Below, one piece after another: positions 1 to 64,000 of a DNA stretch of 64,000 nt. This DNA comes from Candidatus Bathyarchaeia archaeon. Its GTDB lineage: Archaea > Thermoproteota > Bathyarchaeia > Bathyarchaeales > Bathycorpusculaceae. Location of the stretch: contig JBEKKK010000001.1 in the NCBI GenBank assembly GCA_050010755.1, positions 1,216,001 through 1,280,000 of the forward strand. Reading direction: 5' to 3'. The notes beneath the pieces were generated by a model that saw nothing but the letters and a program-made list of their open reading frames with translations, did not search any database and was not told the origin of the DNA. The stretch's first letter is position 1; each line of letters starts with the position of its first letter. Position numbers and translations under genes: made by a program.

Positions 1-721
1 AGTGGGAGAGGCTCTGGGGAAGAAGGATAAGCTCTTTGGTCAAGGAAAAAGTGACGAAGGCGCTTGGATTGCCAACGTGGCAACCTCGGAGGCCTTAGAA
101 GTCATGGCCCGTGCATGTGAAAATGTTGGTGCGGAAATGGGCCTCGAATGTGGGATAGGGGTTGACGTCGCATCTTCTTCCCTGTGGAACGGCAAGACCA
201 AGACGTACAACTATCAGAAGGAGAAGAAAACCAGAAGCTCGGGAGAACAGCTCGAATTCATCCTTGAAATCATCAAGAAATATCATCTCGCCTACGTCGA
301 AGACCCCTTCCACGAAGAGGACTTTGCAGGTTTCGCAGAGTTAACGAAGAAGGCCAAGAACTGCTTGATATGCGGCGATGACCTTTTTACCACAAACACT
401 GAAAGATTAAGCCGCGGCATAAAGCTGCACGCGGCCAACTCTATCATAATAAAGGTCAACCAAGTGGGCACTCTCACGGACGCATGGGAAACTATCGAAA
501 TGGCGAAAAGAAATGGATACGTACCAGTAATGTCTCACCGATCGGGTGACACCTGTGACTGGCACATAGCACACTTGGCCGCAGCGTTCAAGTGTCCAGT
601 AATAAAAACTGGAGTTGTTGAAGGTTCTCGCATCGCGAAAATAAACGAGTTAATAAGGATCGAAGAGTTTCTTGGGGACAGGGCTGTGATGGCCAGTCTT
701 GACTTACTTCAAGGAGGATAA
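1..721 (+). CDS. eno: Enolase (5' end outside window)
   Basis: Motifs EDPFHEED, GDDLFTTN, IIIKVNQVGTLT, VMSHRSGDT, RIAKINELIRIEE. Confidence 0.95.
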   Translation, partial: VGEALGKKDKLFGQGKSDEGAWIANVATSEALEVMARACENVGAEMGLECGIGVDVASSSLWNGKTKTYNYQKEKKTRSSGEQLEFILEIIKKYHLAYVEDPFHEEDFAGFAELTKKAKNCLICGDDLFTTNTERLSRGIKLHAANSIIIKVNQVGTLTDAWETIEMAKRNGYVPVMSHRSGDTCDWHIAHLAAAFKCPVIKTGVVEGSRIAKINELIRIEEFLGDRAVMASLDLLQGG

Positions 722-724
722 AAC

Positions 725-1498
725 TTGTCTGAAGACGATGACAGCAAAGAAGAGATCGAAGAAGAAACCGTAGAAGAAACTAAAGAAGAGACAGAGGATG
801 AAGAGACTATAGAGGAAGAGGTAAAACTGACTGAGGAAACTAAGGCGGAAGCAACGGAGCCAACTGCTGAGGCAGTTCCTGAAGAAGAACTGCTCATGCC
901 GCGAGACACGTTGCTATCTGCTGGAATCCACATCGGAACCAGAATGAAGACAGGGGACATGGAACAGTTCATATACCGAGTTAGGGCCGATGGCCTGTTT
1001 GTCTTAGACGTTAAGAAAACGGATGATCGCATAAGAGTCGCTGGCAAATTTCTTGCACGGTATGAACCTGGGAAAGTGGCCGCCGCTGGGGCTAGACTGT
1101 ATGCACAGGAACCGGTAACCAAATTCTCTCAATTAACTGGAGCAACTCCGGTTGTTGGGCGGTTCATCCCGGGCCTGCTGTCCAATCCGCTGTATCCTAA
1201 CCGTATTGAACCTGAGGTGCTTATAGTGTCCGACCCGAGAGCGGACGGACAAGCTGTGAAAGAGGCGGCCTCCGTCGGGATTCCCGTCGTGGCCCTGTGC
1301 AGCACTGACAATGAGTTCAACGGGGTAGATCTTGTAATCCCAACGAATAACAAAGGCCGGCGAGCGTTGGCCGTTATCTACTGGCTCTTGGCAAGGCAGA
1401 TACTCCGGGAAAGGGGCGAATTGGCGATGGACAAGGATCTCCCGATGACTATAGACGATTTTGAAGCGAGGGTAGCGCGGGAGGAGGAGGAACCCTAA
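725..1498 (+). CDS. rps2: 30S ribosomal protein S2 (uS2) with acidic N-terminal extension
   Basis: GIHIGT, GRFIPG, DGQAVKEA, IPTNNKG motifs; conserved eno-rps2 order. Confidence 0.97.
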   Translation: MSEDDDSKEEIEEETVEETKEETEDEETIEEEVKLTEETKAEATEPTAEAVPEEELLMPRDTLLSAGIHIGTRMKTGDMEQFIYRVRADGLFVLDVKKTDDRIRVAGKFLARYEPGKVAAAGARLYAQEPVTKFSQLTGATPVVGRFIPGLLSNPLYPNRIEPEVLIVSDPRADGQAVKEAASVGIPVVALCSTDNEFNGVDLVIPTNNKGRRALAVIYWLLARQILRERGELAMDKDLPMTIDDFEARVAREEEEP

Positions 1499-1502
1499 CC
1501 CG

Positions 1503-2354
1503 ATGGTGAAGGTTCGGCGTCCGACACAAGCCGGAGCCTTCTATGAAGGAACATCTGATGCGCTCAAACAACAAATAGAGAAATGTTTCACGGATAAACT
1601 CGGACCAGGAAAGCTTCCTGAGGTCGCGAAGACCTACCTCACAAAGGTTGTAGGCCTCATCTGTCCGCACGCGGGCTACATGTATTCTGGGCCGGTGGCT
1701 GCACACGCTTACGGCGCGCTTGCTGTCGATGGCAAACCCGATGTCGTGGTCATTCTCGGTCCAAACCACACCGGCGTCGGTAGCGGTCTGGCCATCATGA
1801 ATGAAGGGGTTTGGCGCACGCCTCTCGGCGACGTTGAGGTAGACCGCGAGACGGCAAATGAAATCGTGCGTGAGTCAAGTATCATAGACATTGACGACTC
1901 GGCTCACCAGGATGAACATTCAATCGAGGTCCAGCTTCCATTTCTCCAGTACCTTTACAACTCAACATTCAAGATTGTGCCAATCTGCTTCCTCATGCAG
2001 GACATATCCTCAGCCAGAGAGGTCGGACAGGCTGTGGCTAAAGCCTTGCTTGGCAAGAAAGCCGTCATCATAGCCTCATCGGACATGACTCATTATGAGC
2101 CTCAGGAAAGTGCAGAACGGAAAGACAAGAAGGCTCTTGAAGCAATCGAGGCGATGGATGAAGTTCGTTTTCAATCAACGATTGAAACTTACAACATCAC
2201 CGCATGCGGCCACGGGCCAATAGCAGCCCTGATCACAGCAGCGAAGATTTTGGGAGGAACAGAGGCAAGATTATTATGCTATAAGACCAGTGGAGATGTG
2301 ACTGGCGACCGCTCAAGCGTCGTTGGGTACGCCGCCGTGTGTTTCATGAAATAG
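1503..2354 (+). CDS. MEMO1 family protein (AmmeMemoRadiSam protein B-like)
   Basis: AGAFY, PHAGYMYSG, GPNHTG, EHSIEVQLPFLQ, ASSDMTHY, CGHGP. Confidence 0.93.
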   Translation: MVKVRRPTQAGAFYEGTSDALKQQIEKCFTDKLGPGKLPEVAKTYLTKVVGLICPHAGYMYSGPVAAHAYGALAVDGKPDVVVILGPNHTGVGSGLAIMNEGVWRTPLGDVEVDRETANEIVRESSIIDIDDSAHQDEHSIEVQLPFLQYLYNSTFKIVPICFLMQDISSAREVGQAVAKALLGKKAVIIASSDMTHYEPQESAERKDKKALEAIEAMDEVRFQSTIETYNITACGHGPIAALITAAKILGGTEARLLCYKTSGDVTGDRSSVVGYAAVCFMK

Positions 2355-2362
2355 TGGTGAGA

Positions 2363-3346
2363 ATGGGAGTCATTGCCTCAGCTCCCGCGAAAGTTATACT
2401 CTTCGGAGAACACTTCGTAGTCTACGGTGAGCCCTCCATCGTTCTAGCCATTGATAAACGGGCATATGCAACGGTGGATCGCCGCGACGACAAGCGTATC
2501 CATCTGCAATCGGCAAACCTGGGTTTCGCAGGCTTCTTCGAGGATGAGAATTTCAAGGTCGAGAAGGGAGACGCAAAGGAAGCCAGGATGAGGTTCGAGG
2601 CAATCAAGCTGGCCGCGGAAAAAGTCATGAAAACCTGCGGGGAAGACGTTGGCTTGAACATTGAAATCAACTCAACTGTTCCTGTCGCAGCAGGTTTAGG
2701 CTCTTCAGCAGCTGTAATAGTTGCTGCAACAGCAGCAACAGGTTCCCTTCTCAAGGCAAAGATGTCAAGGGAAGACGTATTCCGAATCGCTTGTGAAACC
2801 GAGAAGGTCTTACACGGTACCACCTCAGGGGTGGATCCTGCTATCTCAACATTCGGCGGCGCGCTCCTGTTTCAAATGGACACAGGGTTCAAGCCTTTGG
2901 AAGTCAAGGCGGATATCCAGCTCGTCGTAGGAGACACGGGCGTCCAGAGATCTACACGAGTTCAGGTTGAAAAGGTTCGAGGCATGATGGAGAACTACCC
3001 TAACATCTTCGAGTCTCTGCAGAGAGCTGCCCGAGAAATCGTGCTAAAGGCCATCGACATCTTCAGGGTGAAGGATTTAGTCACTCTGGGCGAGTTGATG
3101 AACATCAATCACGCCTTGCTCTATGCTCTGGGAGTATCCGATGAGTCACTCGAGTGGCTGATAAACGCCTCACGCAAGGCGGGAGCCCTAGGGGCGAAGC
3201 TGACGGGAGCCGGAGGCGGCGGATGCATGGTCGCATTAGCGAAGAACGAAAGGACAGAACTAGTCATGGACGCGATACTGAGAGCGGGAGGAAGACCATT
3301 CATAGCGAAAAAAACAGATGAAGGGGTCAAAATTGAACACCCCTGA
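2363..3346 (+). CDS. mvk: Mevalonate kinase
   Basis: APAKVILFGEHFVVYG, GHMP motif PVAAGLGSSAA, SGVD, KLTGAGGGG; ATG 2363 chosen after GGTGA RBS. Confidence 0.95.
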   Translation: MGVIASAPAKVILFGEHFVVYGEPSIVLAIDKRAYATVDRRDDKRIHLQSANLGFAGFFEDENFKVEKGDAKEARMRFEAIKLAAEKVMKTCGEDVGLNIEINSTVPVAAGLGSSAAVIVAATAATGSLLKAKMSREDVFRIACETEKVLHGTTSGVDPAISTFGGALLFQMDTGFKPLEVKADIQLVVGDTGVQRSTRVQVEKVRGMMENYPNIFESLQRAAREIVLKAIDIFRVKDLVTLGELMNINHALLYALGVSDESLEWLINASRKAGALGAKLTGAGGGGCMVALAKNERTELVMDAILRAGGRPFIAKKTDEGVKIEHP

Positions 3347-4133
3347 GCTGACGGTTCTGAAGATTGGAGGATCCGTCATCACGGACAAGAACGGCGAACT
3401 AACTCCTCGAACTGGAGAAATAGCCCGTTTGACGGAGGAAATACGGAAATCCAACGTCAAAAGGTTGATAATCGTTCACGGAGGCGGAAGCTTCGGTCAC
3501 CCCTCAGCCGAGAAATACGCGATAAAAGAGGGATTGAAAGAGGATTCGCAAAAGATAGGATTCTCAGAGACTCATCACGTCATGACCATGCTCAACGGTC
3601 TGTTCATGGACTCTCTCATCTGGGAAGAGGTTTTGGCGGTAAGCGTTACGCCATCATCATGTATCATCACCGAAAGCGGAAGAATAAAACACTTTGAAGA
3701 CTCAGCCATAAGAGCACTGCTGAACATGGGCTTCATTCCAGTCCTCTACGGAGATGCCGTCGTAGACTCAAAACTAGGCTTCACAATACTTTCTGGCGAT
3801 CAGCTCGTATCAGAACTCGCTATGAGACTCAAAGCAGAACGCATAATATTCGGGGTCGACGTGGACGGCCTATACGATTCCGATCCCAAGATTGAGAAAA
3901 CCGCAAAGCTGTTCAAGCACTTGAATCGAGAAGAACTGAAGGAACTTCAAAACAAGCTTTGCAGGCCGACGGTTCGCGACGTTACAGGTGGCATGTTCGG
4001 CAAAGTCGTGGAACTATTGCCCGCAGTCGAACAGGGAATACCGGTGACCATAATGAATGCGTCGAAGCCAGGTAACATCTGCAAGGTTCTTGAAGGAAAA
4101 CCAGTAGAAGGCACTGTGATAGGGAAGGAATAG
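3318..4133 (+). CDS. ipk: Isopentenyl phosphate kinase
   Basis: LKIGGSVIT, VHGGGSFGH, LSGDQ, DVTGGMFGK; located in the archaeal mevalonate cluster; true start may be TTG near 3333. Confidence 0.92.
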   Translation: MKGSKLNTPELTVLKIGGSVITDKNGELTPRTGEIARLTEEIRKSNVKRLIIVHGGGSFGHPSAEKYAIKEGLKEDSQKIGFSETHHVMTMLNGLFMDSLIWEEVLAVSVTPSSCIITESGRIKHFEDSAIRALLNMGFIPVLYGDAVVDSKLGFTILSGDQLVSELAMRLKAERIIFGVDVDGLYDSDPKIEKTAKLFKHLNREELKELQNKLCRPTVRDVTGGMFGKVVELLPAVEQGIPVTIMNASKPGNICKVLEGKPVEGTVIGKE

Positions 4134-4136
4134 ATC

Positions 4137-5240
4137 TTGGCAGAGAGGACGAAAAGACGGAAAGCAGAACACATAGACATATCTTTGAATCATAACGTAC
4201 AGGCTAGAGAAACGACAACGGGCTTTGAAGACGTGCTACTCGTTCACAGAGCCCTTCCGGAAATAGACAAACAACAGATAGATCTGTCAACAACAGTTTT
4301 CGGCCACAAGTTTGCGGCACCCCTGATTGTGGGCGCCATAACCGGCGGAACGCACGAAGCCACAAAAATCAACGCGACGATAGCCGAAGCAGTGGAAGAA
4401 CTTGGCTTAGGGATGGGAGTGGGCAGTCAACGCGCCGCGCTGGAAGACAAGAAGCTTGAAGAATCATTTGCCGTGGCAAGGAAGAAGGCGCCAACAGCCT
4501 TTCTCGTAGCGAATATCGGCGGGGTGCAACTGGTTAACGGAATAGGCCTCAACAAAGTAAGAAGGGCAATGGAAATGGTTGAGGCGGACGCGTTAGCCAT
4601 ACACCTGAACGCTCTGCAAGAGACGGCCCAGCCTGAGGGGCAAACGAACTTTGCAGGAATCTTGGAAAACGTGACTCGAATCGCCGAAGAAGTGGAAAGG
4701 CCTGTCATTGTCAAGGAAACGGGCGCCGGGATATCAGCTGAGGAGGCAAAGAAGCTGGAGACCGCAGGAGTCAAGGGTATAGACGTTAGCGGGGCAGGCG
4801 GAACGAGCTGGGCTGCAGTTGAATATTACCGTGCAAGAGAACTTAGAGACGCTTCAAGGCAGAGGCTTGGAAATCTCTTCTGGGATTGGGGCATTCCAAC
4901 AGCGGTGAGCCTCGTTGAAGCTTCTCAAACAGTGAGCATTCCTATAATCGCCTCTGGGGGAGTACGAAGCGGAGTGGACGTGGCGAAGTCCTTGACCCTG
5001 GGTTCGAGCTTGGCAAGCCTTTCTCAGCCCGTGCTTCGGGCTGCCGTCAAGGGGACTCTGGAGACGAGGGATACACTGTCGCTTCTGATGGACGAACTGC
5101 GAAACGCGATGTTTCTTACAGGCGCAGCATCAGTCGAAGCTCTTCAAAGTGTCTCAGTTGTCTTGATGGGTAAGACAGCTGATTGGCTGAGAACGAGAGG
5201 GTTCGACGTCGATTCCTATGCGAGAAGAGGAAGGACTTAG
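4137..5240 (+). CDS. fni: Type 2 isopentenyl-diphosphate delta-isomerase
   Basis: RKAEHI, GVGSQR, HLNALQE..QPEG, VKETGAG, GAGGTSW. Confidence 0.96.
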   Translation: MAERTKRRKAEHIDISLNHNVQARETTTGFEDVLLVHRALPEIDKQQIDLSTTVFGHKFAAPLIVGAITGGTHEATKINATIAEAVEELGLGMGVGSQRAALEDKKLEESFAVARKKAPTAFLVANIGGVQLVNGIGLNKVRRAMEMVEADALAIHLNALQETAQPEGQTNFAGILENVTRIAEEVERPVIVKETGAGISAEEAKKLETAGVKGIDVSGAGGTSWAAVEYYRARELRDASRQRLGNLFWDWGIPTAVSLVEASQTVSIPIIASGGVRSGVDVAKSLTLGSSLASLSQPVLRAAVKGTLETRDTLSLLMDELRNAMFLTGAASVEALQSVSVVLMGKTADWLRTRGFDVDSYARRGRT

Positions 5241-5242
5241 CT

Positions 5243-6313
5243 TTGAGTTTTGAAGATTTTCTCGAAAAGAATATCTCAATTGTGGACAAGACGATTGAGA
5301 GGTACATTCCGAGAACTCTATCAAAAAAGGCAATTCTCTTCAGAGTCAGTGAACCACGTTACGCCTACAACTTGGAGGCTCTGAACAAGGCAGTTGCTGA
5401 TCCGATATGGGAATTTCTTGACAGGGGCGGAAAACGGTGGCGTCCAGCACTCTTCCTGTTAATATGTGAAGCGCTCGGCAAACAATCAGCTCGTTTCATC
5501 GATTTCGCGATAATTCCCGAGGTCGTGCACAACGGAACTCTGATGGTTGACGATCTGGAAGACAGCTCAGAATGGAGACGGGGCAAACTGTGCACGTACA
5601 AACTGTTCGGCTTGGACATAGCAGTGAACGCTGGAAACGCGATGTACTATTTGCCGCTTCTTCCACTGCTGGAAAATAGAGGCAAGTTTTCGTCTCGAAA
5701 ACTCGCTCAGACATACACTGTTTATGCTCAAGAGATGATTAACCTGAGCCTTGGCCAAGCTATGGACATAGCATGGCACCGGGGCTTGGCAAACGCGGAC
5801 GGAATAAGTGAAAAGGACTATTTGCAGATGTGCTCGTACAAGACTGGGACATTGGCGAGAATGGCCGCCAAGATAGCGGCTGTCCTGTGCGATGCGGATG
5901 AACAGACGGTTGAAAAGCTGGGCTACTTCGCCGAAAGCCTGGGCATAGCTTTTCAAATGAAGGATGACGTTCTCGACCTAACCAGCGCGCAGTTCGCAGA
6001 GGGAAAAGGCGGCCGCGGACAGGACGTAACGGAAGGAAAGCGCAGCTTTCCAGTGATACACACCCTTAAGGTTTCAAACGCCGCAGACAGAAGAAGACTG
6101 ATTGAAATACTCAACATGCACACGTCGGAACAGAGACTCAGAGACGAAGCCATCGCCATAATGGAGAAGTACAACTCAATAGAATATGCTAAGCGGTTTG
6201 CCAGAAGAGTCGTAAGAACAAGCTGGAAAGAGACAGAGCAACTTCTATCCAGTTCAGAAGCGAAGGAAAAACTAAAAGCCTTCGCCGAATTCTTGAGTGA
6301 GAGAAAAATCTAG
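5243..6313 (+). CDS. Polyprenyl (geranylgeranyl) diphosphate synthase
   Basis: GGKRWRP, FARM DDLED..RRG, KTG, SARM FQMKDDVLD; TTG start just after the fni stop is inferred. Confidence 0.92.
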   Translation: MSFEDFLEKNISIVDKTIERYIPRTLSKKAILFRVSEPRYAYNLEALNKAVADPIWEFLDRGGKRWRPALFLLICEALGKQSARFIDFAIIPEVVHNGTLMVDDLEDSSEWRRGKLCTYKLFGLDIAVNAGNAMYYLPLLPLLENRGKFSSRKLAQTYTVYAQEMINLSLGQAMDIAWHRGLANADGISEKDYLQMCSYKTGTLARMAAKIAAVLCDADEQTVEKLGYFAESLGIAFQMKDDVLDLTSAQFAEGKGGRGQDVTEGKRSFPVIHTLKVSNAADRRRLIEILNMHTSEQRLRDEAIAIMEKYNSIEYAKRFARRVVRTSWKETEQLLSSSEAKEKLKAFAEFLSERKI

Positions 6314-6331
6314 ACGGTTGGACATTAACGA

Positions 6332-8086
6332 GTGATGGATGAGATGAACACTGAGCTCAAGGAATCCATTCGCAAGACGGCTTTGTTGAACGCAATTAGA
6401 CACGATGGCAAGGCGCAGTCTGGGCCTGTTGTTGGAAAAATACTGGGTGAAAAACCTGAATATAGGTCCAAGGTTAAGGAGGTCTCAGAGCTCGTAGTCC
6501 AGGTCATTCGAGAAGTCAACGCTCTTTCGTTGGACGAACAGCTGCACATTATTCAGGAAGAATGGCCCGAGGCTCTCGTGAAGGAGAAAGTGCAGGAGGA
6601 GAAGTATCTGCCGCCTTTGGCGAACGCGTCGAACTATTCGCAAATTGTTACGCGATATTCGCCGAACCCCGATTGCGTGCTGCACTTGGGGTCTGCTAGG
6701 GCCATTGTGCTGAGTCACGAGTATGCGCGCATGTACAAGGGCAAATTCATACTTCGCTTCGAAGATACAGATCCCAAGTTGAAAAGGCCGGTTTTGGAGT
6801 TCTACGATTGCATCAGGGAGGACTTGGCTTGGCTTAATTGCAGACCTGACGAGGAGTATATCCAGAGCGACAGAATCCCAATATACTATGAGTATGCTGA
6901 GAAGCTGCTCAAGGATGGTAACGCTTATGTCTGCACGTGTGAGCCTGAACAGTTTCGGAGGAGAATTCTGGCTCAAGAGCCTTGTGAATGTCGCGATTGT
7001 CCGCGGGAAGAGCATCTCGCGAGGTGGAAGCGTATGCTTGATGGGGGCTACAGGGAGGGCGAGGCCGTCGTTCGCGTCAAGACGGACTTGAATCACCCAA
7101 ACCCTGCTGTGCGCGATTGGCCTGCCCTCCGCGTTCTTGACACCGAGAAGTACCCTCATCCGAGAGTCGGAAGCAAATATCGCGTATGGCCACTTTATAA
7201 TCTCGCAGCTGGAGTTGATGATCACCTGATGGGAATCACTCATATCATTCGAGGGAAGGAGCACCTCACGAATCAGGTTCGTCAGGAGTACATGTATCAA
7301 CACTTGGGCTGGAAGTATCCTGAAACCATTCACTACGGGAGATTGAAGATTACAGGAGCTTCTCTGAGCAAGTCGAAGATTGTTCAAGGAATGAGGGAAG
7401 GGCTCTACAAGAACTGGGACGATCCGCGCTTAGCGACTTTCGTGGCCCTGCGCAGGCGTGGAATAAGCCCTGAGGCGATCAGAAGGCTGATGATCGATAT
7501 AGGACCAAAAACATCCGATGTCGTGCTGAGCTGGGAGAACCTTTACGCTCACAACCGCAAGATACTAGATCCAGTCGCTGACAGGTACTTCTTTGTGCAA
7601 GACCCGCTGGAGCTAACCGTGAAGCAGGTTCCCAAAAATTATCTAATCAAACTTCGGTTGCATCCTGACCATCCTGAAAGAGGGTTCAGGGAATACACGA
7701 TAACACCGACGGGAAACGATGACCACGTGGCCTTTTGGGTTTCAAGAAAAGACGTAGATGCCTCAAAGGTGGGGACGGTGCTTCGCCTGATGGAATTGTT
7801 CAACGTGAAAATTCTGACAGCAAACATCTATGCAGCTGAAGCCTCCTTCATGAGCGAGTCCTACGAGCAGGCAAGGGATATTAAGGCGCAGTTGATTCAC
7901 TGGATTCCAGTGGGCGAGGATATGCCCTGCCAAGTTGTGATGCCCGATGCAACTTTGGCAGAGGGCGTTGCAGAAGGCCTCTGCAGAAGGCTGAAGAAGG
8001 ACGATGTCGTGCAGTTCGAGCGGTTTGGATTCGTTAGGATAGACAAGAATGACAATAAGTTGACGGCCTACTACGCCCAAAAGTGA
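6332..8086 (+). CDS. gltX: Glutamate--tRNA ligase (archaeal type)
   Basis: PNPD..HLGS (HIGH equivalent), LRFEDTDP, THIIRGKEH, LSKSK, VQFERFGF. Confidence 0.97.
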   Translation: MMDEMNTELKESIRKTALLNAIRHDGKAQSGPVVGKILGEKPEYRSKVKEVSELVVQVIREVNALSLDEQLHIIQEEWPEALVKEKVQEEKYLPPLANASNYSQIVTRYSPNPDCVLHLGSARAIVLSHEYARMYKGKFILRFEDTDPKLKRPVLEFYDCIREDLAWLNCRPDEEYIQSDRIPIYYEYAEKLLKDGNAYVCTCEPEQFRRRILAQEPCECRDCPREEHLARWKRMLDGGYREGEAVVRVKTDLNHPNPAVRDWPALRVLDTEKYPHPRVGSKYRVWPLYNLAAGVDDHLMGITHIIRGKEHLTNQVRQEYMYQHLGWKYPETIHYGRLKITGASLSKSKIVQGMREGLYKNWDDPRLATFVALRRRGISPEAIRRLMIDIGPKTSDVVLSWENLYAHNRKILDPVADRYFFVQDPLELTVKQVPKNYLIKLRLHPDHPERGFREYTITPTGNDDHVAFWVSRKDVDASKVGTVLRLMELFNVKILTANIYAAEASFMSESYEQARDIKAQLIHWIPVGEDMPCQVVMPDATLAEGVAEGLCRRLKKDDVVQFERFGFVRIDKNDNKLTAYYAQK

Positions 8087-8400
8087 CGATGGTGAAGCGT
8101 TTGAGACAGCAAGACAAGATAATTATCTGGCCCGCTTACTTCGATTCGACCAAGACCAGAGACAATGGAAGAAGAGTGCCAAGAAATCTGGCTGTTCCGT
8201 TCCCCAAAATCGCAGAGGTTAAAGAGGCTGCGGAGAAGCTTGGTTTGGCGCATGAGCTCGTCGCTGATGTTGGCTATTCAAAGACGCCTTGGCTGAAAAC
8301 AGGCATGATCCTGGTTAAGAAAAAGGGTTCAAAAGGCCAGATAGTTTCTCTCATTGCTAAACAGCTTATGAAAACCCGTAGTGTTCCCAGTTTGAAGTGA
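8083..8400 (+). CDS. srp19: Signal recognition particle 19 kDa protein
   Basis: IIWPAYFDS.KTR..GRRVP..LAV signature; next to rps8e. Confidence 0.92.
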   Translation: MTMVKRLRQQDKIIIWPAYFDSTKTRDNGRRVPRNLAVPFPKIAEVKEAAEKLGLAHELVADVGYSKTPWLKTGMILVKKKGSKGQIVSLIAKQLMKTRSVPSLK

Positions 8401-8403
8401 CGC

Positions 8404-8799
8404 TTAGGTTTTTTCCTCTCCGGTCAGGACAGCATTCAATATTCCGTGTTGTCCAGGCCGTGAAGTGATGCGCGCTTGGCCCAAAGGTGTCTCCACCACT
8501 GCGCCTTTAGTTATTACCCCTCTGCGGTCGTAGTCAATGTTTGCGCGGTTTTTCACGACTCGCACAACCTCAGTCTTCTCGGTTTTTCCAGTCTTAGTAT
8601 CGGTCACAGATACTTGCTTTTCGCTCAAAATCTTGAGCTTGACGTTTCCTCCTCTTCCCCGATTCAACTTCCGTTTCTGCTCACCCATGAGGGTCTCTGC
8701 TGGAAACGTGCCTTGCTCGTATTTCCTCTTCTTTCTGTAGCCCTTTCTTCTGGCTCCAGACCGAGTTTTTTTGTGCTGGTCGCCGTGCCAAACGGACAT
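8404..8799 (-). CDS. rps8e: 30S ribosomal protein S8e
   Basis: RGRGGNVK, RRGVITKGAVV, ITSRPGQHG. Confidence 0.97.
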   Translation of the reverse strand: MSVWHGDQHKKTRSGARRKGYRKKRKYEQGTFPAETLMGEQKRKLNRGRGGNVKLKILSEKQVSVTDTKTGKTEKTEVVRVVKNRANIDYDRRGVITKGAVVETPLGQARITSRPGQHGILNAVLTGEEKT

Positions 8800-8835
8800 G
8801 GTTTTCTCACTTGATGCTAAATTTGGTGTTCACTA

Positions 8836-9021
8836 TCACCATCTGTTTAAATATAAACCTATCCGTTTCCCGCGAATATTCAATACAGAATGTTCCGAAA
8901 TATTCCCTTTTTCTTTATCGTTCATGTTCATGCAGATGTTGCATTTTGGACAGTGGCCGTATCCGCCCTGAATGCATGTGCCGCACATATCGCAGAGTCT
9001 TGTTAAGCAACAATCAGCCAT
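8836..9021 (-). pseudogene. Truncated Cys-rich small protein (paralogue of 27620-27796)
   Basis: MADCCLTRLCDMCG..IQGGYGHCPKCNIC matches the paralogue for 30 aa, then diverges and reads into the rps8e upstream region. Confidence 0.6.
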
Positions 9022-9150
9022 GCGCTTTCGACTTCCTGACCCTCGTCCGAATCAGACAGAGGTTGTTTTGCATTGAAAGCTAAAAGCTGTGTGTCGATAG
9101 GACTATGGCGCGACTGGGAGAGGACAGTCGAAGTGAAAAAATGAATGGGG

Positions 9151-12100
9151 TTATGGGTCTGTGCTTCCGAAGTGTCTGGCAATCAACGCGATGTCTTTCA
9201 TGTCGATTCTTCCGTCGTTGTTGAAGTCTGCGTTAGGGTTCCAGTTGCTGGAACCTGGCATTGATCCGAAGGCTCTTGCGACTAGGGCTATGTCTCGCAT
9301 GTTAACCGTGCCGTCAGGCCATCCCTTCGGACCTGTAATGTCGCATGGAATTGAGACGATGACCCAGCCGCCTGTGCAGTTGTTGTTCGCCGTATTTGTT
9401 TCGCCTGGAACAGGCCAAGCATAAGCGCTTAACGTGTAGTTACCGTAGGCAAACCCAGTGGTGTTCCATGTGAACGTGAGTGTTGTTGAGGTTCCAGATG
9501 CTAGCGTTACGTTTTGTGACGCAACAGAGGTTGTGTTGGCATATGCTGTGACATTGAAGGTTTCTGTGTAGTTGCCTTGGTCTGCCACTGTGACGGTTAT
9601 GTTGGCGTTGAAGCCTTGACCGACCACAGTTTTAGAACTTGCAACGTTGGTGACAGCTACGTCGTGGGTTCCGATGTTCACTGTAACGTTCGCGTTGTTA
9701 GACGTTGCCTGCACTCCGACGCTGTCGGTGACATTTGCATAGATTGTGTACCAGCCTGCTGATGTAGGTGTGAAAGCCCAGCTAAAATTGGCGCTTGGAA
9801 CTGCTGAGCCATTCAAACACCATTGATAAGAGTATGGTAACGTACCGCCGGAAACGGTTGAATTGAACGTTTGAGACTGGCCAACATCCATAGTGACAGA
9901 ACTGGGCAAAACAGATACAGAAAGAGGACTGTTCACGTTAACAGTTGCAGTGTTGGAAATGGCAATTTCACCTAAGCTGTCAGTCACGTTGAGATAAACC
10001 GTGTAAGAGCCAGATGAATTCGGCGTAAAGGTCCACGTGGCGTCTGTAGCGCCTGAGACTAGAGCACCGTTGAGATACCACTGAAAAGAGTATGGCGAAG
10101 TGCCGCCAGAGACGTTTGACGTATACAGCTCGGACTGACCAACATCCACAATGACAGAGGCAGGCGATACGCTAACTGAAGGCAAAGAAGTAACTGTCAC
10201 AACTAAAATCTTAACGGTCCCGAGCTGAATAATAACACCGCTGGAACTAGACGATAATGGCTGCGCCACCGCCTGCAAGTACCAATCCCAAGTATTTCCA
10301 ATGTCACTAGGATAATCTGGCACTGAAACCGTAACTGGTAAGTAGAGGACGGAATTCGGCGCGATGGTGCCATCCATCTGTGCGATTGTGACGATAGGCA
10401 TTTCTGTTCCGGCGATTGACGTTCTAGCCTCGATATAAATCGTGTAATCCATTGTAAAATCGCCTTGATTGAGGAGTCCCCAACTTCCAGTAGCCTGTCC
10501 GCCTATCGATATGTTCTGTGGTGTGGAAGACGATTCCCACATATTGAATATTGAACCACCGATTTCGCCAAAAGCAAACTGGCCATTGACCGTCACATTC
10601 GCGGGAATAGACGTTGCCTGTACTCCAAGGCTGTCAGTAGCAACCACGCATATAGTGTCAGAACCAGGCAATTTGGGCGTGAATGTCCAAGTTGAACTTG
10701 TAGCGTTTGAAACTGCGTCGCCGTTGAAGTACCATTGATAAGAGTAGGGTCCTGTGCCGTCGGAAACGCTTGAATTGAACAGTTGAGGCTGCTCACCAGT
10801 CAAGGTAACTGAGATGGGCGAAATGCTCACAGAAGGTAAAGCGTTCACAGTTACAGGAGCAGTGTTAGATGCTACCTGCACTCCGACGCTGTCAGTGACG
10901 TTCACTTGCACCGTGTAGAAACCTGTTGATGTTGGAGTGAAAACCCACGTTGCGTCTGTGGCGCCCGAAATAGGCACACCGTCGAGATACCACTGAAAAG
11001 AGTATGGTGACGTGCCACCTGAAACGGTTGAGTTAAACGTTTGAGACTGACCAAAATCCAAATTAATTGACGCAGGCGAAATGCTGACTGTGGGAGGCAG
11101 AGGGTTTACCATAATAGTCGTGCTATTGTAAACAAAAACTCCAGCACTATCAATGATACCCACAGTTACGGCGAAGTACGCCGGTAACTCTGCTCCGTAT
11201 GGGAGTTCCTTCGATGGCACAAATGTGCATGCTTGACCACTGCCAAGCTGCGTGTCTAGCCCATTTGGAGTTACATTAAGATACCACGCCCACCAGTTAT
11301 TGTGGCGCCCGCTAGAGAGCTCATAGTAATATGGAGGGGTTCCGCAGGATACGTTGCAGGTGAAGGTTTGAGACTGATCAATATTGATGGTTGGTGAGGT
11401 GGGTGAGATGGTTACAGAAGGTCCTGCGATTACCGTGACGTTCGCTGTGTCAGACATAATTTGGGCACCGGCGCTATCGTTGATCGCCACATTAACCGAA
11501 TAAAACCCTGGAGAAGAGGGCTCGAAACAATATGTTGGCCACTCGCCGCCCGTGGGAGAACCGTTGAGATACCACTGATAAGAGTATGGAGACGTGCCGC
11601 CAATAATACTTGAATTGAAAGTCAGAGACATGGCCTCACCGTTAACATCCACACCCACTTCCAAGTTAGAGGTGAGGGGCGAGATACTTACGGAAAGGCT
11701 GGGGTTCACCGTAACGTTTGCCGTGTTAGATACTGCTTGTATACTATCGTTATCAGTAACTACCACATAAAAAGAATTAAGCCCTGGAGATGGTGGAGCA
11801 AACGTATACGCTGTGTCATTGGCGTCAGCAACTGTAGAACCGTTAAGATACCACTGATAAGAGTTCGACGACATAAAAGCATCAGGACCCAAACTTAAAA
11901 TTTGAGATTGCCCAAAATCCAAATCAACCGAAGCGGGCTCTAGCAGAGGGGGAAGAACCACTACGGGGAAAGATATTCGAACTCCCGAGTTAAAAATGAC
12001 ACCGCCTCCTGCTGATGACTGCGATTCTCCGATTGCTGCGACGGCAAAGTTCCAGGCGGAACCTACTTCCGAAGGATAACACGGCACTATTGCAATGATA

Positions 12101-13647
12101 TTAATTGTAATCTGCTGGCGAGGAAGTAACGTCCCGCTGGTCGGCGTAATGGTTAACGTGGGTGGAACCGAACCATCAGATATATCGCTAAGAAGAACAC
12201 TACCTATTGAAAAATTAAGTGGGGATTCTCCCGCGTTAAAAACATACCAGTCCCAGTTTTCTTGTCCGCCACTCGGGACGGAGATGTTAATCGGGCCGGC
12301 CGTTGCGCCTATTTGGCCTGGTCCAGGAGGCGGAGGAGTGAAAGTAACGCTTACGTAAGCAGAGGCGGCAAGTCCATTGCTGTCAATAGCTGTAACATTG
12401 ATCGTGTATGTTCCCGATTGGGCATACGTGTAGGTCTGCGGGAATCCACCACTGGAAGATTGGCCATCCCCCCACTGCCAGGTTATGCTCGTGATAGTTG
12501 CTCCGTAGGTCGTTGGCTCGGCGGTTCCATTGATAGTAACTGATAAATCGTTGAGACAGGCTGGGTAAAGAACTATTATTGGCTGTCCATTAACTGACAC
12601 GGCGGGCATCAAGCCATTCGGCGGGTAAGATCTTAACCTGACCCAATACACGGTTAAGGTTCCTGAATTATCGCCGCCTCCAGAAAAGAACATCACAGGG
12701 CTGGGCGAAGAGAGGCCTGCGGGGATTGTGTCTGTTTGTATATAGTTGTTTTGGAATGAGCTTGAAGATGATGAGGAAGCATACACGGTGAGGACCTCGT
12801 TGGTTCCATCTGTTAGATATGCAATATTTCCAGCAATACTCCCATTAGTGCTGGTCACTACATCGCCGGTGCCTGCTCCTCCCAAGGCGCCGTTAAATCC
12901 AAAACCCACGACTCCATAGCCTGTGGGTGGACTGATAGAGTAACCACCGCCTATCATGCTGGTGTCCGAAGCTGAAGCAGTATTGGCCGAGCCGTAAAAG
13001 TCAAGCACCCGAGAGGGATCCAAACCATAATTTGAACTTGTTTGTACGTAACAAAATGAACTCCCAGGAACCTGAAGCTGGTTATTTGTCATGATTGGCC
13101 CAGTAGCGTTCCAGCCTGATGGAACATTGGATCCGGCAAAATTCTGGTATAGAGTTGGAAAAACGAATGAGCCAGTATCGTACTCTCCATAGACGGGGCT
13201 AAGCTCAGGTGCTTCCCCGGTTGTCTGGGCGTTGAAGAGATTTGTCGATGTGGATGCGAATCCCATGTAAAGCGTTACGTTAGACAATGCGGGGATTCCG
13301 GTAGCGATGTTTAGCCAGTAGACCGTGTTTGTTGCAGTATTTGTGTTTCCTGATTCGAGCCAACTTGGAATAATTGCCCCGTTGGAATTGAAGAACTCAA
13401 CATTTTGTAGGTCTGGCGCTTCATACGACATGTACGCGGTGCTATCTACTGCTATCATCTGTTGGAACGGAGTCGAAGTCGCTACCAGTTGAGTGTTGAA
13501 AAGCGTAATTGGAACGGAATAGACTATTCCTGCGGGCGGAAAGTCAGCCCTCGCTATTTTGGACGCTACTGCTAACATGCTAACTATGAGCAAAAGCAGC
13601 ATTAGGCTTGAAACAGTCTTCCTAACCAGTCTAACTCCCTTCCTCAA
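9151..13647 (-). CDS. Giant secreted surface protein: signal peptide, DUF2341-like N-terminal region, PKD/Ig-like repeats, CARDB-like domain, C-terminal dockerin
   Basis: About seven repeats of S.VSGGTSPYS(Y/F)QWYLNG...WTFTP; PKD motif W.WGDG; dockerin DITG...DGTVNMRDIALVARAFG / NADFNNDGRIDMKDIALIARHFG. Confidence 0.85.
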   Translation of the reverse strand: MRKGVRLVRKTVSSLMLLLLIVSMLAVASKIARADFPPAGIVYSVPITLFNTQLVATSTPFQQMIAVDSTAYMSYEAPDLQNVEFFNSNGAIIPSWLESGNTNTATNTVYWLNIATGIPALSNVTLYMGFASTSTNLFNAQTTGEAPELSPVYGEYDTGSFVFPTLYQNFAGSNVPSGWNATGPIMTNNQLQVPGSSFCYVQTSSNYGLDPSRVLDFYGSANTASASDTSMIGGGYSISPPTGYGVVGFGFNGALGGAGTGDVVTSTNGSIAGNIAYLTDGTNEVLTVYASSSSSSSFQNNYIQTDTIPAGLSSPSPVMFFSGGGDNSGTLTVYWVRLRSYPPNGLMPAVSVNGQPIIVLYPACLNDLSVTINGTAEPTTYGATITSITWQWGDGQSSSGGFPQTYTYAQSGTYTINVTAIDSNGLAASAYVSVTFTPPPPGPGQIGATAGPINISVPSGGQENWDWYVFNAGESPLNFSIGSVLLSDISDGSVPPTLTITPTSGTLLPRQQITINIIAIVPCYPSEVGSAWNFAVAAIGESQSSAGGGVIFNSGVRISFPVVVLPPLLEPASVDLDFGQSQILSLGPDAFMSSNSYQWYLNGSTVADANDTAYTFAPPSPGLNSFYVVVTDNDSIQAVSNTANVTVNPSLSVSISPLTSNLEVGVDVNGEAMSLTFNSSIIGGTSPYSYQWYLNGSPTGGEWPTYCFEPSSPGFYSVNVAINDSAGAQIMSDTANVTVIAGPSVTISPTSPTINIDQSQTFTCNVSCGTPPYYYELSSGRHNNWWAWYLNVTPNGLDTQLGSGQACTFVPSKELPYGAELPAYFAVTVGIIDSAGVFVYNSTTIMVNPLPPTVSISPASINLDFGQSQTFNSTVSGGTSPYSFQWYLDGVPISGATDATWVFTPTSTGFYTVQVNVTDSVGVQVASNTAPVTVNALPSVSISPISVTLTGEQPQLFNSSVSDGTGPYSYQWYFNGDAVSNATSSTWTFTPKLPGSDTICVVATDSLGVQATSIPANVTVNGQFAFGEIGGSIFNMWESSSTPQNISIGGQATGSWGLLNQGDFTMDYTIYIEARTSIAGTEMPIVTIAQMDGTIAPNSVLYLPVTVSVPDYPSDIGNTWDWYLQAVAQPLSSSSSGVIIQLGTVKILVVTVTSLPSVSVSPASVIVDVGQSELYTSNVSGGTSPYSFQWYLNGALVSGATDATWTFTPNSSGSYTVYLNVTDSLGEIAISNTATVNVNSPLSVSVLPSSVTMDVGQSQTFNSTVSGGTLPYSYQWCLNGSAVPSANFSWAFTPTSAGWYTIYANVTDSVGVQATSNNANVTVNIGTHDVAVTNVASSKTVVGQGFNANITVTVADQGNYTETFNVTAYANTTSVASQNVTLASGTSTTLTFTWNTTGFAYGNYTLSAYAWPVPGETNTANNNCTGGWVIVSIPCDITGPKGWPDGTVNMRDIALVARAFGSMPGSSNWNPNADFNNDGRIDMKDIALIARHFGSTDP

Positions 13648-13949
13648 ACTCCAAATTAGCTTTCCGTCATAAGAAGTTTGTGAAAGAGTCTTCCATCATC
13701 ATCCACGTCGATACTATCAAGACGTGACCTAGAGAGAACGGTTGAGGCGAAGCAAGGAAAAAAGAGTTCGAATGGAAATAATAACTTAGCGCTTTTATAT
13801 GCCGCCCTCTGCCCTGTATTATATGTCTGCTATTCTTGGCCCGAAAGGCATGGACGAGAACGAGCTGAAATAATACCTAGAAATTATTTCTAAGCGTCAA
13901 GTCCTTGGGGTACTGTACTGATTTAGAAACACCGTTGCTAAGTTTCCGA

Positions 13950-14419
13950 TTATTTGAAGAGGTCTGGCTTGTTTTCTTCCCATGAGCCAGAAACGTAGTC
14001 GCTCGTTGAGCCGAGGCTTTTGAGTCCCCCGAACTCTTTAAGTTTCCAGGCGTCGCTCTTGAATATCCCTTTGCCATATAGGTTTCGCAGCAGCCGCGTA
14101 GCCAGTGTGGGAAGAGGTCAACCGTAAGTTTGAGGATCTCCTGTGGACGCTTTCTCTGAAGGTGCTCATGCCAGTGGAGCGTTCCGTTAGGCGTAGCGGA
14201 AGGGAAAACGTAGCAGTCTCTGTCAGGGACCATCTAACGCCATTCATGAACAATCATGCTTAACTTTGCCATTGGTCCAACAAGCGGAAGAATTATCTCT
14301 TTCCGCAATTGTCCATGCTTCAAAGGCTGCACGTTGGCCAGATAAATCATGTCAGGGAAGCTTTCGAACTGGATTTTTTTGAAGGTAATAGCTTCTGAGA
14401 TTCTGCAGCCTGAAAGAAA
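13950..14419 (-). pseudogene. Tyrosine recombinase/integrase remnant (catalytic domain)
   Basis: Manual translation gives SGCRISEA (box I Arg), in-frame TAG at 14234-14236, FPHWLRG (HxLR), a frameshift near 14065, then KLKEFGG...STSDYVSGSWEE (catalytic Tyr region) to TAA at 13950. Confidence 0.75.
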
Positions 14420-14598
14420 TCATAAGAGCCTGGGGAATGAACCCCGAGGAAATCTTGACGAGAAAAGAGTTCTCAGAACCACACGCAACCTACACTTCCG
14501 GCGAACATGAAGAACAGGCAATCAAAGAACTTAGCAATGCACTTAAGGAAATGATGCATAAGGAGTTATTGGATGGTTCAAGGAAAGACGGGAACTAA
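14410..14598 (+). pseudogene. C-terminal fragment of a second gene, probably an integrase tail
   Basis: Open frame LKEIIRAWGMNPEEILTRKEFSEPHAT...KELLDGSRKDGN* with no upstream start; resembles C-terminal extensions of Bathyarchaeia integrases (from recall, not searched). Confidence 0.5.
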
Positions 14599-14623
14599 AA
14601 TGTATCGAATATCTCCTAGGAAC

Positions 14624-15235
14624 CTATCCGTTTTCGGTTCGAGTATCCTCCACTTTAGGAAAATTCTCAAAAACTTGTTTTAACTCTCTCTTCATTGATG
14701 CTGTGTCTTGGCTTAGCCCAAAATAATCAGCGAAATATTCGGTTGTTCTGAGGACCAATGAACGTCCGTTTCTTTCGCTGGCAATCAAACCCATGTCTTT
14801 AAGCTCTTTTATGTGGCCGTAGGCATGGTGACCGCGCACATCAACGACTCTCTTCTGCACTATAGGTTGCCGGTATGCTATGTACGAAAGCGTCTTCAAT
14901 GGACCGACTGAGAGCAGCGGTCTATTGATGAATCTTCTGACGTTCGGCGTGAAATCGCTTTTTAGCTGCATGACAAATCTCTCATCTTTTAGTTTCAGGA
15001 TTTCGAGGGCTGTGTTCCTGTTTAAGTAGTCTTGAATCAGTTTTTCCACAACCTTTCTTGTCCTAGCCTTTGACCTTGTCTTCAGAACCGAGCACAACTC
15101 GTTCATGTCCAGTGGGTGCCCCGCGACGTATAATGCAGCTTCCACAAGCACTAGGTCATGCTTCGGTTTGCTTTCTTTTTCATCTTGTCCAACTTCCACG
15201 TTGGAGTCGACTGGCAGTTTCTCAGCTTCTTGCAA
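14624..15235 (-). CDS. scpB: SMC-Scp complex subunit ScpB
   Basis: VEAALYVAG.PL, LKTLSYIAYRQPI, TTEYFADYFGL; downstream of smc-scpA. Confidence 0.93.
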   Translation of the reverse strand: MQEAEKLPVDSNVEVGQDEKESKPKHDLVLVEAALYVAGHPLDMNELCSVLKTRSKARTRKVVEKLIQDYLNRNTALEILKLKDERFVMQLKSDFTPNVRRFINRPLLSVGPLKTLSYIAYRQPIVQKRVVDVRGHHAYGHIKELKDMGLIASERNGRSLVLRTTEYFADYFGLSQDTASMKRELKQVFENFPKVEDTRTENG

Positions 15236-15914
15236 GATTTAACTCTCCAACCGTGATGTAAATCTCCTCTGTCTCCTCGTTCTGCCACAGGTTTATCCTT
15301 CCCTCTTGGGCGAGAAAGAGCAGAAGGATGAATGTGCGGACGGCCTCCAGTCTTCCAACATCCTTTACGAGGGTTGAGAGTTCTATCAAGCCTGCGCCTT
15401 TCACTCTCTCGGACAGAGATGCGTAGAGTTTTTCCATCTGGAGTTCGATTTCCATCAGGTACAAATCCAGTTGTGGAAGAATCTCTGACGGTGTCGGCAG
15501 AACGTTTTGTGCAATCGTTTTTTCTAAGTGTATCAATTTTTCGCCCTTCAACACGTCATCAAGAACTTCTAGCAGGTTTTTTATCGTTGTTGATGTGAGT
15601 TCGTGTCTGAGGGGCAGAAACAGGGGAGGGGGCAAAAAGTCTAGTGGTCCCTTTGGCGGTGGCGGAGGCTCCTCTAGCTTGAGTAAGAGTCTGGACTTCA
15701 TGAGGTATATTAGGGCTGAAGAATCAAGGGCCACGCCGGAGGCTCTGAAATCGACTTGTCCTGTCTTCTCCATGCGTTCAAGGAATGATGTAAGCAAATA
15801 GGCAATGTTGACGTTCCATGGTGCAAGCTTCTCGAGTTTGTTAAACTCGAAGAGGATGTTCCATGGGGGAAGCAGGTAGAAAGGTTTTCTTATTGCCGCA
15901 GGCGTGGAAATCAG
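15222..15914 (-). CDS. scpA: Kleisin ScpA (likely CTG start overlapping the smc stop)
   Basis: Frame stays open upstream of the listed ORF through PPWNILF..LEKLAPWNVNIAYLL; C-terminal winged helix FILLLFLAQEGRINLWQ. Confidence 0.88.
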   Translation of the reverse strand: MISTPAAIRKPFYLLPPWNILFEFNKLEKLAPWNVNIAYLLTSFLERMEKTGQVDFRASGVALDSSALIYLMKSRLLLKLEEPPPPPKGPLDFLPPPLFLPLRHELTSTTIKNLLEVLDDVLKGEKLIHLEKTIAQNVLPTPSEILPQLDLYLMEIELQMEKLYASLSERVKGAGLIELSTLVKDVGRLEAVRTFILLLFLAQEGRINLWQNEETEEIYITVGELNLARS

Positions 15915-18900
15915 TCATGCGCCTCCAGGAATTTTGCTGACACGACGTTCGAGTTTCCGTCGCGCATGTAAACGCCGTACACTTTTTGGGCTTTGTTCAC
16001 CATTTCGGGCTTCAGTGTGATGACTATGAACTGGGTTTTGTCCGCCTCTTCCAAGAGCAGATCGGCCAGTTTCGTCACGTGCAGTGCGTCAAGGTGCGCG
16101 TCTACCTCGTCGAGAATGTAGAACGATGCGGGTGTGAACTCTCTCAGGGCGAATATGAATGCGACGGCTGCTACTGAGCGTTCGCCGCCGCTGGCTCCAC
16201 CCACTACTATTGAGGGCTTGTTGGGAAACGTCACAATCATGTCTATTCCGCCTTGGAACGGGTCTTCAGCGTTTTCGAGTGTCAGGACGGCGTGTCCTCC
16301 TCCTGTGACTTTTGAGAAGTATTTGCTCAAGTTCTGGTTTATTTTGTCGAATGCTTCTGTGAAGACTTTGCGTTTTTTGCTTTCGATTTCGTCCATGAAC
16401 TGCACTATTGCTTGTTTTTCTTTTTCAAGCTCATTCATTCTCATCGAAAGTTCTTTGTAACGCGAAATCTGATCTGCGTAATGAGAAAGTGCAAGTTGGT
16501 TGACCGCGCCTATTCTTTCCAGTTCGAACTGCATCATTCTTATGGAAGTTTCGGCCTCTTCAACCTGTTTCGGCGCGACGATCAGCGGTTGATCGTAGCC
16601 GAGAAGTTTGAGTTGGTTTCGGTTCTGTTCAAGCCGCAGCTGAGAAGTTTGAACGTTCAGTTGAAGCTGATTCACCAGTCTGTCAACCTGCTCATATTCG
16701 GCGTCGAGTTTCTTGAGTTCCTTGTCTATGTCGTCAATCTGAGCCGTGAATTTCTTCGATTCTTCTCTCGCTGAGAAAACGCTCTTCGAAAGTTCAATCC
16801 GGCTTTTTTCGAGTTCTCCCAATTCCTGCTTCAGTGATTCTCTTTCTCTCAGTGCTTCTTCGACTTCTTTCTCGACTCTTCCCTGTTGCTGATTGACTTT
16901 AGAGACTTGTATCTTTGAGTTTTGATATCCAACTCTTAACACGTTGTCAAATTGCGATTGAAGCGTTGACTTTTCGGTCTCGGTGGCGCCGAGCTTCTGT
17001 CTCAAGGTGATTATTTCCTCGGCGAGTTTTTCTCTCTCAACTTCCATTTCCTGAATGTGTGCTGGATCTGCCTTCTTTCTCAAGGAAGCCAATTCGGTTT
17101 GGAGCTTCCGCATTTCCTTTTGGATTGTGCTCCTCTCAGCCCTGTGTATCCACATCTGCGATTTTTCATTCTCTATTTCTTTGTCGCTTCGAGTAACTTC
17201 GTGATCAATTCGTTTGACGTTTGATATTGTTCTTCTGATGTTTCTTTTGACTCTGGTTATCTCCCGTTCCAGAGTGGTGATGCTTTCTGTCAGGCGGGCG
17301 ATTTCGACGCGAGTCTTGGCGATTTCCTCTTCGAATCCGGTGATGTCGCTTCCTCTTCTTGAGAGGTGCTGTTGCAGCGCGTTGACTGCTTCGTCTAGGT
17401 TCTTGATGGCAAGTTCGCTCGGGATTATCGTTGAGAAGTCTATTGGAGCGCGGTAGTATCCGCTCTCAAACGCGCCGCCTACCTCGTAAACGTCCCCGTT
17501 GACGGTGACTGCGCGGCAGCCTTGGGCTGAGAGGGCTAGGGCGGTCTTGTCGTCTGAAACTATTAGCGTGTCTCCGAAAACAAAGTTGATAGCTGGCTGG
17601 AAGTTTTTCTCAAATTTCATGAAGAGTGAAGCTGCCCCGTTTATTCCTTCTTTTTCAGGAATTTTTGTTGGTTTGGCGTTCGTTGCTTCTTGTAGGGGGA
17701 TTATCTTTATCCGTCCTAGCTTCATTTTTCTGAGTGTCTCTGTGCATGTGAAGGCTGAATCAAGATCTCTTACCACAAGTGCGTCCAGCCATCCAGTGGC
17801 GGCTGCTTCTATTGCGCGCTGAAAGTTCTTGTCAATCTTTATCACGTTGCGCAGTCTTCCGTAGACGCCTTGGATTACGCCGAGGTCGCCCAGTTCTTCT
17901 ATGCTCCTTAACGCTTTTTCTTCTGCTGCGACGGTTTCTGCAAGTTCCCTTTGTGTCACGAACTCTACGACTGCTTCACGGGCTGAATCGGCGATTTTTC
18001 CAGCCTCTTTTATTTCTCTCTCTGCAGCTTCTCTCTGTGCCATTCGTTTTTCGCGGGTTCGTTCTAGGTTTTTCAGCTGTGTCTTTTGTTCTTTCTGGAC
18101 TTTTTCTAGTTCAAGGAATGACTTTTCCAGTTCACTCAATGTCCCGGAGAATCGCGTTTTTCGGTCTTGCAGATCTCTAAGTCTTCTGGCGCGCACTCTG
18201 ATTGTTGTCTGGTTTTTCAGGTACTCAGATCTTAGGAATGCGAGCCTTTTGTAGTCATCCTCGAGTTTAAGCTCGATTTCGCGAATTCTCTTGCTGTTTT
18301 GGCCGAGGTTTTCCCAAAGGTGAACGGTTTCTTTTGCGAGAGCATCGTGTTCATCTTGTTTCTGACTTGTTTGGTAGGAGATTCTTTCTTTTTCATTAAT
18401 CAACTGTCTGATTCTCAGACGATTTTCATGTATTTCTTTTCGAATCGACTGGTACTGTCCCACATTGTTTTCTCTTATCTGCTTCAGGCCTTCTAGGCTT
18501 GTTTTGCCAGAGCTGATTCTTGAGGCCATTTCTGTCAGTTTTGACTTGAGTTCTCCGATTCTCACCTGCACTTTCAGGACTTGTGAGCCGCCTTCTTCTA
18601 CTATTTCTGAGCTGAGCCTTCGCCATTCGCCTTCGACTGCTCTTCTTTTCGATCTACGATCGTCCCGCAGTTGTCTCAGTTTTTCGAGTTTGCCGCCGAT
18701 TTTTTCTGCTTCCGAAGAAGTTTCCTCAACCTTTTTCTGTGTTTGCGCCATTTCGTACGAGATTTTTACTGTTTCAAACTTTTTTATCTCACCGTGAATG
18801 AAGTTGGCTCTCAATAGTTCGTTGCGCTCTCTTTCCAGATCATCCAATCTTTTCTGGACTTCATCTATTCTTCCCATGGCCGTGCGGATGGAAATGTCTG

Positions 18901-19462
18901 CTGCTCGAAGCTTCTCTTCTGCTTGAGCTTTTTCGTCGTCGTATTGGCCTATCCCGACCAGATCTTCGATTATTTTTCGGCGTTCCATGGGTGAGATGTC
19001 TGTCAGACGTGTGATCGTGCCTTGCAGGATTATGTTCTGACTCATGGAGCTAATTCCAGCCATGGAGAGAATCTCCAAGGAGTGTGCTCTGGATATTCTT
19101 CTTCCATTGAGTCGGTATACACTCTGGCCGTTTCTGTAGACCTCCCGCGAAATCGTGACGGTAATGGTGTCAACGGGCATGCGTCCGTCTGAATTGTCAA
19201 ATTGAATGACGACCTTGGCCATTTTTGCTCTTTCCAAGCCAGCCTTTTCAGACCCGTTAAATAGCAGTTTGGCGGCGGTTTCCGCACGGAGTCTTCTCGT
19301 GCTCAATTCGCCGAGCGAGAACAAGAAGGCATCTAGAATGTTTGTTTTTCCGCTCCCGTTGGGGCCTGTGATGGCGGTGAAACCTTTATCTAGAGATACT
19401 TTAACGCCCTGCGGTCCGAATGACTTGAAGCCTTTAAGCTCTATCTTCTTAATGTAGGGCAT
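15911..19462 (-). CDS. smc: Chromosome segregation protein SMC
   Basis: GFKSF, Walker A GPNGSGKTN, coiled coils, hinge, SGGERS signature, LDEVDAHLD. Confidence 0.98.
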   Translation of the reverse strand: MPYIKKIELKGFKSFGPQGVKVSLDKGFTAITGPNGSGKTNILDAFLFSLGELSTRRLRAETAAKLLFNGSEKAGLERAKMAKVVIQFDNSDGRMPVDTITVTISREVYRNGQSVYRLNGRRISRAHSLEILSMAGISSMSQNIILQGTITRLTDISPMERRKIIEDLVGIGQYDDEKAQAEEKLRAADISIRTAMGRIDEVQKRLDDLERERNELLRANFIHGEIKKFETVKISYEMAQTQKKVEETSSEAEKIGGKLEKLRQLRDDRRSKRRAVEGEWRRLSSEIVEEGGSQVLKVQVRIGELKSKLTEMASRISSGKTSLEGLKQIRENNVGQYQSIRKEIHENRLRIRQLINEKERISYQTSQKQDEHDALAKETVHLWENLGQNSKRIREIELKLEDDYKRLAFLRSEYLKNQTTIRVRARRLRDLQDRKTRFSGTLSELEKSFLELEKVQKEQKTQLKNLERTREKRMAQREAAEREIKEAGKIADSAREAVVEFVTQRELAETVAAEEKALRSIEELGDLGVIQGVYGRLRNVIKIDKNFQRAIEAAATGWLDALVVRDLDSAFTCTETLRKMKLGRIKIIPLQEATNAKPTKIPEKEGINGAASLFMKFEKNFQPAINFVFGDTLIVSDDKTALALSAQGCRAVTVNGDVYEVGGAFESGYYRAPIDFSTIIPSELAIKNLDEAVNALQQHLSRRGSDITGFEEEIAKTRVEIARLTESITTLEREITRVKRNIRRTISNVKRIDHEVTRSDKEIENEKSQMWIHRAERSTIQKEMRKLQTELASLRKKADPAHIQEMEVEREKLAEEIITLRQKLGATETEKSTLQSQFDNVLRVGYQNSKIQVSKVNQQQGRVEKEVEEALRERESLKQELGELEKSRIELSKSVFSAREESKKFTAQIDDIDKELKKLDAEYEQVDRLVNQLQLNVQTSQLRLEQNRNQLKLLGYDQPLIVAPKQVEEAETSIRMMQFELERIGAVNQLALSHYADQISRYKELSMRMNELEKEKQAIVQFMDEIESKKRKVFTEAFDKINQNLSKYFSKVTGGGHAVLTLENAEDPFQGGIDMIVTFPNKPSIVVGGASGGERSVAAVAFIFALREFTPASFYILDEVDAHLDALHVTKLADLLLEEADKTQFIVITLKPEMVNKAQKVYGVYMRDGNSNVVSAKFLEAHD

Positions 19463-19526
19463 TTAGTTTAGGCCCTCGTTTTCTCTGGAGCATGCCCCTT
19501 TCTCATCGTAGACATTTGTCCGACGT

Positions 19527-19540
19527 TTTTATATATAAAA
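19527..19540. promoter_or_regulatory. Palindromic TATA element upstream of smc
   Basis: TTTTATATATAAAA is a perfect palindrome about 65 bp upstream of the smc start. Confidence 0.5.
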
Positions 19541-19579
19541 TGTTTACTGTGTCTCCAAGCTTTAAAATTTACGTACTTT

Positions 19580-20104
19580 TCAGTGTTCTTTTCGAGTCTT
19601 CAACTTTTGCTTTGCAGCAATTTTCTTAACAAAATCCTTCAATACGGCGTCTGATCCCAGAACAATCAGGTGCTCATTGTTTTGAGCTTTGCATGAAAGG
19701 TTTGATTCCTTTGCAAGGCTTTTCAGTTTTTCTAAGGACAATTCTTTGGTAGGTGTGAGGCGAATCCACTTCCTTTCTCCAGTCACGCCGGAGACGAAGT
19801 TTGTTTCCTCCTCCTGTTCGTCAACCATTTTTCGGCCTGCTTCATTTACTTTCTGAAGCCATTCATCGACGTATTCTTGGCCGAACTTTTTCTGTCCCTC
19901 AGAAATCAGGTAGGATTCAACGTGTGTGAGGTACTCATCAATTTTCTGGGAGTTCTCCCCGCAGGCTGGGTCAGCTCTTAAAATCTTGATTATCGTCCTT
20001 GCGCTTTTCAAGTCGTCGATTATGTCGGCTGGGACAGCTACTTGGTTTTTCTTGAAGTCAGTAACCATTTCTTCCAGCACCTTCCAGACAGCGAGGTTTC
20101 CCAT
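19580..20104 (-). CDS. Conserved archaeal protein (DUF2096-like)
   Basis: AVWKVLEEMVTD..K....VP..I..DLKSARTII pattern; ATG at 20104. Confidence 0.65.
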   Translation of the reverse strand: MGNLAVWKVLEEMVTDFKKNQVAVPADIIDDLKSARTIIKILRADPACGENSQKIDEYLTHVESYLISEGQKKFGQEYVDEWLQKVNEAGRKMVDEQEEETNFVSGVTGERKWIRLTPTKELSLEKLKSLAKESNLSCKAQNNEHLIVLGSDAVLKDFVKKIAAKQKLKTRKEH

Positions 20105-20211
20105 GGACAGGTTCACTGTTCCGTTATGGCTAGATGATTTTACATATAGGAATCGTCGCATTAAAATAAAAGGAATGGAGGCTTGCGAGCTGTTCAGGAG
20201 CTAGATCGGGC

Positions 20212-20760
20212 TTAGGTGGATGCGCGTTTTCCAAATCTCTCTTCGTAGACTATTTGGCGGAGTTCTTTTCGTTCTTTTTTGAGGACGTCGAATTTGGCGT
20301 GTCCAATCGGAAGAAGCGCTATCACATGATGTTTTTTCGGGATTTCTAGAATTTTTTTGACTTTGGTCTCAGCCGAGTTCTTCTGGTCTTTCAAATCAAG
20401 GACACCAATCCAAGCGGTTTGCAATCCTAGGCTGTGAGCGGCGAGGGCCATGTTTTGCGTGGCTGTGGCTCCGGCTTCGGCAAAGTGGTAAGGGTCTTCT
20501 TCCGTGTTAACGGTGATTGCGATGCAAACTGGTGCTTCTTTCAGTCCCTGTACAAAAGCGGTGGGAACTACCTCGCTCAATTGTTCCTTCGTTTTGGGGT
20601 CTTTTATGACCGTGAAGCTCCAAGGTTGCTTGTTAAGCCACGAAGGCGCCCACCGTCCAGCCTCAAGGACGTCTTGAATCATGCTTTGTTCTAGATCGGT
20701 GCTTTCGAATCTGAGGGTTGTTCTCCTTTTCTTGATTGCGTCCAAAACTGGGTTGTCCAT
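20212..20760 (-). CDS. Nitroreductase family protein
   Basis: AIKKRRT..F, EAGRWAPS..NKQPW.F, QNMALAAHSLGL. Confidence 0.9.
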   Translation of the reverse strand: MDNPVLDAIKKRRTTLRFESTDLEQSMIQDVLEAGRWAPSWLNKQPWSFTVIKDPKTKEQLSEVVPTAFVQGLKEAPVCIAITVNTEEDPYHFAEAGATATQNMALAAHSLGLQTAWIGVLDLKDQKNSAETKVKKILEIPKKHHVIALLPIGHAKFDVLKKERKELRQIVYEERFGKRAST

Positions 20761-20986
20761 GGTTCTCTCATCTTCTTAGTATCTGGTTGAGATCGTATTT
20801 TATAAGCTTTGCAGTTCTCATCTGGTGTGTTAGACGAGTCTTGTTTCTGAGGGAATATCACTTCTGTAAAAGAGAGGTTTTTGACTTGTCTCATGGGTTG
20901 ATTGAGAGAATCTGTGATTATGCTTTTGAATTCATAAACGTTTAATCTTTCCGACAGATAGTTGATGGTTGCAGGGTGAATAATCT

Positions 20987-21205
20987 TTGAGCGAACAAAT
21001 CCTTCAGGCTTGCATAGAATTGGTTGACGATGCAAAGCAGGGTTGCGCTGATTTGGTTTTCAAGGAAGTTTGTCTCGAAATCCTTTCAAGGGCAAGTCAC
21101 GTTTTGACGGAGCGTCAATACAAACAGCTGGTTGTTTACACGTCCGAAAGAATGAAAGAGAAAATGAGCTTTGAACTTCGACAGGAATTCGCTTTGAACA
21201 AGTAG
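20987..21205 (+). CDS. Small helical hypothetical protein
   Basis: GGGTGA RBS before TTG; 72-aa ORF with protein-like composition filling an intergenic gap. Confidence 0.65.
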   Translation: MSEQILQACIELVDDAKQGCADLVFKEVCLEILSRASHVLTERQYKQLVVYTSERMKEKMSFELRQEFALNK

Positions 21206-21351
21206 AACATGGCTTTGCTTCGACGCTGATATTTCGGCATCATCCGACGCATTTCAATTTTAGGCTAAGCCGTATACCGCAATCTCACCCTGCCTCGTCT
21301 TTTTGGCAGTTTTTTGTTACGGGAAGATTGAAAGAGCTACCTCGTCGAGGC

Positions 21352-21837
21352 TTAGCTGAGCTTGTATCCGATTTTTCGCAGAAATTTCTTCCTTTCTTTG
21401 ATGTTCTGGTCGGTTTCGATGCCTTTGCTCTTGGTTCCGTCTATTACGCCCAGGATTCCTCTTCCTTGTTTTGTTTCTGCGATGATGATTTCTAGAGGGT
21501 TTGCCGTTGCGGCGTAGATTGTGCAGACTTCTGGGACGTTCTTGATCTTGTCTAGGACGTTTATCGGGTATGCGTTCTTCAGGAATATTATGAAACTGTG
21601 TCCGCAGCCGATTTCTAGGGCGGTTTTTGCTGCGAGTTGTCTCAGCTCTTCATCGGTTCCTTCATGCCTTACCAGGCAGGGGCCTGAGCTTTCGCAGAAG
21701 CCTATGCCGAACTTTATGTTTGGAGCGGCGTTGACCAGCGCTTCGTACAGGTCTTCCACGGTCTTGATGAAGTGTGCCATGCCCAGAATCACGTTGCAGC
21801 CTTCTCGGGCTTCAACCCTGACGGTTTTGTACTCCAA
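21352..21837 (-). CDS. Adenosine-specific kinase / DUF355 family protein
   Basis: [45 protein letters not shown]. Confidence 0.88.
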
Positions 21838-22132
21838 CTTTAGTATTCTCCAGTCAGTTCTTGCTAATGTTATTACTTCTTAATCTGCATTGTTGAGTTT
21901 GGCTTTGCAGCCTCTGGGGGCAGAGAATTGTGTCAGACTCTATAATCATTGATGAGGCTCGAAACCTGTTCGTGCAAACGGCAGCGTCGCCCAAAGGGCC
22001 GCGCAATATAGAAATGCGACTGAAGACTGTCCTTCGGTTGTGAGAAACTTGATGTTTTTCGCTGGGGCCCTCCGGTCTCTGTTGGTAACAATTGTGGTAA
22101 TGTTGTGTGGTAACAGATCATGAGGTGTGGTG

Positions 22133-23230
22133 TTAGATTAGGAATTTGCTGTTTTTGTAGAAGGGTTTGTCGTCTGCTTGTATTTCTGCGTCTTTTTTCA
22201 TGTCTTTTAGTATGTCCCAGTGTATTGCTGACTTGTTTTTGCCGCCTGATTCTGGGTAGGAGTTTCCTAGGGCCATGTGTATTGTGCCTCCCATTTTTTC
22301 GTCGAAGAGCATGTTCTTGGTGAATTTGGTTATTCCGTAGTTGGTTCCGATGGCGGTTTCTCCGAGGCGTTTTGCTCCTTCTATGTTGAGAAGTTTTTTG
22401 AGAAGCTCGTTTCCCTTGGCCGCCGAGGCTTTTGTCACCTTGCCATTTTTGAAGGTGAGTTTTATATCTTCGACTTCTCTGCCTGAGACTATGCCTGGGT
22501 AAGTGAACCTTATGGTGCCGTTCACGGAGTTTTCAACCGGTGCTGTGAAGACTTCTCCGTCTGGCATGTTTTCTTTTCCGCTGCAGTTTATCCATTTTCT
22601 GCCCTTCACGTTGAACGTTAGGTCCGTGTCTTCGCCGATTATGTGAATCAGGGTTGTTTGGTTTAGGAAGTCGCAGATTTTCTGTTGTTGTTTGTGCACT
22701 TTTTTCCATTCTTTAACGGGATCTTCTTTGTCTATCATGCAGCTGCTGTAAACGAAGTTCTCGTATTCTTCTAGTGACATAGCCGCTTCCTGTGCTTGAG
22801 CATCTATCGGGTAGGGCAGGCCTGTCCACCTCAGCTTTTTCTCTTCGACGCGTTTGAAGAAGATGTCTGACAGCTCCCTTCTTGAAGCTGAGGCCGTCTT
22901 TATCTTGTCTGGGTCTATGTTTGAAAGTGCTTTTGGGTTGGGTTCGCAGAATATGCCTATGGTGACGTCAATGTTCTGGATCATGAATCGTTCGAAGGGT
23001 GATAGAAATTTCAGCTGATGAGGTTTTGCGTGTTTGTAAAAGGTGTATCGAAGGTTGAGGTCGGCAATCACGGTTGGATAGGCGTCGCACAAGAGGCATT
23101 CTCTGTACAGCTCGTTGATTAGAGGAGAAGCCTGTGCAGTTCCCTGTATGAGGACTTTCTCGCGTGGTTTCACGTCGACGCTATAGTGGACGGAGAGCCG
23201 GGCGAGTTTCTCGATTCTTGGATCGACCAT
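22133..23230 (-). CDS. Aminopeptidase, M29 (AmpS/PepS) family
   Basis: NMPDGEVFTAP, LFDEKMGGTIHMALG, NKSAIHWD. Confidence 0.93.
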   Translation of the reverse strand: MVDPRIEKLARLSVHYSVDVKPREKVLIQGTAQASPLINELYRECLLCDAYPTVIADLNLRYTFYKHAKPHQLKFLSPFERFMIQNIDVTIGIFCEPNPKALSNIDPDKIKTASASRRELSDIFFKRVEEKKLRWTGLPYPIDAQAQEAAMSLEEYENFVYSSCMIDKEDPVKEWKKVHKQQQKICDFLNQTTLIHIIGEDTDLTFNVKGRKWINCSGKENMPDGEVFTAPVENSVNGTIRFTYPGIVSGREVEDIKLTFKNGKVTKASAAKGNELLKKLLNIEGAKRLGETAIGTNYGITKFTKNMLFDEKMGGTIHMALGNSYPESGGKNKSAIHWDILKDMKKDAEIQADDKPFYKNSKFLI

Positions 23231-23515
23231 TTGCCGCACCGCTCAGAAAATCTTGAAACCAGCACATCATATTTAAGGGCTTTCCCCATCGAGAGGACCA
23301 GGTGATCACAGGTTCCTGCTTGTCATTTTTCAGGTTGCAGTTTGACCCTCTTTTCTTGTTTAACGCTCGAAAAAAGTGCTTAATAGTCACTACAGACTCG
23401 AATCCGCACGGCAAGATTTCTACGACAAGTTTTATAAGTCTCTGAGGCTTGTGATAATTGCGTCGTGCAAGAAGCGATTTTTGCACAAACCAAGCAAAGG
23501 AGTTGAAATCGTAAA

Positions 23516-23662
23516 ATGGCAGAGAAGGAGATGCACAAGGCAGTTTGCGCTGATTGTGGAAAGGAATGCGAAGTTCCATTCAAGCCTGACACAAGCAGAC
23601 CAGTATACTGCCGAGAGTGTTGGTCCAAGAGAAGAAACACAAACACGAGAAGAAGATTCTAA
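23516..23662 (+). CDS. CxxC-x17-CxxC small zinc-ribbon protein (48 aa, not in ORF track)
   Basis: MAEKEMHKAVCADCGKECEVPFKPDTSRPVYCRECWSKRR; GGAG RBS; T-rich terminator downstream. Confidence 0.9.
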   Translation: MAEKEMHKAVCADCGKECEVPFKPDTSRPVYCRECWSKRRNTNTRRRF

Positions 23663-23863
23663 ATCAAGCTAACAGCTTTCTAGAAAACGTCTTTATTCCT
23701 CTTTTCTTTTTTACAGTGTACACAATTTAGTTTATGTTTTGTTCAATTTGCTCCAGAGACACGGCATGGGTTTCTAGTTGAGTGTTTGAGTTCTGCCCTG
23801 GAAAGCGTGAGACCGAAAGCTCTAAATTTCTTGACGTTCGTGTTCAGTAGAGCAAGTGGAGAC

Positions 23864-23937
23864 GGGCCGGTAGTTCAGTTGGTATGAACGCCTGACTTGC
23901 ACTCAGGAGGTCTGGGGTTCAAATCCCCACCGGTCCA
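23864..23937 (+). tRNA. tRNA-Ala(TGC)
   Basis: Acceptor stem GGGCCGG/CCGGTCC-A with G3:U70; anticodon arm CCTGA-CTTGCAC-TCAGG; T arm GGGG-TTCAAAT-CCCC; no intron, no encoded CCA. Confidence 0.97.
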
Positions 23938-24137
23938 TTCTAATCTAGAAACAGAGCAATTACAAGCCGTATTTACTTCCATGTTTTTGCTTCCATCATT
24001 TACTTCCATAGCTCCAACTTTATGATAGAGATAGACACGCTTGCCGTCCTTGAACCCTTGATAGTGCTGGATTCTGGAACTATTCCCTCTCTGTTGCAAG
24101 AGCCTTCGACATGACAAACTGGACATAGAGTTTTCAT
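23875..24137 (-). pseudogene. Frameshifted small Cys/His protein reading antisense into the tRNA
   Basis: GGAGGT RBS, ATG overlapping upstream TGA; MKTLCPVCHVEG, then a 1-nt shift into LQQRGNSSRIQHYQGFKDGKRVYLYHK. Confidence 0.55.
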
Positions 24138-24450
24138 TGGTTTACCTCCTGATTGCTTTCACTTGACGGCTTTAGGCGGGAAATCGAGTTTTCAATATTT
24201 TGGAGGATGGACGTGAGAACTATAAAGAACGTAGCTTTATCAGAATCCTTAAGAGGTTTGTTGCCCGTATCAGGTATGCGTGTGTGCCTAAAAGCTTTGT
24301 ACACACTGTCAAAAGCCAAGATGATTTCTTCAACCGTTCTGCTGACAGAGCCATAGCCAGAACCTTCATTGTAGTCCCGCCCCGCAGAATCATAGCCGCT
24401 CTTGGGGTCAAGTAAACTGATATTGGGGTTCGCTTTTCTGATTCAGACAT
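24134..24450 (-). pseudogene. Ribbon-helix-helix-like regulator broken by a 5-bp duplication
   Basis: KRTPISVYLTPRAAMILR beta-strand/helix pattern; tandem CCCGC CCCGC at 24376-24385; removing one copy restores the frame into DYNEGSGYGSVSRTVEEIILAF. Confidence 0.65.
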
Positions 24451-24666
24451 TGTATTCACATTGCATATAATAGCGCGCGCGGAAATCCCCAAGAATACCT
24501 GAATGTGGTCATCTCACTCTTCATCTTGCCTAAAATGCCAAGGTTTTGGGATATTGTTAAGCAACTAAAGAATCCGTTTCAATATTGACGAAAGAATTCA
24601 AGCTGCTGTAATACGTAATAGAAGTGCGTTCCACAATTGTTAATTCCTTAAGCTGCTTATTCTTAG

Positions 24667-26169
24667 TTGCTGAAGGGAGAGAGAGGAGTCAGTTTGTTTA
24701 GGAAGACTGTTTCTGCATTAATGCTATCTTTACTGGTAATAAGCACGTTGACATTGGCATTTAGGGTTCAAATAGTCAAGGCAGATGGTGGAACTATTTA
24801 CATTAACGCTGACGGTTCTATCACGCCAGCAGGAGCTCCCATCACAACCTCTGATAACATAACGTACATGTTCACAGGCAATATTTGCTATCCAGCTTAT
24901 TGGGGAATCATTGCCGAGAGAAGCAACATTGTGATAGATGGAAATGGGCACACGGTGCAAGGAGACCAGAGCGGGTACAATTGGCATCAAGGATTCGGGT
25001 TAAGTCTCACGGACATTAACAACATCACAATAACGAACACTACCATAGTAAGCTTTGATGTCGGAATATATCTTACCGATTCGAACAACAGTGTCGTTTG
25101 TGGAAATAGCGAAATAGATAATACTGATTATGGCATCTGGCTAGATTCGTCGTTTAACGATATAATATCCGGAAACTCCGAAACGAACAATGGATTTTGT
25201 GGCATTGAAATCTTATATTCCTCAAACAATATCGTGTCTGGAAACAATGCAGTAAATAATCAACATGGGATAGTCGTCGCTGGCAATTCAAACAACATAA
25301 TCGCAAACAACATAACAGCAAACAGTCTAAATGGAATTTCTATTGCAGGAATCGGCAACGAAATAGTCGGAAACAACATAACAGAGAATGGAAACGGCAT
25401 GTATGGGTACATCGGAGAGGGCATGTTGGTCGAAGAATCTTCAAACAACATATATTACAACAACTTCGTTGACAACATGTACCAAGTTCTTGATATTTCG
25501 AGGTTTTTCCCTGGCTTTACTTCCTTAATCAACAATTGGGATTCTTTCTACGCAGGAAATTACTGGAGCGACTACACGGGCATTGATGCAAATCTTGATG
25601 GGATAGGCGACTCACCCCTAGTGATATATCCGAACAACATAGATCACTATCCACTTATGAACCAAGTGCAGTGGCCACCGCTTAACATAACAGTCACCAG
25701 TGTTTTGCCTTCCAAAACTGTTTGTTACCAGGGCTCAAACATAAGTGTAAACGTCACTGTCAGGAATGGAGACTTCCCTGAAGAAGTGTGGGTCACAGTT
25801 TACAGTGAGATCAGCAACATGAGCATTGGCACATACCCAGCATGCTTGGAAATAGGACAGAGCTATACCTTCAAATTCAATTGGAACACTAAGAACGTGC
25901 AATGCCAAAATTACACATTAACAGCAGTTGCGACAATCCCAACAGGCTCGAATGCCCTTTCTGATGGGAACATAAGTGTCAGGCTAGTTGGTGACGTAAA
26001 CGGAGACGGGAGAATCGATCTTAGAGACACAGCACTGGTAGCCCGAGCCCTCGGCTCCACTCCGACCAGTGCTAACTGGAACCCATCTGCTGATATTGAC
26101 GGTGACGGCGTGGTGAACATGCAAGACATCACGCTGGTAGCCAGGCACTTCGGACAACACTACCCCTAA
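24667..26169 (+). CDS. Secreted NosD-like parallel beta-helix protein with CARDB-like domain and C-terminal dockerin
   Basis: Signal peptide, GI.L..S.NN.I.GN repeats, GNYWSDY.G.D.N.DGIGD, dockerin GDVNGDGRIDLRD / ADIDGDGVVNMQD. Confidence 0.85.
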   Translation: MLKGERGVSLFRKTVSALMLSLLVISTLTLAFRVQIVKADGGTIYINADGSITPAGAPITTSDNITYMFTGNICYPAYWGIIAERSNIVIDGNGHTVQGDQSGYNWHQGFGLSLTDINNITITNTTIVSFDVGIYLTDSNNSVVCGNSEIDNTDYGIWLDSSFNDIISGNSETNNGFCGIEILYSSNNIVSGNNAVNNQHGIVVAGNSNNIIANNITANSLNGISIAGIGNEIVGNNITENGNGMYGYIGEGMLVEESSNNIYYNNFVDNMYQVLDISRFFPGFTSLINNWDSFYAGNYWSDYTGIDANLDGIGDSPLVIYPNNIDHYPLMNQVQWPPLNITVTSVLPSKTVCYQGSNISVNVTVRNGDFPEEVWVTVYSEISNMSIGTYPACLEIGQSYTFKFNWNTKNVQCQNYTLTAVATIPTGSNALSDGNISVRLVGDVNGDGRIDLRDTALVARALGSTPTSANWNPSADIDGDGVVNMQDITLVARHFGQHYP

Positions 26170-26269
26170 CCCCTATTCCTAATTTACAGAAATCTTAAAT
26201 CTGCACAGCTTTCAATCTTTGGCAGTTTGACTTCTGCTTTGTTGATAAAAAAAAGAAAACGGAAGAGAC

Positions 26270-26911
26270 TCAATCGTTTCTAAGATATACATAGAAGTCG
26301 AAAGTTGCCCAAACGGGTGTTGTGGTGGTGCTAAATAGGTCAAAAATGAGCGTGCAGTATGGAGCTTTTGTTTCATACATAGTTGCTATCTGTGGGTCGT
26401 ACCCAGTACTCGTTCCTGATTGATATATTGTGCCATTATTGTTATTACCGAGCAATTCGTGGCAGTAAGGAGTGGGAAGAGAATATGTTGCTTTCCAGTA
26501 CAAACCAGCTAGTGCAATAGTGGCGTTATAGTTTCCGATGCTCGCATTTTGAGGGGAAAAAATAATCTCCATACTACTATATCCCGAACAATTCACTTCA
26601 CTATTCCAACTACCAGAATAACCACCCCCACCTACTGGAGCAAATGTAAAATTCAATATGCCATAATCTTCGCAACTGTATTGGTCTCCCCAGTTTGTCA
26701 CGTTTACATTCTCCGTTGGGTCTCCTGTTCCGCCAAATGCCCTTGCTTCGAGTGCTATGTCTTTCATGTCTATCTTTCCATCGTGATTGAGGTCATAGAA
26801 AGGATTGTAATTGCTTGAAGTCTGGCTTTGTGTGGGTTTCACCAAGAACAGCATTGCTGTCAAACAGAAAGTAATCAGAACAGCGATAATCAAATCTCTA
26901 TTTTTTACCAT
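26270..26911 (-). CDS. Secreted protein with a single dockerin-like Ca-binding repeat
   Basis: GGAGGTGA RBS; signal peptide; YNPFYDLNHDGKIDMKDIALEARAFG. Confidence 0.78.
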   Translation of the reverse strand: MVKNRDLIIAVLITFCLTAMLFLVKPTQSQTSSNYNPFYDLNHDGKIDMKDIALEARAFGGTGDPTENVNVTNWGDQYSCEDYGILNFTFAPVGGGGYSGSWNSEVNCSGYSSMEIIFSPQNASIGNYNATIALAGLYWKATYSLPTPYCHELLGNNNNGTIYQSGTSTGYDPQIATMYETKAPYCTLIFDLFSTTTTPVWATFDFYVYLRND

Positions 26912-27092
26912 TATATCACCTCCCCCTTTCTCCTCTAGGATACACTGTTTGTTAGTCTCTTCTGACTAAAGACTTTGTGGAAAACTGTTCTATAAGCAAT
27001 ACGATGATGAAAAATTCTCCGGACTAAGCATTGCCCTATGGAAGACTGTTAAGTTTTATAAGGCGATTTAACCATTTCCACTAACTGGGGGG

Positions 27093-27608
27093 TTGACTTT
27101 GGATAGATTTTGTCCCAGATGTGGCAAAGCAATTCATGATGATGCTGCGGTTTTCTGTCCTTACTGTTCTGCGAGCTTGATACCTGTGTCGCCACCCGTG
27201 GTAGCTGTGAAAAGGTCTGGTTTCCCTATAACTTCGGGTATCTTGACAATCATTGCGGCTTGCATAACCATCATCATTGGCATAATCGGAATTCTAGTGT
27301 TTGCGGTTGATTTTAACAATTATTACTACTATGGTCCACTTTATCAATGGGTTATCATTGGAATCTTCGGTATTCTCGGTTTTGCATTTGGATTGACGGG
27401 AGGAATATACTCGTTGAAAAGAAAACACTTTGCAATTTCAGTAGTCGGGACGAGCTTTGTACTCCTCTCTGGATTTGTCACGATGATATCTTTGGGAACA
27501 GACCAATATGGAGATTGGGGGGTTGGTTTGGTGTTTGGATTGCCCGTGATTCTTCTTTCAATTTTGGGCATCATTTTTCTAGGAGTATCCAGAGGAGAGT
27601 TTGCTTAA
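27093..27608 (+). CDS. Zinc-ribbon membrane protein (about 4 TM)
   Basis: FCPRCG...FCPYC followed by four hydrophobic segments. Confidence 0.8.
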   Translation: MTLDRFCPRCGKAIHDDAAVFCPYCSASLIPVSPPVVAVKRSGFPITSGILTIIAACITIIIGIIGILVFAVDFNNYYYYGPLYQWVIIGIFGILGFAFGLTGGIYSLKRKHFAISVVGTSFVLLSGFVTMISLGTDQYGDWGVGLVFGLPVILLSILGIIFLGVSRGEFA

Positions 27609-27619
27609 CAAGGGCTTAG

Positions 27620-27796
27620 TCAATTTTGAAGTTTTTCGCCACACATTGGGCATTTGGCAGGATAGTTTCCTTTCATCTCCATCTTCACTTCACAGAGGAA
27701 GCAGATGCAAATATTACATTTTGGACAGTGACCATATCCTCCTCCAATACGTTTGCCACACATGTCACATAGTCTTGTCATGCAACAATCAACCAT
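27620..27796 (-). CDS. Small Cys-rich zinc-binding protein (58 aa, 10 Cys)
   Basis: GGGTGA RBS; MVDCCMTRLCDMCG..GYGHCPKCNICICFLC...KCPMCG. Confidence 0.75.
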   Translation of the reverse strand: MVDCCMTRLCDMCGKRIGGGYGHCPKCNICICFLCEVKMEMKGNYPAKCPMCGEKLQN

Positions 27797-28057
27797 CAGA
27801 TTCACCCTTCCCAAAAGGGGCTAGGGATGTTTTAAGGTTAAAAGGAATTTGTCAACACGACACCTTTGAGAAGTGGAGAGAGTCTAAGGTTAAAGTAAAT
27901 CTTGTTCGTTGTCTTTCGTGCGTCCAACTAGCCTCCAACACTATGTCGAAAGTGCAGAACAAAAAAAGGCTCAACTTGGCTCTCTTTTGTTTTCTTATAG
28001 TCACGATTTCAATTGAGGATTCCTTCCAAAAATCATAAGTATTGATTCAATCAACCT

Positions 28058-29752
28058 ATGAATTATGCGTGGAAGGGACATAGGATGCGTAGAGTTGTTT
28101 TAGTTTCGCTCACAGTTCTTTGTTTGCTTTTCGTATCGTCAATAGCGGGATTGGTTCAGGTAGTTAGGGCTGATATTGGAACCATCTACATTAACGCTGA
28201 TGGAAGCATAAGCCCATCAACTGCTCCCATCTATACCACAGATAGTATCAATTACACTCTAACTGGCAACATTACCACTGATGTTGACGGAATTATGATT
28301 GAGAGGGACAACATCGTTTTTGATGGCGCAGGCTTCACCATCAGTTCTTTTGGGGTCTACCTTGACCAAGTGACTGGCGTGACAATCAAGAACATAAACA
28401 TAATCGGCTATGATTATGGCATCCACCTCCTGTCCTGCTCCAACACTAACATTATTGATAGCAACGTCTCCTCACACGTCCAAACACCTCAAAACCCAGG
28501 AGATGGAATCTACCTTGAAAACAGTTCCAACAATAACGTTGCTGGCAACAACGTTGGACCAAACATGGCAACTGGGATATATGTAGATTCGTCCTCTAAT
28601 AATGATAGCATCATCAACAATAGCCTCGGAAACAACTATGATGACATTTGGCTCAACACCTCCTCTGGAAACATGGTCAGTGGCAACTACGTATGGGGAG
28701 GTGAGAGATTTGGCGTCAAGCTCGCAGATTCATGCAACCACAACGCCATAACGGACAATACCGTGCTTTACAACAATGATGAAGACATAAGCCTAGACAG
28801 TTCGAATTATAACATGTTGTCTGGTAACAACGTAACAGGAGGTAGTGTAGGCATCCATTTAGACAGTTGTATCAGTGACACCCTGCTTAACGACAGAATA
28901 ACAGACACGGCTTATGGTGTCCTCCTTGGGAGTTCCTCCTACAACGCCTTGATTGACAACAACATCACATATTCCAGCGTTAGCGCGATACATCTCGCCC
29001 TTTCCTCCAACAACACGTTGCAAGACAATGACTTGGCAGATAACACCAATGGCATTTATCTAAATCCTTCTTACAACAACACTTTCTGTGGTGGCGAAGT
29101 TTCGAACAACGAGTACGGCGTCCGACTTACGTATGACTCTTCTGGCAACGCATTTTATCGCATGAACTTTGTTAATAATACAATCCAAGCTATTTGCGGC
29201 CAAAATGCAAATGTGTGGGATGATGGTAGGGAAGGTAACTACTGGAGTGATTATAATGGAACTGACAACAATCAGGACGGAATAGGAGATACACCGTACG
29301 TCATTGATGAAACCAACGCAGACCATTATCCTTTGATGGGGGCGTTCTCAGACTTCAACGTTGCACAGGGTGCTGATGTTCAGGTTGTAAGCAATTCAAC
29401 GGTTTCTGATTTCCAGTTCAACAGCACAGCTTTATTGTTCGATGTTACTGGCGAGAATGGCACGACGGGCTTTTGCAGAATAAGCTTTCCAACAGCATTA
29501 ATCAACGGAAACCTAACAGTCTTCGTCAACGGAACAGAAGTACCCTACAATCTTCTGCCAGAGTCTAATAGTACTGAAAGCTATCTCTACTTCACTTACA
29601 GCCACTCAACAAAACAGGTCACAATTATCCCAGAGTTTCCAACATTCATCCTCTTTCCCTTATTTATTATAGCTACGCTAATAGCAATAGTATTTTGCAG
29701 AAAGCCATGTCTTACAAAAGGCTCTAGTCAAGCTGAAACACAGAAATCTTAA
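28058..29752 (+). CDS. Secreted NosD-like beta-helix protein with PEF-CTERM-like C-terminal anchor
   Basis: Beta-helix repeats, GNYWSDYNGTD...DGIGDTPY, C-terminus IIPEFPTFILFPLFIIATLIAIVFCRK. Confidence 0.85.
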   Translation: MNYAWKGHRMRRVVLVSLTVLCLLFVSSIAGLVQVVRADIGTIYINADGSISPSTAPIYTTDSINYTLTGNITTDVDGIMIERDNIVFDGAGFTISSFGVYLDQVTGVTIKNINIIGYDYGIHLLSCSNTNIIDSNVSSHVQTPQNPGDGIYLENSSNNNVAGNNVGPNMATGIYVDSSSNNDSIINNSLGNNYDDIWLNTSSGNMVSGNYVWGGERFGVKLADSCNHNAITDNTVLYNNDEDISLDSSNYNMLSGNNVTGGSVGIHLDSCISDTLLNDRITDTAYGVLLGSSSYNALIDNNITYSSVSAIHLALSSNNTLQDNDLADNTNGIYLNPSYNNTFCGGEVSNNEYGVRLTYDSSGNAFYRMNFVNNTIQAICGQNANVWDDGREGNYWSDYNGTDNNQDGIGDTPYVIDETNADHYPLMGAFSDFNVAQGADVQVVSNSTVSDFQFNSTALLFDVTGENGTTGFCRISFPTALINGNLTVFVNGTEVPYNLLPESNSTESYLYFTYSHSTKQVTIIPEFPTFILFPLFIIATLIAIVFCRKPCLTKGSSQAETQKS

Positions 29753-29765
29753 ATCTGCGCGCGCT

Positions 29766-29855
29766 AATCCCAACGCAGACATCAACAACGAGGGCGCAGT
29801 TAACATGAGAGACGTCGCACTCGCGGCCAGACACTTCGGACAACACTACCCATAA
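29766..29855 (+). pseudogene. Orphan dockerin second-repeat fragment
   Basis: Translates to NPNADINNEGAVNMRDVALAARHFGQHYP*, matching the C-terminus of 24667-26169; no start codon. Confidence 0.75.
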
Positions 29856-30061
29856 CGCGCGCTGGAAGATTTCTTCACAAACCTCTTAAATGAAAAAGTG
29901 TTGATTTGAAGTTTGGAGAGAGGCGCGCGCGCCATACTTATCAGTTTCCTCTTGACAAGCAGTTTAATGCACGTGCGAGCCCTCGTTCATCTTTTTGGGT
30001 TCTGTTAACTTGTCGGGTCTTAAAGAAGTCTGTTAACTCGCGGGGCTTTTTTGGTATTTTC

Positions 30062-30598
30062 TTATTTCAATGGAGGCAACCTGTCCGATGTCGGGTGTTC
30101 TGCTATGAGTTGGTTTATCTTGCCCAGCCAAGCTTGTCGGTCTTTTAAACCCACTAACCAAAGATCGAAGTTTATTGTTTTCCCCTCTTTTTTCGGTACT
30201 TCAAATCTTATCTCTAAGTGTTTCGCTGCTAACCCTTTCTCTTGGACTGATTTGGCGTATTCTAAAGGTATTGCTAAAACCACATTTTTCTTTTTCCTCA
30301 AACCCTTTCTGTACGACAGAATCAGGTTTTTGTTAGTGAGCGTCAGAGGTTTAGTGGCAACCAATTTTTGGGTTATGTCCGCCATGTTTCCACATTCAGC
30401 TTCTTTGCCATCTTGAGTATACTTTGCAACCTGCAATGACCTCGTGTCCTTTACCAAAAAATGATGTTGCAAATAATCTCCCAAAGGGACTAAACTTAAG
30501 GCAAACGATTTTCCAATGTTTCTCTCAGGTTGAAGAATAACCCCCGCGTTGTCAGCTTTTATTATCGTTCTTTCTTGCGATGAGAACAGATCATCCAT
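30062..30598 (-). CDS. Hypothetical passenger protein with PH/GRAM-like C-terminal half
   Basis: LTLTNKNLIL...IPLEYAKSV...W...I pattern; lies inside the TIRs. Confidence 0.6.
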   Translation of the reverse strand: MDDLFSSQERTIIKADNAGVILQPERNIGKSFALSLVPLGDYLQHHFLVKDTRSLQVAKYTQDGKEAECGNMADITQKLVATKPLTLTNKNLILSYRKGLRKKKNVVLAIPLEYAKSVQEKGLAAKHLEIRFEVPKKEGKTINFDLWLVGLKDRQAWLGKINQLIAEHPTSDRLPPLK

Positions 30599-30684
30599 AA
30601 TAGAAAATGTATGATCGAATTTAAAATCCTTTGGATGGCAAGTTCTGATAGTTCCTAGATTCTCAGGAAAGTTCCTATCCTGCT

Positions 30685-31860
30685 TTAAGAACTCGTTTCA
30701 AACCTTCGATGCTGACTTGCCTTTTTGATTAAGGATATCCATTCTGCCTTGTCAGTTTGAACATTTGCTTTTTGTGCAGGGGTCTTTCCGTTCAGTGCCA
30801 TGTGTAGTCTTATAAAATTGTAATAGATTCTCAGACCATCCATCATTGTCTGTGCCGTTTCCATATCGTCAAGCCCTCTCATAACCTTGTTTCTCTGCCT
30901 AGTCGTTCCGTGCAACCTTTCAACCATATTGTTGTTCGAACGGTCTCTAATGTTTGGAATCCTAACGTGCCGTGTCCTCGGCCCCTTCTGAGTGAAGAAC
31001 TCTTTCGGTATTGCGTCTTGATAGGCTCTTAACCCGTCTGTCACTATTGCCATTGGTCTTGTCTTTGAAAGGCTAGAAGCTTGAGCCAACACTTTCCTAG
31101 CATCTGCAATTTCCCTCTTCTCCGTTATCTGACTCGCCAGCCAAAAACGACTTTCATTGTCAATAACATTCCATGCCCATCTCAAGCTTTCGTGATTGTC
31201 CAAGTCTTTAATGTTCAAGGCCATTTCGTCACTGTGCCAGACTCCGCTAACTCGTGGCACTAGCTGATCGCAGTATTTTTTCATCATTGAAACGTACTTT
31301 CTTATCCACTTTTAAATAGCAACATGGCTAACTTCTACTCCGTAGAACTGTTTTATGTGGTCAACGATTGCTCTCATGCTGATACCTTTGAAATAGAGGT
31401 CAAGCGCAATGGTCACGGTTTCAGGTGTGGCCTTCATCCTCTCGAATCCTTCGTCAACAATGAATTTTCTCTTACAATCGTTGCAGAAGAACCGTTGAAC
31501 CTTTCCGTTCTGAGTAGTTCTGTATCCTCTCTTCACAATGTTCTCGGAGCCACAGAATTTACAAACCGACTCTGGTGATTCTATTTCTTTGCATAGGTTC
31601 TCACCCTCTTCCTCAGAAGGAGATACAGCTTGCTCATTTAACCTAATCTGTTCAACCGCATGAATATGCTTGCAAGCTACATGGTTGAAAACAAAATTGG
31701 GGCACTCGCATTTCCATTCAAGCCCCTCTCTTACAACAATGTAGTGTTTTCCTTCTTCGGTCTGTGACCATACTCGATAGGTTGAATCGCTTATCTTGTC
31801 AACCTTGCCGTGGGCTAGAAGAGAGTACGCACGGAGTTTGTGTGTGTTTGAGGTTCTCAT
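30685..31860 (-). pseudogene. IS6/IS240-type DDE transposase with N-terminal SWIM and Zn-ribbon; one in-frame stop
   Basis: SWIM CECP...CKHI; CKFC...RFFCNDC; W.SDEM, WNVID, IVTDGL.AY, NNMVERLH; TAA at 31312-31314 inside SHVAI*KWIRKY, same frame either side. Confidence 0.88.
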
Positions 31861-31989
31861 TGGTCTACACCTCGGTATATACCAATATACACACTAGTAT
31901 ATAAAAATATCTACACCAATGTATATACTTAGATACAAACCTTAAATATAAGTTAGGTCGATACCATTGTATATGCGCTGGTATGAACT

Positions 31990-32181
31990 ATGGTATTGCA
32001 AGCAGCAACCAAAATAAACAAGGCAACTGGGTCACGGCATACCATTTATTTGAGAACCGAGTTACTCAACGACAGTAAATTTCCTTTCAAAATAGGGCAG
32101 CAATTGATAATTAGAATAGATGGCGATCGGTTGATCGTTGAAGCCAGCAAACCAAAAGAGCGTGATAGAGAAAATGAATAA
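31990..32181 (+). CDS. AbrB/MazE-like small DNA-binding protein
   Basis: HTIYLR.ELL.DS.FPFK.GQ.LIIRIDGDRLIVE swapped-hairpin pattern; divergent from the transposase. Confidence 0.72.
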   Translation: MVLQAATKINKATGSRHTIYLRTELLNDSKFPFKIGQQLIIRIDGDRLIVEASKPKERDRENE

Positions 32182-32190
32182 ACGTCAGCG

Positions 32191-33372
32191 ATGGTTTATT
32201 ACTGTGTCGATTTACCAAGACTGGGGGGACTAAGATTGCTTTCGGGGCCTCACTCTACATACGTTACCAAATTTGAGTCAAGAAAGAACTTCATGCTGCA
32301 TCTAGAGAGCATGATGATTGCTGCACAGGAGAAAGAAGAGGAAGAAGAACTTGAGGAAGAGACACGTGGCCATCCAACAGAATTGAAGACGTATTATATG
32401 GAGACCAACAGCGGTTTGCCAAAAACATTGGAAACATCTCCTCTGAAAGTCTTTCCTATTGCCACGACTCTCTCAGATGTCAATGTACTTCGATTAGAAC
32501 ATGGTAAACATTCAGCAATATTCTACTTGGATGCGGCAGATCCACGTTTCTTGCTGTTATACACGAACGGTGTTGCAACGACAACTGATAGACTTTTCAG
32601 GTATCTTGTTGAAACTCCAGCAAACAGATTTGACAGGATTTGGCTGCCATCAAAGACTCAAGAGAAAATATCGCACTATTCAGGTAATGCTTTTACAGGT
32701 TTTGGTCTATTGTTCGATGACCTTTTCGTTGCCCACGACACAAGGAATGTGCCTATTGGTGAGTTATCAATGAGCGTTTCTGGAGTCAGTTCCTCCAGAG
32801 CTCTTGATGCTCTCAACAGTGATAAGACTTTGAAAAAGGCTGTCTGTTATTCGAAGATACGTGTTGAAAGGGGGAGCGAAGAATCATATGTTGCTGATGA
32901 AATCAAATACAATGGCAGAATAATTACTAAAATTGGACAGTCGATTGACGATCATGTTAGCCTTGTGGAAATCATTAGGAAGGAATACAGAGGTCTGATT
33001 GAAAACATTGAAAGGAACAGTCTGGGCACGAAAGAGGTTGAAGGAAGAACGCTTGTTGAAGGAGAGGCGTTTGAACTTGAACTGAATCGAGAAATTCTAG
33101 ACTTGGACAGATTCGCGGAACGACTCGCAGATGGTGATAGACCGTTCAGATTATGGGGAATGGTAAACAACATTTCAAGAGATATGCGCCAAGTCATCGG
33201 ATTAGATTTGCATACTGGTGACTCTATCAATCTTGAAATCATGCCCTCTCTAATTAGAGTCTATATTCCCAGAGGCGGTTGTGGCAACACTGTTTTGAGG
33301 CTCTGGGTGAATCTTCAACATAGTTTTGACTCAGAAGTAAAACTCAATGAGGAGACCGATTTTGCAGCCTAG
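32191..33372 (+). CDS. Uncharacterised 393-aa passenger protein
   Basis: Long ORF; conserved-looking C-terminus PFRLWG...DLHTGD.I.LEI...IRVYIP.GGCGNTVLRL..NLQH. Confidence 0.8.
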   Translation: MVYYCVDLPRLGGLRLLSGPHSTYVTKFESRKNFMLHLESMMIAAQEKEEEEELEEETRGHPTELKTYYMETNSGLPKTLETSPLKVFPIATTLSDVNVLRLEHGKHSAIFYLDAADPRFLLLYTNGVATTTDRLFRYLVETPANRFDRIWLPSKTQEKISHYSGNAFTGFGLLFDDLFVAHDTRNVPIGELSMSVSGVSSSRALDALNSDKTLKKAVCYSKIRVERGSEESYVADEIKYNGRIITKIGQSIDDHVSLVEIIRKEYRGLIENIERNSLGTKEVEGRTLVEGEAFELELNREILDLDRFAERLADGDRPFRLWGMVNNISRDMRQVIGLDLHTGDSINLEIMPSLIRVYIPRGGCGNTVLRLWVNLQHSFDSEVKLNEETDFAA

Positions 33373-34240
33373 TTTACATACCAAACTCATGAATTGCATA
33401 ATCGGAATGTGTAAGAGAGATAAGAAATGGATTACAGTTTTGCGTGAACTTGGCTACCAACCATATCTGATCGAACAGAGTATTAGGACATCAAGTGGTT
33501 CAAAAGTCAAAACGGACATAATTGCATCATCCGCACAATTGATACACTCTCTTGTTTTTGAAGTTAAAGGCGGGATTACTATTCAACAGGATCAACTAGA
33601 GAGATATGCTATGATTGATCCAGAAGATTTGTACAGATGGGTAGCACTTCCCGCGTTCACACGTCAAACTTTTCGATTCGACTGGTGCATAAGTGATTGG
33701 GAAGAAAATCACCCAATAATTGCGGCCTTGGTCAAAGATGTTCCAATCATTACTTTCGGCACAGAGCATATTGAAAAAACTGGCCAATTCCACAATCCTC
33801 GGCTTAACAGCGTGTTTAATCAACCGATTAGTCTAATTGGCAAATCGGCACCTACGCTATACTATCCTTTCAGTGAATATGACCCGCAAGCCTACATTGC
33901 GCGTTTTGTCATTCAAGGTTTGCTCCAAGTTGCATCTAAGAAACCAAGGAACGAAATCAGCGTTTTTGACGAAAATCTAATCACACGGGACGAAATACTG
34001 AAGTATATCTTTAATCCTGTTTTTGATGCCTTGTCAAAAGACCATCAGGGACATTTGAAGGATAAGATCAAAGAAGTGGTTCGCTGGATTATGGCAGATC
34101 AGAAGATGAAAGAGGCTTTTGGTTCGATTGAACAACGAGGCGGTTATAAGCTTAAACGACCTCTTGACAAACTCCGAAAGGCATCAAACCAATTTTTGGC
34201 TAACCTAGAAACCCAAGGAAAATTGGATACATTTCTCTAA
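33347..34240 (+). CDS. Predicted PD-(D/E)XK nuclease-domain protein
   Basis: KTDIIASS...LVFEVKGG...QQDQLERY (D...ExK...QxxRY); overlaps the upstream gene. Confidence 0.7.
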   Translation: MRRPILQPSLHTKLMNCIIGMCKRDKKWITVLRELGYQPYLIEQSIRTSSGSKVKTDIIASSAQLIHSLVFEVKGGITIQQDQLERYAMIDPEDLYRWVALPAFTRQTFRFDWCISDWEENHPIIAALVKDVPIITFGTEHIEKTGQFHNPRLNSVFNQPISLIGKSAPTLYYPFSEYDPQAYIARFVIQGLLQVASKKPRNEISVFDENLITRDEILKYIFNPVFDALSKDHQGHLKDKIKEVVRWIMADQKMKEAFGSIEQRGGYKLKRPLDKLRKASNQFLANLETQGKLDTFL

Positions 34241-34394
34241 AAATCCACCCACCAACAAAAAGCCCCTTTGGTTAACATGAACACTTTCAAGCCCATGAAA
34301 GACCCGAAGAGTTAACAGAATCTCTTTTTGAAACCTTTATTAGCATGATAACCTGGAAAAATAAATCGCAAACATAATTCAGAAACGCGTTGGC

Positions 34395-35045
34395 ATGTCT
34401 ATGAAAAGTCGGTATGCATGTGCAAGATGTGGGGTGGTGAAATGTTTCTATTCTGGCGTAGAAGCTAATTATCCAAGTTTCTGTCCTCATGAAAACCTAA
34501 AGGATACTGTGAAGACTAGTATCGAAGAAGGATGGAAGAACCCTGAGAACCGCAGGATAAACGAAGCCTATGAAGCAGTTTTGAAAAAAGGCGGCTATGC
34601 AAGCGGTAATTACTCTTGGTGTAGAATTAAAGAAATAATCGAGTTCTGCAAACAACTCGGCTACAAGAAGCTAGGGCTCGGTTTCTGCGTCGGTTTGAGG
34701 GATGAAGCTCGTATACTCACAGACATATTGGAAAAGAACGGGTTTGAGGTAGTCTCAGTCGGATGCATGGCGGGAGCCCCTGCACTCGGTGAAGTTGGAT
34801 TTGGAGAATACCGAGGTGCTTCTACTAAAGCATGCAATCCGATCATGCAGGCAAAAGTTCTCAACAAAGAAAAAACAGAACTGAATATCATGCTTGGCCT
34901 CTGCGTCGGACATGACATACTATTCATAAAATACTCAAAAGCAGGCGTTACACCATTGATCGTAAAAGACATGGCATTGGCTCATAACCCAGCAGCTGCG
35001 TTGTACGTGAGCCAAAGCTACTACAAGAAACAACTTTTTCCATAG
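34395..35045 (+). CDS. DUF1847 family Cys-rich metal-binding protein
   Basis: R.KEIIEF.K.LGYKKLGL.FCVGL, CNPI.QA..LN, LGLCVGHD.LF, HNPAAALY. Confidence 0.88.
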   Translation: MSMKSRYACARCGVVKCFYSGVEANYPSFCPHENLKDTVKTSIEEGWKNPENRRINEAYEAVLKKGGYASGNYSWCRIKEIIEFCKQLGYKKLGLGFCVGLRDEARILTDILEKNGFEVVSVGCMAGAPALGEVGFGEYRGASTKACNPIMQAKVLNKEKTELNIMLGLCVGHDILFIKYSKAGVTPLIVKDMALAHNPAAALYVSQSYYKKQLFP

Positions 35046-35119
35046 TCGATAACACTTCGCGCACGAACCAGGCGAAAGGCTATTCTCTGATTCTTGCACA
35101 GCTTTGTTTTGCGAGTTGG

Positions 35120-35676
35120 TTGACTTTGGGCAAGGCGGACATGGTTCTGAAGGGAATTGAGGCAATAGCCGAAAAAGAGTCCCTGCCAATAATAGGACGA
35201 GACAGGGGACAAGTTCTCATCAAAGTCATACGCCAAACAAGACCCAGAAGGATACTTGAAATCGGAACCTTGGTTGGTTACTCAACGATTAAGATGGCAA
35301 AAGAACTTGACGCAAAGGCGTGTTTGACTACGATTGAAACCCACTCTGGTAGAGCCAAACTGGCACGCGAAAACATAGAAAAAGCAGATGTTCGCCCAAA
35401 AATAGACGTGATCGTAGGCGACGCCATCAAAGTCATTCCGAAGCTGACTGAAAATTCCACATAGTCTTCATCGACGCTGCCAAGGAAGAATATTTCGACT
35501 ATCTGAAGATGGTCGAAAAAAAGCTCCACAAGGGAAGCGTAATCGTCGCGGACAACGTTGGAGTCTTGACAGATCAAATGAAAGAATATCTAGACTACGT
35601 AAGGTCATCACGCAATTACAAGAGCGAATACATACCCTTCGGAAAAGACGGAGTCGAAGTAAGCGTAAAGCTATAG
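35120..35676 (+). pseudogene. Class I SAM-dependent O-methyltransferase, frameshifted
   Basis: ILEIGTLVGYS; frame breaks at the A-run near 35451 and resumes IVFIDAAKEEY...VIVADNV...DGVEVSVKL* (TAG 35674-35676). Confidence 0.8.
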
Positions 35677-35737
35677 CGCACGCTGGACGCTAAAACCTCC
35701 TGCAAAACCACAAAAGGCAATCAGGGCTCTCTGACCG

Positions 35738-36223
35738 TTTTCGGAACAAGCATTGTCGCCATCATCGCGGTTTACACTGCAACATTACGCTGCAACATTA
35801 CAACGGATGTAAAGAAAAAAAGAGAAAGGAGCACGCTCATTCGGTGAAATCGAAATCCAACGTGCACTCAACCTAAACTCACGCAGAGAGGCCGACCTTA
35901 ACGCGCGCGCCATTTTCAACTTTTTTCGGAACACTGCACGATACGTGGAGATTTACGCTTACACATTACAAAGCAACATTACATCTGACGTAAAGAAAAA
36001 AAGGGGAGGGGACACCCTTCACCATAGAAATCTAGCATAACGTAAGACGCAAACCCGAAGAAAAGACGCGACCTCAACTCGCCAGCACCAAGTTTCAGCC
36101 TTTTTCGGAACACGCACGCGCAACATGGAAATCTTACATTGCAACATTACACGGCAACATTACATCTGATGTGTGTGAAAAAAAGGGAGGGGGGCACCCA
36201 CAGCGGTAAACCAGAGCGCGCGC
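35738..36223. repeat. Three degenerate tandem units of about 180 bp
   Basis: TTTTCGGAACA at 35738, 35923 and 36102, each followed by three TTAC at 13-bp period (mostly CAACATTAC), an A-run and a G-rich tract. Confidence 0.85.
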
Positions 36224-36343
36224 TGGTGGGTAGCTCTTTTGATTCCGAGTATTGATTGTTTGTTCATAACTCTTTAAGGCGTGCTCCATTCATCATGTGT
36301 AATTCAATGCGTCGCATTACCCGTAGGCATAGATGGGGACAAG

Positions 36344-39070
36344 ATGAACGAAACTGTTGTGCAGTCTCAGGAGAAGCCAGTTCTTGACTTGAATGAGAAA
36401 ATCCGGGTGTTGCTTGTAGATGATGATCGTAGTCTTCTGAAGATTGCCAAACAGTGTCTGGAGATGGAAGCGCCCCTCCAGGTTGACACTTCTCTTTCTG
36501 TTGAAGAAGCACTCAAAAAGCTGGATGAGGAGAAGTATGATGTCATAATTTCAGACTATCAAATGCCCGCTAAAGATGGTCTGGAATTTCTCAAAGAACT
36601 GAGAGCAAAGGACAACAAAATTCCCTTCATAATGTTTACCGGCAAAGGCAGAGAGGAAGTCGCAATAAAGGCCCTCAACCTGGGAGCCAGCCAGTACCTC
36701 AACAAATTGGGGGAGACAGATGCCGTTTACGCCGAGCTGGCTCACAGCATCACAGAACTAGCAAAAACCAGAAAGGCTGAAGAAAAACAATGCGAATCAG
36801 AAGAGAAACTCCGCATCACCGAGGGCAAGCGGGCTGAAGAGGCCCTCAAGGTTTCGGAAGAAAGGTACAGGAGTCTTTTTGAGAACTCCAAAGCACTCAT
36901 GGTCACGTATGATTTGAACGGGAACGTAACCGCAGTGAACAAAGTTGCTGCCGATTATGGCTTTTGCAGTAAAGAAAACATTGGCAAAAACATGCTGGAA
37001 TTTGCTCCTCAAAAAGAAGTGCCAAGACTACGCAAGGAAGTTGAGGAAATTATTCAGGGAAAATCCGTTGAAAGCGAAATCGAAATAGACACTCCGAAAG
37101 GGAAGAGGACACTCGAGTACATTTCCAGTCCTATAAGAGAAAGAGGGGCTATCGTTGGCATTCACGGATCTTATAAAGATGTCACTGAGAGCAGGAGAGC
37201 AGCGGAGGCTCTTAGGGTTTCGGAGGAAAAGTACAAGCATCTAACGGAAGAATTGCAGCGTTTCTCAACTGCCGTTAGAGCATCTGTCGATGGTGTTGTC
37301 ATCAGCGATATGGAAGGAAAAATAATCGAAGTGAACCTTGCGGCCTTAAAGTTGTACGGCGCCAACAAAGAAAAAGACTTGACAGGAAAGAGCTCTCTTG
37401 ATCTGGTGGTCTCTGAGGAAAGAGAGAAACTCGTACTGAACATGAAGGAAACTGAGGAAAAAGGATGCGCTGGTGCCCTGGAAATCACTGCTGTCACCCT
37501 TGGTGGCAAGAGAATTCCGGTGGAAATCACGGCCACTCTGGTAAGGGATAGCGATGGCCTTTCAGTGGGCTTTCTGAACATCCTCCGAGACTTGACTGAG
37601 GCCAAGAATCAACGGAGACTGCTGGATGAGAGTCAACAAAAGTTTGCAGGCTTGTTCACCGGGAACCCAGAGGCGACAGCGTATGTCGACGTTGACATGA
37701 GGGTTTTGGACGTTAATCCCCGTTTTGAAAGCTTGTTCGGATACTCACTTGACGACATTAGAGGTAGGCACATCCAAGACGTGATCGTACCGGAGAATCT
37801 GCTTGAAGAGGGGAGGAGGTTGAGTGAGAAGGCTGCGATGGGGTACGTCTACCATGACACCTTGAGAAAGAAGAAAGATGGATCGTTGATTCCTGTCTCA
37901 GTCTCCGCCGCGCCAATTAGAGTTCACGACAAGCTGATAGGCTACGTGTGGCTCTACAAGGACATTTCTCAACAGAAACTTGTAGAAGAGTCTCTGAAAG
38001 AAAGCGAGGAAAGATTCAGGGCGTTGTTCGCTGGCGGTCCTGAAGCATCAGTCTATCTCAGTCCCGATTTCTATATACAGGATATTAACCGTCGCTTCGA
38101 ACAAGTCTTCGGATACTCTTTGGCTGAAATCAAAGGAAAACGACTCGACGACGTCATCGTTCAAGATAGCAAAAAAGAGGAAGCAGGGATGCTGAATGAA
38201 AAGGCGGTAGGTGGATATGTATATCACGAAACTGTGCGAAGACGGAAGGACGGCTCCTCTGTGCCAGTCTCAATATCGGCGGCCCCGATAGTGATCAAGG
38301 GCCAACTCTCAGGGACAGTTGGAACCTACAAGGATATTTCGGATTTGAGGAGCGCGCAGGTGAAGTTGGCTCTCATGAACGAGAAGCTGAGAGTCGTGGG
38401 TGGCCTGACGAGGCACGACATTAGGAATAAGCTTTCAGTCATTACTGGAAACACGTACTTGATGAAGAAGAAGCTGAAGGATCATCCTGAAGTCCTAGGC
38501 GGCTTCGAAGATATTGAGTTTGCAACTGCCGCTATCGTGGGGCTTCTGGAGTTTGCGAGAGATTACGAAAGGCTAGGCGTCGAAGAATTGAGTTATGTCG
38601 ACCTGGAAGATTCCATCGAAAAAGCTGTGTCGCTGTTCATGAGCAATGATCAAACGAAGATTGCGAACCATTGCCACGGTCTAACGGTGTTAGCCGACTC
38701 ATTGTTGAGCAAGCTCTTCTGCAATTTGATAGACAACTCTTTGAAGCACGGCGCCCACGTCACAATGATGGACATAAGCTGCGAAGAATCAGGGGATGCA
38801 TTGAGTTTGGTTTACGAGGATGACGGCGTGGGCATTGCTCAGGAGGAAAAGCCCAAACTGTTCAGCGAAGGATACACTACGGGCAACGGGTCAGGCTACG
38901 GACTCTACCTGATAAAAAAGATGATGGAAGCATACGGCTGGAATATACAGGAAACAGGGGTGCCCGGAAAAGGAGCACGATTTGTCATTGCAATTCCGAA
39001 ATTAAACCAACAGGGAAAAGAAAACTTCAGGCCCACCGACCACAAATCCTTGTTGACAAGCAAGTCTTAA
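36344..39070 (+). CDS. Hybrid sensor histidine kinase (REC, four PAS, HisKA, HATPase)
   Basis: VLLVDDD, ISDYQMP..DG, FTGKG; PAS repeats; RHDIRNKL, NLIDNSLKH, EDDGVGI, GSGYGLYL. Confidence 0.93.
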   Translation: MNETVVQSQEKPVLDLNEKIRVLLVDDDRSLLKIAKQCLEMEAPLQVDTSLSVEEALKKLDEEKYDVIISDYQMPAKDGLEFLKELRAKDNKIPFIMFTGKGREEVAIKALNLGASQYLNKLGETDAVYAELAHSITELAKTRKAEEKQCESEEKLRITEGKRAEEALKVSEERYRSLFENSKALMVTYDLNGNVTAVNKVAADYGFCSKENIGKNMLEFAPQKEVPRLRKEVEEIIQGKSVESEIEIDTPKGKRTLEYISSPIRERGAIVGIHGSYKDVTESRRAAEALRVSEEKYKHLTEELQRFSTAVRASVDGVVISDMEGKIIEVNLAALKLYGANKEKDLTGKSSLDLVVSEEREKLVLNMKETEEKGCAGALEITAVTLGGKRIPVEITATLVRDSDGLSVGFLNILRDLTEAKNQRRLLDESQQKFAGLFTGNPEATAYVDVDMRVLDVNPRFESLFGYSLDDIRGRHIQDVIVPENLLEEGRRLSEKAAMGYVYHDTLRKKKDGSLIPVSVSAAPIRVHDKLIGYVWLYKDISQQKLVEESLKESEERFRALFAGGPEASVYLSPDFYIQDINRRFEQVFGYSLAEIKGKRLDDVIVQDSKKEEAGMLNEKAVGGYVYHETVRRRKDGSSVPVSISAAPIVIKGQLSGTVGTYKDISDLRSAQVKLALMNEKLRVVGGLTRHDIRNKLSVITGNTYLMKKKLKDHPEVLGGFEDIEFATAAIVGLLEFARDYERLGVEELSYVDLEDSIEKAVSLFMSNDQTKIANHCHGLTVLADSLLSKLFCNLIDNSLKHGAHVTMMDISCEESGDALSLVYEDDGVGIAQEEKPKLFSEGYTTGNGSGYGLYLIKKMMEAYGWNIQETGVPGKGARFVIAIPKLNQQGKENFRPTDHKSLLTSKS

Positions 39071-39169
39071 GCGAATAAAATCTATCGGATGCCACCGGGC
39101 CGTACATACCAGTGACTCAGGAAAAACCGAGCAAAAAACCATTGCGATTGGCGCCTCGAAAGCCGTGCT

Positions 39170-39283
39170 TCAATATTCGTCTCTCTTCCAAATGTTGTAG
39201 GGGCATTGTCTCCAACAGTAAGTGCCCGCTTTGTAGATACAATTTTGACATTCGAGTCTGTCAAACCGTCTACGCCTACTCAC
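39170..39283 (-). CDS. Putative 37-aa four-Cys micro-protein (not in ORF track)
   Basis: GGGGAG RBS then GTG; MSRRRRFDRLECQNCIYKAGTYCWRQCPYNIWKRDEY. Confidence 0.5.
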   Translation of the reverse strand: MSRRRRFDRLECQNCIYKAGTYCWRQCPYNIWKRDEY

Positions 39284-39614
39284 AAACAGACTCCCCAATA
39301 CTCATATCAACAATCTCCCTCATTAAGCCTTGGATTGCGTTTCGATTCAACGATGATTGACCAAAGATCTGCAGCCTTAGTGCGTCAACGAGCCCTTGAC
39401 CAACATTTCTGCCAGTTGAGGCTAATTCTTCTTGGTTTGGGTTCAAGAGAATTTGGCGAGAACAATGAGGGGATAATCGCACACACGAGTCATGTACGCG
39501 CCTTAAAGCTCCGTTTGAGTTGCGTTCTATTCGCGGACAAACGCAAAAAAAACTGAAATTGTTGATTTGTGGCTTTTGTTGGTCGAGCGGATGTTTCAGA
39601 AGCAGAATCTGGAA

Positions 39615-40307
39615 CTAGTAATATTTTTTCAGTGGATTTCGCTGATCCGTTGCCAGTTTCACTTGTGGAGGGATTAGTATGCCTTGCCAGTCTGCCTTGG
39701 CGATGCGCTTTCTGTGGCTTCGGATGTTGATGCTATGGATGTGAAGGGCGTAGGACATTGCGCGGTCTTGGGGGTTCTCGATCTGGAGCATCTGTCTCAG
39801 GCTGAGGTGCTCAAAGATCCTGCGGATTGGGCGTAAAGAGTTGCCGTGGCAGGATACGGCCACGTTGCCTGGGTTCCGTTGGAGCCATTGTTCAAGCTGC
39901 ACTATGAAGGGCAAGGTCCTGTTTTCGACCATCTTCAGGCTTTCTCCATCAGGAGGCGGAAAGTTGTAGCCTCTGTGAACCTTGGCAAAGTATTCTGGTC
40001 TTTCCTCGGCAAGCTTTCTTTTGCTTTTGCCCTGAAGCAAGCCGTAGCAACGCTCGATGAGACGGTCATCCGTGAAAACTGGGATAGCTGGATGTGCCTC
40101 AAGAACTATTTCAAGGGTTTTCCGGGCTCTTTTGAGGTGGGAAGTGAAAGCATAGTCGATCTTCTCTCGGTTCAGTTGGTTTGAAATCTCACGTGCTTGT
40201 GAAATGCCTTTCGAAGTGAGTTTTGCGTCCCGCCACCCTGAGAATATTTCGCGACTGTTGTCAGTCGTTTCGGCATGCCTGAAGACGAGCAACTTGCAAA
40301 TCATCAT
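39615..40307 (-). CDS. Histidine phosphatase / dPGM-type phosphoglycerate mutase family
   Basis: RHAET..N....FSGW.D..L, FTS.L.RA..T, ERCYG.LQG, PPDGESL, SCHGNSLR. Confidence 0.88.
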   Translation of the reverse strand: MMICKLLVFRHAETTDNSREIFSGWRDAKLTSKGISQAREISNQLNREKIDYAFTSHLKRARKTLEIVLEAHPAIPVFTDDRLIERCYGLLQGKSKRKLAEERPEYFAKVHRGYNFPPPDGESLKMVENRTLPFIVQLEQWLQRNPGNVAVSCHGNSLRPIRRIFEHLSLRQMLQIENPQDRAMSYALHIHSINIRSHRKRIAKADWQGILIPPQVKLATDQRNPLKKYY

Positions 40308-40412
40308 GATATCCTCCTCGAGTCAGTTTGGCGACTGCATGCAGCCTTTGTTGAACCGACCTAGCGCATGAACGATTGGAGAAGCAGTGGTCACATGTGT
40401 TATCTGCGCGCG

Positions 40413-41582
40413 CTATGACAATCCTGCATCTTTCTTGAGGGTTTCCGCTTTGTCGGTTCTTTCCCATGTGAAGTCGGGGTCGTCTCTTCCAAAGTGGCCG
40501 AACACGGCGGTTTTCCTGTATATTGGTCTCAGTAAGTTGAGGTGCGCTATGATTGCCTTGGGTCTCATGTCGAAGTGTTTTTTTATCAATTCTAGAACTT
40601 TTTCGTCGGATATTTTTCCAGTTCCGAACGTGTTGACCATCAGGGAAACTGGCTGGGCCACACCGATTGCGTATGACATTTGAATTTCGCATTGATCTGC
40701 CAGACCCGCCGCGACGATGTTCTTTGCGATGTATCTTGCCATGTAGCAGCCTGATCTGTCAACTTTTGACGGATCTTTTCCCGAGAAACATCCTCCACCA
40801 TGGCTTCCGACGCCTCCGTAAGTGTCAACGATGATTTTTCTTCCCGTCAGTCCTGAGTCTGCTAAGGTTCCTCCGACAACGAACCTTCCTGTTTCATTGA
40901 CGAAATATTTTGTTTCTTTGTCCAGCATGGTTGAAGGTATGACCTTCTTTATGACGTGGTTTATTATGTCTCTTCTCATCTTTTCTCTGCTAACTTTAGG
41001 AGTGTGTTGAGCAGCTATAACCACGGCTGCCACTCTTCTCGGTTTTCTATCGACGTATTCCACCGTGACCTGTGACTTTCCATCAGGTCTAAGATAGGGT
41101 ATAATCTTCTTGGTCCTGCATTCTGACAGTCTTCTCACGAGGCTGTGCGCCAGCATTATTGGTAAGGGCATCAGCTCCTTTGTCTCGTTCGTCGCGTAAC
41201 CGAAGACCATCCCTTGATCTCCAGCTCCTTGCTCATGAGATTCGGTCTCGACGACTCCCATCGCAATGTCCGGAGACTGCTCCGTTATCGAGACTAGAAC
41301 GCCGCAGGTTTCCCAGTCCATGCCGTCTTTGGCGTTGTCCAATCCTATTTCCTTCAGCGTTTTTCTTGCGATGCTGGGAATGTCTACGTAGCAGGAGGTT
41401 GTAATTTGCCCGGTGACTACCACGTTTCCCTGCATCACCAGCGTTTCGCAGTCAACTCTTGCTTTAGGATCTTTGCAGAAGACGGCATCGAGTACGGCAT
41501 CTGAAATCTGGTCGGCAACCTTATCTGGATGACCCTCTGCCACGGATTCCGAAGTGAACTGATACTTTCCGTCTTTTAACAT
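40413..41582 (-). CDS. metK: S-adenosylmethionine synthetase, bacterial/eukaryotic type
   Basis: [53 protein letters not shown]. Confidence 0.97.
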
Positions 41583-41786
41583 ATGAATCATCGATTGCAA
41601 ACGTCAAAGTTGAACGTTACGATCTCGCATTCTTATCTTAAGAAACTTTCCCTGAGGACGAGCCATGGTGCATCGCCATAACACTTTTGACGCGCCTTTC
41701 AGATTTACAGACTGGAAAAGAAATCGTTGAAGCGAATTCTAACACATGAAAGCAGGTGGGAATATAAAAAATTGGGGGAGGGTTGT

Positions 41787-43436
41787 CTAGTCCTCGCCTT
41801 CAGGCATTCCGCCTGGTGGTTTTCCTCCGGGTCCTTCTCTCGGTTTTGTGGATGCTATGACGTCGTCGATGCGTAGGATCATGGTTGCGGATTCTGTTGC
41901 GGATTTTATCGCTTGCTCTTTTACTATGACGGGTTCGACTACGCCCTTGTCACGCATGTTTTCGACTTTTCCGGTGAAGAGGTTGACTCCTTTGTATTTT
42001 CCATCTGCTTTTCCGTGGGCGGCTCTCAGTTCTACGAGTATGTCTATGGGTTCTAATCCTGCGTTTTCCGCCAAGGTTTTCGGTATTATCTCGATTGCGT
42101 CCGCGAAGGTTTCTATCGCGAGTTGTTCTCTTCCGCCGACGTCGGTGGCGTAGCTTCGCAGTTCTTTGGCCACTTCGACTTCTACTGCTCCGCCTCCAGC
42201 GACTATTTTGCTGTTTTCTATGACGTCTGAGACCACTGATAAGGCGTCTGTCATTGCTCTTTCGGCTTCGTCGACCATTCTCTCAAGGCCGGCTCGTATG
42301 ATGATTGCTACCGAGCGTGGGTCTTTGCATTTTTCGACGAATATCATCTTGTCTTCGCCGAGCTTGCGTTCCTCGACGAGGCCTGCTATGCCCAGGTCTT
42401 GTGTTCTCAAGTCGGTAAGGTTTGAGACTATTCTTCCGCCTGTTGCTCTTGCCAGCTTCTCCATGTCTGACTGTTTCACTCTTCTGGCTGCGAGTATTCC
42501 TTCTTTGGCCAAGAAGTGCTGGGCCATGTCGTCTATGCCTTTCTGACAGAAAACTACGTTTGCGCCCGAAGCCTTGATTTTCTCAACCATTTCTTGCAGC
42601 ATCTTGTTTTCTTGATCTAGGAAGGCCTTCATCTGGGATGGATCGCGAATTCTTATCTCGGCGCTTATCTCGGTCTTTTCGATTTCCAAAGCGCTATCAA
42701 GCAGGGCCATTTTCGCTTTATCGACGCTTTTCGGCATTCCCGTGTGGACGACTTCTTTGTCTATTACTAGGCCTTGGACCAGTTGCGATTCGAAGAGGCT
42801 TTTCCCCGTCTTCTTGATCACTTGGATGTTGTCTATGTCAGCGACCCATTTGTCTCCGCGTTTTTCAGCCACTTTCCTTACAGCTTCGATGGCTATGTCT
42901 GCAAAGTGTTCCTTCGCTGTGCCGACGGCTTTGCTTGCCATGGACGTCACTGCAACTTTCTTCAGTGTTACCTTGTCGTCGATGTCCACGTCTATTGCAA
43001 CTTTGTTTATGGTTTCCATCGCTTGTTGTGCCGCCTTGCGGTAGCCGCTCACGATTATGGTCGGATGAATGTTCTGATCCAGGAGCTCCTCAGCTCTTTT
43101 CAAGAGTTCGCCTGCCAGCACTACGGCGGTGGTTGTTCCATCGCCCACCATGTCGTCCTGTGTCTTCGCGATTTCCACCATCATCTTTGCAGCTGGGTGT
43201 TCGACTTCGATCTCGTTGAGTATCGCTGCTCCGTCGTTTGTTATCGTTATGTCCCCGAGGCTGTCGATGAGCATCTTGTCCATGCCGCGTGGTCCTAGAG
43301 TCGTTCTCAACACTTCGCCAATTACTCGTGCGGCCATTATGTTGTTTCTCTGAGCTTCTCTTCCTCTGTTTCGTGTAGTGCCTTCTTTTAGAACTAGGAC
43401 TGGTTGTCCCGACGCTGTCGTCGTCAAGTAAGCCAT
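41787..43436 (-). CDS. Thermosome (group II chaperonin) subunit
   Basis: [39 protein letters not shown]; ATG at 43436. Confidence 0.97.
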
Positions 43437-43650
43437 ACAAATCCTCCATTCAAACTTAAAATCCTTAATCGGAACAAGAAAAAATGCCCACAAATATAAA
43501 TCTTTACCTCAACCTACCCTTTGCCCCACGTATTTTCGCACCTCTGTCAGAAATTTGGCCCCGTCCAACCCCTGCCTTTATCACTTGACTTTCGCATTCT
43601 CTACAGCTTTATTCGTGTCGAAATGGCTGGAGTGCAGAGGCGCGCACGGT

Positions 43651-44661
43651 TCATTGTGTAATTGGCCTGTCGGACGGTTCTTTGGAGAAGACTAGAATTG
43701 AAGTTGACTTCGCGATTTGCGGTACGCCGGCAAGGTCTTCAACCACCAACAGGACTCTGGAAAGTAAAGCGAATGCCCCTGCAATAGGCGCTGCTACGCC
43801 TAAGAGAATGAAAACTCCGACAATCGCTCCCTCCTGAAAGCCTATGCCTGAAGGCGTGAGAGGCACGAACCCTAGCGCCGTCACCAGAGGATGCAACAGG
43901 AAGAATCCAAGCCATCCTATCTGAGTGATTCCCAAGGCCAAACCCAAGAAGAACCATTCAAAACCCTTCAGAATCCAACACATGCCCGTTATCAACGCGA
44001 TTTCAGGGATGGCCCGCCGCGTTTTTCTAGCGTTTGTCCTGTACTGCTCAAGCTTCACTACCAAGCCGCCTGTAAACCTTGAAAGAAGCTTTGACCCGGC
44101 GATGCGGTTGAAAAGACCTATTACCCTTTCCGACCAGGTTAGGGCGGCTAACAAGACTGCTCCAGTTAGCATGAGACTGATGCCTAGAATCGCGACTACA
44201 AACACGCCTAGGGACAAATTGACTGTCCGAACCAGAAAAACTACTGCCAGCGATCCGCCCAGTACTTTGATGAGAAACTCCACGGACTGGATGCCGAGAA
44301 CTCCCGAGAGGCTGATGGACGTTGGAATGCCTTGGTCCCTGAGGTAAATCGGCGTTAAGACGTAACCAGATCTTCCGGGAGTCACGTCGCTAGTCAACAT
44401 GCCCGCGTACTGGGCAAGCAACGTTTTGCCGAAGGACGTTTTGACCCCCTCTCTCTTCAAGACCCTTCTGAGTCGCACAGTGAACAGAAGATTGATTCCA
44501 AAATAAGCAAGAAAAGAAACGCAAAGAAAAGCAAGCTTGATTCCCCTAAGAGTGTTGTAGAGCGATCCAATCCCGACGTACCAGAACAAAGCCCCAAGAA
44601 TCACCACCATGCACACTATCTGCAACAAAACACGCAGACTTCGCCTTGAACCGCCCTTCAT
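43651..44661 (-). CDS. Lysylphosphatidylglycerol synthase TM region / flippase-like (UPF0104) membrane protein
   Basis: Multi-TM; TPGRSG and VPLTPSGIGFQEG motifs. Confidence 0.82.
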   Translation of the reverse strand: MKGGSRRSLRVLLQIVCMVVILGALFWYVGIGSLYNTLRGIKLAFLCVSFLAYFGINLLFTVRLRRVLKREGVKTSFGKTLLAQYAGMLTSDVTPGRSGYVLTPIYLRDQGIPTSISLSGVLGIQSVEFLIKVLGGSLAVVFLVRTVNLSLGVFVVAILGISLMLTGAVLLAALTWSERVIGLFNRIAGSKLLSRFTGGLVVKLEQYRTNARKTRRAIPEIALITGMCWILKGFEWFFLGLALGITQIGWLGFFLLHPLVTALGFVPLTPSGIGFQEGAIVGVFILLGVAAPIAGAFALLSRVLLVVEDLAGVPQIAKSTSILVFSKEPSDRPITQ

Positions 44662-44765
44662 CTCAGTCAGCTCGCATTCATCAGCATCGGTAAATAGTGC
44701 TTACCTAACGGAAGGGTTGTATAAATTTATAAACGATAACCAGCGATAAAATCAAAAGAATTCTC

Positions 44766-45275
44766 ATGAAAACTGTCATTGTGCTCGTCATGCACGGCGT
44801 GCCGCCGAATGATTTTCCTGAACGCGAGATGGGGGAACTGTTTAGCTTGCAGGCTAGAGTGAAAAAAGTTGCGGGGCCCGAGCGCGGCGCGCTTGAGCAT
44901 CGTCTCATAGAACTAGATGCCAAGATGCACACCTGGCCGCGTACGGCCCAAAACGACCCGTTCCATGCTGGATCTCAAGTGCTGTCGGCGCAGTTGGGCG
45001 AGGTCACCGGGCATGAGGTGATATTGGGATTCAACGAATTCTGTGCTCCAACTCTGGACGATGCGCTCGGCCAGGCCATTGCGAGGGGAGCCGAAAAAGT
45101 TATCGTAGTAACCCCGATGATGACCCGCGGGGGCGAGCACGCCGAAGTGGACATTCCAGCTGCCGTAAAAGCCGCACAGGCACGACACCCTGAAATCCCG
45201 ATAGTATATGCATGGCCCTTCAAAGTCTCAGAAACGGCGAATTTTTTGGCGTCACATATAGCCGGTCTCCTTTAA
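44766..45275 (+). CDS. CbiX/SirB-type sirohydrochlorin chelatase family
   Basis: VLVMHG, GFNEFCAP.L, P.M..GGEH...DIP. Confidence 0.83.
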   Translation: MKTVIVLVMHGVPPNDFPEREMGELFSLQARVKKVAGPERGALEHRLIELDAKMHTWPRTAQNDPFHAGSQVLSAQLGEVTGHEVILGFNEFCAPTLDDALGQAIARGAEKVIVVTPMMTRGGEHAEVDIPAAVKAAQARHPEIPIVYAWPFKVSETANFLASHIAGLL

Positions 45276-45346
45276 CAAGCAAACTTGACCACGCAGTGAA
45301 ACAGTTTAAATTTTAGGGTGCGCCCATCAATGTCGGTGGGCTGCAC

Positions 45347-45640
45347 GTGCGTGTTTCGGTTCGATTTTTCACGACTCTGAGAGAGTTAACGGGCAAAAAG
45401 GAGGAGAGTCTGGAGTTTCCGAGAGGAAAAGCCGTCACGGTTGAGAGTGTACTTGAGCGGTTGAAGGAGCTGCATGGAAAGAGGCTTATGGAATATGTTT
45501 GCGACCCCAAAACCGGCGAGGTTCGAGGGTTCCTTCAGTTTCTCGTTAATGGCAGAAGCACAGCGTCATTTGAAGGGTTACAAACGAAACTTTCAGACGG
45601 CGATGTTCTGGCCATAATACCACCAGTCGGCGGCGGCTGA
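45347..45640 (+). CDS. MoaD/ThiS/SAMP ubiquitin-like protein
   Basis: V.VRFF..LRE, LVNG, L.DGD.LAIIPPVGGG C-terminus. Confidence 0.92.
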   Translation: MRVSVRFFTTLRELTGKKEESLEFPRGKAVTVESVLERLKELHGKRLMEYVCDPKTGEVRGFLQFLVNGRSTASFEGLQTKLSDGDVLAIIPPVGGG

Positions 45641-45688
45641 CCAAGTTGACTTTTCGACTTCGCTTCCCGCTGCTGTAACTTTGGATTA

Positions 45689-46678
45689 GTGTTGAATATG
45701 GGCTCATCTGGCGAGTTCTTGTACCTTTCTCGGTCCGACGTGGAGAGATTGAACGTTCCGATGAAAGAGATAGTGGGAATCGTGGAGGAGGCTTTTCGTG
45801 AGAAGGCAGCTGGAAGAGCTGAAGTTCCTCCGAAGCCGGGGATACATCCCAAAAAAGACGCTTTTATCCATGCTATGCCAGCATATCTGCAAAAAATGAA
45901 TGCAGCAGGAATGAAATGGGTGGCAGGTTTTCCAGAAAATCCTAAAAAAGGTTTGCCATACATCTCTGGCCTGATCGTGATTAACGATACTGACACTGGG
46001 GTTCCAGTCTGCGTCATGGACTGCACGTGGGTGACGGCCAAACGCACTGGTGCTGCTACCGCAGTCGCGGCTAAACGCTTAGCGAGGGAGGACTCCGCAG
46101 TGTTGGGGGTTCTCGGCTGTGGTGCTCAGGGCAGGAGCAATCTTGAAGCCTTGATGGTTGTGTGCAAGAGCCTAGAACAGGTTAAGGCCTACGACATCAG
46201 CCAAAAGAATTTGCGAGAATACGTAAATGAAATGGCTGCCCTTCACGGATTAAGAGTCGCTCCCGTCGATTCGCCCAAGAAAGCGGTTGAGGGTTGTGAC
46301 ATAGTGATTACTGCCGGTCCGATTCTGAAGAAACCGCAGCCCGTAATCGAAAAATCGTGGTTCAGAGACGGCGGATTGGCGTGTCCTCTGGATTTTGATT
46401 CCTACTGGAAGCCGGAAGCAATGTATTCTATGCACAAGTTCTGTACTGATGACCGGGAGCAACTGGCCTACTACAAGGCTCAGGGCTACTTCGCTGACGT
46501 GCCGGAGGTCTACGCAGAGTTAAGCGAAATCGTGGCTGGCTCCAAACCGGGTCGATTAAACGCGGAAGAACGAATCATGTCGATGAATCTGGGCTTGGCA
46601 ATAGAAGACGTGGCAACGGCTTTCTACGTCTTTCAGAAAGCGAAGAAAGCAAAAGTTGGAACAACACTGCAGCTTTGA
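45689..46678 (+). CDS. Ornithine cyclodeaminase / mu-crystallin (alanine dehydrogenase) family
   Basis: HAMPAY, GMKWV, TAKRTGAA, GCGAQG, GLAIEDVA. Confidence 0.9.
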   Translation: MLNMGSSGEFLYLSRSDVERLNVPMKEIVGIVEEAFREKAAGRAEVPPKPGIHPKKDAFIHAMPAYLQKMNAAGMKWVAGFPENPKKGLPYISGLIVINDTDTGVPVCVMDCTWVTAKRTGAATAVAAKRLAREDSAVLGVLGCGAQGRSNLEALMVVCKSLEQVKAYDISQKNLREYVNEMAALHGLRVAPVDSPKKAVEGCDIVITAGPILKKPQPVIEKSWFRDGGLACPLDFDSYWKPEAMYSMHKFCTDDREQLAYYKAQGYFADVPEVYAELSEIVAGSKPGRLNAEERIMSMNLGLAIEDVATAFYVFQKAKKAKVGTTLQL

Positions 46679-46689
46679 CCCTCGGGTTT

Positions 46690-48468
46690 TTATCCTCCCC
46701 AGAACGGGACCTTCTTTCTCATGACGTTGACGTATTCTTCCAGCGCTTTTTGTTCTCCTTCTGTTAATTTTTCGTTGAAGGTTGTCATGAGAGCTTTCAC
46801 CTGCTGTTCGGGAACTTTCACGTATAACACGTCTTTTTCGAATATGTGTCTTCCGAACACGGGCTTGTCCATGGAGATGGCGACCTGTCTTCCCTGTTCA
46901 GCGTTGGATAAGGCTTCTCCCTTGTCCTGGATCTGCTGGATTTCGCCTACCTCTTCGCCGTTTTGTCTGACGAGTGCTATTTTTGGTTTGATGCTGCCGG
47001 ACAGGATTTCAACTCCGAAAATCGCGGGTTTCGCCCTTCGAAAAACGTAGCCCTCCATTACTTGGAGTTTGGCAGGCTTGACTAGGGTTTCGAAGTCCTG
47101 TGCGAGTCCAGCGTCGCGTTTTCCTTTGTACCAGGCCAGATAGTTTTCGATGACGTGGTAGATTATTTTTTCGCGGAAAACCTGTACGCCTCTGCTTCCG
47201 GCTTCTTGTTCAGCGTCGGGTAGGATTCTGACGTTGAAAGCCAGCACTGCACCGTATAGTGGTTCGTGTTCCTTTACGACTGAGGCTTCTACTATGTCTC
47301 GTTTCGAAATGTCTCCCACATCGGCTAGTCTGATAGGAATCTCGTTTTGCTTCAAAATGTCCGCGATGGCTTCGAGCGAGCCGAGGGTGTCGGCTTTCAA
47401 AACGATGCCGTCAATGTTAGTTGCTATTCTTATTTTCTCGATTTCCTCGGAGATTAGCCTCGCGTACTTTTCGGGTTTTTCCTCTGGAGGCACGGCGTAC
47501 AGGGTAGCTCCGGCCAGCACTCCTTCTATGTCTGGCGCGACGATTTTGATGCCTGCGGCAGCGGATGCAAAGTCAACGGAGGAGAATTTGTCTCTGGGAT
47601 CTCTGATCTCGTCCAAGGGTTTGGGTACCAGAATCGCCCGTATGCGCGTGACGATGGGTTTCTCTTTTCCGCCGACGACTATCAAGTCGTCCTTCTGCAG
47701 CACCCCGTCGTAGATTATGGTGTTCATGGTTAAGCCAAGTCCGGGTTCTTCCTTGACCTCCAGAACCGTGCCCTTGGCGGGGCCTTCAGTTATCTGCAGA
47801 CGCTTCTTCAAGTATTGCTGCGCCAAGCCTATGAGAACCGTTATGAGTTCGGAAATGCCTTCACCCGACTTTGCGCTCGTGGGCACGATGGCCACGGTGG
47901 ACGTGAAGTCCTTTATCCTGTCGAAACGGTCCGTTTTGAAACCGAGACGCGAGAAGACGCCGATGATGTCGTACAGTTTGTTGTCCAGATCCTCCCTGAC
48001 GTAAGGATCTTGCTGGGGATACGTCTTCGAAAACGGCGCATCCGTATAAGATTTCCATCCGGGCACACGGTCCATCATGTTCGCGGCGACCAAGAAGGGA
48101 GTTTTCCGAGCCTTAAGAATCTCTACACACTCGTACGTCTGAGCCTCAAAACCTCGCAGGACGTTGATGACGAGAATGGCGATGTCCGCGACGCTGCCGC
48201 CTCTCTTGCGCAGGTTGGCGAAGGCTTCATGCCCCGGCGTGTCAATAATGAGTAAACCGGGAATCTCTATTTCACCATTGACTCTGGAAAGAGCAGAGCC
48301 TACCAGTTGACCGAGCGTCTCAACGGGAAAAAAGCTTGCACCGATGTGCTGAGTGATGCCTCCAACCTCCCTTGCCTGAACGCTGGTCTTCCTGATTCTG
48401 TCCAGCAGAGAAGTCTTGCCACTGTCAACATGACCAAGAACACACACGATTGGCTGACGAGTCGGCAT
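46690..48468 (-). CDS. infB: Translation initiation factor IF-2 (aIF5B)
   Basis: RQPIV.VLGHVDSGKT, GGITQHIGA, DTPGHEAF, KADTLGSLEA; ATG at 48468. Confidence 0.97.
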   Translation of the reverse strand: MPTRQPIVCVLGHVDSGKTSLLDRIRKTSVQAREVGGITQHIGASFFPVETLGQLVGSALSRVNGEIEIPGLLIIDTPGHEAFANLRKRGGSVADIAILVINVLRGFEAQTYECVEILKARKTPFLVAANMMDRVPGWKSYTDAPFSKTYPQQDPYVREDLDNKLYDIIGVFSRLGFKTDRFDRIKDFTSTVAIVPTSAKSGEGISELITVLIGLAQQYLKKRLQITEGPAKGTVLEVKEEPGLGLTMNTIIYDGVLQKDDLIVVGGKEKPIVTRIRAILVPKPLDEIRDPRDKFSSVDFASAAAGIKIVAPDIEGVLAGATLYAVPPEEKPEKYARLISEEIEKIRIATNIDGIVLKADTLGSLEAIADILKQNEIPIRLADVGDISKRDIVEASVVKEHEPLYGAVLAFNVRILPDAEQEAGSRGVQVFREKIIYHVIENYLAWYKGKRDAGLAQDFETLVKPAKLQVMEGYVFRRAKPAIFGVEILSGSIKPKIALVRQNGEEVGEIQQIQDKGEALSNAEQGRQVAISMDKPVFGRHIFEKDVLYVKVPEQQVKALMTTFNEKLTEGEQKALEEYVNVMRKKVPFWGG

Positions 48469-48581
48469 CCAGTTTTTCCTCACTGTTTTTTGGCAACCCG
48501 GGCGAGTTGCCATTTCATTGAAACGTTTGAAAATTAATAAGCAATTGCCCTAATAAACACTCATTCAAGAGGCAAGCGATT

Positions 48582-48899
48582 TTGCCCTACTGCTGGAAAT
48601 GCGGAGCAAGACTGAATGATGAAGACAGGTTCTGTCCAGTTTGCGGTGCGGCAAGGGCCAAGGTGAGCAGAGAGAAATTCACGGTTTCCTCCGACGATCT
48701 TATCGAGAAGGTTAAGCAGTTGCTCCACGAGGGCAACGTTACAAGAATCATCGTCAAGGATGAAAAAGGGAAAACTCTTCTCGAGATCCCCGCCACTGTG
48801 GGAGTCATCGGAGTGCTTCTTGTTCCATGGCTCGCGGCGTTGGGTGCCATAGCGGCTCTAGCCGCAAAATGTGAGATAGTCGTTGAAAGAAGAGAATAA
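48582..48899 (+). CDS. Zinc-ribbon plus DUF4342 domain protein
   Basis: YCWKCG...FCPVCG; VK.LLHEGNVTRI.VK...LLEIP.TVG. Confidence 0.85.
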   Translation: MPYCWKCGARLNDEDRFCPVCGAARAKVSREKFTVSSDDLIEKVKQLLHEGNVTRIIVKDEKGKTLLEIPATVGVIGVLLVPWLAALGAIAALAAKCEIVVERRE

Positions 48900-49097
48900 C
48901 TATTCCACTTTAACAATCAGCAAAAAGACGCCTAGAATTACAAGGATGATGCTCAGAAAACTGAAAAGCCCAGTGTAGCCCACTAGAACGTCAGAGCTCG
49001 ACACCGTGTAATATAGAGCAAGAATGCCCGTGATGAAAATGATGAGGCCCAAGAACTTTTCAGCCACCTCGAGTCCGAAACCGCCTTCTTCGCTCAT
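48900..49097 (-). CDS. Small two-TM membrane protein
   Basis: Two hydrophobic helices; TATA-like TATAAATAA upstream. Confidence 0.72.
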   Translation of the reverse strand: MSEEGGFGLEVAEKFLGLIIFITGILALYYTVSSSDVLVGYTGLFSFLSIILVILGVFLLIVKVE

Positions 49098-49308
49098 TTC
49101 AGTCGAATCCTTCTGGCATTCTTTTTACATACAAACAACAAAGGGTTATTTATAGCTAATCTTCCCTTTTCCAACGGTCTCCTAAGAAGGCCACCGTTAG
49201 CCCTTCATTGGAGGGAGGGTGCAAATCGTTGATTATGTTCTCACTCTACGAAATTGGTGGGTTGTGATGAGTGCTCACAGGTTCGATTTGGAATAGAGAA
49301 AGCGTGTT

Positions 49309-50406
49309 CTACTCTGGCAGTGGGCCGTCGTATACTTTGCATGTGTAGCAGAGGTTGTCTCCTGTCGCTACGGCGGTGGCGTGGCCGTGGAATTGGCATA
49401 TCCATCCGTTTATGTATCCGTCGTGGGGCATCTTGATTTCTTCGAGAAGTTCTCCGAAGAGGCTCCATATCTTGGCTATTGTGGTTCCCTCCTTTGTGAA
49501 CTTGAAGTTGTCCACGAGTATTTCGACTAGGCCGCCACGCTTTGGAAGGATGTTTCCCATCCTGGCAAGTGGCTTGGATATGACAACGACGCCGGTCTGT
49601 TTCTCAGGCTTGCCGTCCAGCATGCCGAGCATTTTCATTACGTTCTTTGCGCCTACGATGCCCACTTCAACTCCTCTTGGGAGTATGCGCCTCGCGTCCG
49701 TCATTTCCAGTCCCAGACAGGGTATGCCCTTCTGCATGGCGAAATCGGCGAGGCGTTGAGGAGGCAGTAGTCTTGCGCCAACCTTGGCAGTCACTTTACC
49801 TATGTCTGCGTCGTTGGACGAGGGCATCATCATGGTGATGCCGAAGGCCTTTGCCATTCTGTAGGTCATTAACGTGGTCTTCTTGTCTTTTGCGTAGTTT
49901 GCTGATTCGTCGATTCCGCCTGTGAATGGAAATCCGTTTTCTCCGAATTGGGGGTTTGCGTGGTAGTTGATCAGGTAGTCCGCGTGTTCCATGCAGATCT
50001 TTGCGTAAGCGTAGGCAAGCCGCTCCGTTTCTCTCCCATTCGGTCTTCCCCATATTCCATCCGTGGACGACGTAAGGGTGGCGATGTTTGTATCGTCCTG
50101 GTACGTAATGTATGAGCTGAACCTCAGTGTGAACGGGTTGCAGCAGGGAACTCCTATTATTGTGCCCTTTAACTTTTTCGGGTTTAACTCGCGCATCAGC
50201 TTCCCAATCGTTCTCATGCCCGGTAATTCCGTGCCGTGTTCGCCGGCAATCAGCATCAAAGTGGGGCCTTCCTCAGCCCCGTTCAAAATCATCAGGGGCA
50301 AATCGACCCTCTGCTGATCTGGAAGCTCAACCACTGGAATCCAACCGCAAGCAAGCTTCCCCGGCTCCGCCTTGATTCCCTCGATTTCTAACGCTTTCTT
50401 CGGCAT
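49309..50406 (-). CDS. Succinylglutamate desuccinylase/aspartoacylase (M14) family
   Basis: G.EEGPTL...AGEHG.E, P..NP, INYHA; biotinyl-like C-terminal domain. Confidence 0.85.
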   Translation of the reverse strand: MPKKALEIEGIKAEPGKLACGWIPVVELPDQQRVDLPLMILNGAEEGPTLMLIAGEHGTELPGMRTIGKLMRELNPKKLKGTIIGVPCCNPFTLRFSSYITYQDDTNIATLTSSTDGIWGRPNGRETERLAYAYAKICMEHADYLINYHANPQFGENGFPFTGGIDESANYAKDKKTTLMTYRMAKAFGITMMMPSSNDADIGKVTAKVGARLLPPQRLADFAMQKGIPCLGLEMTDARRILPRGVEVGIVGAKNVMKMLGMLDGKPEKQTGVVVISKPLARMGNILPKRGGLVEILVDNFKFTKEGTTIAKIWSLFGELLEEIKMPHDGYINGWICQFHGHATAVATGDNLCYTCKVYDGPLPE

Positions 50407-50516
50407 GATTATCGCAGGCCTAACTTGATGTCTATTCTATTAAAATTTTTCTACATCGCGTCGGTGCGAAGAAAAAACTTATCTTAGATCCGGTACAGTA
50501 TTTTCAGAAGGGTGTC

Positions 50517-51092
50517 TTGATGTCGGCTAGAAAGATGGTTCTGTATTTCAGCGGTCCCGGCGAGGTCAACTCTGCTGAGACGCTTAAGGCGGCTAAGGAG
50601 CGGGCTGATGAACTTAATATAAGAGATGTTGTTGTTGCCAGTACGCGGGGGACGACGGGTCTGATGGCCGTCGATCTCTTCAAGGGCTACAACGTCGTGG
50701 TCGTGTCTCACGTCGCAGGCATGAAGGAACCAAACACCAGCGAGCTGGACGACAGGTTTGCAGAGAAGATTAGGGCGCAGGGAGGAAAGATTGTAACGGC
50801 TGCCCACACTTTTTCGGGTGTAAACAGGGCCATCCAAACCAAATTTAACACTGTTTACCCAGCTGGGATAATTGCTCAGACCCTGAGACTTTTCGGTCAA
50901 GGCATGAAGGTCGTGGTCGAGATCACTGCAATGGCTGCAGATGCGGGGGCAATCCCGACGGGCAAAGACGTCATCGCCATAGCGGGTTCGGGAAAAGGCG
51001 CCGACACGGCCGTCGTGATCAAGTCAGCTTCATCTCACAATCTTTTTGACTGCATAGTCAGAGAGATAATTGCCAAACCGAGTTCCACCTGA
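50517..51092 (+). CDS. Pyruvate kinase C-terminal-like archaeal protein
   Basis: YF..PG..N..TL, VVVAST.G.T, TLR.FGQG.KV..EI..MAADAG, G...GADTA. Confidence 0.85.
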   Translation: MMSARKMVLYFSGPGEVNSAETLKAAKERADELNIRDVVVASTRGTTGLMAVDLFKGYNVVVVSHVAGMKEPNTSELDDRFAEKIRAQGGKIVTAAHTFSGVNRAIQTKFNTVYPAGIIAQTLRLFGQGMKVVVEITAMAADAGAIPTGKDVIAIAGSGKGADTAVVIKSASSHNLFDCIVREIIAKPSST

Positions 51093-51515
51093 TATTCTCT
51101 AAAGAGCGTGCTTGCTCTGAGAGTCATGGATGATCCAACTCTATCGAGCTTCTGCGCAAACCTGTCAAGTAACACTCGTCAACAAACTCCCATAAGAGAA
51201 CTTGCTGGCAAGCGCTAACTACCTGTTCTTGACGTTCACTAACTGGAGCATAAAAAAGGAAATTAATTTGGGTTCTTAGGCGGACGTTGGTGTTTGCTGT
51301 GGAGGAGGATCTATCTTCCTTGGCTATCCAAAAGACGTGCCTGAAGCACGGGCACTGCGGTGAAAGAAGAAATAGCCCGTGGTCAATGGATCCAGAAATC
51401 ACTCTAGCTTGTTTAGGCATGGGATCATATAGCATACAAATTCAACCAACAAAGCCCGTCCAACGGTCATGAAAAGGCTTTTATCATTAAATGCTAGACA
51501 ATTGCTGGAGGAAAA

Positions 51516-52187
51516 GTGATGAGTCTAGAATCAAGCAAGAGCTTGGGCGTTGTGGGCGCAATACTGATGCTCTTAGGTGTTTTTTCTTTTGGTATCCCCT
51601 ATATTAGCATCCTCGGACTTGTCGGCTTTATACTAATTCTGGCGGCACTGCACGGTTTAGGTCGCTACTACAATGAAAATGGAATTTTCAGCAATGCAAT
51701 CTACGGCTTCATAATTGGCATAGTGGGCACAGTTGTGACGGCAATAGTTGCAGTCATCGTTGTGCTTTCTAACTTGACCTCTATCGAGAATTTCTTGGTA
51801 CAGATTTTTCCAACTTGGACGAAAGGGGATTGGAGAGCACTCTCTGGAATGAGACCTACAATTCCTTCAAGCATTGACTGGTCACCATTGGGACCTCTAA
51901 TTGCTGGACTCGTAGCGGCCTTCGTTATCTTTGTTGTCTTCGCGGTGGTCTCAGCCTACTTCTTCCGACGCTCGTTTAAGTTGCTCTCAGTAAAATCAAC
52001 AGTTGGATTATTCTCAACTGCCGGACTGCTGCTGCTGATAGGTGCAGCGCTGTTGATTGCAGCGTTAATTCCCGGTGTAATCGTGATTTGGATAGCAATT
52101 CTCTTACTGGCAATTGCCTTCTTCCAGATGCAACCTATGCAGGCGTCCACGATGACAACAGCTCCTGCTCCGTCCAAACCAGCTTAG
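51516..52187 (+). CDS. DUF996-like membrane protein
   Basis: K.LG.VGAIL..L...LGLVGFILIL.AL..L..YY....IF.NA pattern; multi-TM. Confidence 0.75.
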   Translation: MMSLESSKSLGVVGAILMLLGVFSFGIPYISILGLVGFILILAALHGLGRYYNENGIFSNAIYGFIIGIVGTVVTAIVAVIVVLSNLTSIENFLVQIFPTWTKGDWRALSGMRPTIPSSIDWSPLGPLIAGLVAAFVIFVVFAVVSAYFFRRSFKLLSVKSTVGLFSTAGLLLLIGAALLIAALIPGVIVIWIAILLLAIAFFQMQPMQASTMTTAPAPSKPA

Positions 52188-52501
52188 AGCCAAAAACAAT
52201 CTCATTTTTTTCTCTTTTTGCTAGCAAGCACGCACGCTCCACCGCCGCGAAAAAAAAAAACGGTCTATTTCCTTGCAGCCAACAAGTGGTAAATAGCGGT
52301 CGGGGGTAGGATGGAAAAACCAACTGGTCCCAGCGACAAATCAAAAGTGCTATTTGATTCGTCGCGCGCGCTCTCTTCTATCCAAGCCTAATTGGCACTT
52401 ATTGTGAATGGAGGGGCTAAGAATATAGACCAAAACAGCAAAGATGTTCTTGGAAAGCACTTTTAGGCTGCACGCGCTATTATCTTGGATTCTGTCGTTT
52501 C

Positions 52502-53605
52502 TTACTTTGTCTCTTCGAGTTTTTGTGGAAGATATTCGTCGACGATGTAGGTTAGGCCGTATCTGCTGAAGGCCTCTTGTTCGGCCTTTCTCTTGATTTT
52601 CATGAAAGTCTTTATTTCTCTTCGCCAGAGCGGATCCTTGTATCGCGGGTCTTTCTGCAGTTCGTAGAGGCGTTTCATGTCCATCTCGTCTAACGGGTCG
52701 GTCGGCAACTTGTAGTTGACAATGTCTGTGGCCCACACTCCGCTCCATTTTGCGTCTGGGGTGTTGAGTTCTCTCAGGTGTGCAGCGTTGGCGGAGCCTG
52801 AGATTATGACCATGGCTATGTGCATTCCCCAGGGGTCTCCATCCGTGAAAATGTAGACGGGGAGGTTGAGTTCTTCGCTTAGCCTTCTGATGAAGCGTCT
52901 GGTCGCTCTGGGTGCTTGTCCAGCCGTCATGACTAGGAGGGAGTTGTATTTTTTGTGGACGTTTTCCTCTATGAACCGCGTGAACAGGCCGCCTTTCTCT
53001 ATTGCTATGACTTTGTCTGCCGAGGTTCGTACAAATTCTGAGGAGGTCAATGCTGGGCCGATTAGTACGCCGTCTGGGTGGGAGGTTAGGTCAAGGGTTT
53101 TTCCTTCGTATCCGGGCACGGTGTATTCTATTGTCAGGTCGCCGAAAACGGCTGAGCGTTCTTCGGGGAAGATGTTGAAATCTTCTCTTGAGAAGCCAAG
53201 TATGGTTTCTAGGTCTGTTATGATGTTGTTGGATTCCTGTTGATCTTTGAAGGTCATTTCATAGGCTTGGGCGGAATAGTACACGTCCCTGAGGGTTGAG
53301 GTCTTGCGCTGCGAGGAGAGTTCATTAGAGAACAGGGCGGCCCACACGAGTTGAGTGAACGGTTTCAAGTGTCGGATGTTCCGCACGTTTCTTCGAACCC
53401 TTCTGTCGCCCAGGATGAATTGTCTAAGCTGCTCATCATAGGCGATGTTGTCCGTCGATCGGCTGGGCATGTCTAGTGAAGGGAAATTTCCCTTGTCCAT
53501 TTGATCGTAGATGCTCGCCCCAAGATCTTCTAGGCCCTTCAGAACCTCTTTCTTTCTCTCCAGTATACTGCTCTTATGCTTCTTCGGCCCCATACTTTTG
53601 CACAC
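52502..53605 (-). CDS. top6A: DNA topoisomerase VI subunit A
   Basis: TLRDVYY catalytic Tyr, IEKGG, FTDGDPWG Toprim motif, KAEQEA. Confidence 0.96.
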   Translation of the reverse strand: MCKSMGPKKHKSSILERKKEVLKGLEDLGASIYDQMDKGNFPSLDMPSRSTDNIAYDEQLRQFILGDRRVRRNVRNIRHLKPFTQLVWAALFSNELSSQRKTSTLRDVYYSAQAYEMTFKDQQESNNIITDLETILGFSREDFNIFPEERSAVFGDLTIEYTVPGYEGKTLDLTSHPDGVLIGPALTSSEFVRTSADKVIAIEKGGLFTRFIEENVHKKYNSLLVMTAGQAPRATRRFIRRLSEELNLPVYIFTDGDPWGMHIAMVIISGSANAAHLRELNTPDAKWSGVWATDIVNYKLPTDPLDEMDMKRLYELQKDPRYKDPLWRREIKTFMKIKRKAEQEAFSRYGLTYIVDEYLPQKLEETK

Positions 53606-55100
53606 TCGTCAATAATTTCTCTATGTCAGGTGGTTTTTCTCTGCCTGCTAGTTGAGTTGAAAACTGAGCTATTTTCGGAAGGTACTTGTTGAAGATACCC
53701 AGTCTTTTGCGTTCTCTGTCTACGTGTTCTCTTTTTGACAGGAAATGCTGGATTTGACGCGCAACTTCGCGCAGTCCGTTTGCTATTTCCCTTCTGACCT
53801 CAGGCCTGTCGGCTATGAACTCTTTTCCAACGGTCTTGTAGGGCACCTTCGTGCTGCAGATGTGCACCAGTATTGCGACCGGCATTTCGGGCATGACTCG
53901 GTATCTGCGCCAATTCATTGCCGTTATGACTCTGAACGAAACGTCGTTCGCCTCGTCGTACAGCAAAGGTATTCTATTCGCGAAACGATATACGAGGAAG
54001 ACTCCTTTCTTGGGAATCTCTCCGCCGTAGGCGATGCCGACTTCTACGATGAAGGGGTGGCCAGAATACGTTGAGGGTTTGCGCTGGTGGACGGCAACGA
54101 ACTCGGGTTTTAACTCCTTCACTACACCCGCTTTCATAAGGTCTTCGCCCAGAGGTGACAGACAGCTTGCGTCCGGCGGCAGAAACTCCCTGAACCTCTT
54201 GAGCATGTGCATGAGTCTGACGATTTCTTCGTGGGAAAGCTTCTTCGGGTTCTTGGATGGGCTTATGGTGCTGAATTCCAGAAACTTTCGTGCGGTGATG
54301 TCGCCCACTCTGTGGAAGTGAAACCTCAAGAACTCGTTCATGCTCTTGTAAGGCGTGATCTGTATGAGCCTTTGAAGAAGTTCCACGTCTACGCCATACG
54401 GATGCGGCAGTGTCTCTTTCGGCGGCGGGGGCATGTCCTTTGTGATTCTGGTGAACTTGTAGAGTCTTCCTTTCGGATCCACGAAGGTGAGGTTTGCGTA
54501 GGGGTTAACCATCGCCGTCTGCTTGAAATAGTCCAGGATTTTGGGCATCGCCCTGAAATAGTCTCCTTCGAGAGTGAACTCGACAATCGTGCCCCTCCAC
54601 GCTTCCTTGTTGATGAGGACTTTTCTGTCCACTATCAAGGGGCGGTTTCTCTGAATGTCAATCATTAGTTTGTACATGTACGTCTTCGAAATTCCCGTGC
54701 TCGACCAGATGGTAGCAGGCTGATGCGTCGTAATCTGGCCATACAGAATGGCCATTTTTCCGCCTAAGCCGAACGTGCCCCTTTGCTGCTTCAGCTTGTA
54801 TTTTGAACCGAAAAGAATCTGCCCGAAGGCTGAGGGAATGTGTCTCGGAGGAACCCCTATTCCGTTGTCTTCAACGCGCAACTTGTAAATCTGCGTGTCC
54901 TGGCTGGCCTCGCCCTCATAGGACAAGCGAACATAAACGTCAGGTGGAATCTGGTGGCTCTCAGCCGCGTCCAGAGAGTTCTCAACAAGCTCCCTCACGG
55001 CCACGAAGATGGCTCTTGAAGGGTTAGTAAACCCTGCGATATCCCTGTTCCTGTAGAAAAAGTCAGCAGCGCTTATCTCTTCAAACGTTTGTTGAGCCAC
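53574..55100 (-). CDS. top6B: DNA topoisomerase VI subunit B
   Basis: ELVENSLDA, EDNG.G, FGSKY..QQRG.FGLG, RFANRIPLL. Confidence 0.97.
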   Translation of the reverse strand: MAQQTFEEISAADFFYRNRDIAGFTNPSRAIFVAVRELVENSLDAAESHQIPPDVYVRLSYEGEASQDTQIYKLRVEDNGIGVPPRHIPSAFGQILFGSKYKLKQQRGTFGLGGKMAILYGQITTHQPATIWSSTGISKTYMYKLMIDIQRNRPLIVDRKVLINKEAWRGTIVEFTLEGDYFRAMPKILDYFKQTAMVNPYANLTFVDPKGRLYKFTRITKDMPPPPKETLPHPYGVDVELLQRLIQITPYKSMNEFLRFHFHRVGDITARKFLEFSTISPSKNPKKLSHEEIVRLMHMLKRFREFLPPDASCLSPLGEDLMKAGVVKELKPEFVAVHQRKPSTYSGHPFIVEVGIAYGGEIPKKGVFLVYRFANRIPLLYDEANDVSFRVITAMNWRRYRVMPEMPVAILVHICSTKVPYKTVGKEFIADRPEVRREIANGLREVARQIQHFLSKREHVDRERKRLGIFNKYLPKIAQFSTQLAGREKPPDIEKLLTSVQKYGAEEA

Positions 55101-55189
55101 TTAAGCCTTCCCAGCCCTCTCCGTTTCCAGATTGCCTCTATCATATACTCTGCTCATTCTTTAACTTAACTACGTCAAACAGAGAGACT

Positions 55190-55618
55190 TCATTTTCTGT
55201 ACGGAAAAGGAAGCAACTCTTCTAATTTTCTGATGTTAACAGTCTCCTTCAGAATCTTTCCTTTTTCTGCTTTAGCCATGACGACTTTTATCTGCGGGTT
55301 CACTGAAAAATCGGAGATGTATTGTAGGCACGCGCCGCATGGTCTGGGTTCGCCCCCTGAATTGGCATTCATGACTACTGCTAGTTCCTTGATCTTTCGA
55401 TTTCCATTCAGAACAGCGTGGTTGATGGCACATCTCTCAGCGCAGGTGCCCAGTCCTGAAACCCAGCTTTCGACGTTGCATCCCTCGTAAACTTGCCCAT
55501 CCTCTGCTAGAACGGCGGCGCCGACCTTGAACCCCCAAAGCACATACGCACTGTTCAAGGCAGTCAATGAGGCCTCTAACAGTTTTTTCTCTGTTTTGCC
55601 GATTTTCAGCGCGGTCAT
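55190..55618 (-). CDS. cdd: Cytidine deaminase
   Basis: FKVGAAV, GCNVE, CAER, PCGAC, ELLP. Confidence 0.9.
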   Translation of the reverse strand: MTALKIGKTEKKLLEASLTALNSAYVLWGFKVGAAVLAEDGQVYEGCNVESWVSGLGTCAERCAINHAVLNGNRKIKELAVVMNANSGGEPRPCGACLQYISDFSVNPQIKVVMAKAEKGKILKETVNIRKLEELLPFPYRK

Positions 55619-55628
55619 CTCGTTCGCC

Positions 55629-57416
55629 CTATCTTTTATGTCTGCGCACGTAATAGTATTCGCCTATTTGTTTTTGAAACTTGTCGAGTTTTGATCCTTC
55701 TTTGTTGACTCTGGGCCTTTTGGTGGCAGGGTCTCTTCTGAACGTAACTTGCATGTCCTTCAGAAAAAGGTTCATTCCCTTTCGCAGACTCGTCGGCGGG
55801 TTAGCCACACCGCTAACGCCGGGCTCTCCCATGAAGACCATAAGATGATCGGCTATGAAGTCCTGTGTGACGACATCGTGTTCAACTACGAAGGCTGTCA
55901 CGTTGCGGTTTTCAACGACTCTTCGGATAGTCTTCGCCATGTTCAGTCTCTCTTCAACATCCAAGTAGGCGCTCGGCTCGTCCAGCAGGTAAAGATCAGC
56001 CTTGCGTGAGAGACAAGCCGCGATGGCCACTTTCTGCAGCTCTCCGCCACTGAGCTCCATAACGTTTCTGTCGAACAGGAGATTCGCCTTCAGAGGTTGC
56101 AGGATTTCTGTTCTGTACCAGCCTGAACTGAACTCGTCTTTGGCCACGCTCATGAGAAGCTCCTGAACCGTACCCTCATAATCCGCTGAAATGTACTGAG
56201 GCTTGTAGCTGACGTTCAGTTTGCCGAATTCTCTCTCGTCATCAGCCTTTTCAATTCCGGCCAATATTTTTATGAAAGTTGTCTTCCCAATGCCGTTAGC
56301 TCCTAATATCCCGATTATTTCTCCTCTCTTGATTTCGCCAGGCTTGACCTCAAGCTTGAACCCTTCGAACGTTTTCTCCAGTTGTTCCCAAATTAGCATG
56401 GTTTCTCCAGCCTCAGCGCTGACAGTTGGGGGTTTCTCATGAAATACTATGGATTCCTTCCTGAAACGAACGTTTTCGTCTGGAATGTAGCCTTGCAGGT
56501 AAATGTTTATGCCTGTTCTGACTCCGTGGACGCTTGAGACGACTCCGTAGACGCCCGGTTCACCGTAGAACAGACAAACCTGGTCTGACAAATAATCAAT
56601 TATTGCCAAGTCATGCTCGGCGATGATTATCGTTTTTTGATCGTTCTTCAGGCTTCTTATCGTCTTCGCCACTTCAAGCCTCTGTTTTACGTCCAAGTAG
56701 CTTGACGGCTCATCGAACATGTACACGTCTGCCTCGCGACAGATCGCAGCGGTCACCGCAACACGTTGCAGTTCTCCACCGCTCAGCACGTTTAGAGGAC
56801 GATTCCAGACCTGCTTGAGTTCAAGCTGCTCGGCAATCTTGTCCAAGGTCTTCCTTTCATCTACTTTTTCAAGTAGTTCGCCGACCTTTCCAGAGATGGC
56901 CTTGGGCAGCTTGTCCACATACTGCGGTTTGTGCGAGACTCTCAGCTTTCCCTCCGCCATTTTCTGAAAATACTCCTGCAGGATAGAGCCCCTGAAATGC
57001 TGAAAAATTTGGTTCCAGTCAGGCGGGTTCTCGTAATTTCCAAGATTCATCTTGATTTCTCCAGATAGCAGTTTGAGAGCTGTCGTCTTGCCTATTCCGT
57101 TCTGCCCCAACAGGCCCAGCACCAAGCCAGGCGAAGGCGTCGGCAACCTGTAAAGCTTGAAGGTGTTTTCTCCGAAACGGAAACTGCAGTCTTTTTCAAG
57201 CTCGTCAGGAAGATTAACTATAGACAGGGCTTTGAAGGGACACTTCTTCACGCATATTCCGCATCCCGTGCACAGGGACTCGACGATCACCGCCCTGTCA
57301 TTCTCAAAGCGCACTGCCTCTATCTTGCTCCGCACGATGGGGCAAAAACGATAGCATACCCTACTGCAACGTTTAGACTTGCACTTATCGGCCTCTAACA
57401 CGGCGACTCTAGTCAT
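55629..57416 (-). CDS. Ribosome recycling ATPase ABCE1/RLI
   Basis: N-terminal 2x[4Fe-4S] cysteines, two NBDs with G.NGIGKTT and LSGGELQ, FRRD....RPRVNK. Confidence 0.97.
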   Translation of the reverse strand: MTRVAVLEADKCKSKRCSRVCYRFCPIVRSKIEAVRFENDRAVIVESLCTGCGICVKKCPFKALSIVNLPDELEKDCSFRFGENTFKLYRLPTPSPGLVLGLLGQNGIGKTTALKLLSGEIKMNLGNYENPPDWNQIFQHFRGSILQEYFQKMAEGKLRVSHKPQYVDKLPKAISGKVGELLEKVDERKTLDKIAEQLELKQVWNRPLNVLSGGELQRVAVTAAICREADVYMFDEPSSYLDVKQRLEVAKTIRSLKNDQKTIIIAEHDLAIIDYLSDQVCLFYGEPGVYGVVSSVHGVRTGINIYLQGYIPDENVRFRKESIVFHEKPPTVSAEAGETMLIWEQLEKTFEGFKLEVKPGEIKRGEIIGILGANGIGKTTFIKILAGIEKADDEREFGKLNVSYKPQYISADYEGTVQELLMSVAKDEFSSGWYRTEILQPLKANLLFDRNVMELSGGELQKVAIAACLSRKADLYLLDEPSAYLDVEERLNMAKTIRRVVENRNVTAFVVEHDVVTQDFIADHLMVFMGEPGVSGVANPPTSLRKGMNLFLKDMQVTFRRDPATKRPRVNKEGSKLDKFQKQIGEYYYVRRHKR

Positions 57417-57542
57417 TGCAACCCGACAGTCAATGCTCTTTGCTTGTTGGTTATAAACGTGAACCTCATGAAACCGCTATAAACATCCAAGAAAAGCTCT
57501 GATAAAAGAAAGAACAAAAAAAAGTCACCTTGGCTGAAGTCC

Positions 57543-57617
57543 TTACCACTCTTCTTCCTCAAAATCCTCTTCCTCATCCCAGTCTTCTTCTTCAGTATCT
57601 TCTTCCTCATCTATCAC
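57543..57617 (-). CDS. Putative ultra-acidic micropeptide (24 aa; 29 aa from ATG 57632)
   Basis: GGAGGTGA RBS 5 nt before GTG; MIDEEEDTEEEDWDEEEDFEEEEW*; T-rich tract downstream. Confidence 0.6.
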   Translation of the reverse strand: MIDEEEDTEEEDWDEEEDFEEEEW

Positions 57618-57733
57618 CTTTTTCACCTCCATGCAAATCGAATTGCATAGTGAGAACATGCTCGCGATCCTTAAGCATTGTTATACGTCAGTTGTCGAGA
57701 ATAAGAAAGGAGATAAACATACGTCGGCTCATT

Positions 57734-58705
57734 TTACAGATGTTCTTTCACAATCTTAGCCGTCAGCGACGCTTCGGGTCCTTTCATATCTGGAGTAACG
57801 TAGGCCCAGCACATGTTCGGCGAACTGTGGGCTGCACCTATTCTTCCATGCGTGTCAATAGCAATCAGCCCCATCGCATTGTAAATATTCGGCATTCTGG
57901 TGTTCACGAGCCTTATCGCTTTCTCAGCGGCCTCTTGGGCCGTTTTTCCGGTTTCCATGCAATCGCAAACCGCCTTTGCCAGAACCAGCCTAATCGCAAG
58001 CTCACCGACGCCTGTAGTTGAACAAGCACCAGTCAAGTTGTCAGCATAAGTCCCACAGCCAATCAACGGAGAATCTCCGATCCTGCCCGGAAGCTTCAAC
58101 GGGAACCCCCCTGTCGACGTAGCAGCAGCCACGTTTCCCTCATCGTCCATAGCAACAGCGCCCACAGTGCCCAGAGTGAAAAGCTCCGGATGATCCCTAA
58201 CCATGTTAGCAAGCTTCGGAAGCTCAGACTTTCCTTCTAGCAGAGCGTTCTTCTGTTGCTCATAATACTTCAGTCTCAGCTCGGTTACGGGGTTGCGTCT
58301 CTCGAGATGCTCAAGATTTGCCAACTTTTCCGCACCTTCGCCCACCACAAAAACATGGTCGGTCTTCTCCATGACCACCTTTGCCAAGCGAACAGGGTTC
58401 CTCAGGTCTCGCAACAACCCAACGGCGCCAGCCTGAAGAGTCTTTCCATCCATTATCGAAGCTTCCATCTCCACCTTTTTCTCCAAGTTCAGGCTGGAAC
58501 CATGTCCCGCGTTGAACACCCCATCATCCTCCATGCTCGCAACGGCCTCCATCACACCGTCCACGGCACTTCCACCTCTCTTCAAGACGCCGAACCCCAC
58601 CTCAGCAGCTCTCTTCACACCCTCAACGCCAGGTTGACTACGCTCCGGCTGCCATGTCCCAGCTCCACCATGAACAACCATCGTTGGCTTCCGCGCTCTC
58701 TTCAT
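57734..58705 (-). CDS. Isoaspartyl peptidase / plant-type L-asparaginase (Ntn hydrolase)
   Basis: VHGGAG, FNAG.G, GTVGAVA, AATSTGG, GRIGDSP..G.G. Confidence 0.93.
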   Translation of the reverse strand: MKRARKPTMVVHGGAGTWQPERSQPGVEGVKRAAEVGFGVLKRGGSAVDGVMEAVASMEDDGVFNAGHGSSLNLEKKVEMEASIMDGKTLQAGAVGLLRDLRNPVRLAKVVMEKTDHVFVVGEGAEKLANLEHLERRNPVTELRLKYYEQQKNALLEGKSELPKLANMVRDHPELFTLGTVGAVAMDDEGNVAAATSTGGFPLKLPGRIGDSPLIGCGTYADNLTGACSTTGVGELAIRLVLAKAVCDCMETGKTAQEAAEKAIRLVNTRMPNIYNAMGLIAIDTHGRIGAAHSSPNMCWAYVTPDMKGPEASLTAKIVKEHL

Positions 58706-58812
58706 CTCTCAATCACTTTCAATATGGACGTTGAACACGTCCGATTCGAATTTAAGCCTAACGCCATCAGAACGGTCAAAATGGATAAATCTGCGCATTT
58801 GGATACTACATC

Positions 58813-58878
58813 TGGGATGATGTGAGGCGACGGCTGAGAGCCACTGGCAATGAAGGAGCCATTTACGCACACTGACCA
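58813..58878 (+). ncRNA. Candidate box C/D guide sRNA
   Basis: C ATGATGT (58817), D' CTGA (58834), C' ATGAAGG (58850), D CTGA (58872); TGG/CCA closing pairs; GCCA-C-TGGC inverted repeat between D' and C'. Confidence 0.6.
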
Positions 58879-58958
58879 AAAATCACGATGAAAGTTCGGC
58901 CCTTCTTCGAAACGCTAAATTGCTCTAGAAAATATATAGCGTGTGGGTGGAGGAACCT

Positions 58959-59483
58959 ATGCTTAAAGAATTCAACATTTTGGCCACCACTTCACGTGGA
59001 TACGAGAAGTACGCCCGCTCCGAACTGCGTTTCCTCTTTGAAAAAATAGGAGACGCTTCACCCGCAATTGAAAGAACAGGCGTCTCCGGCCTCATCGCAG
59101 TTAAGACGAACATGGATACTATCGAAGCCATCAGACAGCTCCGTGCCTTACTGCAGCAGAGTCCTTACGAATTCCGATTCACACTCAGGATAATACCGAT
59201 TGAAAAAATCGTCCCCACGGAACTGGAAATGATTCAGCAGGCAGTCACAGAACTCAGCTCCAAAATCGACGAAAAAGAAACCTTCCGGGTGACAGTCGAA
59301 AAACGCTTCACCACAACACACAGCAAAGAGATAATCGAAAAAGTTGCAGTAAGCATCAAGAGAAAAGTCAACTTAACCAACCCAGACAAGATAGTCCTAA
59401 TCGAAATCATCGGCAGCATCACCGGCGTCTCAGTGCTGAACCCACAAGACATCGTGTCAGTGCAGAAGGAAAAACTCCTCTAA
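58959..59483 (+). CDS. THUMP-domain RNA-binding protein
   Basis: ETFRVTVEKR, KVNLTNPDKIV.IEI.G. Confidence 0.9.
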   Translation: MLKEFNILATTSRGYEKYARSELRFLFEKIGDASPAIERTGVSGLIAVKTNMDTIEAIRQLRALLQQSPYEFRFTLRIIPIEKIVPTELEMIQQAVTELSSKIDEKETFRVTVEKRFTTTHSKEIIEKVAVSIKRKVNLTNPDKIVLIEIIGSITGVSVLNPQDIVSVQKEKLL

Positions 59484-59485
59484 AA

Positions 59486-60052
59486 TCAGCGCCTAGTAGC
59501 CAACAGCGCTACCCGCTCCACGACAAGATCAACAAGCGCCTTCTCCAAGTCCTCTCCTTCCATGACCGTTGCCAACTCCACGTCCAAAATGTCAAAAGCT
59601 CTCTTGATTCTCTCTATCTTCTCCCCTGAAAGCTCAAGAACCGAATCGGCACGCTGCCCACCAACGCGCCTCGAAACTTTTGCCAACGCCTCTTGCACAA
59701 CTTTGGCATTACCTCCGACTATCAGAATTGCAATGGTCCGCGACGCGGGTTTGATGCCGAGAAGCCGAGTAGCTTTCTGGATTTGTCTTCGGCCAGCTGC
59801 GTAAAGCATAGCTTCCATCACGACACTCTTGGAGAGGTTCTCCCCATTCTTGAACGCTGTAAGCGCGTTCAACAATGCAAAGTACAGATGCTGCCAGGTG
59901 GCGACAAGATCTGCATCAAAAAATTGCAGTTCCACATCCGAGGGCTTGTCCCTCCTTGCTGCCTTCAAAAGCGCTTCAATGTCGTTGACTTCAACGTCCC
60001 TGAAACCCACTATTTCGCAGCTCTTTCTAAACTCCTTAACATAAGCCCGCAC
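59486..60052 (-). CDS. cgi121: KEOPS complex subunit Cgi121
   Basis: QFFDA..VA...HL..A..NA, E.MLYAAG.RQI.KA...LG. Confidence 0.87.
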   Translation of the reverse strand: MRAYVKEFRKSCEIVGFRDVEVNDIEALLKAARRDKPSDVELQFFDADLVATWQHLYFALLNALTAFKNGENLSKSVVMEAMLYAAGRRQIQKATRLLGIKPASRTIAILIVGGNAKVVQEALAKVSRRVGGQRADSVLELSGEKIERIKRAFDILDVELATVMEGEDLEKALVDLVVERVALLATRR

Positions 60053-60210
60053 GGTTCTTCCTCAATGAATTTTCAACAACCCTCAACCTTTTCGACCATA
60101 TCAACAATATCCCGACTTCCACAGCCTAGCATAAAGCTTCTCGCCGCCATCCATCGCATTCACGACAGCACGCGCTTCTCCTTAGTCTCCCGAGGTACTC
60201 ATTATTTAGC

Positions 60211-60975
60211 TTGCTTGAAGACTTAAAGCATGTGAAATCAATAGTTCCAACTGGGGAGAAACATTTGGAGACACGTAAAGAGCTAATCAACAGACTTCTG
60301 AATGACTACGGCACTGACACTCAGGTTCTTGGAATCATACAGGTTGGGTCTATTGTGAAGGGCTATGCTGACAAACACTCCGATGTTGATCTTGAGATAG
60401 TAGTCACCGAAGACAAGTACACTGAACTTGAAAGGAATTCTCAGAAAATAGTTCATACGGAAAAGTATGACTTGCGTTTCACCACAGCGATCAAACTCCG
60501 ACGAATCAGGGATTCCGATGCGGATGAAGATCACTGGGACTATCAAAAATCCATCGTCTTGCTAGACAAGACCCGCAACCTCCAGAAGATCCTGAACCAA
60601 ATCATCACGTATGACGAGGGCTCAAGGATTGACAGGCTGAAACGACATTATAAAGAGTATTGGGGGAACACATTGGATGCATTCAGTTGCCTTGAGCACG
60701 AAAACCAATGGGGATCGAAAATATATGCCGCCCTTTCCATTCAGGAATTAATTCGAGTGTTGTTCAACTTCAACCATCGTTGGTCTCCGAGGCTCCAATG
60801 GGCTTTCAGAGAGATTCAGACGCTCCAGAAAAAACCGAAAAAACTCGAAACGCAGCTACAGAACATTCTGAACAAGCCTGAAACAAGCAAATTGTCCCGA
60901 CTCTGGAACCAGACAGCCACCCTCCTACGAGAAGAGAAGTGCACGTGGATTGATCATCCCGAAGAGCTTCTCTAG
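60211..60975 (+). CDS. Nucleotidyltransferase (pol beta-like) with helical C-terminal domain
   Basis: GS.VKG.AD..SDVDL motif; LF..N..W.P..QW. Confidence 0.78.
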   Translation: MLEDLKHVKSIVPTGEKHLETRKELINRLLNDYGTDTQVLGIIQVGSIVKGYADKHSDVDLEIVVTEDKYTELERNSQKIVHTEKYDLRFTTAIKLRRIRDSDADEDHWDYQKSIVLLDKTRNLQKILNQIITYDEGSRIDRLKRHYKEYWGNTLDAFSCLEHENQWGSKIYAALSIQELIRVLFNFNHRWSPRLQWAFREIQTLQKKPKKLETQLQNILNKPETSKLSRLWNQTATLLREEKCTWIDHPEELL

Positions 60976-61434
60976 GATGCGGACTTTGCTGAGCCTGAAC
61001 AGCGCGCGCTTCAGACTAAAACCCTCAGCTGGAGCAGGGATATGCATAGAAAGACTCGGCAGCTGGATTGTTGGAGCCAAGCACACTGGAGAGACGCAGG
61101 TTTTTCCAAAAAATACCAGGAATATTTCATGACTTACGAAGCGCAGAAAAACTTCAAACCCAAGCGCGCGTTCCTGAAACCTTGTCGTCTTTCTTGGCCC
61201 TCGCAAACTCATTTTCTAGACTGCGCTTTTTCAGAGTTTTCGTGAATGAACTTGATGTTCTGTCGGCAATAGTCTGTTTTGACGAGCTGAAGTGAGAGAG
61301 AGCGCTGACCGTCAAGACAATTCTTTCCATTAGGCATTAAATCAGAATTCGCAGAAGCAAATTCTGGGTTTTGGGTTGAACAGATGAAGATTTCAAAATG
61401 ACGCGAAGCTTCTCTTGTGAGAAAGAGGCGATGT

Positions 61435-62688
61435 TTAGATTTGTTTTGTGTCTTGTTCGAACACTTTGTAGTGGACAAATATGGCGATGGGGATGACGCT
61501 TGCCGCTAGCATCAGGAAGGGCAAGGGTCTCCAAACATAGGAGAAGAGAACGCCTATGAGTAACTGTGTGAATGCTTGGGCCAGATAGCCAAAGAATTGG
61601 CTGCAGCCGACGACTCTTCCTCTCAGTTCTCTCGGAGTTAAATCGCCTATGAGAGCCTGATAGCTGCTTGATTGGAGCACTTGGCCGAGCCCGAAGAAAA
61701 AGAAGGCGAGAACAAGCAAGTAGAAGTTTCCAAAAACGAAAATAACCATCGCAGGTCCGTAGCAGAGATAGGATGCGATGAGGTAATTTTTCCGTCCGAA
61801 TTTGTCCATTCTTAAACCGGCGATTACGCTGGGAACCGCAACAGTCAACGACATCAACGCCATAAGGAGGGCCCACTGAAAGTTCGTAATTTCGAGATTC
61901 TCAGTGGCGTAGATGATGAAGTACGTACTGCATCCAACTACTAGGCTGTTTAAGGCAGCGTTGGATATGAACAGGTAATAGACGGATTTCGGGGTTTGGC
62001 TCCAGATGTTCAGGCTTTGTTTAACTGCTTCTGGATATTCTCTGAAAGCGGCTAGGAGGCTAGGACGTGCATCCCCTTTTCGGGTGGTTAGGGGCAACGT
62101 TTCTTTCAGCTTAACCCTTAGGAATGCGGCTGCAAAATAGGCTATCATTGCTATAGAATAGGCGATTCGCATGCCGATGTTCAATTTGAATATCAAGACT
62201 AGATATCCCGCGATGAGTGCCGCAGGCAATCCCACAAGATTCGTTATCACTGCCTGCGCGGAAAAACCTGTACCGCGATTTTCAGGGGAAACTGAATCGA
62301 GCATGATTGCAAACAATGCCGGTTGGTACAACAGGCAAAAATTTTGGATCACCGTTCCCACGACTATCAGAGGCCAAGAAGGCGCGAAAATGAAGAAGAC
62401 ATATCCTAAGGCAACTCCAAAAGTCATTGTGTAAACAAGCCATCGACGTCCATGCTTGTCTGCAAGATAGCCGCCTGGGATTTGAACCAAAGCGATGGCG
62501 ATTAATCCTGAGAAAGCAATTACACCCAGAAGGAAGTCATTTGCGCCAAGAACGGTTTTGAAGTATTCGTTCGCATAGGTGCCAGGAATGGGGCCTGCAG
62601 CATTCATCAGAATCCAAGTAATGACCATTATTAGAAAATTGCCAGTGAGAAACGCAGATCGATTGCGCAAACGATCGAACAAACCCAT
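61435..62688 (-). CDS. MFS transporter
   Basis: GGYLADKHGRR, DKFGRK, P.ELRGR; about 12 TM. Confidence 0.92.
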   Translation of the reverse strand: MGLFDRLRNRSAFLTGNFLIMVITWILMNAAGPIPGTYANEYFKTVLGANDFLLGVIAFSGLIAIALVQIPGGYLADKHGRRWLVYTMTFGVALGYVFFIFAPSWPLIVVGTVIQNFCLLYQPALFAIMLDSVSPENRGTGFSAQAVITNLVGLPAALIAGYLVLIFKLNIGMRIAYSIAMIAYFAAAFLRVKLKETLPLTTRKGDARPSLLAAFREYPEAVKQSLNIWSQTPKSVYYLFISNAALNSLVVGCSTYFIIYATENLEITNFQWALLMALMSLTVAVPSVIAGLRMDKFGRKNYLIASYLCYGPAMVIFVFGNFYLLVLAFFFFGLGQVLQSSSYQALIGDLTPRELRGRVVGCSQFFGYLAQAFTQLLIGVLFSYVWRPLPFLMLAASVIPIAIFVHYKVFEQDTKQI

Positions 62689-62841
62689 CGGAAACTTTCA
62701 CGCATTGCCGCAATATAAGCAGAGACTCCATGCGCAATTGAATTGCTGAAGAGAGTGGACCCATTCTGAGCTTTCGAATGCCTTGGAATATGGAAGTTCG
62801 CTCTTGCCGATAGCAGGTGTGTCAAAAGTCTTAAGGCTTGC

Positions 62842-64000
62842 TTATTTTAACATCGGCATCTTCACATTTTTCTCTTTTGCAATCCTCTGGGCCTTCTCGT
62901 AGCCTGCGTCTGCGTGTCTGACTATCGCCATTCCAGGGTCTGTCGTCAGCACAGTTTCTATTCGGCGTTCCATTTCATCGGTTCCGTCGGCTACCAAGCA
63001 CATTCCAGCATGAATACTGTAGCCTATACCGACGCCGCCCCCGTGGTGCACGCTTACCCATGTTGCCCCGCCTACAGCGTTTATTAGAGCGTTGAGTATG
63101 GGCCAGTCCGCAACGGCGTCGCTTCCGTCTTTCATGCCTTCGGTCTCCCGGTTCGGTGAAGCAACGCTTCCTCCGTCCAGATGATCCCTGCCTATCCACA
63201 CCGGTCCAGAAAGACTGCCATCCGCAACCATGCGGTTTATGATTTTTCCGAACCTTGCCCTTTCACCGAAGCCGAGCCAACAGACCCTTGCAGGCAAGCC
63301 TTGAAACTTCACCTGCTCCTTGGCTTTCATTATCCAGCGGCACAGCTCCTTGTTATAAGCGAAATCCTTCAGAAGCACATCATCCAACTTGTAAATATCG
63401 TCCTCGCTGCCTACTAGCGACGCCCAGCGGAACGGCCCCTTTCCCTCGCAAAACATCGGTCTGACGTATCGCTGCACGAAGCCTGGAAAAGCAAACGCCT
63501 CTTTGAAGCCTGCCTCGCTAGCCTGTTCCCGCAGGTTGTTTCCGTAATCAAACGTCACAGCGCCTTTCCGCATCATCTTGACCATGGTTTCAACGTGCAA
63601 TCGCATGCTCTGGCTGGCTCGTCTGAGATATTCTTTCTGGTCGCTCTTTCTCAGCTCATCCGCCTTTTCCTTGCTCAGGCCTGCCGGATAGTAACCATTC
63701 AGAGGGTCGTGCGCGCTGGTCTGATCCGTCAGGACATTAGGGATAATGCCTCTTCTCAGAAGTTCAGGGTGCACTTCCGCAGCGTTACCGAGTAAACCTA
63801 TGCTTTTCGCGACGCCGTCATGTTTTGCCTCCAGAGCCAAGTTAATGGCTTCGTCCAAGCTGTCGGTCCACGTTTCCAGATACTTGAGCCTAATCCTCCG
63901 CTCAATCGCATGCTTGTCAACATCCACAACCAAGGCGACGCCACCGTTCATGGTCACGGCCAGAGGCTGAGCGCCTCCCATTTCACCCAGACCCGCGGTC
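62842..64000 (-). CDS. hutU: Urocanate hydratase (5' end outside window)
   Basis: [49 protein letters not shown]. Confidence 0.96.

Follow-up and report, generated by a model that had tools for sequence, protein, structure and literature searches.

The window, by which we mean the whole 64-kb stretch of DNA that was analysed, contains at 29998-34322 a genuine mobile element of the IS6 family, 4,325 bp long and with four passenger genes (Table 1). An earlier reading made from the sequence alone (the sequence-only reading) had proposed that one transposase is flanked on both sides by cargo within a single unit, and this is what we found. Its count of five genes also holds, provided that the interrupted transposase gene is counted as one. 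That reading called the element complete. The inverted repeats, the target-site duplication and the cargo are indeed present, but the element is not intact, as its transposase gene has a nonsense codon.

Table 1. Features of the element and its insertion site, by position in the window
Feature	Position	Strand	Details	Basis
Target-site duplication (TSD), left copy	29990..29997	.	TCTTTTTG, 8 bp; same as 34323-34330	read from sequence
Terminal inverted repeat (TIR), left (downstream-of-transposase) end	29998..30021	+	21/24 against right end	
Subterminal repeat of terminal motif	30029..30051	+	TGTTAAC-N4-GGGGCTTT	repeat search; conserved in relatives
Passenger ORF, 178 aa	30062..30598	-		ORF list
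IS6-family transposase frame	30685..31860	-	391 codons, one stop inside	ORF list, Pfam, NCBIfam, alignment
Transposase domains	DDE ~30817-31239; zinc ribbon ~31459-31563; SWIM ~31651-31722	-	HTH also present	Pfam, NCBIfam, alignment
In-frame TAA	31312..31314	-	splits transposase into 182-aa and 200-aa ORFs	sequence, ORFs, alignment
Divergent control region	31861..31989	.	three copies of ~19-nt motif TCTACACC-N3-GTATATAC at 31864, 31910, 31958	repeat search
63-aa ORF divergent from transposase	31990..32181	+	weak AbrB/MazE-like candidate	homologues in same position
Passenger ORF, 393 aa, MJECL33-like (PF25924)	32191..33372	+	probable start 32236	precomputed annotation
Passenger ORF, 297 aa, MJECL32-like (PF27326)	33347..34240	+	probable start 33362; putative N-terminal PD-(D/E)xK nuclease-like domain	precomputed annotation, AF2
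Subterminal repeat, upstream-of-transposase end	34257..34277	-		repeat search, comparison with relatives
TIR, right end	34299..34322	-		sequence reading, repeat search
TSD, right copy	34323..34330	.	TCTTTTTG	read from sequence
Host BRE/TATA-like box (insertion target, outside element)	34331..34343	+	AAACCTTTATTAG, right after TSD; presumed DUF1847 promoter (ATG 34395)	sequence, flank survey

The 24-nt terminal inverted repeats are GGTTCTGTTAACTTGTCGGGTCTT on the left and, reverse-complemented, GATTCTGTTAACTCTTCGGGTCTT on the right. Their identity at 21 of 24 positions is as first reported, and the pair ranks first among 221 inverted pairs in a repeat search of the window (22 nt, 91%). The perfect 8-bp duplication was likewise correctly read; such a match has a chance of 1 in 65,536 per pair. 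A second, internal inverted motif had also been noticed, and the repeat search found it at both ends (30031-30051 and 34257-34277, 81% identity), which makes the ends bipartite. The upstream and downstream ends differ in architecture, and the same two types occur in relatives. End sites co-vary within elements: in the related loci L008 and L015, all four sites are changed to a GGCGCT variant of the end motif.

By itself, the 13-nt tip of the repeats is common, with three matches in the window at up to two mismatches against 1.44 expected, a number reached by 14 of 100 shuffles. Therefore, the case for an element rests on other features, namely that the repeats are inverted, that a perfect 8-mer stands on either side, that an IS6 transposase lies inside and that relatives have the same end architecture. 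The left boundary is placed independently, since in sequencing run X6 a contig begins to match the window at exactly 29998 and has a different upstream flank. An empty site with a single TCTTTTTG, suggested in the sequence-only reading as a check, was looked for and not found for the present copy.

By sequence, the transposase belongs to the IS6 family, in agreement with the original affiliation. Its best Pfam match is DDE_Tnp_IS240 (PF13610; 58.2 bits, cut-off 27). The best NCBIfam match is transpos_IS6, which is aligned over model positions 1-202 of 202 at 120.8 bits, just below the cut-off of 125; intact relatives score 106.6-138 bits, and four of these five, like the window protein, fall narrowly under the cut-off. 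The 8-bp duplication and the GG...cTGTt tip fit the same family, and D211, D275 and E314 are invariant columns in the alignment of relatives. The SWIM extension of the transposase also stood up to analysis: the domain scores above the Pfam cut-off (23.0 against 19.6), and its CxC...CxH residues are invariant in six transposases of 38-87% identity. The closest annotated plasmid matches are all IS6 transposases (24-32% identity). None of these matches covers the SWIM region, none of the 27 records covers at least 80% of the query, and the clostridial ones align from residue ~100. A unit transposon of the Tn3 family (~1,000-aa TnpA, ~38-bp inverted repeats, 5-bp TSD, resolvase with res site) was rejected, given the IS6-type 391-codon frame, the 8-bp TSD and the lack of a recombinase among the ORFs.

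The 63-aa ORF has homologues of 57-73% identity in the same position in L008, L009, L012 and L015, and the ~19-nt motifs of the control region are conserved in these four loci. Its product had been called an AbrB-like regulator. The conserved position and the conserved operator-like repeats favour such a role, but the family match is weak: MazE_antitoxin was found in two of five homologues with an E-value of 0.047, below the cut-off, and a PDB profile search returned no AbrB/MazE chain. Judging by these sequence patterns, the small gene and the three repeats probably control the transposase.

The 178-aa ORF has relatives in 38 representative clusters (E<=0.001) and matched no Pfam, NCBIfam or PADLOC family. 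Its longer relatives give only sub-threshold matches, to a bacterial PH-domain. The two remaining passengers were assigned by precomputed annotation to the MJECL33 and MJECL32 families (Pfam 38.1), for which there is no function on record; a literature search found no papers that mention either name. The names come from numbered neighbours on the extrachromosomal element of Methanocaldococcus jannaschii.

The AF2 model of the MJECL33-like protein (pLDDT 85) has weak fold matches only, to RdgC, CENP-L/Iml3 and RnlA (Z<=7.2). For the MJECL32-like protein (pLDDT 87.5), 19 of the top 20 VIA rows span residues 1 to ~160, and most are restriction-type or related nucleases with Z 5.7-8.0; the matches include SdaI, AF2093, AF1548, BsmI, XisH-like, NucS, Bax1, FokI and HamA. 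Foldseek matches are weak (E>=0.0076). E38, D52 and K69 are invariant, and position 67 has a consensus E that is not invariant. The predicted complex of the two proteins has an ipSAE of 0.91, compared with 0.00 for the best control; the mark applied is attained by 116 of 157 solved complexes and by 2 of 215 mismatched pairs. At least 92% of contacts agree between runs, and partner pLDDT is at least 87. The models suggest that the two genes form a module whose products would bind each other.

Collecting relatives and comparing their cargo, also proposed in the sequence-only reading, was informative. We delimited 45 elements by TIR and perfect TSD, of which one is the present element, one lies in the same genome (C5:38026-41954, TSD CGCTCGCA) and the rest are in metagenome-assembled genomes (MAGs) of Bathyarchaeia, a major uncultured lineage of sediment and peat. 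One additional element with a perfect 8-bp TSD is from a Thaumarchaeota MAG; with this one included, perfect 8-bp repeats flank 45 elements besides the present one. Elements with their own perfect 8-bp TSD number six among the first set of relative loci and 27 in 26 of the 40 surveyed loci, a relaxed search gave three more, and the 24 transposase matches of a second set gave seven with ends and a perfect TSD. Some of these elements (L057/L067; L009/L010) are probably orthologous and not independent. Sizes of the 45 range from 2,426 to 7,477 bp; there is also a doubtful pair of 9,265 bp, which has another element inside it. No element is as small as a bare IS. Of the 401 genomes in the class, 82 have the family transposase (E<=1e-20).

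The element in L008 lies at a different site (TSD CCATTTTC) and has the same small, MJECL33-like and MJECL32-like genes (73, 79 and 78% identity, respectively) with different cargo on the other side. Given that this three-gene block beside the transposase gene recurs at another site, the cargo moves with the element. The cargo of relatives consists largely of restriction-modification, PIN/NYN/ParE-type and unknown genes. However, 80 of 98 surveyed cargo ORFs are without a Pfam family, and thus the label “defence cargo” fits a minority. The clade is large, apparently uncatalogued and made up of members that nearly always bear cargo, and in Bathyarchaeia it appears to transport modules of restriction-modification and nuclease genes.

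IS6 elements are the textbook example of a minimal insertion sequence, and they move cargo only when acting in pairs. Like IS26, IS257 and IS240, the present element has an IS240/IS6-type DDE transposase with HTH and an 8-bp target duplication, and arrays occur in both groups. Its short terminal repeats (GGTTCTGTT / GATTCTGTT) also have the GG tips and cTGTt described in the 2021 IS6 review. The review gives an internal “caaa” motif as strongly, although not fully, conserved, whereas the repeat here is GGTTCTGTTAACTTGTCGGG, without “caaa”; some relatives have GGTTCTGTTGCG. Typical IS6 elements are about 0.7-0.9 kb long with a single ORF, those of clades h and i reaching 1.76 kb. By contrast, 4,325 bp with five ORFs lie within one pair of repeats here (2.4-7.5 kb in the family), while typical IS6 elements move cargo only as pseudo-compound transposons. 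The bipartite ends of ~50-80 bp and an NCBIfam score at or just under the cut-off are further differences.

Four non-transposase ORFs lie inside the inverted repeats, and the same block lies inside those of L008, as expected of a transporter IS (tIS) in ISfinder usage. In the available portion of the review, ISDsp3 of Dehalococcoides, a single-copy element, is the only entry of the IS6 family to which a passenger gene is ascribed. Compared by description only, ISDsp3 resembles the present element in having an IS6-family transposase and non-transposase cargo within its repeats, but it has one passenger gene and occurs in a bacterium, whereas the present clade has up to several genes, on both sides. 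As cargo is the rule here, the comparison with that portion of the review supports the initial suggestion of a poorly described archaeal class. IS6 clades h and i, mostly from Clostridia, have zinc-finger-extended transposases, and the review describes a further N-terminal domain in clade i. They share with our transposase an N-terminal CxxC zinc-finger extension ahead of the HTH, but are bacterial IS of 1.2-1.8 kb without cargo.

We consider it very likely that 29998-34322 is a unit cargo transposon (“transporter IS”) belonging to a divergent clade of the IS6 family, one that is common in Bathyarchaeia. A clade in which one IS6-type transposase has multi-gene cargo inside its own ends widens the capability of the IS6 family. 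In such a transposon, one SWIM/zinc-ribbon/HTH/DDE transposase would bind two copies of TGTTAAC-N4-GGGKCTT per end, one terminal and one subterminal, the latter being the presumed second binding site. The whole 4.3-kb unit would have been inserted by an 8-bp staggered cut, perhaps with replicative cointegrate chemistry. It inserted 5 nt ahead of the TATA-like box of the DUF1847 gene without disrupting the core promoter, and a later Tyr/Phe-to-TAA change split the transposase.

The family typically inserts just upstream of gene promoters and in a fixed register, with 5 nt separating the TSD from the TATA-like box of the downstream host gene. A box related to that of the DUF1847 gene also precedes its G025 orthologue. 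The word TTWAWW was picked after the flanks were seen. Counted from the end of the element, it begins at offset 14 or 15 in 14 of the 56 non-abutting flanks, compared with ~0.25 expected (binomial P 5e-21), and in only 2 of 12 non-abutting flanks of the second set. The genome-wide TATA peak is 36-55 nt before ATGs. For 15 of 16 elements in register, an ORF starts 26-185 nt further out; among the products of these ORFs are TBP, thermosome, proteasome, RpoB, L38e and LSm. In addition, 14 of 70 flanks have another family end at a distance of exactly 8 bp, and repeated insertions lead to arrays with one shared 8-bp spacer.

The register could mean that the transposase prefers a pseudo-end or the A/T-rich word cAAnnTTTAWW in the DNA itself and does not recognise a promoter complex, with arrays arising by attraction to resident family ends, as of IS26 to IS26. 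We give this explanation a little less than an even chance. It is favoured by the flanks that abut other ends, by a loose resemblance of the repeat core TGTTAAC to the flank word GTTTATA, and by the IS26 arrays and targeted events described in the IS6 review. However, the registers of the repeat core and the TATA word are ~2 nt apart, repeated hits on one promoter account for arrays without attraction to ends, and the genes downstream of the target in the 15 cases are real. Moreover, in elements with one abutting flank, the other flank scores at least 8 in the TATA register in 7 of 8 cases, on a consensus score built from the same 35 elements on which it was counted; the eighth has TTWAWW one nucleotide off.

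More tentatively, and with some doubt, we propose that the SWIM/zinc-finger N-terminus might read TBP/TFB bent on BRE/TATA, the pre-initiation complex of archaea, or the DNA signature of that complex, and that this would direct integration to the upstream edge of strong promoters. Among eukaryotic elements, Ty3 integrates at TFIIIB/TBP-bound Pol III starts and Tf1 at Pol II promoters. They resemble the present family in that they insert at a short, constant distance from a promoter element of the TBP type, hit the same promoters repeatedly and leave the host gene intact (“safe haven”). However, they are LTR retroelements whose integrases are tethered by known host factors, whereas the present element is an archaeal DDE DNA transposon. 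If true, promoter reading would give Ty3-type promoter homing a counterpart among prokaryotic DNA transposons, and promoter-proximal stacks of cargo elements, many of restriction-modification or toxin type, would build up before housekeeping genes such as those for proteasome, thermosome, TBP and RNA polymerase. If the fixed register near TATA boxes has a mechanistic basis, this would be archaeal DNA transposition directed to promoters, which is rare. The TATA-proximal register is also a practical rule for locating such elements and stacks in MAGs.

The column of the transposase stop has Y in four and F in one of the five aligned relatives. Because a change from Tyr or Phe to TAA cuts the transposase in two, we regard the present copy as most likely a fixed relic that is non-autonomous. 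The contigs that span 31312-31314 in runs X5 and X6 show no difference there. The stop is therefore present in other sequencing runs too, and the copy is probably immobile on its own; the genome has only one full copy. It is quite improbable that the stop is tolerated or functional, such that the element makes two proteins, one of 182 aa that binds DNA (SWIM, zinc ribbon, HTH) and one of 200 aa that is catalytic, or that the TAA is read through, with the element still mobile. An ATG does occur 8 codons past the stop, the two halves are both open, a near-identical left end exists at another site in run X6, and split or truncated transposase products serve as regulators in other IS families. However, the sense codon in all five relatives means that the split is not a conserved design, and TAA terminates neighbouring genes of the same element. 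The break also falls in the middle of an HTH helix, within the conserved VAIYKWIRKY stretch, and single stops, typical of decay, are found in other family copies too.

It is more improbable still that there is no unit transposon, and that an IS and unrelated island genes lie, by chance or as a composite, between two solo IS ends that differ in origin: the same genome does contain solo ends of the family as well as a deletion derivative bounded by TIRs, and the single copy would fit, but the 8-bp duplication is perfect, the “upstream” and “downstream” ends are distinct as in relatives, L008 has the same transposase-plus-cargo block within its own TIRs and TSD elsewhere, and the same plan is seen in 45 delimited elements. 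The GC content of the element is 41.3%, compared with 47.7% for the genome.

By its transposase, target-site duplication (TSD) and inverted-repeat tips, the window element belongs to the IS6 family, but it departs from the definition of that family in size, gene content and bipartite ends. The sequence-only reading had described inverted ends with a perfect TSD and a second internal inverted motif, and the sequence agrees (see table). The terminal repeats rank first among 221 inverted pairs in a repeat search of the window, and the inner pair occurs in the same list. The 13-nt tip has three matches in the window at no more than 2 mismatches, against 1.44 expected, and by itself is not statistically rare. 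The case therefore consists of the inverted tips, the perfect flanking 8-mer, the internal IS6 transposase and the relatives. A contig from another sequencing run (X6) carries the window sequence starting exactly at 29998, with other sequence upstream, which fixes the left boundary independently. Contigs of run X4 span the left junction, and contigs of X4 and X5 span the right junction.

Features of the window element and TSD-flanked relatives (coordinates without a contig or locus name are window positions)
Feature	Position	Strand	Length	Sequence or remark
Left terminal inverted repeat (TIR)	29998-30021		24 nt	GGTTCTGTTAACTTGTCGGGTCTT; direct sequence reading
Right TIR	34299-34322		24 nt	reverse complement GATTCTGTTAACTCTTCGGGTCTT; 21/24 identical to left end
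TSD	29990-29997 and 34323-34330		8 bp	TCTTTTTG immediately outside each end
Inner inverted pair	30031-30051 / 34257-34277			repeat search
178-aa ORF	30062-30598	minus	178 aa
Transposase frame	30685-31860	minus
63-aa ORF	31990-32181	plus	63 aa
393-aa ORF	32191-33372	plus	393 aa	MJECL33-like
297-aa ORF	33347-34240	plus	297 aa	MJECL32-like; 26-nt overlap with 393-aa ORF
L008 element			5,807 bp	TSD CCATTTTC
L009 element			6,570 bp	TSD TGATAAAG
L011 element			5,818 bp	TSD CTGAAAAA
L012 element			5,819 bp	TSD GGTATTCC
L015 element			3,979 bp	TSD TTGTTTAG
L010 middle element			4,147 bp	TSD CTTTATCA
Second element of this genome	C5:38026-41954 (L037 2026-5954)		3,929 bp	TSD CGCTCGCA
Family element of a Thaumarchaeota MAG	L017 1054-3412		2,359 bp	TSD GGATTGAA

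The ORF map bears out the five genes proposed earlier, counting the interrupted transposase frame as one. The transposase matches the Pfam family DDE_Tnp_IS240 (1.3e-15, 58.2 bits), and NCBIfam transpos_IS6 is matched over the full model length at 120.8 bits, under its cut-off of 125. The proposed SWIM extension scores 23.0 bits against a cut-off of 19.6, and an IS1/IS1595-type zinc ribbon lies at residues 100-134. Six transposases of 38-87% identity share an invariant SWIM CxC...CxH, two CxxC pairs, D211, D275 and E314.

The element had been called complete, which holds for its ends, TSD and gene set, but not for its transposase. A single in-frame TAA (31312-31314) lies within the conserved VAI-Y-KWIRKY, at a column where relatives have Y (four) or F (one). 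An assembly slip is ruled out by contigs of X5 (31273-31549) and X6 (31267-31536), which cover the region without difference; one X4 contig extends to the stop codon only at its extreme end. Because the stop codon is real, this genome has no second copy of the element, and the one other intact family transposase it encodes has 38% identity and different ends, we read the window copy as a non-autonomous relic.

Three copies of TCTACACC-N3-GTATATAC lie between the 63-aa gene and the transposase gene, and this control-region motif is conserved in L008, L009, L012 and L015. The position and the conserved repeats agree with the suggestion of an AbrB-like regulator, whereas the MazE/AbrB signal of the 63-aa protein is weak (E 0.047); for this reason we infer a regulatory role from position and conservation, and not from family membership.

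In close relatives, each end has two motif copies, a terminal cTGTTAAC-N4-GGGtCTT and a subterminal TGTTAAC-N4-GGGGCTTT. They are ~28 nt apart in the end that lies downstream of the transposase and ~44 nt apart in the upstream one, except in L011, where both ends are similar. GGCGCT replaces GGGKCT in all four copies of both L008 and L015, a sequence pattern that would be expected for binding sites co-evolving with their own transposase. The transposase may bind the end repeats.

A scan of species genomes gave 12 loci with related transposases. Eight are in Bathyarchaeia/Bathyarchaeota MAGs (76-88% identity to the catalytic half) and four in Thaumarchaeota/Nitrosotalea MAGs (34-42%). Six elements in these loci, L008 to L015 in the table, are each bounded by family-type TIRs and a perfect 8-bp TSD of their own. 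The family transposase is present in 82 of 401 sampled genomes of the class (E ≤1e-20). For a survey we took 40 of the best full-length transposase hits, extended on either side by ~9 kb or as far as the contig reached, and delimited elements with a script whose only requirements were an 8-mer repeat and a pair of GGTTCTG-type TIRs matching at 15/24 or more. This yielded 27 elements in 26 loci, of 2,689-7,477 bp, all with a TSD of 8/8. The other 14 loci have no strict pair, and three of them reach a contig edge. A relaxed search of these 14 gave three more elements with perfect TSDs (2,426, 2,901 and 4,084 bp) and no bare (~1.4 kb) family member; the shortest TIR pair there spans 2,272 bp, without a TSD. 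In a second set, 20 loci with more distant transposases, ends were found for only 7 of 24 hits (2,570-3,841 bp, plus one doubtful 9,265-bp pair). As the transposase gene is ~1.15 kb, every delimited element has at least ~1 kb of other DNA. Collecting relatives by TIR and transposase and comparing their cargo, the check that had been proposed, thus recovered TIR- and TSD-bounded cargo elements: the family exists, and cargo is the rule among its members.

The L008 element has homologues of the 63-, 393- and 297-aa ORFs (73, 79 and 78% identity), in the same order beside the transposase gene and enclosed by its own TIRs; its insertion site is unrelated to that of the window element. Beyond the transposase gene, a methylase-Mrr fusion and a 180-aa ORF take the place of the 178-aa ORF of the window element. 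Judged from these comparisons, cargo travels with the element. Among the cargo ORFs, 8 of 24 from the first set and 18 of 98 from the survey have Pfam matches. The matches include restriction-modification-type families (N6_N4 and N6 methylases, Eco57I/MmeI-type fusions, RE_BsaWI, RE_AlwI and Methylase_S) as well as PIN, NYN, ParE, SocA/Panacea, EVE, GNAT, proteasome-like Ntn and zf-AN1. PADLOC matches, found in 11 of 89 cargo ORFs, are mainly restriction-modification parts. A methylase or restriction domain occurs in 10 of the first 35 elements; the majority of the cargo has no name, and functions assigned to the cargo are putative. Cargo ORFs of 278-295 aa in L049, L068 and L071 have partial Proteasome (Ntn-hydrolase) Pfam matches.

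For the four passenger ORFs of the window element, PADLOC, NCBIfam and a local Pfam set without PF25924 and PF27326 gave nothing save a sub-threshold DUF6840, and PDB sequence searches with the cargo proteins gave no useful match. Precomputed Pfam 38.1 labels identify the 393-aa protein as PF25924 (MJECL33) and the 297-aa protein as PF27326 (MJECL32), families that are both present in archaea and bacteria; a literature search found no paper mentioning MJECL32 or MJECL33, and no printed function for either. Both proteins have confident AlphaFold models (pLDDT 85 at 393 aa, 87.5 at 297 aa). With the 297-aa model, 19 of the top 20 VIA rows span residues 1 to ~160 (Z 5.7-8.0), and most matches are restriction-type or related nucleases (SdaI, AF1548, BsmI, NucS, Bax1, FokI and HamA). 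E38, D52 and K69 are invariant. The 393-aa model has no fold match at Z ≥8, only weak ones (Z ≤7.2) to RdgC, CENP-L/Iml3, RnlA and KA1/TBP-like units. A predicted complex of the two proteins scores 0.91, versus 0.00 for the best control; of 157 solved complexes, 116 attain the mark for this score, as do 2 of 215 mismatched pairs. Agreement between runs is at least 92% of contacts, and partner pLDDT is at least 87. The modelling supports binding of the two proteins to each other, and the pair could comprise a nuclease and its partner subunit, perhaps serving in defence or maintenance.

We read the flanks of the first 35 elements outward from the ends, with offsets 1-8 being the TSD. Many flanks continue beyond the TSD with cAAnn, then TTTAWWW. 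The generic TATA core TTWAWW, a word chosen with the flanks already in view, begins at offset 14 in 12 of the 56 non-abutting flanks and at offset 15 in three (14 flanks in total), against a background of 0.12 per offset (binomial P 5e-21). At the other offsets from 1 to 74 it never occurs in more than two flanks. The right flank of the window element reads TCTTTTTG and then AAACCTTTATTAG, with the ATG of the host DUF1847 gene at offset 73. In 15 of the 16 elements with a core at offsets 13-16, an ORF of at least 60 aa begins 26-185 nt further out. The Pfam families of these and four other flank ORFs are TBP (2), thermosome (2), proteasome subunit (4), RNA polymerase B, L38e, S17e (2), LSm, SSB-like OB protein, radical SAM (2) and LigB; one ORF has no family. 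The elements ahead of host proteasome genes are L009, L037, L068 and L070. In this genome, TTWAWW peaks 36-55 nt ahead of the first ATG (1,071 long ORFs), which fits the element-flank distances. Same-genus genomes without the C5 insertion retain a TTAATTAA box ahead of the proteasome gene, so the box is a host feature. Differing TSDs and TIRs argue for independent hits at the proteasome, thermosome and TBP genes, although L057/L067 and L009/L010 may be orthologous rather than independent.

Elements that had played no part in spotting this pattern served as a check. Each of the three from the relaxed search has the core at offset 14 or 15 on one flank or both, and one of them also abuts another end. 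The L017 element has TTTATT at offset 14 on one side and another family end 8 bp off on the other, so the same insertion behaviour occurs outside Bathyarchaeia. The second set has the core in only 2 of 12 non-abutting flanks, versus ~0.05 expected, and two further flanks abut. The rule thus holds strongly for elements close to the subfamily of the window element, and with greater distance it becomes weaker or less easily seen. A bias in orientation towards the promoter is suggestive only: the counts are 11 to 5 with TTWAWW and 14 to 4 with a TATA score that was built and counted on the same data. The target might be recognized as a DNA word or through the TBP/TFB complex. In L043, L044 and L045, which belong to one TIR subgroup, G/C-rich palindromic repeats such as ACCCCCCCAGGGGGTGGGGGGG lie right after the TSD on the flank downstream of the transposase, with no TATA box; these repeats could represent a further type of target or some other repeat element.

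Another family-type end lies exactly 8 bp away in 14 of 70 flanks, and the shared spacer is identical to the TSD. Examples are L052 and L010 (three elements each), L050 (both sides) and the C5 element with a 737-bp remnant. Such arrays could arise by attraction to resident family ends, as is known for IS26. The simplest account is that each newcomer would hit the same 8 bp before the same promoter and displace older copies outward. Transposition itself presumably proceeds through cointegrates. Of the eight elements that abut another on one side only, seven score at least 8 in the TATA register on the opposite side, and the eighth has TTWAWW one nt off.

The sequence-only reading had also called for an empty site with a single TCTTTTTG, which was not found in 60 relatives, in the relative G025, in runs X4-X7 or by a metagenome word search. 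The flank DNA gives no syntenic site in the 60 relatives. The DUF1847 orthologue has 42-44% identity in three same-genus genomes and 65% in G025, and was not found in the same-genus genome G001. The right flank can be aligned to G025 starting at the TSD, but the left flank cannot (score 26, below the shuffle mean of 30). The exact 28-nt word of left flank plus TSD occurs in one metagenome contig, where the site is occupied, and no contig of X4-X7 joins across the element. The left neighbour (28058-29752) encodes a 564-aa NosD/beta-helix surface-type protein. Paralogue-like DNA matches to parts of this gene occur at other places in this genome and also in relatives; the left flank is therefore a variable region, and the synteny-based searches failed for that reason.

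The C5 element has an intact 375-aa transposase with NYN and GNAT cargo, and lies directly upstream of the TATA box of a proteasome-subunit gene, with the family remnant 8 bp away. Four same-genus genomes have neither element nor remnant. In all four, homology covers the proteasome gene, the TATA box and the 8-mer (in two, its first five bases only), and no family end follows the 8-mer. Their next 814 bp are unrelated to the remnant, and we therefore rejected the site as a clean empty site.

In a 2021 review, IS6 members are mostly 0.7-0.9 kb and archaeal ones 700-750 bp, clades h and i have zinc-finger extensions, and ISDsp3 is the single member with one passenger gene (PMC7986276). A 2019 survey of thaumarchaeal mobile elements describes IS-like transposons of one or two genes (PMC6563490). 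The open literature, with ISfinder and subscription journals outside the search, yielded no description of IS6 with cargo in Thaumarchaeota or Bathyarchaeia, in keeping with the proposed poorly described archaeal class. Among the papers on promoter-directed archaeal IS, the one consulted does not describe the promoter-register rule, and we consider this target site a new finding.

Other family traces occur in this genome. A 1,237-bp segment between family TIRs (C1:550981-552217; L005 1501-2737) retains just the final 79 codons of a transposase beside a 253-aa HTH-plus-membrane ORF; as it has no TSD, it looks like a deletion derivative. Solo family-type ends with no transposase nearby lie at C1:255246, C1:636776, C2:161325 and C4:~30891-30948, with 4-5 mismatches to the 24-nt TIR and, in some, a subterminal repeat. 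Beyond the element, at window 35120-35676, consecutive 114- and 55-aa ORFs resemble, by eye only, the halves of an O-methyltransferase, and are possibly a frameshifted gene.

Follow-up and report, generated by a model that had tools for sequence, protein, structure and literature searches.

The window, by which we mean the whole 64,000-nt stretch of DNA that was analysed, comes from a peat-dwelling archaeon and contains a transposon with two same-strand genes, here called A and B (Table 1). A sequence-only reading of this DNA had described the two as an overlapping pair that is AT-richer than its surroundings, and both descriptions hold. Their coordinates and lengths are confirmed from the sequence, with an overlap of 26 nt between the ATG of B at 33347 and the TAG of A at 33370-33372, and the GC content of the pair is 41.2% versus 47.6% for the window, which places it in the lowest 1.6% of 2,050-nt windows. 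In database entries both genes start later, and the products are 378 or 359 aa long (A) and 292 or 277 aa long (B).

Table 1. Features of the transposon and its insertion site, in window coordinates.
Feature	Position	Strand	Remarks
Left target-site duplication copy, 8 bp (TCTTTTTG)	29990-29997		Identical to 34323-34330
Left transposon end	29998-30051		Terminal inverted repeat 30000-30021 and subterminal copy 30029-30051
Cargo ORF, 178 aa, function unassigned	30062-30598	-	Variable slot, between left end and transposase
IS6-like DDE transposase	30685-31860	-	SWIM and zinc-ribbon N-terminus, DDE_Tnp_IS240 core; Pfam/NCBIfam matches
AT-rich divergent intergenic region	31861-31989		Separates transposase from small ORF-A-B operon
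Small ORF, 63 aa	31990-32181	+	9 nt upstream of gene A; possible AbrB/MazE-like regulator
Gene A	32191-33372	+	393 aa; Pfam family MJECL33 (PF25924)
Gene B	33347-34240	+	297 aa; Pfam family MJECL32 (PF27326)
Right transposon end	34257-34322		Subterminal repeat 34257-34277 and terminal inverted repeat 34299-34320
Right target-site duplication copy, 8 bp (TCTTTTTG)	34323-34330		Perfect repeat of left copy

The transposon is 4,325 bp long (29998-34322), and the terminal inverted repeats and perfect 8-bp direct repeats that bracket the pair bear out the earlier claim that it is carried by such an element. The 22-nt arms of the terminal inverted repeat are 91% complementary, the left subterminal copy pairs with the right subterminal repeat, and a pattern scan for the end repeat returned three matches versus 0.48 expected by chance. 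A sister element in another Bathyarchaeia MAG (L004) is 77% identical and is likewise flanked, at matching offsets, by a perfect 8-bp duplication of its own; DNA homology between the two elements ends at the right transposon end. The window transposase shares 83% identity with its intact, 401-aa counterpart in the sister element, with one TAA within the match, and its reading frame is broken by this single in-frame codon (31312-31314). Between the transposase and the small ORF lies an inverted repeat (31862-31882 / 31921-31941), in a region that may, judging from its sequence, act as a promoter. The 63-aa ORF is 73% identical to an ORF in the same place in the sister element and is not conserved at the other loci with the pair; its one family signal is a weak match to MazE_antitoxin (E 0.047, below the cut-off). 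The 178-aa cargo ORF has no Pfam, NCBIfam or PHROG match, and the slot it occupies holds a DNA methylase-Mrr fusion in the sister element and an HTH protein in a third, decayed copy (L040) from the window's own genome, for which no target duplication was found at the expected offsets. Among contigs from four peat/wetland sequencing runs, some span both transposon junctions and one, from run X6, carries different sequence directly before 29998; no empty-site joint was seen among them.

Assignment of the element to the IS6 family rests on a transposase that matches DDE_Tnp_IS240 above the Pfam cut-off (60.3 vs 27), on short terminal inverted repeats and on the 8-bp target duplication, a length typical of IS6. 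It differs from that family in an additional SWIM/zinc-ribbon N-terminus of the transposase, in a second, subterminal repeat at each end and in a load of three to four passenger genes. Because the transposase also falls below the cut-off of the NCBIfam IS6 equivalog model (78.8 vs 125), we consider the carrier a divergent IS6 member, and because of the passenger genes we call it a transposon rather than a plain insertion sequence.

Gene A had been read as belonging to no nameable family. This no longer applies to the name, as A now falls in Pfam family MJECL33 and B in MJECL32, two Pfam 38 families named for adjacent ORFs of the Methanocaldococcus jannaschii large extrachromosomal element; it does apply to function, as both families are uncharacterised, with no assigned function. 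Membership was judged indirectly, from precomputed database labels and from our own profiles run against the M. jannaschii plasmid pair. The PF25924 label is on all 50 listed homologues of A and the PF27326 label on 22 of the 23 homologues of B, while our profiles match the plasmid genes MJ_RS09135 (A, E 1.9e-71) and MJ_RS09130 (B, E 3.6e-13), so that A and B are significantly similar to both the founding and the labelled proteins. The founding genes overlap, as A and B do. At 438 aa, the M. jannaschii counterpart of B exceeds it in length and has an insertion. Local Pfam, NCBIfam and PADLOC searches gave no significant family for either protein, in line with the expectation that neither would match a known housekeeping family, and solved structures searched by sequence yielded no match with an E-value under 0.5. 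No relevant literature was found under the two family names, the Pfam ids or six protein accessions, in a search that had supplementary tables outside its scope. Homologues of A in the best 150 of 697 representative clusters are all 171-442 aa long, and no fused or longer forms of A were found, a result that the tool itself notes as weak evidence.

The model of B has an N-terminal PD-(D/E)XK nuclease domain followed by a C-terminal helical bundle, in agreement with the N-terminal nuclease motif and helical C-terminus recognized earlier. The motif is real and conserved: counted over 23 full-length homologues from archaea and bacteria, its residues E43, D57, E72-x-K74 and Q83-xxx-Y87 (a RecB/Cas4-like E..D..(E/D)xK..QxxxY) show E43 and Y87 in all 23, K74 in 22, Q83 in 19, D57 as D in 19 and E in four, and position 72 as E in 18 and D in five. 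The PD-(D/E)XK superfamily has an alpha-beta-beta-beta-alpha-beta core, with D on the second strand and (D/E)xK on the third. Strands at 37-47, 53-62 and 67-71 are followed in the model by a helix at 81-88; a QxxxY in the helix after (D/E)xK is the mark of the RecB/Cas4-like subfamily. Four of the five B models have a mean pLDDT of 51-63 and only one is confident. For residues ~10-150 the best fold matches are a XisH-family protein (an FdxN-element excision factor; Z 7.4) and the NucS repair endonuclease (6.9), followed by Upx (6.7), SdaI (6.7), AF1548 (6.5), Bax1, Can2 (6.0) and HamA (5.7); Foldseek gave a probability of 0.99 for 3dnx and XisH, though with an E-value of only 2.6e-3. No Pfam or NCBIfam nuclease model matches B, despite Q83 and Y87. 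The predicted core, the positions of D57 and E72/K74 and the nuclease matches at Z 5.7-7.4 nonetheless place B in the PD-(D/E)XK fold, and we predict it to be a nuclease with a RecB/Cas4-like motif.

Gene A models as three TBP-like domains in an arrangement like that of CENP-L/Iml3 and RdgC. Residues 62-271 align with CENP-L (Z 7.4), RdgC (Z 7.2, 187 residues superposed at rmsd 5.0) and Iml3 (Z 5.9-6.1), and the C-terminal domain with CENP-N (Z 6.4); even the best of these matches (Z 7.2-7.4, rmsd about 5 Å) are middling, at a level that the tool calls common for unrelated models, and all fall short of what it regards as clear. RexA matched A with a Foldseek probability of 0.54 (E 2.6e-2) and was not among the 50 best rows of a second fold comparison; by sequence, A has no RdgC family match.

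A complex of the two proteins is predicted. All three runs gave it an ipSAE of 0.90, and none of three controls exceeded 0.00; for calibration, the ipSAE mark is reached by 116 of 157 solved complexes and by two of 215 mismatched pairs. At least 95% of the contacts recur between runs, and the partner pLDDT is at least 86. In the predicted interface, the acidic C-terminal domain of A sits on the helical domain of B and on a strand beside the B active site, through residues that are invariant or nearly so (W322, E349, R356 and Y358 of A; the 'YYPF' motif, P169..Y172, of B). These results bear on the suggestion that the pair combines a sensor or scaffold with a nuclease effector: the conserved motif favours the nuclease and the predicted complex favours the partnership, and a sensing role is something we infer for A.

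As the sequence-only reading would lead one to expect, the genes co-occur widely and in a fixed order. In species-representative genomes, A is followed immediately by a same-strand B at 28 of 32 loci, which span Bathyarchaeia, Nitrososphaeria, Acidobacteriota, Planctomycetota and Chloroflexota; of the 28, three are broken or reduced to remnants, and contig ends cut into two. The genes are also adjacent on M. jannaschii and Halobacterium plasmids (the latter including H. hubeiense pSTJ001), and the pair occurs on a Lysinibacillus irui plasmid, in one head-tailed provirus and in one prophage. The genes have an accessory distribution, with B present in two of 41 relatives and A in four of 401 genomes sampled from the phylum (about 1%). 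Both match PHROG families; tblastn against GenBank phages gave no match to either, and a scan of IMG/VR gave none with the B alignment and two loci with the A alignment, one of which (L037) is too weak to use. One Cenarchaeum genome holds four copies, which, being only 42-52% identical, are ruled out as products of recent transposition. Clustering of 263 neighbouring ORFs revealed no third conserved neighbour beyond the transposase and small ORF of the sister elements.

Defence genes are found near some of these loci. At six of 31 loci, genes for restriction or for other kinds of defence come no more than three genes away from the pair (a raw count); they include a type II methylase-Mrr fusion (inside the sister transposon), type I S subunits, a type I R subunit, a type IIG/DISARM-like methylase with HKD-Snf2 and Mrr, PifA with PDC-S09, and PDC-M19A and PDC-M19B. 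We left out PADLOC matches to IetA (an RFC-like AAA protein, L004) and SspH (an FtsK-like protein, L036) because they look like generic ATPase matches. The pair on the M. jannaschii plasmid is accompanied by an ATP-dependent endonuclease, an EVE-domain protein and VapBC. At the other 25 loci the nearest genes are unassigned or housekeeping, and in the window itself the transposon is surrounded by ordinary chromosomal genes. PADLOC-DB v2.0.0, with systems described through 2023, returned no family for A, B or the small ORF at E-values up to 1, so neither A nor B matches a known defence model there. The absence of a nearby methyltransferase, remarked on earlier, was confirmed for DNA methyltransferases among ORFs of at least 90 aa between 20 and 46 kb of the window, where the sole methyltransferase match is a short small-molecule O-methyltransferase fragment at 35120-35464. 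Nor does the pair resemble restriction-modification of types I-III, as no cognate methyltransferase is found in the transposon or conserved across loci, the methylase-Mrr fusion of L004 being separate cargo. The proposal that A and B form a defence system gains from mobile-element carriage and from the six loci near defence genes, while the function itself continues to be argued from context.

Our best explanation, to which we give an even chance, is that A and B form a two-subunit nuclease module for immunity or exclusion, carried as cargo of mobile elements. B would be the effector, with a metal-dependent PD-(D/E)XK nuclease domain, for which we infer DNA as the substrate, followed by a basic helical domain. 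A would be the regulatory or sensing subunit, its first two TBP-like alpha/beta domains arranged like those of the DNA-binding RdgC and CENP-L/Iml3 and its acidic C-terminal domain docked on B as in the predicted complex, and would keep B in the complex until triggered. Recognition by A of foreign DNA or of an invader protein would then license cleavage by B, with either destruction of the invader or abortive self-damage as the outcome. In this genome the IS6-like transposon that carries the module has a transposase now interrupted by a stop codon. The L005 provirus fits this explanation less well, since the pair there lies directly upstream of the head genes, away from where a moron would classically be. 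As a special case, the activity may be methylase-independent and modification-dependent, that is, type IV-like restriction. A wider and more tentative proposal, which we rate a little below even, is that MJECL33-MJECL32 is an undescribed immune system of archaea and bacteria, in which a three-TBP-domain, RdgC/CENP-L-like subunit would detect the DNA of invaders and control a RecB-type nuclease, and which would spread as cargo of IS6-like transposons, plasmids and viruses; it would be an archaeal counterpart of RexAB-like prophage exclusion with a nuclease replacing the membrane effector.

Several of these observations can be read another way, and the reading that fares best is that of an addiction (toxin-antitoxin-like) module, which we consider unlikely though worth weighing. 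B would be a nuclease toxin and A its stoichiometric inhibitor, stabilizing the carrier by killing cells that lose it, with any anti-virus effect secondary. The genes overlap in inhibitor-first order, so that the upstream position of the partner and the direct binding predicted by the model both fit a type II pair, and the predicted interface reaches B residues 38-42, next to the catalytic E43. The pair occurs on plasmids, VapBC adjoins it on that of M. jannaschii and HicA does so in L022, and a small AbrB/MazE-like ORF lies upstream in this lineage. With a median pI of 5.67 and a net charge of -10 across 29 homologues, A is acidic, which fits an inhibitor better than a DNA-binding sensor, and in the window it is paired with a basic B (pI 5.31 vs 9.15); yet this complementarity is not general, because B proteins across the family have pI values anywhere from 4.4 to 9.4. 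At five Nitrososphaeria loci (L009, L010, L011, L013 and L016) a full-length A stands next to a B that is split, truncated or reduced to a remnant, but these broken genes are in MAGs (some of them whole chromosomes) and their frameshifts may be sequencing errors. Against this reading, the proteins, at about 370 and 290 aa, are bigger than is usual for a type II pair, and many polar residues of A that lie outside the predicted interface are invariant (E71, D114, R119, D148, H341, N366 and R370, each 29/29), suggesting that A does more than mask B.

We think it quite unlikely that the pair is instead a DNA-processing module that serves its mobile element in recombination, replication restart or resolution, with A as an RdgC-like DNA binder and B as a structure-specific nuclease. 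This would suit the RdgC alignment of the first two domains of A, which also align with phage proteins annotated as RdgC, recombination-associated protein or exonuclease, and the presence of XisH, NucS and Bax1 among the closest folds of B. It would also suit the L005 provirus, where the pair lies beside structural genes, and L036, where it lies beside FtsK-like and Rep genes. However, recombinase, helicase and replication genes are never conserved neighbours among the clustered ORFs, several diverged paralogues in one genome and presence in about 1% of the phylum would be unusual for such a module, and many copies are chromosomal, without recognizable mobile-element genes within three genes.

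That A and B are transposition accessory proteins of the IS6-like element, with B in the role of TnsA of Tn7, a nuclease that has the restriction-enzyme fold and cuts one strand, and A as an adaptor for the target or the DNA ends, is highly improbable and largely refuted by the distribution of the pair: although it sits with a DDE transposase within the inverted repeats of two related transposons, such a transposase is near it at only three loci (the window, L004 and, as a 61-aa fragment, L006), the other loci, plasmids and proviruses are without this transposase, the decayed third copy keeps both ends without A and B, and another IS6-like transposase copy stands alone in the same genome.

To our knowledge, little of archaeal immunity outside CRISPR and restriction has been charted, and neither Bathyarchaeia nor Nitrososphaeria has a genetic system that has served for defence screens. 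The immunity module proposed here lends itself to a direct test, since the pair needs only about 2 kb, plasmids of haloarchaea and of cultivable Bacillota bear homologues of it, and its catalytic residues are clear. If it proves protective, the TBP/RdgC-like fold would be a new sensor among nuclease-based systems, and the two independent insertions with duplicated targets would be a clean natural case of an archaeal transposon moving a defence module. If addiction or DNA processing proves to be its role instead, this would still be the first function for two unassigned Pfam families.

Among known systems, the comparison for A is with RexA of lambda RexAB, which PMC11077077 places with RdgC, CENP-L/Iml3 and CENP-N/Chl4 in a structural family of non-specific DNA binders. 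Like RexA, A is borne on mobile elements next to an effector gene. In contrast to this family, A shows no sequence similarity to its members, has a third TBP-like domain and is acidic, and its fold Z values are in the range that the tool calls common. Its partner also differs, being a predicted soluble nuclease with a helical bundle rather than a RexB-like membrane protein, and no other conserved partner gene was found that might supply one. B shares its PD-(D/E)XK fold class with Hachiman HamA, Shedu SduA (Z 4.9), Upx and Can2/Card1, and the module shares with these systems the logic of an effector plus a regulator, but it is without a helicase, CARF domain or NTPase, and the fold of the partner is different. 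Finally, RnlA-RnlB is likewise a two-gene, overlapping and mobile-element-borne system, and the repeated N-terminal domains of RnlA are among the fold matches of A (Z 4.9-5.4, at rmsd 10-14 Å). In RnlA, however, the TBP-like domains are fused to a HEPN RNase toxin, whereas the A-B pair has them on the subunit that is not the nuclease, and its effector, B, has the fold of a DNA nuclease.

Genes A (the MJECL33 protein) and B (the MJECL32 nuclease-fold protein) are a conserved nuclease pair, belonging to two function-less Pfam families, predicted to form a complex and demonstrably moved by a transposon. The sequence-only reading of this locus had found something real, and it proves better founded than sequence alone could show. 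The pair is indeed overlapping (by 26 nt with the first ATG of B, or 11 nt with the TTG start of its database entry) and AT-richer than its surroundings, at 41.2% G+C (whole window, 47.6%), so that only 1.6% of windows of this size are as low; a 63-aa ORF lies upstream of A across a gap of 9 nt. The genome is 2.19 Mb in 8 contigs and 93% complete, with the window inside contig 1. A search of species-representative genomes gave Bathyarchaeia MAGs as the closest named relatives of the locus, and peat and wetland metagenomes contain DNA near-identical to it.

Coordinates of the gene pair and its carrier in the window
Feature	Position	Strand	Description
Transposon	29998-34322		4,325 bp, bounds 2 bases outside the inverted repeat
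Terminal inverted repeat	30000-30021 / 34299-34320		22 nt, 91% complementary
Gene A	32191-33372	+	393 aa
Gene B	33347-34240	+	297 aa

That a transposon carries the pair, as had been proposed, is borne out by inverted repeats and target duplications in two elements. The window element has a second, subterminal repeat copy at both ends and a perfect 8-bp direct repeat (TCTTTTTG) on both flanks. A sister transposon (L004, on G021 contig 29; 5,807 bp), in a second Bathyarchaeia genome of the same family but a different genus, has the same architecture; its 23-nt ends are identical to one another, and a perfect 8-bp duplication of its own (GAAAATGG) sits at matching offsets. Between the transposase stop and the right end (window 30674-34320) the two elements are 77% identical in DNA, a stretch that comprises transposase, small ORF (73% protein identity), A and B. 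Both junctions of the window's insertion are spanned by public contigs, and in one contig from a peat/wetland sequencing run (X6) unrelated sequence lies directly before 29998, exactly the inferred left end. The transposase is IS6-like (DDE_Tnp_IS240 with a SWIM/zinc-ribbon N-terminus; Pfam, NCBIfam). Because a single in-frame TAA (31312-31314) divides it into ORFs of 182 and 200 aa, the window's copy has probably lost its autonomy; in L004 the orthologous transposase is intact (401 aa).

The slot between left end and transposase holds a 178-aa ORF of no assigned family in the window versus a 526-aa methylase fusion in L004, and seems to collect differing passenger genes. The L004 protein (2975-4555, minus strand) is a fusion of an N6/N4 DNA methylase with a nuclease domain of Mrr type (or of an inactive, NA-iREase1-like type). 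The window's own genome has a third, decayed copy of the element (L040; contig 1, 550461-553694; locus positions 521-1757), which retains the same repeats, terminal as well as subterminal, together with 79 aa of transposase remnant and an HTH protein of 253 aa (DUF7347/HTH_20), and has lost A-B; it has no target duplication, and it adjoins an SRP54 gene.

The genes around the window's transposon are housekeeping, including thermosome, SAM synthetase and a PAS histidine kinase. Just to its right, a 114-aa ORF (35120-35464) has a match to Methyltransf_3 that is confined to the first half of the profile (positions 27-116 of 204) and may be a truncated or frameshifted O-methyltransferase-family gene. 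To its left lie two NosD/beta-helix surface-type proteins (24667-26169 and 28058-29752), one with a dockerin domain. Diverged direct repeats of ~70% identity occur upstream of the PAS kinase gene (35771-36199; ~250 nt) and at 9677-11090 (~500 nt).

Neither protein has a significant family in local Pfam, NCBIfam or PADLOC, the last being a check that had been suggested for the pair. In a large protein database, PF25924 labels all 50 A homologues among the matches listed, and PF27326 labels 22 of 23 B homologues; these are MJECL33 and MJECL32 (protein atlas, Pfam 38.1). Gene A, once described as of no nameable family, belongs to a named one that is itself uncharacterised. The names come from two neighbouring ORFs on the large plasmid of M. 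jannaschii, and our profiles match the overlapping plasmid genes MJ_RS09135 (A, E 1.9e-71) and MJ_RS09130 (B, E 3.6e-13). Both proteins also match PHROG families without assigned function (1.9e-45 and 3.1e-16), and we found no paper on MJECL33 or MJECL32. With 697 clusters (50% identity) among 1.84 billion representatives, family A is small; the best 150 of these clusters contain no fusions and span 171-442 aa.

The nuclease motif and helical C-terminus noted in B fit its model (mean pLDDT 78, pTM 0.78; the remaining four models reached only 51-63), an N-terminal alpha/beta domain followed by a helical bundle. Foldseek placed 3dnx and XisH first (probability 0.99, E 2.6e-3 to 6.8e-3, none at or below 1e-3). 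An independent aligner returned the XisH-family entry 2okf (Z 7.4), NucS (6.9), Upx (6.7), SdaI (6.7) and AF1548 (6.5), then BsmI, Bax1, Cdn1, Can2, Card1 and HamA (5.7), all over residues of about 1-170. Single values are middling, but the list of model-based matches as a whole is coherent and agrees with the sequence. In the model, strand 1 bears E43 and strand 2 bears D57; E72-x-K74 follows strand 3, and Q83-xxx-Y87 lies in the next helix. These motif residues are conserved among 23 full-length homologues, archaeal and bacterial. We read B as a predicted active PD-(D/E)XK nuclease with motifs of what we take to be the RecB/Cas4 type.

Complex prediction for A and B gave an ipSAE of 0.90 in three runs, with 0.00 for the best of three controls; 116 of 157 solved complexes reached this ipSAE mark, as did 2 of 215 mismatched pairs. 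Contacts agreed between the runs to at least 95%, with partner pLDDT of at least 86. As a prediction, the model supports binding between A and B. The modelled interface joins the C-terminal domain of A (278-361) to the 'YYPF' motif (167-172), helices 183-200, 219-228 and 265-284, and residues 38-42 of B, the last adjoining E43. Location in this interface would account for several of the most conserved positions of both families.

The genes also keep company elsewhere, the co-occurrence that had been put forward as a check. Among 32 loci from species-representative genomes, B lies directly downstream of A in 25 (split in two at L009 and L010, a remnant at L016); a contig end cuts B at L007 and L027, and both genes are fragments at L029. 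Four loci have no downstream B: the contig ends at A (L028), only 419 nt follow A and a weak B-like match lies upstream instead (L030), A is a fragment (L034), or a partial A stands without B (L035). Five Nitrososphaeria loci (L009, L010, L011, L013, L016) pair a full-length A with a split, truncated or remnant B, reflecting either recurrent nuclease loss or assembly frameshift errors. One Nitrososphaeria genome also has a far more divergent second locus (G075 contig 1, 1384701-1385904, minus strand), where a 550-aa open frame matches only A-profile positions 212-299 and adjoins a B-like gene (E 9e-24); this hints that the superfamily is wider and includes a different type of A subunit.

Hosts are archaeal (Bathyarchaeia, Nitrososphaeria, methanogens, Nanohaloarchaea, Altiarchaeales) and bacterial (Acidobacteriota, Planctomycetota, Chloroflexota, Bacillota), and one Cenarchaeum genome has four copies with mutual identity of 42-52%. 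The pair is rare: a search of 41 relatives found B in 2, and a sample of 401 genomes from the phylum yielded A in 4, where B adjoins every intact A. It occurs on 10 plasmid records, inside an apparent head-tailed provirus of a Bathyarchaeota MAG (L005, 9977-17012) and downstream of prophage lysis genes (L036). At L005, head scaffolding, major head and neck proteins are encoded just downstream, and a large phrog_12710-matching protein upstream. Among 263 neighbouring ORFs, none recurs as a conserved third gene. At 6 of 31 loci there are clear restriction or defence-candidate genes within three genes of the pair, a raw count that is suggestive only; on the M. jannaschii plasmid the neighbours are an ATP-dependent endonuclease, an EVE-domain protein and VapBC.

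Pair, nuclease motif and carrier of the proposed defence system all stand; for a role in defence or exclusion itself we put the chances at about even. That A-B is an addiction module appears unlikely, and that it performs DNA processing for the mobile element is quite improbable. The idea that A and B are transposition accessory proteins is largely excluded by their distribution.

A is modelled (pLDDT 82, pTM 0.82) as an acidic N-terminal helix followed by three TBP-like alpha/beta domains, with 17 residues invariant across 29 homologues. Residues 277-390 match YgiF and Med18/20 (both Z 7.1), CENP-N (Z 6.4) and TBP (Z 6.3), and residues 62-271 match CENP-L (Z 7.4; rmsd 5.3 over 186 residues), RdgC (Z 7.2; rmsd 5.0 over 187 residues) and Iml3 (Z 5.9-6.1; Foldseek E 2e-4); viral models matching A include TBPs and several phage RdgC-like proteins. 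In the RexA structure paper (PMC11077077), RexA, RdgC, Iml3 and Chl4 form one structural family of non-specific DNA binders, and the recovery of most of this set with the A model is suggestive. Against a likeness to these DNA binders, the RexA match has a Foldseek probability of only 0.54, every Z value is below 8, and A is acidic (median pI 5.67).
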